A stretch of 58,985 nt of DNA, counting the filler, from Dugesia japonica (lineage: Eukaryota): assembly GCA_001938525.1 (NCBI GenBank). It is 5 parts of 5 records of this genome, joined end to end, with 100 filler letters (N's around TTAATTAATTAA, not from the genome) between each part and the next. Parts side by side here need not be neighbours in the genome. Positions count along the whole stretch, not along the records: positions 27,176 to 35,970 come from MQRL01634639.1; 4 more parts are not named here. One strand, written 5' to 3'. Made by a program: the position numbers and the translations under genes. The notes beneath the pieces are model-generated. The model ran no database searches and was not told the DNA's origin. It saw nothing but the letters and a program-made list of their open reading frames with translations. Position 1 is the stretch's first letter, and each line of letters begins with the position of its first letter. This document shows positions 1-58,985 of the stretch, piece after piece.

Positions 1-327
1 CGAAATGCGGGTATCCTGACGGATTATTCCAACTTGACCAAGGAAGATGCGAATAACGAAAGAGAATGGGCGGCCGCAGAGCGTCAAGCTTTCTATCAAT
101 GGGTTGGTCCCGACCGCACCCATGAAGTTCTACACCGAACTACCATTTTTGATCCAATAACTAATCAGTCCATTGATCATTGGCAAGATGGGCCATCCCT
201 ATTGCCTGTGTCGCCCGCCCACCTTCTTCAAAGTACTAGATTCTCCCTGGATCTTGGTAATACTCTATGGGATCTGCGAAACCAAGCCAGCGGCGGCGCA
301 CTAGAAAACACAGACCCCAATCCTTGA
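1..327 (+). CDS. LTR-cassette ORF2, copy 1 (5'-truncated by window), unknown protein
   Basis: RNAGILTDYSNL...ERQAFYQWVGPDR matches RDTGVLVDRSNI...ERAAYYSWCGPRR (2865) and RDAGILSDKSNL...ERLNFHQCTGPER (30845). Confidence 0.7.
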   Translation, partial: RNAGILTDYSNLTKEDANNEREWAAAERQAFYQWVGPDRTHEVLHRTTIFDPITNQSIDHWQDGPSLLPVSPAHLLQSTRFSLDLGNTLWDLRNQASGGALENTDPNP

Positions 328-556
328 CCTTCTAAGCTACCAGTGTGTTATTATAATTTTTCTAACTAAAATATATGTTTGTTCGTTATTTTCCTTTGTA
401 GTGTGATCTTCAACTGTTAATTAAAGCTTTTCTTTTATAGAAGCAGACCAAATGTAGAGATTCATTAAACTGTTTTAAAAAGAAAAGATACATATATATT
501 TTGCTCTGGATGCATAAATTTCTAAATCTTGCTCGCATTTAATATGTAACCTTTAG

Positions 557-915
557 TGCACTCGTCATTAAATCGCATTTCGGCTTCTACGAAAAAGTCG
601 CGCGACGACAGTTAGGACAGCGAGATGACCTGGGACCTGTATCGTCTCGCCAAGCGTAAATGGGAGGTGGATACCGCCAATGATAATAGTAAAGTAAGCC
701 GCTACCGAAAAAAATGCGTGGCTTTCCGAAAGGAAGTCGAGGCCTCCCATGCACAAGAGAGGGTATGAAAGGGGCAAGTAGAGTCTTTGGTGGATATGAT
801 CCGGTCCTACCAAGTCCAAGAAAATAAACTGGTAGGTGACGTTCTGAAGCTGAAGGCATCCATGCCGCTCGAACCTCTAATGGTTGAGAAAAACACCCAG
901 ACCCCTAAGAATTAA
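557..915 (+). pseudogene. LTR-cassette ORF3, copy 1 (one private TAG, shared TGA at 766-768, KNTQT tail)
   Basis: Follows acceptor ctttag|TG. Translates (M)HSSLNR...WDLYRLAKRKWE...QERV*KGQVESL...MVEKNTQTPKN*. AATAAA at 938. Confidence 0.7.
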
Positions 916-1049
916 TTTCGAGGCCACCTCTTTTATTAATAAATTTTCTAGTTTAAACTGTTTCGTGAATTTCCTTTTTGTTATTTTCATTAGTTGTACA
1001 TTCTTTTACAGTGGGAAAATTTTCTAACATTAATGATAATTTGTTTTAG

Positions 1050-1432
1050 TGACTCGCATCCATTTCTCGAACAATCTTCGTCGATGCCACCGCATGATGC
1101 GCCGCCTACTGGTAAAGAGGCACCTGAAGCGAAAAACCTACCAGGCCTTTTTACGACATTTAGACCAACGAGATAAGTTAATTAAAAGATTGGACACTAT
1201 AGTAAAGAAGCAAAACGACCTTGTCATTCAGACAAAGGCATTAGAAGTAGAGAATAAGCAATTACTACAGCGAAAAATTGAATTTCTAAAACAATACATT
1301 GCGGACTTATCAAGGCAGATTGGCAACCCTAATACCATGCAGTGGGACGTCGATGATGATATCGCTGCATTCAATTTGGTAATAACGACCCCGGACCAGT
1401 GGCTCGATCCAGGAGTATTGGATCTACTTTAA
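1050..1432 (+). CDS. LTR-cassette ORF4, copy 1: basic region, coiled coil, acidic/Trp C-terminus
   Basis: Intact 127-aa frame after ttttag|TG. Strongly similar to 3935-4317 and 31881-32244. AATAAA at 1447. Confidence 0.75.
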
Positions 1433-2491
1433 ATATGTTTACTTTTAATAAAATATTTTTTATCAGACTTGCAATTTCTTTTATTTGGTGATAATACTAA
1501 GGGAAAAATAGTGAACCCGAAATAAAGGTTTATAGGTAGGTACCTTCCATTAAGAGCAAGGTCAACCGCCATAAACTGAAAACCTACCACAGGGACAGTA
1601 AGGTAAATTCTTGAAAGGGTTCCCCTGAGGGCTGTTTTTCCCCAGCCGCCTTTGCCGTGTCACTCAACTCAGGTGGGACCCCAACATTAATATCATTATT
1701 ATTAGTTGGGGTGTCAATGTGGTTCTTATTGGCCTTAGTATTGTTATTAAGCGTGTAATTAATATTGTTACCATCCTCGTTAAAATACCCGTTATTATGG
1801 TNTTCAGAATCATTCATTTACATTGCTNTTGTGTTTTACTACCGTTAACCCATTANTACGTGTTCATGAATCCGCAGACACAATTAATAAAATTACGTAT
1901 GAATTCCGATATTATAGCAAGAAATATCACCAGTAGTAACCACTCCTTTTGAGGCGCTTCAGGAGGACCAAATCATGAATTTAAATATTATATTCGTTAT
2001 TACGATTATTATTGCTATTGTCACCATTAAATCATTACCATCATTAAGGTTTGGTCAATATTATCAATGATTATTGTCAATAAATTATTCACATGGAGTA
2101 TCCACCTACTAATCATTATTTAATTATTATTCTTTCTACCAGCGCTAATTATATCATCATAACAAATACTGTCCCGGTTATCCTTAAAATTAAGGTTAAT
2201 GATATTGTTGTTATTCTCGTTAATATTATAAATATCCTGACGATTTATAGGATTATTAGAATTAAAGAATAGTGTGACCAGTTCTGAAACCTTTCTTTTA
2301 CAAAGAATAGGGATAATACCAAATAATGATATGTTCTAAATTAAGATGAATTTAATGGGTTAATATCTTGTTATTAGAACGAGGCCACTCATTAATAGTG
2401 CATGGCGGCAGTAAAACTCTTCTTGTGGGAGAGATTGAAATAAGTTTCATGATTGGATTAGTAATTCTATTGTTTTTTATTCCCTTAGATA

Positions 2492-2665
2492 ATGCCAGCA
2501 ATACTGCGAGACACCCTTCGTCAAATAAATAAAGCTGTTTGTTTAAAACAATTAATAGCCTACTATTTAACGAGGGTCCAGGTGGAAAACCCCGACGAAA
2601 CCGATCTCCAGTGTTTCGCCGAGATGTTCTCACTCCAGAACCAAGTTGATATATATGAGGAATAG
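2492..2665 (+). CDS. LTR-cassette ORF1, copy 2 (57 aa, below the ORF-track cutoff)
   Basis: MPAILRDTLRQINKAVCLKQLIAYYLTRVQVENPDETDLQCFAEMF... matches MPTELGTMLRLIRK...LRQLVAHLLTR...HPDETDLACFAEMF at 30507. Preceded by acceptor tcccttag. Confidence 0.7.
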   Translation: MPAILRDTLRQINKAVCLKQLIAYYLTRVQVENPDETDLQCFAEMFSLQNQVDIYEE

Positions 2666-2864
2666 CCAATTGCCCCAATTTTCGCTGGAATCACTCCCAT
2701 AGAATACAAATCATTGTCGTGTGGTCTCGTAGGAGATTTTAATTAAACCTATGACTGATTTTCTCTATAAATTATTTTCCACCAATATCAACATGCTTAT
2801 ATTAATTAATTAAACCTTATTCCTAAACCGAACGTTACCGGTTATTAATTGTAGAATCATCATC

Positions 2865-3293
2865 ATGGAATACAAATGGGAAGTGAGTTTAGACATTCGC
2901 TCCGGCCGCACTGTGTTCCAACGATACCAAAATCCCTATGAGCGTGACACCGGTGTATTAGTAGACCGTTCAAATATTCCTGTTGAACAACGCACAGCAG
3001 ATTGGCAATGGGATGCCACGGAGAGGGCAGCCTATTATAGTTGGTGTGGCCCGAGAAGAGACTGAGTCGCGTTTCCACCAACATCCCTTTCTTTTGAACG
3101 ATCTACCGAAGTGCCGCAGATAGAACAAGTATGGCATGATGGTCCATCTTTGGTCGGGCTCACCACGAACCGCTTGCCCTCTACGTCGCAACTGTCTTCG
3201 TTTGTACAAAATTATCTATGAAGTACGCGAAAGGATATGACTAGTAACAATAACGAAAATGCAGAAGAAGAAACCACTGATGTGCTAGTATAA
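2865..3293 (+). pseudogene. LTR-cassette ORF2, copy 2 (stop and frameshifts after 3065; 3' end approximate)
   Basis: ATG shortly after acceptor ttgtag (2853-54). A downstream WHDGPSL matches WQDGPSL of copy 1. Confidence 0.65.
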
Positions 3294-3442
3294 ATTAACT
3301 ATGTAAAAAACAAGTTTTAGATAAAAATTTGTTTTCTCTGTCTTGTTAGTGGTTTGAATAGTTGAAATCCTACCACTTTGTTTTGTTTCGAACTATACGC
3401 AGTCTTAATTAGAGTTCTTAAATTTTATTCTTTATTTTATAG

Positions 3443-3810
3443 TGCATTCGTCTCTAAATCGTCCATCTGCCCCTAATAAACAGATGAGAGAATCCAGTGA
3501 GGACACCGAAATGTCCTGGGATTTATATCGACTCGCGAAACGTCGATTCGAATCAGGAATAGCCAATGCCAACGCCAAAGTAAGGTGTTACAAGAATAAA
3601 TGTGTTAGTATTCGCAAGGAGATGGAAGCTACACACGATCAAGAAAGAACGTGAAAGGCACAGGTAGAGTCATTTGCCGAAATCATCCGGTCCAGCCATG
3701 ACCGCGAAAATAAACTGGTCAAAGAAATCCTACGCCTCAAAGAAAAATCGTACCTAGAAGCCCTTATGGTCGACAAGGGAACACAGACCAACTCCAACCG
3801 TTGTACCTGA
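3443..3810 (+). CDS. LTR-cassette ORF3, copy 2 (in-frame TGA 3652-3654, KGTQT tail)
   Basis: ttatag|TG start. ...QERT*KAQVESFAEIIRSSHDRENKLV...MVDKGTQTNSNRCT*. AATAAA at 3826. Confidence 0.7.
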
Positions 3811-3934
3811 AGCTGTTATTTTACAAATAAAATTTGTATAGTTTTTAGTCTCCGTCATGTTATGTGTTAACTCAATAACTCAATATCAATAACTTTCATT
3901 GTTTCTTCTTCAATATTGATGATTACTTATTTAG

Positions 3935-4317
3935 TGCCACGAATTGTTTTCCCCACAAGTTTGCGAAGGTGCAACCGGATAGTGCGCCGTTTATTATTGG
4001 AGCGCCACCTAAAGCGCAAAGCAGATAAGGCTCTCTTAAAACATCTTGGCCAGCGCGACAGACTTATTAAGAAGCTAGACATAATATTAAAAAAACAAAA
4101 CAAATTGGCGACACAAACTAAGATTCTAGAAGCCGAGAATAAGCAGCTGTTATTAAGGAAAATCGATTTTTTAAAGAAATATATAGCCGATCTTTCTCGG
4201 CAAATCGGCAACCCAACTTGGATTCAATGGAATGATGAGGATGATTACGCTGCGTTCAATTTTACAATGATCGACCCGAGCCAGTAGTTGGACCCTGGCG
4301 TGATGGATGATTTATAA
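3935..4317 (+). pseudogene. LTR-cassette ORF4, copy 2 (TGG>TAG at 4285)
   Basis: atttag|TG start. Homologous to 1050-1432; the frame continues LDPGVMDDL* after the TAG. AATAAA at 4328. Confidence 0.7.
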
Positions 4318-4699
4318 ATGTCATTTCAATAAATGTTGTGAGAATCATTGATTTAAATTTTGTTGTAAGCTATAGAAAATGGTAGAACCCGAATAAAAAG
4401 GCTTATGGGCGCGCACCTCCCATTAAGAGAGAGGTCAACCACCATAAAAGAATACCTAACCTAGGGGCGTTAGGTTAAATTCTTGGCTGGGTTCCCCTGA
4501 GGGCTGTTTTTCCCCCAGCCACAAACTTTTCTATCCAAATCAGGTGGGACCTCAACAAATATTTTAATTTTGTTTTAATGAATAAAATAAATAAAAAATT
4601 TTTAGGTGTAATTGATGGGTAAAAATACCAACATAATTATGTTGGGACAGAACCCAATCGATGATATAAACAAATTCAATAAAAATCAAATAAAAGAAT

Positions 4700-6423
4700 A
4701 TAAAAATTAAATTAAAAACGAGATTATAAACAAAATTTATTTGTCAAAAATCAACAATAAATTACAAGTAATCCCGAAAAATTCGGAAGGAAGTCAACTG
4801 ATATTCAAATTATTTGGATCCCAATCAGAAAATAACAAATAAATCTATAAAAAATGGTAAAATTAAAAAGTAAATCAAAATAAAATTACCATAAAATTGT
4901 ATTTTCTGGAAAATCGAATAGTTCTTGAAATAATTAATGGAATAAACTAGAACAAATAACCAATAAGGTTGAAAATTGGGTCCAAAATCGACTATAAAAG
5001 GGTCCTGAAAAACACAAAAATAACAATTAATCAAATTAGTTTTCAAAACAAAATTCAAAACTCACCGAATTAATCGTTCCAGCCAATCAGAGGTCTAATT
5101 AAAAGAAACAATTATCAGAGAAACCCATATTAGATTTTAAAATTAAAAATCTAAACATTTCCAAGAAATTCCAGTTCGTCATGAAAGCTTCCGTAGAAAA
5201 GTCAATTCGTCTCTGGAATAGCAGAATCCATTATCCAGACACGAATAGGTTATCCAGACAACAGTGAATTAGTAGCCCACTAGATAGTAGCGCACTAGAT
5301 CACTAAGAAATATTAGTCGCTTATAAACTACTTACAAATAGTAAATAGCTAAATTAAATTAAATAATGATTATGAAAAATTTGTATGACTCATCATTTTT
5401 GTAACAAATAAATGAGCCATGCTGATGAGTCATTGCCGGTCTAAACAAAGACCATGACTCATCATGAATTGAAAAAATTTTTAGTTGGATAATTTTTATC
5501 TAAATAGTCAACAATATCTTCTATAATGTTATCTATATTCATTGTATATATCTTTTGATTTAAATATTTGTTTATATTAGGTGCTTTGTTTTACGTGCAT
5601 TCATATTGCCATGTCTTTGTTTAATTTGCATATCCATTGTTTTTTCCTTACTTAACCTACATTTATATTGCATGCTTGTGTGTGTGTATAAACTTTTACT
5701 AAATAAAACTTTTAAAGTTAATAACCAAACAAAAGGTAATAAGTCAACAAATTTTGCTATTATCCAAATAAAATATACTATATATATAAAAATCAACTTA
5801 ATAAATAAAACTAAGCGAAATAACTAAAAAAAAAATTCTATTGTTAAACAACTTAAAAAAAAAACTGAATATAAATTAAAAATAAATTAAATTAAAAAAA
5901 CAATAATAAAAACAAAATTTATTTGTAAAAAATCAACAACAAATTACACGTAATCTCGAAATATTCAGAAGAAAGTCAAATGATATTCAAATTGTCTGGA
6001 TCCTAATTAGAAAATAACAAATAAATCTATAAAAAAGGGTAAAATTAAAAAGTAAATCAAAATAAAATTACCATAGATTTGTCGTATTTTCTGGAAAATC
6101 GAATAGTTCTTGAAATAATTAATGGNATAATCCAGAACAAATAACCAATGAGGTTGGAATAGGGACCAAAATCAACTATAAAAGGGTCCTGAAAAACACA
6201 AAAATTAATTATTAAAGATTAAAATTTAATTAAAACACCATTAATCAAATAAGTATTCAAAACTCACCTAATTAATCGTTCCAGACAATCAGAGGACTAA
6301 TTAAAAGTTTCAGAAAAGCCCATATTAGATTTTAAAATTAAAAATCTAAATATTTTCAAGAAATACAATTTCATCACGAAAGCTTCCGTGAAAAAGTCAA
6401 CGAATAGGTTATCTAGACAACAG
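4700..6423 (+). repeat. Direct duplication (~4700-5264 and ~5880-6423) of an LTR promoter-like segment with TATA box
   Basis: Near-identical ~550-bp blocks, each with CTATAAAAGGGTCCTG (TATA at 4993, 6177), similar to CCTATAAAAGGACCCCTG at 28961. Confidence 0.75.
5271..5470 (+). mobile_element. Maverick/Polinton terminal fragment
   Basis: AGTAG...TAGATAGTAGCGCACT plus TGAGTCAT/TGACTCAT repeats homologous to 13149-13380. Confidence 0.55.
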
Positions 6424-7192
6424 TTCATTAATTTCGAAAATCTAGGAAAATAACCTGTCAAGTTTCAAAATCCATCATCAAATTTGAAGTATAAATACGA
6501 TTCCCACCCAGTTGCGTATTTAACCGAAAAACTTCATTATTTTGAAAATTCCCATTGGCAATACCAGCATCAAATCATTTATCTTACCAGAGGAATATCG
6601 TTGTTCTAAGTTTCAATATCAGTCACCAGAGGAAAACGAATTCCCAATCTATCATATCTTCCAAGAATTACCCAGTTCTGAAAAGCCAGAATCCATTTCA
6701 AAAATCTTAATTCTATCCAATCACAATTCGTTCTACCTTGCGTCATCCCCAAGTCAAAATTTCCAGTTCCAGCATAGCAGTCAAAAAGGTATATTAGTGT
6801 TAATAATTTTTCATTTCTCTCATTTCATCAATAATCGTATAATTATAATAATAATAAATACGTAATAATAATGATAATATAGAGTCGATTTTCTGGCACA
6901 GTATCAAATTTTACTTATTTTTCTGCTTGTTCTCCTGCGGATTTTGGTATTATTTCGAGATGTTTTATTATTTCTTCTTCATTAAAATTATGCGTTTTAA
7001 CCCAATATACAGATCAATGGTAAAATTAATAATTTTTAAAAAAATAGATTTATTTTATGATTTGCATCAAATTACCGAGATAAATTTAAAATTTAATGTT
7101 ATAATTAGTGACCAATGAAAATTAATTTTAATCAGATTAATGTAAATTGTGTTTCTATTTAAACGTTTATAACCAGAATGAATTGAGCAATA

Positions 7193-7225
7193 GTTCCTGA
7201 AGAAGGCATAACCGAAATATTGAAC
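7193..7225 (+). ncRNA. Minimal type I hammerhead ribozyme motif (Penelope-type)
   Basis: GTTC-CTGAAGA-A-GG-CATAA-CC-GAA-ATAT-T-GAAC: core boxes, stem I GTTC/GAAC, palindromic ATAT stem III. Confidence 0.65.
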
Positions 7226-8605
7226 CATCTATGAAAAAAGAGAAACATTGTTTTGATCTTTGCATTTGAAAAAAAATTTTAAATAAAAAGTCAATTATAC
7301 GAAGCCATAAGATGCATAATTTGAGGAGCTATTAAAAAAGCTATCTCTCATTTCCTTTTCGCAAAATTTTTCAAGACTCAAGTTCAAGATTTTACTAAAA
7401 CGCGATTCACCATACTGGTATAATATCATAGTTTTTATGTGAGATATTAAGAATAAACTAGACAGTAATTCAATTTCGTTTATGGTTCTTTAATATCCTT
7501 AAAATGGCATACTAATAATAATATAATAATACTAATAACTTAAAAATGAAGTCAAAGTAAATTTCTTACGAACTATTACTCTGTTCACTCACTGTCTTTC
7601 ATATTCAAATTCCATTTGTTCATCAAATTTTACATTTATTTTTCGCACTCTCCATCTCATATTTCCTTGATCCACTAGGCGTTAAAAAATTTGGAATATT
7701 AAACTCTTATATTCGGAAATTTTAATTATAATTTCTTTTTTTTATCTACAGATGTTTATTGATTTCATATTCACAGATTTTAAAACTTTTGTTGGGAAAA
7801 AGTACAACCAATTCGTTCACAAAAATAAAAGCTATAAAATAGAAAAATAAGTAAAGTACAAGTTTAAAAAAAACCCAAACCAGGATAAGAAAAACCTTTA
7901 TTGAAAAATGCAAACAAATATATAAAAACAAATGTCACTCAATCGTTGGAATGGTTTTGGAATATTTGATCATTCCTATAAAATAAAATAAATTACTCAA
8001 AAAAAAATTTGGTTATACAAAAAAAATTACCTTTTTTCCCGGATACTTACAAGAATTTGTGTGATATTTTTGTAAATTTTCATCGAAAACCAGCCAATCG
8101 GAGAGCAAATCTGAACAAAATTTTATATAAAAAGGACTCAAAAATAGACAAAACTTACCCTTATTAGTCGTGTCATTAGAATTAGTGTCTCACCAAATTC
8201 GAATTACGGTCTATAGAATCAAGAAGAAATCTATAAAATTCAATAAGAAATTACTTGCAAAAATTTTTTCAATCTAATTCCAGCCAAATAAACGCGTAAT
8301 TATCATCAGTGATTTCTTAAAAAATTACATAAAATCTGAATTAATAATTTTCGCGTTCTTACCAAATTCCCAATTTGACAATCATATGACATTGGAATTT
8401 CTCTGGATCAAGGCCATCAAATTGCGGCTTCATTATCTAGAAGAAAACAGATAATTACTTTTGAAATTTCCACATACTTACTCGGTAAGATCATCAGTTC
8501 AGATCAGAAGTGGTTGTCACTTGAATCGACATTCCCATCGACATTTTCCCTATTATCTTCATGAACCTTCTTATCATTGATATTATCGTTTTATTGTTAC
8601 TTCCA

Positions 8606-8673
<68 letters not shown>

Positions 8674-8723
8674 NNNNNNNNNNNNNNNNNNNNNNNNNNN
8701 NNNNNNNNNNNNNNNNNNNNNNN

Positions 8724-8789
<66 letters not shown>
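8606..8789. repeat. (ATT)n microsatellite spanning a gap
   Basis: Pure TTA repeats on both sides of an N run. Confidence 0.95.
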
Positions 8790-11700
8790 GAAGCATTTTT
8801 AATATTATCGTCGCCATTAGTAATTAGCATTATCATTTGATTATTTTTATCCTTATGTTTATTAACTATTGTTTTTGAATTATACTTATTAATAATATTA
8901 TTCTTCGATATTATCCCAATTACTGTTATTATGTTTTAGCATTCGTATTATTTTTAATAGTTTGCTGATAGTTACCATAGTTAATAGGATTATTATATTA
9001 ATTTAATACTAAAATAGTTGTCACCATTAAATACTTATCGTTAATTTTATTAAAACCACGCACAGAGAATAAGCAATCGAGTGATCAGATACACAGTCAA
9101 CCATCAACATCCGCTGCAGTTTCTCCTCCCCCGAAAAGTCCGGAAGATTTTTGTAGATTTATCTGATGACGATTAATTAACAAAACATTAAACTCATGGT
9201 ACAGGTTTATGTAAAATATTATAATCACGAACGATTGAGTTTTCCTTTGTTACGACTTTTATCATCGATAGCTGTAACGAACCCAAATTATACGCAGATG
9301 GTGAGCTCATTAACTCTTGATGTGGGGCAAGAGCCACCGGGGCTGCCATCAACATACTCTCAGGACGAGTATATTAAATCTCAGTTTGTGGGTTGTGAGG
9401 TATATAATTTTTTAGCCATATCACTGCAACTTATTTATTTCATATATTTGTAATTTATCTCGCACACGTGTACGCTAACTTGTTGACCAAATAAAAAATG
9501 CAAATTAACAATGAAAACAAAAATTATAATTCTTACAATTTCATTTTCAAATCGTTGATCCTTAACAAAAGACAGACTCTGAGAACTTTTAATAATTTTT
9601 TTCAAACAAATTGTTTTTACCACCTTTATTATCGAAACAGAATTTTTAATCAAGTATAAATATTTTCTGTCGGTAAGATTTTAACAATTTTAAATCATAT
9701 TATCATTATCATAAAATACCCTTTACTCAATGAAGATCTCCCTTACATACCTTTGCAAGATTTTCAATATTTTCAATGGCAATTTTCGAATCTACCTCTC
9801 TTTGTAAAGATTTTCCAAATAAGTCAACTGATAATTTCCGAGAGTTATCCAATTTTTTAACATCCAAGTCACACGCACAAAGACACGATTTCTTTTCGAA
9901 TCGAGCAAGCTAAAATTTTCATTTAGCTCTTAATTATTATTATTTTAGTGATTGCCTGGATCATAAAAAATCCATGCAAAAATTGTAAGTTTTAAATTGA
10001 TTTGTAATCGTTAATTAACTTGACAACGTCAAACCGTTATTGATTTGAGTGCAGAAGATGGGTATTTCATTTGCGATAATTTGCATTGTACATAGGATCA
10101 TGAAAATATTATGTTATGACTTTAATTTGCTTGTTATTCACTAATAATTATACGAACCCAACAAAGATTCAGATGGTGCGCTAATGCACTCTTAACGGAG
10201 GGTAAAAATCACCGAGGCTGCCACCAACGTATTCAAATGGCGGATANATCAAATCCTTATTGGTGGGACATGTAGTGATATTTAACGAACCATACCACCC
10301 ATGACTTCATTACTAATAATAATAATTCATTGGCAAGTTTTCTAAATTTAACTGATATTAATTAATTTCTGCATTTTACATCTTCAAGATTTTAGACCGC
10401 TTTATTAACTTATAATTAACTTCATGAATTACTTATTCGTTTAATTTTGAACTAATTTTTTTTTCGTTTCAATTATTCTACTTCTTAATATCTTTATAAC
10501 ATTTTATATAAATATTTATATGGTTTCCTGCTCCAAACTATCCCATATTTCATGCTTTCGCGTTTCAACCGAACAAGTATCTGCGTGTTGGTGAGTTTAT
10601 TTTTAGTGATTTTCGAGTCTTGTATATACTGTTTATTGTCATACACCCACTCAATAATCTCATTTATTTTCTTATTTTTTATTTTAAGAGTTTCATCAGG
10701 ATTGTTTTTGTCAAATTTTTCAAAAATTTATTTTTTTACTATTTTCTGTTATTATGCAGCTGTGCCTGCTATTCATCATTCAAGTCTTATTATTTTCGGT
10801 TTCTGTTAGTTTGTTTCTGATAATGTAGTATACACTGATTTGCAGAGATTTATTGAAATTTCATAATACTGACTGTCAAACGGTGCCAATCATTATTTTC
10901 AAATTGTGTTACCATTATGATTCCTTATTGCTAACAAAATTTTACCATATTTTTACAGATCATCATATGATTTCAAAATTTGAATGTCATCTGATTGAAA
11001 AATATGCTGCGTGTTCATAATTGCACCGATAAGTTTTTAAAAACCTTTAAAACAAATAAAAAATAAATATCAATAAAATAATAAACCGCATTTGCGGACA
11101 TTCGCAAATTTCTGTAAAAAGTAATTATACATCGTAATTATAAATAATAAAATAATACCAATCTTGAAAACATTAATAAATAGTTTATTTACATTATATT
11201 TTTATAATTAAACATTCATATTGTCTTTTATTATCGAATTACTAAAATAGTGACTCGAATTTTCTATTTTTTACTTTAACAACAATATTTTAACCTTTTA
11301 TTAAGTAATTAATACTATATTACAGTGTTTTTTTCACGATTATTATATCTTCAATTCTTCTAGTTGTATTTTATTTAATAATTACTTTTACTACATAGTT
11401 TCTAAAATTCTTATTTTCTATCATTTATCAATAACCATACATTTCTGTTATTATTATTCTACCATTTATTATAAAATTGTTTTTATTCACATTAATATTT
11501 ATAAATCAAAATATTTTACTTAAAAATAAATAGCGATATTTCAGTTAGACCCCTTTTTTATTTTAAATCTGTTTTATTAATTGTTTTAACTCCAGAATTT
11601 TATTTTGTCTTTAATGCCGGGTTCGCTTTTTTTGATATTTATTTTGTATATTTTTATTTATCAATTTTTCCTCCAGTTCAGTGATTCGTATAATGAATAT

Positions 11701-26854: not shown

Positions 26855-27075
26855 TGATAGATTGCAGGAGAGATTGTAAAAGAGATTGTATGAGAGATTG
26901 AATGATAGACTGAATGAGAGATTGAATAAGAGATTGAATGATAGATTAAATGATAGATTGTATTAGAGATTGAATGATAGATTGTATTAGAGATTGAAGG
27001 TGAGATTGTATGAGAGATTGTTTGAGAAATTGATTGATAGATTGTATGAGAGATTGAATGAGAGATTGAATAAGA
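26855..27075. repeat. 12-bp minisatellite (GAGAGATTGAAT/GATAGATTGTAT variants)
   Basis: Tandem ~12-mers running into a gap. Confidence 0.9.
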
Positions 27076-28960
27076 NNNNNNNNNNNNNNNNNNNNNNNNN
27101 NNNNNNNNNNNNNNNNNNNTTAATTAATTAANNNNNNNNNNNNNNNNNNNNNNNNNNNNNNNNNNNNNNNNNNNNATTTAAATGTGTTAAAATTACAAAA
27201 TTACTTAATTATTACTTATTTGAATTTCTAAGCTGCAAATCTACTTCATAAAATAATGAATCCCAAAATACACGAGTAAATAATCTTCCTTAGGGGGTAA
27301 TTCCTATGTTTAACTTCAATTTAAAATCAAAATACAAATTAAATAAAATAATTTCATAAACTGTTTCTTTCCTTTTTGAACAATTGTTTATACATGTATC
27401 TGTAAAACCCATTATAAGTTTTATGTTTTGGGCATATAGACTCATTCTCTTTCATTGCCTTTCATTCTCTTTCATACTTTTTATCAAACGACATAGAGAA
27501 AATTATCTCATTAGTCCAGATTCAGGGCAAGGAGATAATTGATTAATAATAAAAAAAATTATTGATTATTATATTTATTTAATAATGTATTTCAATGTTG
27601 TTTATACCTATTATTATAATAAAATATAATTAAATCTAATAATAAATTTATAAATCTAAATAAAATAAATACAAATCAAATTAATCTTATCATTCTAATT
27701 CATTTGAAGTTTACAATTTATATTATCCATGACAATAATAATGATAATAATCTATTAGATTAATAATAATTGTAATAATAATATTATACATAACAACAAA
27801 TCTAAATCTACATTGTTAAATATGATTTTAATAAATCTTAATTTACAATAAAAATCTGATAAATCCTAATAAATCTACTTATAAATAATAATAATAATGA
27901 TTAAATAATACCACTACTACATATAATAATCTAACTCATCATACAATATTTGTTTTCCAAGTTCATTCCAAAATTATTAAATCTGTACAACCATAACTCA
28001 CAGTCATCACACCCTTTCATACCCTTATCTCCTTGACCTGCTCAATTTTAGTTTTATTAATATTTGTAATCTAGCCCAACAATATTATTATTATTGATTC
28101 ATGTCTTTCATTATTAATATTTATAAAATAATAATAATATAATACTTTTTTCATATAGACACCTATATGCATACATGCAAATATAGTCGACCCAAATATA
28201 AGCGGGACCCGGTTCAAAGTTTCCTAGCGGGGCCTTGAAAAAAATTTCATATAAGAAATAATAATTTATTACAATTTGTTATTTATTGCGTTCATTTAAA
28301 GTGTTGGTGTGAAACACCCGTTAAAAAAGGAACTAAGGCCGGAAAGCCTGAATCAACAGAAAAGAGCGGCAGGACCACCATATTTACCAATAATAAAAGG
28401 TAAAGCGCGAAATAACCATTAGAAAAGAATAAAACAAAATCGGAAATAGATATGAAGAATTGGGTAACATAAAACCAACTTACATCAATATTGGGAATTA
28501 AGAAGAATTATTAAATTAATAATAAAAAACCAAGAAAAGCATTAGAGAAAATAATCAATTAACAGAAAAATATATTAATTAATTTTAAAATAAAAAGAAG
28601 CAAAATTAGTTAAAATTCTGTTTTACTCGAATAACTCCGCTCAAGGAGATCGGAAAGAATCCGGGTAAGAAAATACACCAAGAAAATAACAAGACGCATC
28701 AAAGTTGCTAGAAAGAAAAAACTTACCACCATCCAGAAGGTTGTTACAGGGTTTTCAAGATCGGGCCAATGAGAAACCTAAAAATAAAAATAAAACAAAG
28801 TCATTTTCAATTGTCATGTGTCACGCTAAAATTAACTACCAATTGCGGCACCAAAACTCGAAGAATATTTTAGAAAATTGGCACTGGAACCAATAAAAAG
28901 TCGAAAATTAAATCTAAAAATAACCAACAAATCTGAAAGAAGTTAGGGTGTGGAGAAAAT

Positions 28961-28978
28961 CCTATAAAAGGACCCCTG
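28961..28978 (+). promoter_or_regulatory. TATA box of the LTR-like element
   Basis: CCTATAAAAGGACCCCTG; homologous boxes at 4993, 6177 and 8126. Confidence 0.6.
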
Positions 28979-29327
28979 ATTTTAGCAAAAAAAAACAAAA
29001 AAACAAATCAAACAAAAAATTCTTTCCTGTTGTCATCAAAATTTTACATTGTCAACGTTAACTGCGAAGGAATTTGATTCAAGAATTTTATCATCAAAGG
29101 AACGCTCATTCTAACAATATTCATCGGAAAACCCAAATACGATCAGTTATCGCGCATCGATTATCTGAGACATCGTATAGAGTAATTTGATTGTTCAGGA
29201 TTACAAATTAATTAGAAATTGTTCTGAATAGTAGAACCTATCAATACTCTGGAGATTGCTAATAAATTTCAAGGGCTTTAAGAGGAAAAGAGAACCCGTT
29301 GCAGAAATTCTTATCAAAATATTTTAT

Positions 29328-29334
29328 AGTAAGT
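29328..29334 (+). promoter_or_regulatory. Candidate leader-exon splice donor A|GTAAGT
   Basis: Perfect GTAAGT about 365 bp downstream of the TATA box. The last exonic base A completes ATG with the AG|TG acceptors. Confidence 0.55.
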
Positions 29335-30506
29335 ATGGTTATGTGTTTGAAAATAAAATAAACTTTAAAATGCCTAATTTTGATATCTTGAATTATTATG
29401 ATAATAATAAAGAAAAATTATAAAAACTAAGACAAAAACATTTTTTTTACATTCAAATAAATTTATTTTAAACCGCATGATCCCGCTGATCCAACAATTG
29501 ACTCTTTGCTAGTTGCACTCCGATTCATGCATGCATCATTTTTCTCTTGTTCCAATCAAGCATACATTACTAAATAGGCACTATCGTATTCCCAGTAATA
29601 GTGATAGAAAATTTATAACATAATCACTCAAACCCATAACTCAGTCAGTAAAATGAAGGGTTAATACACACACCACTTTTTCAGTGTGTATTACTATAGC
29701 ATCTTAAATTGTTTACAGCTGCTAGGCAACCTGTTTCAGCGGAATTTTTCAAAGTCTGAAATTGGACTTATCGCGGAAATTTTATCAAATATACTATTTA
29801 CCTGAGTAAACAAGCAGAATTTCTTAAAGCTCCCACAGAAAATACTACTTTTGTAAATATTATTATTATCATGATTATTAATCCTATTATACTTATTATT
29901 ATCATGAAATTGCCCTTATAATTATTATCTGGTGTAACTTTCTTATTAGTGTGATTATCATTATCATCATTAAGATTGATAATCGTATTATTAGTATGGA
30001 TAATAGAACTATCCTTATAGTTGTAACTTGATGAGCACCATTATTATAATTATTACTATAATTCTTATTATGATTATAATTATTACCGTCCTCATTATTG
30101 GTATTAGTATTATTATGACTGTTGCCAATAGTATTATTGTTTTGATCTTTATAAATAATTCGACTATGATTCCTCAATGTCAAAACCGTATGGGACTTAA
30201 TATTACGAAGATTTATTATTGGATTTATTAACTTCATTATGGAAATAAGTATTGTTATCGTCTTAGTCCAGCGATGATGAGGATAATGTCTTGAATATTA
30301 TTATTCCTATAAACATTATTATACCATTAGAACAGGGGTGCCACTTGGCGACGCCATTCTCCTTATGAGTAAAATCTCACTAATAACGTATTGTATGCTG
30401 GAACTTACAACACTAATAACAGTAACATACACATCATGTAACCAGGGTTAAACCAAGGGAGTCCTGAATTTCAATGTAACCTTTGGTCATTGGTCATATT
30501 TAAATT

Positions 30507-30701
30507 ATGCCCACAGAACTGGGAACTATGCTCAGATTAATTCGGAAACAAAGCAAGACCGTCAGATTGAGGCAGTTAGTGGCCCACCTATTGACAAGGG
30601 GTGCAATAGAACACCCAGACGAGACGGATCTAGCTTGTTTCGCGGAGATGTTCCCCTCAGTGACTCCAGTAGATATTGATACCGAGAATATGCCCTTGTA
30701 A
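30507..30701 (+). CDS. LTR-cassette ORF1, copy 3 (64 aa)
   Basis: Homologous to 2492-2665 (PDETDLxCFAEMF). The acceptor appears mutated AG>AA. Confidence 0.7.
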   Translation: MPTELGTMLRLIRKQSKTVRLRQLVAHLLTRGAIEHPDETDLACFAEMFPSVTPVDIDTENMPL

Positions 30702-30844
30702 ACAAGAATGCAATCCGTCAATCGCTGTTACTTATTTAAAATGAGCTAACGAGTAGAATAATTATATTTGTTGCTTATGTTGTTTCCTTAATTAATTTAT
30801 TTATATATTATAATTTGAATAAAATTTCGGTCTATTTATTTAGA

Positions 30845-31184
30845 ATGGAATCGATATGGGAGCGTATAATAGATCGACGGACTCGTCGTGTGATTTTCCG
30901 ACGTCATCACAATCCCCATAATCGGGATGCTGGAATTCTGTCTGATAAGTCAAATTTACCTCCCGTCGAAGCCGCGGTAGCTCGAATCCAGAGCTTCGGG
31001 GAGCGATTGAACTTTCACCAGTGCACTGGGCCGGAGCGTTAACTCGCTACCCCGTTCCTTTATCAACATCCGGCGCGCCCACTATTAGTACAGGCGTTTA
31101 TTAACAACATGCTCTGGGGAACTAGAGAGCCCTCAGGTCAGAAGATGTCGAAAACACCGCTCCTTCTGAAAACCCAACCCCTGA
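30845..31184 (+). pseudogene. LTR-cassette ORF2, copy 3 (internal stop at 31040 and deletion)
   Basis: tttag|AATG start. Homologous to 2865+ and 1-327; ends ENPTP*. Confidence 0.65.
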
Positions 31185-31404
31185 CTCTTAATGTGCATTT
31201 GTTGTTATAGAAATTGATTAATAGATACGTGTTTTAATTTAGTCTTAATCTACTTTCTCCAGTTGTAATCTTATAGATAAAGGTTTCTTTAATATTACTA
31301 TACAGACAGTTTGTTCATTTTCATCCCTTAAGCAGAGTCACATGGGTGTCAGTAACTTGGATGCTAATACTTTGAGAAAAAATTTAATATTATTCTTTGT
31401 TTAG

Positions 31405-31865
31405 TGCCTTCCTCGTTAAACCGTCCTACAGCTCCTACTAAGAAAATCCGGGATACTAGTGAGGATCTCGAGCTCACCTGGGACTTATACCGACTTGCAA
31501 AACGTCGATGGGAGGCCGAGATAGCCACTGCCAATAGTAAGGTGACCAGATATAAGAAAAAATGTATCGCCCTCAGAAAAGAAGCCGAGGCCTCCCACCT
31601 TCAGGAACGAACCTGAAAAAACCAGGTGGAATCCTTTGCTGAAGTTATCCGGTCCGGCCATGACCGTGAAAATAAACTGGTCAATGATATCTTACATCTC
31701 CGAACACGAATGCCTCTCGAGCCGTTGATGATCGAGAAGGGTACTCAAACTCCTGGAACTAAATTGCATAAGTGTTTCATTGTAATAAATTTGTTAGCCA
31801 AATTTTTTCTACGAGTTTATGTTAATGATTCATTCAAATTCTTGTGTCAAGTTACCTTATGCTAA
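31405..31865 (+). CDS. LTR-cassette ORF3, copy 3 (in-frame TGA 31614-31616, KGTQT tail; natural stop probably lost near 31760)
   Basis: gtttag|TG start. ...QERT*KNQVESFAEVIRSGHDRENKLV...MIEKGTQTP. Confidence 0.7.
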
Positions 31866-31880
31866 TCTAATTATTTTTAG

Positions 31881-32244
31881 TGCCTCGTATCAATTTTCCT
31901 AACAGTCTTCGCCGATGTCATCGTATCATGCGCCATTTAAAACGTCGAGCAGACCAGGCCCTCCTTAGACATTTTTCTCAGCCTGACCGCTTGATAAAGA
32001 AACTAGATCTGATAGTTAAAAAACAGAATGAGTTAGCGAACCAAACCAAGGCCTTGGAGGCCGAAACCAAAAACTACTGTTGAGAAAGATAGATTTCCTA
32101 AAACAGTACATCGCCGACCTTTCCCAACAGATTGGTCAGTCAACTTGAGCCCAATGGGACGACAGTGACGATGTCGCGGCCTTCCATTTTCTAATGCATG
32201 ACCCAGACCAGTGGCTGGACTCAGGTGTGCTAGACGGCTTATAA
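31881..32244 (+). pseudogene. LTR-cassette ORF4, copy 3 (short deletion, frameshift near 32070, TGG>TGA)
   Basis: ttttag|TG start. Ends QWDDSDDVAAF...QWLDSGVLDGL*, like copies 1 and 2. Confidence 0.7.
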
Positions 32245-33414
32245 ATGTCAATTCAATAAATGTTGTGCGTATCATTGTCTTAAATTTTTGTGTAAGTTAA
32301 GGGAAAATAATGAACCCGAATAAAAAGGTGTATGGGCGTGCACCTCATATTAGGAGAGAGGTCAACCACCATACACTGAATACCTGACCTAGGGACGTCA
32401 GGGTAAATTCTTGAAAGGGTTCCCCTGAGGGCTGTTTTTCCCCAGCCACCTTTTTCTTACCATCCAACTCAGGTGCGATCTCATCAAAAGTAATGAAAAT
32501 AAAATTAACATTTCAAACAAAAAACGTTATGAGTTATGACACATTTATATTTATTTATGATTGTTTACACAGTAATACTTTTTATCAATTCTAAATAAAC
32601 GGATTTATCATTTTTCACATGTTTTATTACAAATTTTTTAATAATACCACCATAACTTCAATTTTAGGCTAATTAAGACTCAATAGATAAAATGGCTAAA
32701 GATCTAAAACGTTTTTGATTAATAGTAAATCTCAAATAATTTTTTATTATTTTCAATTTTGAGAATGATATTTTACAGGTAAAGTTAATATTATGTTTAA
32801 CGACGCGGTTCTGCATATAAGCATTCATGCATTGTATTATTATACATAAAAAATTAAAATAACAATTAGCTTTGTTTAGAATTATATTATGTGGTGGGAA
32901 AATATTTTATTAAGATAAAATAAATTAATTTATTCTAAAACAATAACAGTTTATTTATACAATTTTATTATTTTTAATACATAATAATTTTAATTTCATT
33001 ATTAAATGAAAGAATTTTTACAAATAATTTTCGGTAATTTTTTATTTATTTAAAATCCGTATTGTATTAAATTTCAGTTTTAATGACACTTTTTAACTAG
33101 TTTTTAATTTCAATTGTATTAAATTAAATTTTAAAAAGTTCATTAAATTTAATTTTATAATATATAAATATTAATTTAATCTAAACTACTAAAGTAAATT
33201 AATTTTATTATATAGATTTTATGTCTGATTTTCCACTTTAAAAGTATTTTTTAAAATTTTTTTTGCACTCTAATATATTTATTTAATTTATGATATTAAC
33301 GTTTTATAAATTAAGGAGCATTTAATTTCAGAAACAAGTTTGAATTTGAAACAAGTTTAATTTTACTTTTTTAAAATCAAGGAAAACATTAATTATAAAT
33401 ATTTCAAACATAAT

Positions 33415-33720
33415 GGCCAGCAATATTGTCGACCAGGGCCACAATACAAAAATAAAAATTATCCGCGGGCCGCACCCAAACTAAAAAAAANNNNNNNNNN
33501 NNNNNNNNNNNNNNNNNNNNNNNNNNNNNNNNNNNNNNNNNNNNNNNNNNNNNNNNNNNNNNNNNNNNNNNNNNNNNNNNNNNNNNNNNNNNNNNNNNNN
33601 NNNNNNNNNNNNNNNNNNNNNNAGTAAATTTGATAACGATTTGTCCGTCATGGAACTTCTATATTTAGATTTTATAAATTTCATTGTTGAAAAGGTACTT
33701 TCACAAAAATAAGACAATTT
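33415..33720 (-). mobile_element. hAT (SPIN/Buster-like) transposase dimerization-domain fragment and subterminal sequence
   Basis: SYFCESTFSTMKFIKSKYRSSMTD is a typical hAT C-terminal motif; GCGGGCCGCA subterminal motif near 33465. Confidence 0.75.
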
Positions 33721-36084
33721 TTATAAGGAAAATAATTTAATAAATAACTTTGACCCACCAAAGACAGAAGTTCTAATTACTTTGGTAGAAATGTAAATTA
33801 CACTAATTTTTTAAATAAATCATAATATATAATAGGCCAAGCCTGGCGTTAGGTTGAAGCGAGCGAGTCAACAACTTTTAGTTCAAAATAATTTCTTTCA
33901 AAAATCATTCAGTAATACCATCAAGTAAATAGAGTAAGCGAGTTAAGACAACTTAAAAATAAGATGGTATTATGCAATCAAGTACTAAGGAGTCTTTTAA
34001 TAAGATTTTTTCTGATAATTTATTTAAAATGTGTAATGGCTATTTATTGCAATCTTTAGCGAACATTTTATACAATTTATTCAAATGTTCCTAATTGTTC
34101 ATATAAACGATTGTCATTGAAAGATTGCTAAAAAATACTCAAATATTTGATTTTGGGTTTTAAAAAATGTGGTTTGCAATGTTTAGTTGTATGATTTTGT
34201 AAGTATATAATCACATAAAATTTTAAAATTATTTTTGTTTTTAATTTAACTCCGCACGCACCAGGCCCTTTAAGAGACTTACATAAAATTTGCACAGCAC
34301 ATATTACAATTATTTAACTGTTGGCAACAAAAATGCACTAGAGGGATCCAAAACTATTACTTCAAAATATCTGGTACCAGTGAAATGAAACTTGTTACTC
34401 TCTATTATCACAATTTAATTTACTTTAATAATATTACTTAAGATTACATAAAACTATCAAAAAATTTACAATATTAAATAATGGTTACTCCTTTGATGTT
34501 CAACTTTTCAAGCTAACACATATTTCTACTGTTTTTTTTAAAGAAAAAACTCCAATATAAAAAAATAGTTAACAAAATGATGAATTAAATTTGTAAACAC
34601 ACAATCATATTTAGATTTTCCAAAAATNCACTCAGTATATTTAAAGTTAATAACTCAACGGAGCTGATTTTTAACTTGTTAAATAATATTTGAAATTTCA
34701 AACCTACCACAAATATACACACAATTTTTGTTTATTTTCAAATGAATTAATACATTTAAACAATCAAATAATTATATTCATATTTTTACAAATTTAATAC
34801 TAATAAGAATAATATTAATAAAAATTATAATATATTTAAAATAATTTATTCATTAAAAGTAATATTTACAAATATTAGATTTTAATAAGATATATTACTG
34901 CAAATCAAAACAACTTTCCAAATAGATATTGATCAATATTTTTAATATATATTCTGATTGTTTTGTGTCTAGAATTTATAATTAACACGATAGAAATAAA
35001 GCAAATAATTTATGCCCTTAATCTATCAAGTCTAAATGAAAAATATAATCTTCAATAAATAAAACTCACCCATGACAGATTCTAACTAAATTTATTGATT
35101 TTGCATAAATAATTAATAATTTAAAATAGAATTTATTATTTTATAAAAATCTTTCGATTCTACCTCCAGTTAATATAGTAAATAAATCAGATTGTTCGGA
35201 AGATTTTTTCCGTTTTTACCACCTCACGGTTTTTAAAGCTTTTCACGTATTTGTGAAAGTAATATTTTTATTTTTAATAATAATGAGTAATCCTAAATTT
35301 GTTTAAATATGTTAGTTGATTTGGCTTGTTTATATTTGTTTGACGTCATTTTCAATTGGATAGTGAAACAGTACATTTTCAACATAATTTACATTTTAGT
35401 ATCAAGAATAGCAAATCAGTAGCGAATGCGCATACAAAAATGCAAGATATGTACGGTTTTCTAACTTAAAGTTCAATCACTTCAAACCTCTGAAGATTAA
35501 GTGATAACTATCATTAAATAAATATTAATATTTTTTTCATTATTATTTTTTTGTCATCNNNNNNNNNNNNNNNNNNNNNNNNNNNNNNNNNNNNNNNNNN
35601 NNNNNNNNNNNNNNNNNNNNNNNNNNNNNNNNNNNAGTGGTTCATTTTATCGATGTAATAATAACTTTAATTTAATAAAACCAGTAAGTAGTAATACAAA
35701 TAACTAGATAAAAAAGAAACTTGCATAATCTTATCCCTATCAAAGCAAAACACACAACAAAATTACTCATGTTGATCGCCAGCTCTCATCAAAAGTCTGT
35801 AAAAATTAGAATTTTATGTGATCCGAGACACAAAAAACTAAATTTTCCGATAATAATAACCGTTTTTAATTTGAATTTTTATAAATTATTGATTAGCGTT
35901 TAATAATCTGCATAATTATCTAAAGAAATAAATAAATTTTATTTTACTGATATTTGTTTTAATTTGGAATNNNNNNNNNNNNNNNNNNNNNNNNNNNNNN
36001 NNNNNNNNNNNNNNTTAATTAATTAANNNNNNNNNNNNNNNNNNNNNNNNNNNNNNNNNNNNNNNNNNNNTAATTACATCACTA

Positions 36085-36142
36085 ATCGGCGGGGGGGGTT
36101 CACTGAATGTGTGCAGAGGTTTACTGCTACTATCTATCTACT
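36085..36142 (-). mobile_element. Maverick-type terminal sequence (reverse orientation)
   Basis: Reverse complement reads AGTAGATAGATAGTAGCAG...CCCCCCCC, like 47016 and 13149. Confidence 0.5.
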
Positions 36143-36430
36143 AAGGTGTTGTTTGAAATTTAAAATTTCTTTTTAATTACTTTGTATTCATGAATTAGTG
36201 CTTAAGTTTAGTATTCACATTATATAAAATAAGAATGGAATATTAAATAAATATTATATTAAATAAAATCAATTATTTTTGTGCAGTCTTCAAACAATAG
36301 AAATATAAACCATATGGCTCTTGTGATTCACTCAGTTTGATATGGCTTGTAAAATTACCGTTAAATAAATTAATAAAAAATAATGCTAAAAAAATTTTAA
36401 AACACTTGAAATACAAAATGTATTAAAAAT

Positions 36431-36470
36431 TTTTGTTCCTGAAGATGGCATAACCGAAATATTGAAAAAA
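36431..36470 (+). ncRNA. Minimal hammerhead ribozyme motif
   Basis: TTC-CTGAAGA-T-GG-CATAA-CC-GAA-ATAT-T-GAA; near-identical to 7193 including the downstream flank. Confidence 0.6.
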
Positions 36471-37202
36471 AGAGCAACAATTTTGATCTTTTGCTTTTAA
36501 AACATTTTATTTTAAATAAATTGTTTATCCACTAAAACTAGTATTATTCAAATAATTTTAAATGAAATTAAAATTCCAAAAAAATTAATTAAAATCGGTG
36601 TCTACCATTTTCATTACAATTATTTTGTTACTTATAAAATTATTTACTGTTTTATGAGTTTATTTTTAGTGGAATTTACAATATCATTTGAGATTTTAAA
36701 TATTAAAATGATTGTAATATTAATATAAAGTAGTAAATCACAAGAATATTTTTTTATTTCAAAGTTTTTTGAACAGAAAATATGGTAGCATGTGTTAGAA
36801 GATGTGAGTTGGTGGTATTAGTCATGTGGATTGTTACGATTGACGATGTTCCCAAGTGATGATTTTCGCGTGATTACCAAGATTTGGTGGCAGATCAACT
36901 GTAAATCTGAAACAACGACTTGGTCTAGGTTTAGTAAAAGGAAGTCTCGTTAAGTATGGTTTGAAGAAAGATCCAGTTTTGAAAGGGAGGTCAAAGTATT
37001 ATTCTACATACTAAATATATTATTTAATTAATTTAGAGTGATTTTAATTCTCAATCAAACTGTTATTACGATTAAAATCTTAATGAAAATGTAATATCTG
37101 CGATTAGATTATTTTAAAACAATAAATATATAAAAAAACTGATATGATAAATCAAAAATATAAAATCATATTAAAAATTATAAATTCATTAAAAATAATT
37201 AA

Positions 37203-50273: not shown

Positions 50274-53200
50274 TGTAAAGATTAAAAATTGAAAATCGCA
50301 ATTTAAATTTTGAAAAAAATGTTATAAAAGATTTCAAGAATTTTTTTAAATATTTAAAAGGTTTGTTTAAATATTCAGCTTTTAAAAAAATAGTTTTTTG
50401 ATTTTTTTAAAATTTTGTGTTATAAATAAAAATTTAATGGACTTTTATGAAAGTTTATCAGTAACTAACATGGCGACCAACGCTTCAATGTACCAAATTC
50501 GAGAAGTAATAAACCCAGGAATTTATTGGCATGTTGACGATATTGAGCAGTTTATCAATGGTTGTAAATATTTCCAATATATTGGTGTAAAGAAAAAGGA
50601 TAAAAACCTCTTGTTGGTTGGCTTAATTGATAGAGAATCAAGAGAAGTATACGAATGCCAAGATGAATTATTAGATTTTAAGGACCGACTGCGTTCCACA
50701 AAAAGACTCTTATACAAGACTTAGAGAAAGCTATAAAATACAAGAGAACGGATGAACACGTTTATGTGTACAAGAAAAGAATTTTAACACTGGTCGATAA
50801 AATCTTTGCACACAAACTAGACAAAGAAGAGATGACAAATGAATTAATATTCAATAGTTGTCGTGATAAGAGAATGCAAATAAAGATTAAAGGAGGCAAA
50901 GTAGCTAACTAAGAAGAGATATTTGAAACAATAAAAGCAAATGATGAACTAAAGGAGGATCTGAAAGACACAGATAATATAAATAAGAGGGAGAGTTACA
51001 GCAATGCAGTAAAAAGAGGCATGACCAAACAACGCTTCTCAAGAGTTAACGGAACTCAAATGGAAGATAAAAAAGAAATTACATGTTGGTCATGTCAGAA
51101 GATGGCTCATATCAGCAGAAATTGTCCGGAAAAGAAAAGAATGTGTTACGCATGCGGATCAGAGAATCATATAAGAAGGAATTGTGACAAAATTATATGT
51201 TCAAGATGTGGAAAAAGTGGACATCATACAGAACAATGTTATACTAATTTGGAGAAAAGAGGTGTATGGACTAAGGATAAAAGACAGCACAATAACGAAC
51301 AAAGAAACGAAGCAACACAATACAACCGAAGAGAAGAAACAAACAGACGATAATAACAGATTCCCAAAACCGAGTTGGAAGACATCAGTTAATAATGGAT
51401 TCAGGAATAGAGACGGCAGTAGATATACAAACTTAATGATAGAAGAGAATGAAGAGTGTATAAAGAGAGGAGATAATATTTATTATTATGACGAGGAGAC
51501 AAACAGCTATAAAAAAGAGACCCCAAACAGACAAACGCCATAAAAAGTCGAGATGATTGGAGCAATGAATTGAAAAACAATCTAGATCGCAATATACATA
51601 TGTATAGTAAAAGTGGTTTATTAATAGTATAAAAGATGATACTAAAGAGAAAACAGTCGACAGAAAAGTTTATGAGTATTTTAAAGAAAGATTTTAAAGA
51701 TGAGAATGAACAAGTAAAAATAAAATTATGATATAATGCAAGGTAGGCCCAGTATGGAAAATAGAATTCAAGGGAGATATATGGACTACCTTTTGGATAC
51801 AGGTTCAAAGATAAACGTGGTGAGCCTCAATATTTTTAGAAGTCTGGCAAATGTGGAGCTGATGGGAATTGATGACGTGTTAAAATGTGCAAATAATAGC
51901 AGAATGAACTTTTCGGGTAAGACATTTGTAGAATTAGAGATCGCAAACAATGAGAAAACAGTACAATTCACCGTAGTCAAAGAAATGAGTCCGAATCATA
52001 TCAAAGGAATAGACATGCAACGCCAGTTTGGATAGCGTTTAACGAAAGAAACAAAGGGTTATGGGGATGAACAGTGGATCTGCAACATAGATACAAAGTT
52101 TGGCCGTAAAATCGAGGATTCTGAAAGAGAACAGAGAGCTTTAAAAATTTTAATGACAAAACAAGACGAGAAACTGGAAAGGTAATAGTAAAACATTGGG
52201 AAGTATTCATGGTAAATAACTAGGATGTCGAATGCACAACGTTGGTTGAACAGACGATAGTGACAAAGGGTAACCAAATAAATACACCATTGAGACAACC
52301 CATGAATCTAGAAGAAAAAATAGATGCAGCCATAAAAAAATTTAGTGGACGCTAACATTATAAGAAAATGTAATTTACAGTGAAACACGCCACTGATATG
52401 CGTCTGGAAGAAAGAAAGAAAGGATGTGAAACTTTGCTTGGACTTTAGAAAACTAAATACAGTTACGGAACGACAGACCATCCCGATGCCAAACGTAGAA
52501 GAAATGTTAGACACTTTGTATGGAGCCAAATATTTCAGTACCATAGACTTGGGAAACGCATATTACCAGGTACTGTTAGAAAAAGAGTCAGAAGAGAAAA
52601 TAGGCTTTTCGACAAAAAATAGTCAATATTGCTTCACAAGAATGCCATTCGGCATAGTAACAGCCCCAGGAACATTCCACGTAGTAATGACAAAAGTATG
52701 GACGGGCTAGTTGAAGCAATGGTGTATATGGATGACATAATGGTATTCTCAGAAAGACTAAAAGAACACTATATAACACTGGGCCAGGTACTAGAGCGGA
52801 TCCAAACGGCAGGGTTGTGAGTGAATCCAGAAAAATGTCACCAAAATTTTACGCAAAGTAGTGAAATTTCTTGGCCACATAATAGATAAAGAACGAATTC
52901 GAACAGATCCAATTAAAGTCGAAGCCATTAAAAATTCTGAGAAACCCAAATGCGTAAAAAACCTGAAAAGCATGCTTGGAATATGCAATTATTACGAAAG
53001 AATCATCAAAAATTATTCAAAGAAATCAAGAACCCTAGAAGAATTATGCGGAAGTTACAGCATGAAACTAATATGGTCAGATGGATGTGAGAAAGATTTC
53101 GTATAAATGAAACAAGCACTGATAAAATCACCTATTTTAATATTTCCTGATATAAAGAAGACATTTATTTTAGATACTGACGCCAGCTTCGACGCAATAG

Positions 53201-54865
53201 GAGCAGTCCTATCACAAAATGATGATGATGGAAGAGAAAGAGTTATTGCTTACTGCTCACATGCAATGACATCACATGAGAAGGGTTACTGTATCACACA
53301 GAAGGAATTACTAGCAATATATTACGTCGACAAACACTTTAAATATTATTTATATGGAAAAAATTCATTACGAGAACATATCACATAGTCATCGTATTCA
53401 TGAAAAAGACGAACAAACCGATAACACCTCAATTCCAAACATCGATGAATTACCTTAACAGCTTTGGCATGGAACTAATATATAAACAATGCAAAAAACA
53501 CACAAACGCAGATATGCTCTCAAGAATGAAATGCAAAACGTGCACTCAATGTCAAATGCAGCATGAATATCCAAAAATGGGAAAGATAAAAACAAGACAG
53601 ATAAATCAGATGATAACGATAGAGAGATGTAAATGGCAAAAAGAAATAGAGGAAATCAAGCTAATCAGACGAGATATTCAAGAAGGAAAGAATTAAAAGT
53701 ATAGAGTCGAAAGTAACATAGTGAAAACATGTAATTTAAAATTTGGATTTCAATAGAGAAAAGAATATCAATAATCCAAGAGATACATAAATTGTTAATA
53801 CATACCGGGACAGAAAAAATTATCAGCTATATAATCAGTAACTGCGACATGGAAGAACTGAAGAAGACAATCACAGAAGTGATAAGACAGTATGAAGCGT
53901 GCCAAAAGAACAAATATAATACTGTAGCAACAAAAGAGACAACAGTAAAATTAAGCGCAAATTGTCCATTTGAAATGATATATATGGACACGAGTGGGCC
54001 TTTTCAAGAGACTGTGCACAGACGAAGATATAAATGTGGAATAATAGACCAATAAAATCGATACGTAAACCTAACGGCAATCAGCAAGCAAAATAATGAG
54101 ACAATTAAAAATGTGATAATGGAAAAATGGATAATGATATTTGGAGCACCAAGAGAAGTTCACGTAGACAGCGGTAAGACATTTGAATCGAAAAACCTCA
54201 AGAATCTGATGTAATCGATGAATATAGAAATACACTTTTCAAGTCCGTACCATCACAATACAAACGGAATTATAGAGAGAGAAATTCCGCACAATTAGAG
54301 ACTGTATTAACGCAGCCGAAGATAAAGATAGAAGAAAGGATTGTAGTAACAGCATACCGGCGATTGAATACATGATGAATGAGAGAAGGCAAAAGACATT
54401 GGGGCAATCACCAGCAGAATTATTATTCAGTAAGAGAATTCACAGAGAACAATGGTTTGACAGCCGAAAAGACAAAGAATTAATGGAAGAAACACCTACA
54501 AAAAGACATTTTCAAGTGAGAGACAAAGTATTGATTGAACTAAAAAATAGAACAAAAAACAATGAAAGATACGCTGGTCCATACAATATCACGGATAAGG
54601 TACATGAGAGAAGATATCGTATNCGAAATACAACGGNAAAAGAGCTAGAAAAGAACGTAGAAAAGCTTAAAAATTTCTTTTAATCGACAGGGATGTAAGG
54701 ATTAAAAATTGGAAATCACAATTTTAATTTTGAAGAAAATGTTATAAAAGATTTCAAGAATTTTTTAAAATATTAAAAATGTTTGTTTAAATACTCGGCT
54801 TATAAAAACATAGTTTTTTGGAAGATTTAAAGATTTGAAAGTATGTGTTATAAATAAAAGTTTTT
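50274..54865 (+). mobile_element. Near full-length compact Gypsy retrotransposon (LTRs 50274-50470 and 54694-~54865), pseudogenized
   Basis: Direct repeats starting TGTAA; PBS TGGCGACC at 50471; PPT before 54694; three CCHC knuckles, LLDTGS, LCLDFRKLN, YMDD, RNase H DTDAS, integrase, YAGPY. Confidence 0.93.
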
Positions 54866-54871
54866 TCCAAC

Positions 54872-55545
54872 TTAAACGATCATTATTAAATTTCATTCCG
54901 ACACATTTAAATAACAGTTATGAGTTTATCAAACAAATTAAAAATTATGAATGGAAAAGTATGATGAATTTGGTTCATTAGATGTATGGATCAATTCCAA
55001 TTGAAGGACCTGAAAATGTCATCGATATTGTAAGTGACTTCTTTCAAAGATACAAATAAGAACATACTGATATTCCAGAGATCGCCAAAAATGATTTCAA
55101 ATGTCTTATCAACTTGTATTTTTTCTCTGATAACATTTTCATCGGTGAATAACTTTTTAAACAAAAAGATGGTCTTGCAAAGGGTAATAAATTATCTCCA
55201 ATTCTAGCTATAATTTTCATGAACTTTATTGAAAATCAAATAATTCTTAAATCAAAGTTATTAAATTACTTTTATTAATGAAAAATGTAGCCAAATATAA
55301 TAAAGCATTCTAAACTCAAACATAATCCAAGAATTATATTTAAAACGCAAGAACCTTTGGGCATCCAATTACAGAAAATAAGACTAAGCTTCTGTAGTCC
55401 CAAATGCATTTGTGATGGTAGAAATATATGCAATAAGAAAATATCACTTATNAAATAACATGCACCATTTGTCAAGAAACATATACAGGTGAAACATGCA
55501 GAACCATCCGAACAAGAATTAAGGAACATTTAAAACAAAAAGAAA
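54872..55545 (+). mobile_element. Penelope-like remnant (partial RT plus GIY-YIG), same family as 47184-49020
   Basis: SIPIEGPENVIDIV, KQKDGLAKGNKLSPILAIIFM, TYxITCTICQETYTGETCRTIRTRIKEH. Confidence 0.85.
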
Positions 55546-55570
55546 ATGAATCTTGAATAAATTAAAAAGT

Positions 55571-55607
55571 CGATTCCTGACGAAGACAAGGTCGAAATAT
55601 CAAATTG
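55571..55607 (+). ncRNA. Minimal hammerhead ribozyme motif at the 3' end of the Penelope remnant
   Basis: CTGACGA-A-GAC-AAG-GTC-GAA-ATAT-C; intact core with 3-bp stem II and AUC cleavage triplet. Confidence 0.7.
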
Positions 55608-56739
55608 CTATAATATTTCAATAAAAAAATTTTGATTGAAGCTTTTATTTTAAATGAATTCTTTAAAACGATCAATGGTTATGTCCAACAATTATTCTNN
55701 NNNNNNNNNNNNNNNNNNNNNNNNNNNNNNNNNNNNNNNNNNNNNNNNNNNNNNNNNNNNNNNNNNNNNNNNNNNNNNNNNNNNNNNNNNNNNNNNNNNN
55801 NNNNNNNNNNNNNNNNNNNNNNNNNNNNNNNNNNNNNNNNNNNNNNNNNNNNNNNNNNNNNNNNNNNNNNNNNNNNNNNNNNNNNNNNNNNNNNNNNNNN
55901 NNNNNNNNNNNNNNNNNNNNNNNNNNNNNNNNNNNNNNNNNNNNNNNNAAACTGGTCAATTCCGAGCAAAGATTTGACCAAATATCCAAAATTATTCAAA
56001 TTGGAGATAAAAGATTATGATTTGGAGATAATTACAAAATGAGTAAACGATTATTATTGTTAGATGTAAGTTTTCTGGTTATGAAATGATTTCAAAATTG
56101 TTAAAATATTTAGATTATTATTTAACTTTTTAGTTATTTTATTTTTACGTGCTTAATAAGATATATATTTCGAGGAACTAGAAGCTAGAAAATTCTTATT
56201 ATTTTGTTATTTAATAAATTTGAGATAAATTAGTTTTATATTTCAACCTAACAACCAAAGATAATTAAAAAATTATTATACTATCTATAACATTTAATCA
56301 TTAAACCTAATGTTATTACGATGTTAACTGAGTCGTCAGAAGGGTAATGGAAGAATACAAAAAACAAGATGCAACAAGAATTTCGTAAAGCAAAAGAAGA
56401 AAATAAACAAATGAAGATTAGAAAAGATCATCTGCAAAGGAGTATGAGTGTCAGACATGAGCTAGTACTCATGTAAACCAACAGCATGATGTCGGATATT
56501 ATCGAGGGTAAACAGAGAGAAAAACTGCTGTTCTCGTCAACATGTAATTCCTCTGGAAGACATACCATAAAAAAGCTGTGACGTTTCTTAGGAATTTGTA
56601 ATTATTACAGGAAGTTTATATAAAACTAAGCAAGAAAATCATGTATCTTAGAGCAGTTATGCCCTGGACTAAGTAACAAGAAATTTGAATGGCCAGATGA
56701 ATAAAACAATACTTTTGATGGTCTGAGAAATTTCTAATA

Positions 56740-56990
56740 ACTGTACCAATTTTGTGTTTTCCAGACGTTAACAGAGAATTTAAATTAGTAGCGACGACAG
56801 AAACTAAAGAGAAGACAAAGAGATTTGAAACCACCAATTTGTTTGAAGTTACATTTACATATATATGTGGGCCAATAAGAGAAACAAGTGGGCAGAAAAG
56901 CTACATTATAGGAATACTAGACCAGTACAGTTAATATCTGGTTCTTATAGCATTGCCTAAACAAAACGAGGAAACAATACGAAAAGCTAT
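56740..56990 (+). mobile_element. Gypsy integrase fragment
   Basis: FEVTFTYICGP.RET...SYIIGILDQYS resembles 53960-54060. Confidence 0.7.
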
Positions 56991-58223
56991 ATATATAAAT
57001 TTTCAACATTTAAGTTTTGTTGTTTTGTTATCATATTATTTCATCATCTAAATTTATTTTTAATGTATAACATATATTACTTTACGAAATTTAACAGAAA
57101 TCCACGAAATTTCATCATTCGATACTTTGTAAACCACATCAGCTGATAAAATGAAAACAATGCAGCTTTATTATAATAAATGCTAAAACCTTCTTTACAA
57201 AAAATGTTCAAAACCTTTATTTCATTGAAACATTCTTGGGATAAATTCTGGTCAATATAAATAGAATCTTTTATCCAATGTTGTAATTTACTTTTAATCT
57301 ATACATTTTTACACAATAATTTTCAGAGATGAAATATGTGTTACTTGTATTTCAATACTTTTGTTGACCATACTTAGTAACATAACATCAGAGCAGTTTT
57401 CTTTACAATCTGTTATTGGAATTATCACTGAAACTATTACTATTAATATTATTATTAGTAATATGTATATAGTGGCACTCTATCTCACCTACAAGGGAGA
57501 AAAATGTTATCAGGNNNNNNNNNNNNNACTTAGAAAGTTAATAATACAATTTTACAACTTTTACTTTTAGAAATTTAGATTTTTGTCAAATGCACACACA
57601 TAAACACTCATAAAAAGACCTTTTTCACTAGCTTTTATAATGTACACATGATTTAAAGCAAGATTTTACTATGTTTTAAAATATCATAGTTAAAGATGAA
57701 GATTAAATTAACTAATTAAAGCAGTAAATAACAAAACATCTTTCAAACTAATATTTATTCAAATTAAATCTTGTTTTTTATCCACCTGATTGAGCTGTCT
57801 GAAACTTGTGAGTTAAATTTCTAAATTGTAAACATTAATTAAATAGTTAACAAAAAAAATTATTACCTTTATTATTATTATTATTACTGGAGAAACTTAT
57901 TCATTACAATTTGAAATAATATAATGTCCCTATGGTAGACTTATATTTTTATCTACCTACACTCGTTTATCGTCTGTGTTGGTTATGCAACTTTAAGTCC
58001 ATTACTGCTAAATAGTTGATGTTCTCTACTGCAAGTTTTAAATTGATTAACTAAGACATTTTGAATATTATTATTACAATCAAGATACGACTGATGGTTT
58101 ATGTTGATTCCTTTAGCCTTCAGAGAAGAGTTTTCACTAAGAAGACTGTGACATTTCAGTTTACAAACCTATTCTTTATTTCTTATACCTTTAAATTTCC
58201 CAACAACCAAATTCAAAAAAAGT

Positions 58224-58260
58224 CAATTCCTAAAGAAGACTAAGTCGAAATATCAAATTG
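58224..58260 (+). ncRNA. Degenerate hammerhead motif (CTGA>CTAA, probably inactive)
   Basis: CAATT-C-CTAAAGA-A-GAC-TAA-GTC-GAA-ATAT-C-A-AATTG; flank homologous to 55571-55660. Confidence 0.5.
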
Positions 58261-58349
58261 TTATCAAATATCAATAAACAAAACAAATATTTTGATCGAA
58301 GTTTTTATTTTAAATGAACCAAATTCAAGTCATTATTGAAAAGTGGGTT

Positions 58350-58650
58350 TCAATTGCACAATTTATTTCGTAATATTAAACCTAATAATTTCTCTAGCCT
58401 AATATTTTTCACTTCTAGAAAGGAACTATATGTTTCTTCTGTAACAATATTTATGGAGAACTTTTCTTCGTTACAATATTTCTCTAATTCATTATACTGA
58501 AGCTGGTACATTCTAAGATCAAACAAATCTATTATAGATTTTTCAATATAACTAGGACGATTCAAGCAAATAACTTCCTTATTAAGCTGAACAGCAATCA
58601 AGTGAGTGTCAATTTTAAAGGTGTTTCTAAAGATCTGTTTTGAAAAATCA
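58350..58650 (-). pseudogene. Second Maverick-type pPolB fragment
   Basis: LNKEVICLNRPSYI...DL...MYQLQY.ELEKY is homologous to 14705-15010. Confidence 0.8.
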
Positions 58651-58985
58651 ACTTATCAACATTAAAAGTAGAACTTTAAAGTAAAAAATAAGTCCGAATT
58701 GAAAATAAGCATAGAAAGGAAAAATTAATTTATCCCACAAACGTATTAGTTCATAAATAAAACAATATGTTTATTTTATTTTCTTTATTTTCTTATGACT
58801 AATTTAAACAATGTTTAAAGAAATATATATTATGATATTAAACTATTAATTTTTAAACTATTATTATTATAAAACACGCTGTAAATCACAAGATTGCATA
58901 TTTTCGACAAGCTTTTCATATTGTGATTCAAATGTACTTATAGCATAGAATTAATATTAATTAATGTTAAATGGTTATCTGTCAA

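Follow-up and report, generated by a model that had tools for sequence, protein, structure and literature searches.

Our analysis of a planarian DNA window (the whole stretch of 58,985 nucleotides from Dugesia japonica) identified a 4185-bp element that is a mobile, integrated and now decayed copy of an abundant flatworm family. We put the probability at about 0.6 that this decayed element carries four selected genes, probably represents a solo LTR from a giant Gypsy element, and has a leader spliced to alternative exons. The element, its flanks and two further copies were delimited from the sequence, the latter by sequence comparison:

28302..32486, plus strand: whole element (copy C3), TG...CA, 4185 bp, likely a solo LTR
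28298..28301, no strand: left target-site duplication AAAG
32487..32490, no strand: right target-site duplication AAAG
28963..28969, plus strand: putative TATA-like box TATAAAA
29839..30320, no strand: degenerate ATT-rich spacer
1..1686, plus strand: copy C1, cut by the window start, with part of ORF2 (1-327), ORF3 (557-915, two stops), ORF4 (1050-1432) and the 3' end
1687..4557, plus strand: copy C2, 5' part missing, with ORF1 (2492-2665), ORF2 (from 2865), ORF3 (3443-3810), ORF4 (3935-4317) and the 3' end

The TG...CA ends and the exact 4-bp target-site duplication reported by a sequence-only reading of the window were both found at these positions, and the chance match of such a flanking 4-mer, computed from flank composition, is 0.005-0.012. 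The duplication and both ends are known for one full-length copy in the window, C3, which combines the TGTNR end pattern with the 4-bp duplication in an AT-rich target; AT-rich flank adjoins all six window ends (three left, three right). Of the short inverted termini claimed in the same reading, the TG...CA part held, but only four of the first five bases match in C3; the longest inverted-terminus match, over all pairs of element ends in the window, is 9 bp, and neither an internal direct repeat pair nor long inverted termini were found within the C3 unit. Mobility is backed by the duplication and by two single contigs that join the left and right flanks without the element, as at an empty site. 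The family is abundant, 8613 contigs of one DNA run aligning to the stretch (read depth was not taken as copy number). The TATA box and ATT-rich spacer described earlier were recovered as well (TATAAAA at 28963, ATT-rich sequence at about 29840-30320), and the order of motifs from promoter to poly(A) signal suggests a single, asymmetric orientation. The ends of C3 are very unequal, with a long conserved block containing paired changes only at the 3' end. Over the 3' 1.1 kb, C1 and C2 are 65% and 68% identical to C3, respectively, and C1 probably inserted into the ATT-rich spacer of C2. The two diverged copies do keep the ORF order, but C1 has only a partial ORF2 with ORF3 and ORF4, and C2, although it contains ORF1-4, has no 5' end and no promoter.

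Four ORFs follow one another in the 3' half of the element, together with a block conserved at the nucleotide level (from the three-way alignment) and possible remnants of smaller frames:

30507..30701, plus strand: ORF1, an uninterrupted, acidic 64-aa frame with its own ATG
30844..31200, plus strand: ORF2, ATG (30845) next to an acceptor (30844), open for 65 codons before a stop
31405..31765, plus strand: ORF3, about 120 codons, starting with TG behind TTTAG
31647..31682, plus strand: nucleotide-level conserved block inside ORF3
31881..32244, plus strand: ORF4, about 127 codons, starting with TG behind TTTAG
29371..29810, plus strand: possible micro-ORF remnants, about 17-35 codons each, in one copy only

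Judged by codon-level comparison, the four ORFs are under purifying selection. All 19 ORF-pair comparisons gave pN/pS below 1 (range 0.18-0.66, bootstrap upper bounds 0.28-0.83; three window copies, with synonymous sites saturated), and differences are most frequent at third positions in each of the 19, as the sequence-only reading had proposed. ORF1, which contains the motif E-x-P-D-E-T-D-L-x-C, had a pN/pS of 0.35 (C3 versus C2); the window copies gave 0.47-0.66 for ORF2, 0.25-0.35 for ORF3 and 0.18-0.25 for ORF4. ORF1 is the only uninterrupted frame in C3: the remainder of ORF2 past its stop is deleted or frameshifted, ORF3 has a premature stop at codon 71 (70 codons open), and ORF4 has lost 18 nt and is further broken by a frameshift and a stop. 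The earlier description of four small ORFs of about 60, 140, 120 and 127 aa therefore holds for their number and order, its sizes being those of the family, since three of the four are broken in C3. The ORF3 product is predicted to be a basic, heptad-repeat protein, and that of ORF4 has a basic N-terminus, a heptad middle and an acidic tail. The block inside ORF3 has a three-way identity of 80% versus 51% for the ORF and coincides with a read-depth peak. The hydropathy of the top 19-residue segment was at most 0.95 in all nine ORF copies, so that no ORF has a hydrophobic segment, and an sORF2- or FAST-like fusogen was rejected for want of a transmembrane segment. The micro-ORFs at 29371-29810 have no match in the other copies and were not accepted as genes; two of them had no Pfam match.

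The stop at ORF3 codon 71 is common to all three window copies, and selection persists beyond it (pN/pS 0.29-0.52). Stop-codon readthrough or recoding was nevertheless dropped, a sense codon occupying this position in other copies: in 29 contigs that make up the whole depth in run X1, in 19 of 19 raw reads in run X16, throughout the depth of X14 and X8, and in 59.1 of 64.2 in X12. The shared stop is thus a lesion, and recurrent transitions are the simplest reading of a lesion common to three neighbours, since similar stops were found in ORF2 and ORF4.

The proteins remain without a recognised family, in line with the earlier reading. A word index covering near lengths only returned no homologs of ORF3 or ORF4, an ORF3 profile gave no hit at E<=0.001 against 1.84 billion proteins, and Pfam searches of the ORFs yielded only coiled-coil matches below the cut-off. 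PDB sequences contained no match to ORF1 or ORF2 under E 0.67; no homologs were found in the ESM Atlas (ORF4 0.77 at best, ORF1 none), and neither the 3' motif nor the ORFs occurred in metagenome and viral contigs. In the neighbouring sequence, a DHX35-like exon has 10 of 11 matches in parasitic flatworms at 54-65% and one at 89%, which supports a flatworm host; no later DHX35 exon lies in the window, and location of the element within a DHX35 intron is therefore not claimed.

The conserved start of ORF3, like that of ORF4, is not an ATG, a point missed by the sequence-only reading. All six ORF3 and ORF4 starts in the three window copies instead read TTTAG|TG, kept within spacers that are otherwise 30% identical and against a TAGTG background of 0.31 per kb. 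Among the 11 acceptor-like sites of C3, a frame of more than 60 codons after a one-base junction is found only at the ORF3 and ORF4 acceptors. Upstream, two candidate features (an inferred exon and a donor motif observed in one copy) would supply the missing base:

28990..29328, plus strand: candidate leader exon, ATG-free, ending in A
29329..29334, plus strand: candidate splice donor GTAAGT

The interval 28963-29328 contains no ATG, and GTAAGT at 29329 is the sole GTRAGW in 28990-30500 (background about 0.2 per kb). Because the leader lacks ATG and its last base at the only donor-like site is A, splicing would build a start codon, and we consider it quite probable that the ORF3 and ORF4 start codons consist of the last A of the leader and the first TG of the exon. 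Such a split across exons would make spliced RNA the sole source of both proteins. The 15 of 45 joints listed included no donor-to-acceptor joint, and one contig from a possibly-RNA run crosses from ORF1 to ORF3 unspliced.

The 3' end contains a putative poly(A) signal and, delimited by three-way comparison, a conserved non-coding block:

32255..32260, plus strand: AATAAA after ORF4, putative poly(A) signal
32312..32474, plus strand: conserved non-coding 3' block

The poly(A) signals claimed after ORF3 and ORF4 are present as AATAAA motifs in all three copies, but are not the only ones: besides the motif at 31784 behind ORF3, C3 has AATAAA at 30818 (after ORF1) and at 32319, the last inside the 3' block in all three copies. 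Against the LTR reading, several poly(A) signals behind an LTR promoter would require a read-through mechanism. Three-way identity is 67% in the 3' block versus 51% in the ORFs, with an invariant 27-nt core at 32417-32443. The block is predicted to fold into six helices with AATAAA unpaired, and 4 of 37 pairs are altered on both sides, a value reached by 4 of 500 shuffles (the pairing rests on three sequences, helix 1 having been picked from one copy's fold). The earlier claim of a structured 3' end is thus favoured by the paired changes but not by fold stability, which was no better than that of shuffles (z -0.85). Rfam gave no match at E<=5 in 28200-32600, and a ribozyme-bearing retroelement (retrozyme, Penelope pLTR) was rejected for lack of any known self-cleaving motif. 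As to transcription, oligo-dT reads of run X16 represent poly(A) RNA of relatives but none from C3 itself: they fall on ORF1, ORF3 and the 3' block, leave ORF2 and ORF4 without depth, align in both directions, and in none of 163 cases are >=99% identical to C3. At 85%, runs X19 and X15 left the ORFs almost uncovered, and none of the runs containing the stretch is recorded as RNA. ORF1 and ORF3 occur together on individual contigs, as do the 3' block and either ORF3 or ORF4.

The unit is probably a solo LTR that LTR-LTR recombination left behind from a giant Gypsy-type element. The paired copies around gag-pol with PBS and PPT to which the sequence-only reading had looked did not appear at the six window ends or among the loose ends listed: no gag-pol, PBS or PPT adjoins a copy at the three right and three left window ends, and the loose ends listed (24 of 899 and 24 of 528) likewise show neither an internal domain nor a PBS or PPT. 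We therefore infer solo-LTR status. The unit contains no transposase, as noted earlier. It might conversely be a non-autonomous DNA transposon complete in itself, mobilised by a Gypsy-integrase-like transposase of Ginger type encoded elsewhere, with four genes as cargo benefiting the element; the lack of an internal domain at six ends adjoining AT-rich flank, and TGTNR ends with a 4-bp duplication as in Ginger2, which favours AT-rich targets, would fit. We regard this as unlikely, because terminal inverted repeats of 40-270 bp in Ginger1 or 50-180 bp in Ginger2 compare with at most 9 bp here, and because the ends are very unequal, paired changes in a long conserved block at the 3' end only suggesting an RNA stage. 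Membership in Ginger1, with its CCGG/CCGT target, was rejected on the 9-bp termini and the AAAG target, and membership in Ginger2/Tdd on the 9-bp termini, although TGTNR ends, 4-bp duplication and AT-rich target agree. The Ginger-like alternative raised in the sequence-only reading thus fails on repeat length.

Less probable still is a self-contained retro-element without internal region that moves alone via RNA, relying on a different LTR element's enzymes for copying, with the 3' block as its packaging or priming signal. The block does occur in oligo-dT reads of relatives, abundance is high, and nested or adjacent copies are seen at 1686/1687 and in one contig. Ordinary LTR-type reverse transcription, however, requires terminal direct repeats, a PBS and a PPT, none of which is present inside the C3 unit, and TG...CA ends with a target-site duplication are more simply a solo LTR. 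A TRIM or LARD non-autonomous LTR element was rejected because the unit lacks two terminal direct repeats. There is also a small chance that the unit is a solo LTR with fewer than four genes, ORF3 and ORF4 being internal or last exons of a longer spliced protein, or starting at a GTG to which the last intron base contributes, with no start codon assembled by splicing. Their frame does read GTG at the acceptor, the donor comes from one copy, and no junction read was among the joints listed; but each ORF ends in a stop followed by an AT-rich spacer, AATAAA follows ORF1, ORF3 and ORF4, no conserved donor was found at ORF ends, and a GTG start would not need the T-rich tract and TAG conserved at six of six starts.

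Under the solo-LTR reading we tentatively suggest that the LTR acts as an early-gene operon with one promoter, a non-coding leader, alternative last exons, splice-assembled starts and Rev-like regulators. In our favoured, less far-reaching reading, the unit's 5' promoter would make one ATG-free leader exon that splicing joins to any one of four downstream exons, so that each yields a separate short mRNA, with leader A and exon TG forming the start of ORF3 and ORF4. More doubtful, and the weakest part of the scheme, is that ORF3 and ORF4 encode soluble, basic coiled-coil regulators of the structured 3' RNA; their fit to this type is one of composition (basic, heptad repeats), without homolog or structure. 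Acting like Rev, Rex or CERV on the 3' RNA, they would choose between a transcript end inside the LTR and read-on into the internal region.

HIV nef and MMTV sag overlap retroviral LTRs, and the HTLV-1 Rex response element is a structured LTR RNA tied to polyadenylation. The unit would resemble these in coding inside a presumed LTR and in predicted structured RNA near a putative poly(A) signal, whereas nef and sag are each one gene in U3, not an alternatively spliced array behind the LTR's own promoter. Planarians harbour giant Gypsy elements in thousands of copies, and Burro/GYPSM1 of Schmidtea, likewise a flatworm family, exceeds 30 kb with LTRs and has accessory ORFs; in excerpts of the paper describing it, accessory domains sit within the polyprotein or ahead of it, and intra-LTR genes are not mentioned (PMC6431247); the likeness is one of description. 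LTR columns are blank in the Schmidtea rows listed (2 of 6) in PMC13524379. Inspected by eye on the opposite strand, the probe for GLT2, one of the planarian repeats GLT and GLT2, has an AT-rich spacer with TTTAG at its end, followed by TG and an open frame (PMC8532177). GLT2 is transcribed upon SMEDWI-2 loss, GLT/GLT2 annotation is Repbase-based, and gene layout is not described in the excerpts of that paper (PMC8532177). No protein likeness was evident by eye, and one primer each of GLT and GLT2 had no window match at 3 mismatches; perhaps both are sister families that repeat catalogues already contain.

CERV of C. elegans Cer1 is likewise a lineage-specific Gypsy accessory protein with no outside homologs, made from a spliced mRNA as proposed for ORF3 and ORF4 (PMC10309623), and Cer1 is the sister of a flatworm errantivirus (PMC13524379). 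CERV, however, is one larger protein, its gene lying between pol and a 492-bp LTR and its RNA-export function tested (PMC10309623), whereas four small ORFs are predicted here. The Drosophila MDG1 group likewise has small accessory ORFs under purifying selection, sORF1 and sORF2, with a short transcript that terminates at an internal poly(A) site; they are, however, unspliced and located between the LTR and gag, and a membrane segment is present in sORF2 (PMC11952523). As in our proposal, the Gypsy-type env of the Drosophila springer subclade takes part of its start codon from a spliced leader, splicing occurring to the AU dinucleotide (bioRxiv 10.1101/2023.08.03.551782). That case is an experimentally mapped AU|G split in one gene of the internal region (10.1101/2023.08.03.551782), unlike the predicted A|UG split in two genes within a presumed LTR.

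Solo LTRs are usually regarded as non-coding remnants, at most promoters. If the operon reading is true, the whole unit lies within the LTR, and thousands of solo LTRs could therefore still express proteins, host expression persisting after the rest of the element was lost. These abundant solo LTRs would form a dispersed multi-gene family encoding four protein families without known relatives, in an animal group used for stem-cell and piRNA-silencing research. The great length of these LTRs would be explained, regulation in the style of complex retroviruses would have arisen in a Gypsy lineage, and the unit would offer a clean natural example of start codons built by alternative splicing. Should the LTR link fail, it would still be an unusual gene-carrying mobile element.

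The sequence at 28302..32486 is a real, abundant and gene-carrying mobile element, and the window holds three of its copies.

Copies of the element in the window
28302..32486 (+), mobile element, flagged copy, starting with TG at 28302 and ending with CA at 32486, with AAAG on either flank
<1-1686, copy 1, first of two further copies (65% and 68% identity over the last 1.1 kb)
1687-4557, copy 2, second of these two

The TG..CA ends and 4-bp duplication AAAG described in the sequence-only reading held up, the probability of a chance AAAG match being 0.005-0.012 as computed from flank composition, and so did its two diverged copies. Two single contigs of the DNA run X1 lack the element and carry both flanks, separated by 20-24 diverged letters; these contigs look like empty paralogous sites and support insertion. 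Although X1 depth values are not copy numbers, the 8613 X1 contigs that align to the stretch, together with depth peaks on a block inside ORF3 and on the conserved non-coding 3' block, indicate that the element family is abundant. At 1686/1687, copy 1 ends straight in copy 2's ATT-rich spacer, and in one X1 contig an element 3' end likewise runs into an ATT-rich spacer, suggesting that insertion of the family into its own spacer may be frequent. A further left end, at 18533-18720, matches the initial 19 bases of the flagged copy almost completely and is followed by assembly gaps. The 4640-6400 region opens, 83 bp beyond copy 2, with a left end that has a similar shape (TGTTGG and next to it a short hairpin); a TATA-like box stands near 4993, and 4667-5205 recurs at 5845-6400 (83%). 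Behind this left end, neither an ORF1-4 match nor a right end was found in the window. The AT-rich region that follows contains a GC-richer 104-bp repeat (9277-9380 and 10152-10255, 71%), possibly a duplicated micro-ORF.

Purifying selection on the four small genes, ORF1-ORF4, was confirmed by pN/pS values of 0.35 for ORF1, 0.47-0.66 for ORF2, 0.25-0.35 for ORF3, and 0.18-0.25 for ORF4, with bootstrap intervals below 1 in all 19 pairwise comparisons, which overlap and derive from three copies. Synonymous sites are near saturation between copies, so the true ratios are lower than those measured. The gene order of the proposed cassette is a family trait, since single contigs from other copies connect ORF1 with ORF3, and ORF3 or ORF4 with the 3' block. 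The flagged copy itself is decayed, ORF1 being its only uninterrupted ORF. Word-index, profile, Pfam, PDB-sequence, and ESM Atlas searches revealed no known relatives of the four proteins. All of them lack a membrane segment; the ORF1 and ORF2 proteins are acidic, and the ORF3 and ORF4 proteins are basic with heptad repeats. A block inside ORF3 (31647-31682), with invariant runs of 9 and 14 bases, is conserved also at synonymous sites, which hints that a DNA or RNA signal overlaps the gene there.

Codon 71 of ORF3 is a stop in all three window copies (766-768, 3652-3654, and 31614-31616), which share 58-66% protein identity, and in-frame selection persists downstream. Stop-codon readthrough was nevertheless rejected, because reads and contigs of other copies from five runs carry a sense codon there; the stop is thus a lesion, and its recurrence in three neighboring copies is odd.

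No ATG is present at the conserved start of ORF3 or ORF4. Instead, all six starts show a T-rich tract with TAG followed directly by a TG that opens the conserved frame, whereas the surrounding spacers share just 30% identity between copies. In ORF2, an acceptor-like site precedes the gene's own ATG in both copies compared. Behind the TATA box lie 366 ATG-free bases, the last an A immediately before GTAAGT, which is the sole donor-like site upstream of ORF1. Joining this final A to the exon's TG by splicing would create a candidate start codon for the selected reading frames of ORF3 and ORF4; of the 11 acceptor-like sites in the element, theirs are the only two at which such a junction opens a frame of over 60 codons. 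The expected poly(A) signals were recovered, AATAAA standing behind ORF3 and ORF4 in all three copies and behind ORF1 in the flagged copy. The predicted layout is that of a single promoter serving alternative last exons. At 32238-32260, a TATA-like word overlaps the ORF4 stop just upstream of AATAAA in two of the three copies; it may act as a second promoter, from which a short R region would result. According to the springer study (bioRxiv 10.1101/2023.08.03.551782), env of this Drosophila subclade has a similar split start codon, which was mapped there, whereas ours is sequence-derived.

Seven of the 24 listed sequencing runs were compared with the stretch. In three raw RNA runs, of which 6-25% was searched at a likeness of 85%, most aligned reads fell on A-rich or ATT-rich stretches, and no donor-to-acceptor joint occurred among the 15 of 45 joints listed. 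At 80% likeness, the oligo-dT RNA run X16 yielded 163 reads in both directions, which fell on ORF1, ORF3, and the 3' block; ORF2 and ORF4 received none. Relatives of the flagged copy are thus transcribed; transcription of the copy itself was not seen (0/163 reads at 99%). In a possibly-RNA run, one contig extends from ORF1 to ORF3 with no skip. X16 coverage of the 3' block is consistent with a U5 or R segment whose transcript continues into an internal region; read-through from elsewhere is consistent with it as well.

The last 187 bases show 67% three-copy identity, in contrast to 51% for ORF3 and ORF4, and include a 27-base invariant core and an AATAAA unpaired in all three copies. The structured 3' end that had been proposed found support in a six-helix comparative model, built on three sequences and partly taken from one of them, in which 92.7% of cells pair (29-51% in slid controls) and 4 of 37 pairs show changes on both sides, a count reached by 4 of 500 shuffles; the single-sequence fold z-score, however, was only -0.85. 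No Rfam match to the block was found.

Near the element, 25934-26590 encodes the initial coding portion of a DHX35-like DEAH helicase (10 of 11 matches are flatworm proteins), whose later exons were not found in the window. These matches mark the host as a flatworm, presumably a planarian. A decayed element at 50274-54863, with ~165-bp repeats at both ends that are 85% identical, is presumably an ordinary Gypsy-like element with gag/pol-like fragments; fragments of this kind also occur at 20388-24004 and 43070-45005. ORF fragments at 14705-16194 and 46333-46575 presumably show likeness to a Polinton-type polymerase and to a Helitron helicase, respectively.

The element has neither terminal direct repeats nor long inverted repeats, and membership among the Ginger DNA elements, raised as an alternative, fails because Ginger inverted repeats measure at least 40 bp. 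The one-way promoter-to-poly(A) unit, TG..CA ends and 4-bp duplication give the appearance of a solo LTR, and planarian Gypsy elements exceeding 30 kb exist, according to PMC6431247. The pairing that defines an LTR, two copies around gag-pol with PBS and PPT, did not appear at the six element ends in the window or among the loose contig and read ends listed (24 of 899 and 24 of 528). We favor a solo LTR, with a probability of roughly 0.65. An errantivirus survey (PMC13524379) limits LTR spacing to 14 kb and gives no LTR in either of the two Schmidtea rows, of six, that were considered. Titles and abstract starts on Burro, GLT, and LTR-borne accessory genes contained no description of genes inside planarian LTRs, and the portions seen of PMC11410931, PMC13238120, PMC10954484, and PMC6884822 added nothing on LTR content; Grohme 2018 with its supplement and Repbase may bear on novelty. 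Because the GLT2 probe (PMC8532177, Table S1) shows by eye the same acceptor-TG layout as ORF3 and ORF4, similar units have probably already been catalogued as repeats, their anatomy undescribed.

The mechanism as a whole, protein function excepted, appears rather probable to us. To yield full-length RNA, an LTR that contains several poly(A) signals would require a switch, and our best guess, a doubtful one drawn by analogy, is that the ORF proteins would regulate the element at the RNA level, as CERV, an accessory protein of C. elegans Cer1, does (PMC10309623).

Follow-up and report, generated by a model that had tools for sequence, protein, structure and literature searches.

How translation could begin in a conserved reading frame that lacks an ATG is the question raised by a group of small open reading frames (ORFs) of the planarian Dugesia japonica. 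The ORFs lie in a long terminal repeat (LTR), of which several copies occur in the 58,985-nt window, i.e., the whole stretch of DNA that was analysed. Two of them, ORF3 and ORF4, have no ATG at their conserved start. A preliminary description had proposed that one leader exon donates the A of the missing ATG to both. All features given below are on the plus strand.

A repeated LTR and its four reading frames

The stretch at 28302–32486 (copy c3; 4,185 bp) has TG...CA termini with a short inverted repeat (TGTTG at 28302, CATCA at 32486), and is flanked on both sides by the 4-bp direct repeat AAAG, a target-site duplication seen for this one copy. In run X7, which we took to be DNA because its coverage is even and single contigs have depths of about 10, 11,450 contigs map to the LTR stretch, which is thus a repeated element. 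The same run contains related empty sites, where about 28285–28295 is joined to 32487–32498 with other letters between. The termini, the duplication, the copy number in X7, and the empty sites together identify 28302–32486 as a solo LTR of a repeated retroelement. Two partial copies complete the set used for comparison: c1 (1–1686), with the end of ORF2, ORF3 (from 557), ORF4 (from 1050), and an LTR end in CAACA, and c2 (1953–4557), with ORF1 to ORF4 (acceptors 2488, 2854, 3442, and 3934) and the same LTR end. A further copy, c4 (4640–5346), is the 5' part of another LTR. It is one of three additional TGTTGG starts in the window (4640, 7790, and 18533).

Within the window, no gag-pol linked to the 28302–32486 LTR was found, no PBS-like start was seen 3' of the LTR ends of c1 or c2, and the metagenome and viral contigs searched held no loci related to the conserved 3' motif of the LTR. 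Other parts of the window contain Gypsy-like remnants of a reverse transcriptase, a protease, and a zinc knuckle (Pfam matches for 3 of 9 pieces), with no tie to the c3 LTR. The window also contains an exon of a DEAH helicase (DHX35) at 25910–26590. A single protein matches it at 89%, and a further 15 do so at 54–65%; the named proteins among these matches are mostly from flatworms.

ORF1 (30507–30695; 62 aa) has its own ATG and a counterpart at 2492–2662 with 54% identity. ORF2 (30845–31042) also has its own ATG, one base 3' of a TAG, and stops early in c3 and c2, being longer in c1. The ORF3 exon (31405–31765; about 120 codons) starts at TAG|TG, has an in-frame stop at codon 71, and encodes a K-x-T-Q-T motif near its C-terminus. 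The ORF4 exon (31881–32244) likewise starts at TAG|TG and has a frameshift near 32070 in c3; its length is about 127 codons in the open copy of c1. The four ORFs of c3 have a GC content of 46–50%, the spacers between them 23–27%. Between copies, ORF3 and ORF4 show whole-ORF pS values of 0.75–1.10, i.e., saturated synonymous sites, versus pN values of 0.17–0.27 in all six pairs, and codons 1–15 behind the acceptor are under selection as well (pS 0.66–1.15, pN 0.15–0.28). The single pairs available for ORF1 (c2 and c3; pN 0.29 versus pS 0.78) and ORF2 (pN 0.42 versus pS 0.82) follow the same trend. Hence, the four small ORFs of the array, all of them orphans, are subject to purifying selection, which in ORF3 and ORF4 acts from the acceptor onward. 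Five of the six ORF3 and ORF4 copies are nevertheless broken by a stop or a frameshift, ORF4 of c1 alone being open. Strand-biased hypermutation of c3 was considered as the source of the shared stop and is ruled out by its symmetric change spectra.

The encoded proteins have no recognisable relatives in the collections searched. Ten ORF pieces of the LTR matched no Pfam family at its cutoff, word searches among proteins of near length gave no relatives for ORF4 or for the ORF2 alignment, and an ORF3 profile had no hits among 1.84 billion representatives and none in 599 candidates from metagenome contigs. For ORF1, the collections searched were Pfam and the window. ORF3 and ORF4 do not match each other either (blastp, E ≤ 1). 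The structural model of ORF4, built from an input of three sequences (mean pLDDT 80.8, pTM 0.42), predicts a single long helix spanning residues 7–90. The K-x-T-Q-T motif occurs in all three ORF3 copies, which supply three of the six such motifs among the 117,966 six-frame residues of the window. TQT anchors binding to LC8, but many TQT peptides do not bind, according to the available part of PMC6607443; the motif in ORF3 could bind this host hub protein. The proteins of the array are likely to be accessory factors.

Acceptors, leader, and the origin of the start codon

The preliminary description placed the starts of ORF3 and ORF4 exactly at TAG|TG in six instances, none with an ATG, and all of these coordinates hold: the T after the AG is at 557, 3443, and 31405 for ORF3, and at 1050, 3935, and 31881 for ORF4. 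These six instances represent two sites in three related copies. The TG is kept in all of them despite the saturation of synonymous sites. For comparison, of the 36 internal codon columns of the form xTx, only 3 (one Leu, one Met, one Met/Val) are xTG in every copy, and a G is common to all copies in 2 of 27 four-fold columns inside the ORFs, yet at the start of both ORFs. Across the window, TG comes after 89 of the 1,415 TAGs. The three-way identity rises across the acceptors of ORF3 and ORF4 from 0.23 and 0.25 upstream to 0.52 and 0.50 downstream. Upstream of these sites, 8 to 13 of 20 bases are T, there is no other AG within about 25 nt, and the branch consensus YTRAY is found at 14–26 nt in five of six cases (38 nt in the sixth). 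The phase-1 frame, which a single donated base would open, is the longest in all instances except ORF3 of c1, where a stop is found at codon 20. The comparative evidence from DNA thus supports splicing at the acceptors of ORF3 and ORF4 and a putative split A|TG start.

These arrangements might have arisen by chance, as TAGTG in AT-rich spacers beside decayed ORFs. TG follows 15 of the 116 T-rich YAG sites on the plus strand, some of them in spacers devoid of ORFs, and the copies are related. However, the conservation step falls at the AG, the synonymous sites are saturated, and both ORFs are arranged alike, which makes this explanation very improbable. ORF1 and ORF2 differ in having a complete ATG, said in the preliminary description to lie just after an acceptor. 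This is the case where the A of the AG is at 2487, 2853, and 30842 (ATGs at 2492, 2865, and 30845, i.e., 3, 10, and 1 bases beyond the AG), but ORF1 of c3 (30507) has no AG at the place matching the c2 acceptor.

The candidate promoter of the array is a TATA box (TATAAAAG, 28963–28970), with matching boxes at 4993 and 6179. Setting the transcription start 25 nt behind it delimits a predicted non-coding leader exon (28988–29328) that contains no ATG and ends in A. It is followed by a predicted splice donor, GTAAGT (29329–29334), 365 nt 3' of the start of the box, in the context TTTTATA|GTAAGT (29328|29329). The donor had been described as perfect; its intron side bears this out, but its exon side is ATA. 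From the TATA box to 31881 it is the sole site matching 6 of 6 positions among 10 sites matching at least 5. The hexamer alone proves little, because 0.48 such sites are expected by chance in 2.4 kb and an A precedes 11 of the 30 GTAAG on the plus strand. The absence of ATG from the 341-nt leader is more telling. Two kinds of shuffles give an expectation of 5.9 and 4.9 ATGs, and only 3 of 2,000 shuffles of each kind have none (P = 0.0015). The same 341 nt hold 7 ATGs on the reverse strand and the next 341 nt hold 8, while ATG is absent from 6 of 298 tiles of the window. The longest ATG-free run of the LTR extends from 28816 to 29335, and the donor lies 6 nt before its end. This stretch looks like a scanned 5' leader; as it lacks ATG, the leader exon would offer no upstream start. 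A second donor-like site inside it, A|GTAATT (29182–29187), is also preceded by A, so that its use would produce an identical ATG. Its hexamer is also found directly behind the host's DHX35 exon.

The conservation of the donor among related LTRs is uneven. In c4, the promoter aligns with that of c3, and an A|GTAAAT (5340|5341) lies 348 nt behind its TATA box (4993), with one ATG before it, in the leader, and 10 after it. The depletion of ATG in this copy is not significant (P = 0.054 with base shuffles and 0.67 with dinucleotide shuffles), and in a column-by-column alignment its donor and that at 29328 do not coincide. The LTR ends starting at 7790 and 18533 have a G before the donor-like site (8484, at +359, and about 19042, at about +330); the first 18 bases of the end at 18533 agree with c3 at 17 positions, after which there are N gaps and nhmmer detects no further likeness. 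Another copy, c5, has the promoter in common with c3 and no such donor. Support for A|GT being kept across the family comes from c3 and one doubtful second copy, c4, against the two LTR ends with G and the donorless c5.

We give a probability of roughly 0.6 to the reading in which splicing joins the ATG-free, A-terminated leader to one or another acceptor, the A of the leader and the TG of the exon making up the ATG of ORF3 and ORF4. Transcription would start from the TATA box at 28963, and the donor at 29328 (or 29182) would be joined to 30844, 31405, or 31881. A complete ATG for ORF3 and ORF4 would exist only on spliced RNA, with a T at its −3 position in c3. Polyadenylation after ORF3 or after ORF4 would then yield one protein per mRNA. 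That two mutually unlike ORFs share the phase and the TG is most simply explained by one shared donor completing a Met codon. The notion of a shared leader that donates an A consequently retains much of its basis (the phase-1 frame, the invariant TG, the branch-like motifs, and the ATG-free leader), but no such junction is present among the joints listed in the read alignments.

The acceptors could also be real and the upstream exon a different one, its phase-1 donor being at another place in the LTR or in the element's internal region. This would make ORF3 and ORF4 alternative last exons, which would still gain an ATG or else be translated behind a short N-terminal peptide fused to them, like retroviral accessory genes. 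The window contains only LTR sequence of this element, not its internal region, and if the array is in U3, its copy in the 3' LTR is downstream of all internal donors. Five other donor-like sites of c3 are preceded by A as well, and the available text of bioRxiv 10.1101/2023.08.03.551782 reports that in the ZAM, Beagle, and idefix subclades env is fused with short peptides. Yet a split codon for another amino acid gives no reason for TG in both ORFs, given its rarity in internal columns. Furthermore, the interval from ORF1 to the ORF3 acceptor has no strong-scoring donor-like site common to c2 and c3, and a peptide could not begin in the c3 leader, which lacks ATG. We regard this alternative as unlikely.

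A start codon that is not split at all is quite improbable in our view. Translation would begin at a GTG that includes the G of the AG, in frame in all six instances, or at an early internal Met (codon 24 of ORF3 and codon 16/17 of ORF4, each in two of three copies), on RNAs made otherwise; the lack of the donor–acceptor junction among the joints listed fits this as well. However, a T occupies position −3 of the GTG in five of six instances, and the TA before the G, the T-rich tracts, the AG exclusion, and the branch-like motifs suit acceptors. The codons 5' of the internal Mets are under selection, neither ORF has a near-start Met common to all three copies, and an unspliced RNA has many upstream ATGs. 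Still, because the in-frame GTG and the early Mets exist, the earlier statement that ORF3 and ORF4 cannot be translated from unspliced RNA was too strong.

It is barely conceivable that the acceptors take a trans-spliced leader of the host ending in a whole AUG. The host is a flatworm, all flatworm leaders reported in the accessible text of PMC12582326 end in ATG, and ORF1 of c2 (58 codons) could be read in frame from such a leader. For ORF3 and ORF4, the phase-0 frame closes after 4, 4, 4, 0, 15, and 19 codons, i.e., within 0–19 codons, which excludes the AUG of a spliced leader as their start.

Read evidence and the layout of the LTR

The first read alignment shows no donor–acceptor junction among the 15 joints listed of 69, or among the 24 loose ends listed of 1,259. 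In the second, with 15 joints listed of 18 and 24 loose ends listed of 412, none is at the donor or the acceptors. Two joints, 31266–31401 and 31754–31885, end near acceptors, with ends other than GT..AG and unknown letters between. Two contigs of run X1, which is RNA by guess only, bridge the donor and the ORF2 acceptor in unspliced form with more than 31 letters on each side; unspliced LTR RNA is expected in any case. One contig of run X3 starts at 30845, where its 5 unmatched letters are not enough to interpret. Among the runs listed as containing the sequence, none is recorded as RNA. At 80% likeness, the raw RNA runs X8, X9, and X12 hardly cover the leader and the acceptors, a sparsity to which we attach no weight, and most of their mapped reads are poly(A) and ATT noise; 19 reads of X9 lie over 31600–31621.

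The LTR has two candidate TATA boxes (28963 and 32240) and three candidate poly(A) signals. As claimed in the preliminary description, AATAAA follows ORF3 (31784–31789, with counterparts at 938 and 3826) and ORF4 (32255, with counterparts at 1447 and 4328) in all three copies. At the window's rate, the chance of one AATAAA within 40 nt is 0.13, so that the two sites provide modest support. The third AATAAA (32319–32324) is the candidate poly(A) signal of the LTR itself and is also present in all three copies (1521 and 4392). It is followed by the most conserved, R/U5-like part of the LTR (32325–32486), for which hairpins are predicted, including one that pairs a conserved motif with the LTR end. 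The predicted fold has 38 pairs, of which 4 show two-sided changes among just three sequences, and no Rfam family matches this part.

If the TATA box at 28963 were the sole promoter, R or U5 would exceed 3 kb. A candidate second promoter at the putative U3/R border (32240–32276) combines a TATAAA over the ORF4 stop, the AATAAA at 32255, and a TCATT at 32272, which we take to be an Inr-like motif. The TATAAA, with TCATT 32 nt on, is found in c2 and c3, while c1 has TTTAAA and TCAGA at +35; this TATAAA may simply be stop-codon context. Together with the conserved 3' AATAAA and the foldable stretch, this second site fits an ordinary short R and U5. That the genomic promoter and a short R are at 32240–32340, which would place the array in a 4-kb U3 with a promoter of its own, seems to us an evenly balanced proposition.

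A bolder and more doubtful proposal, which we make tentatively, is that this 4-kb U3 is a self-contained virus-like unit with its own promoter, a leader donating one base, alternative acceptors and poly(A) sites, and four orphan proteins. Each solo LTR remaining in the flatworm would then be an autonomous multi-gene cassette, in which the choice of splice site switches on the translation of ORF3 and ORF4. Were this true, the LTR would be a small multi-gene operon rather than just a promoter, regulated by the acceptor that completes the start codon. Such genes would escape annotation pipelines, since the DNA shows no ATG for them and the databases searched yield no homologue. Because solo LTRs persist much longer than full elements do, numerous copies of orphan accessory genes with the capacity to affect host cells could be present in a planarian-type genome.

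Relation to known elements

In the adenovirus major late unit, too, a single promoter is combined with a common non-coding leader and with a choice of acceptors and of poly(A) sites. It belongs to a DNA virus, its genes have their own AUG, and the analogy is one of logic only. Among retroviruses, the MMTV Sag gene lies in U3. Accessory genes expressed from a second promoter or a spliced RNA are also known from foamy viruses (tas and bet) and MMTV (Sag), as the available part of PMC12789967 reports. There, the foamy virus internal promoter is in env, outside the LTR, and its likeness to an array promoter in U3 is again of logic; the same part describes no split start codon common to several genes, and there is no sequence likeness.

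The closest precedent for the start codon is the env gene of the springer subclade of Drosophila errantiviruses, a Metaviridae gene whose start is built by splicing to an AU dinucleotide of the 5' exon, according to the available text of bioRxiv 10.1101/2023.08.03.551782. In that account, the split is AU|G and concerns one gene downstream of pol, whereas the A|UG proposed here would be used by two small ORFs as alternatives, and the promoter, the donor, and the acceptors would all be inside one LTR. Splice-built start codons are thus already known. An exact-phrase literature search, thin on subscription journals and leaving out the original Burro paper, found no prior description of an ORF array inside an LTR with a shared one-base leader, and the available parts of PMC8532177, PMC11410931, and bioRxiv 10.64898/2025.12.11.693146 do not mention ORFs encoded by LTRs.

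In the Drosophila MDG1 group, a poly(A) site separates small accessory ORFs (sORF1 and sORF2). As far as the accessible text of PMC11952523 goes, these differ in being upstream of gag and in having unspliced long-read transcripts, and sORF2 is a membrane protein, whereas ORF3 and ORF4 look soluble and helical. The closest candidates for the 4,185-bp LTR, set beside it by published description only, are the Burro (GYPSM1) elements, which have a flatworm host, are repeated, and carry multi-kilobase LTRs and accessory ORFs. The available text of PMC6431247 describes them as giant planarian Gypsy-like elements (more than 30 kb in total, compared with up to 25 kb for the internal region) and contains no account of an ORF array or of splicing inside the LTR. 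They encode a giant Gag-Env-Pol polyprotein with BIR, BCL2, and MATH domains.

A shared in-frame stop in ORF3

Codon 71 of ORF3, one of the small open reading frames inside the LTR, is an in-frame stop in all three diverged copies: the partial copies c1 (766-768) and c2 (3652-3654) and the solo LTR c3 (31614-31616). The 48 ORF3 codons that follow it have dN/dS values of 0.31 and 0.16 in two copy pairs, the third pair being saturated, and evolve under purifying selection. The stop is absent from related copies in sequencing runs X1, X3, X4, X6, and X9; in run X7, sequence without it makes up about 97% of the depth. It may stem from mutation that arose repeatedly, from translation through the stop, or from the existence of a shorter form.

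Other conserved parts of the LTR

Comparison of c1, c2, and c3 places the highest conservation within the LTR at its 3′ end (1527-1686, 4398-4557, and 32325-32486, respectively). Hairpins are predicted there, in which a conserved motif would pair with the last 20 bases; a search of this region against Rfam gave 0 matches. Loose ends in the run comparisons suggest that this end is common to more distant LTR lineages. The N-terminus of ORF2 (2865-2940 in c2, 30845-30920 in c3) follows the pattern W-E...D..(S)GR..F...N-P, which we take to resemble a WW domain loosely; it had no Pfam match at E<=1.

Clustered and other LTR pieces

Positions 1-6430 of the window consist of clustered LTR pieces. The end of c1 directly abuts the inner part of c2, likely a nested insertion. 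The 5′ part of a further LTR (c4) starts 82 bp downstream of c2, and its promoter region is present twice (4667-5205 and 5845-6400, 83% alike). Another LTR-like start, TGTTGG at 7790 (within 7790-10330), has a TATA at 8126, a donor-like G|GTAAGA at 8484, and an ATT-rich tract; 3′ of it lie two related GC-richer stretches (9277-9380 and 10152-10255, 71% alike), possibly small ORFs belonging to another lineage. An LTR start almost identical to that of c3 occurs at 18533-18560; beyond it come N gaps and sequence that looks unrelated.

Host gene and other decayed elements

A host DHX35-like DEAH helicase exon (25910-26590) ends at a GTAATT donor; tblastn across the window found no more exons of this gene. 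Two related decayed ORF regions (14705-16269 and 58350-58652, both on the minus strand, 66% alike), without Pfam match at 0.001, are reminiscent of Polinton DNA polymerase remnants. Decayed Gypsy-like gag/pol elements occupy 20388-24031 (-), 43070-45143 (-), and 50274-54863 (+), the last with short terminal repeats (50274-50435 and 54694-54863) that are 85% alike.
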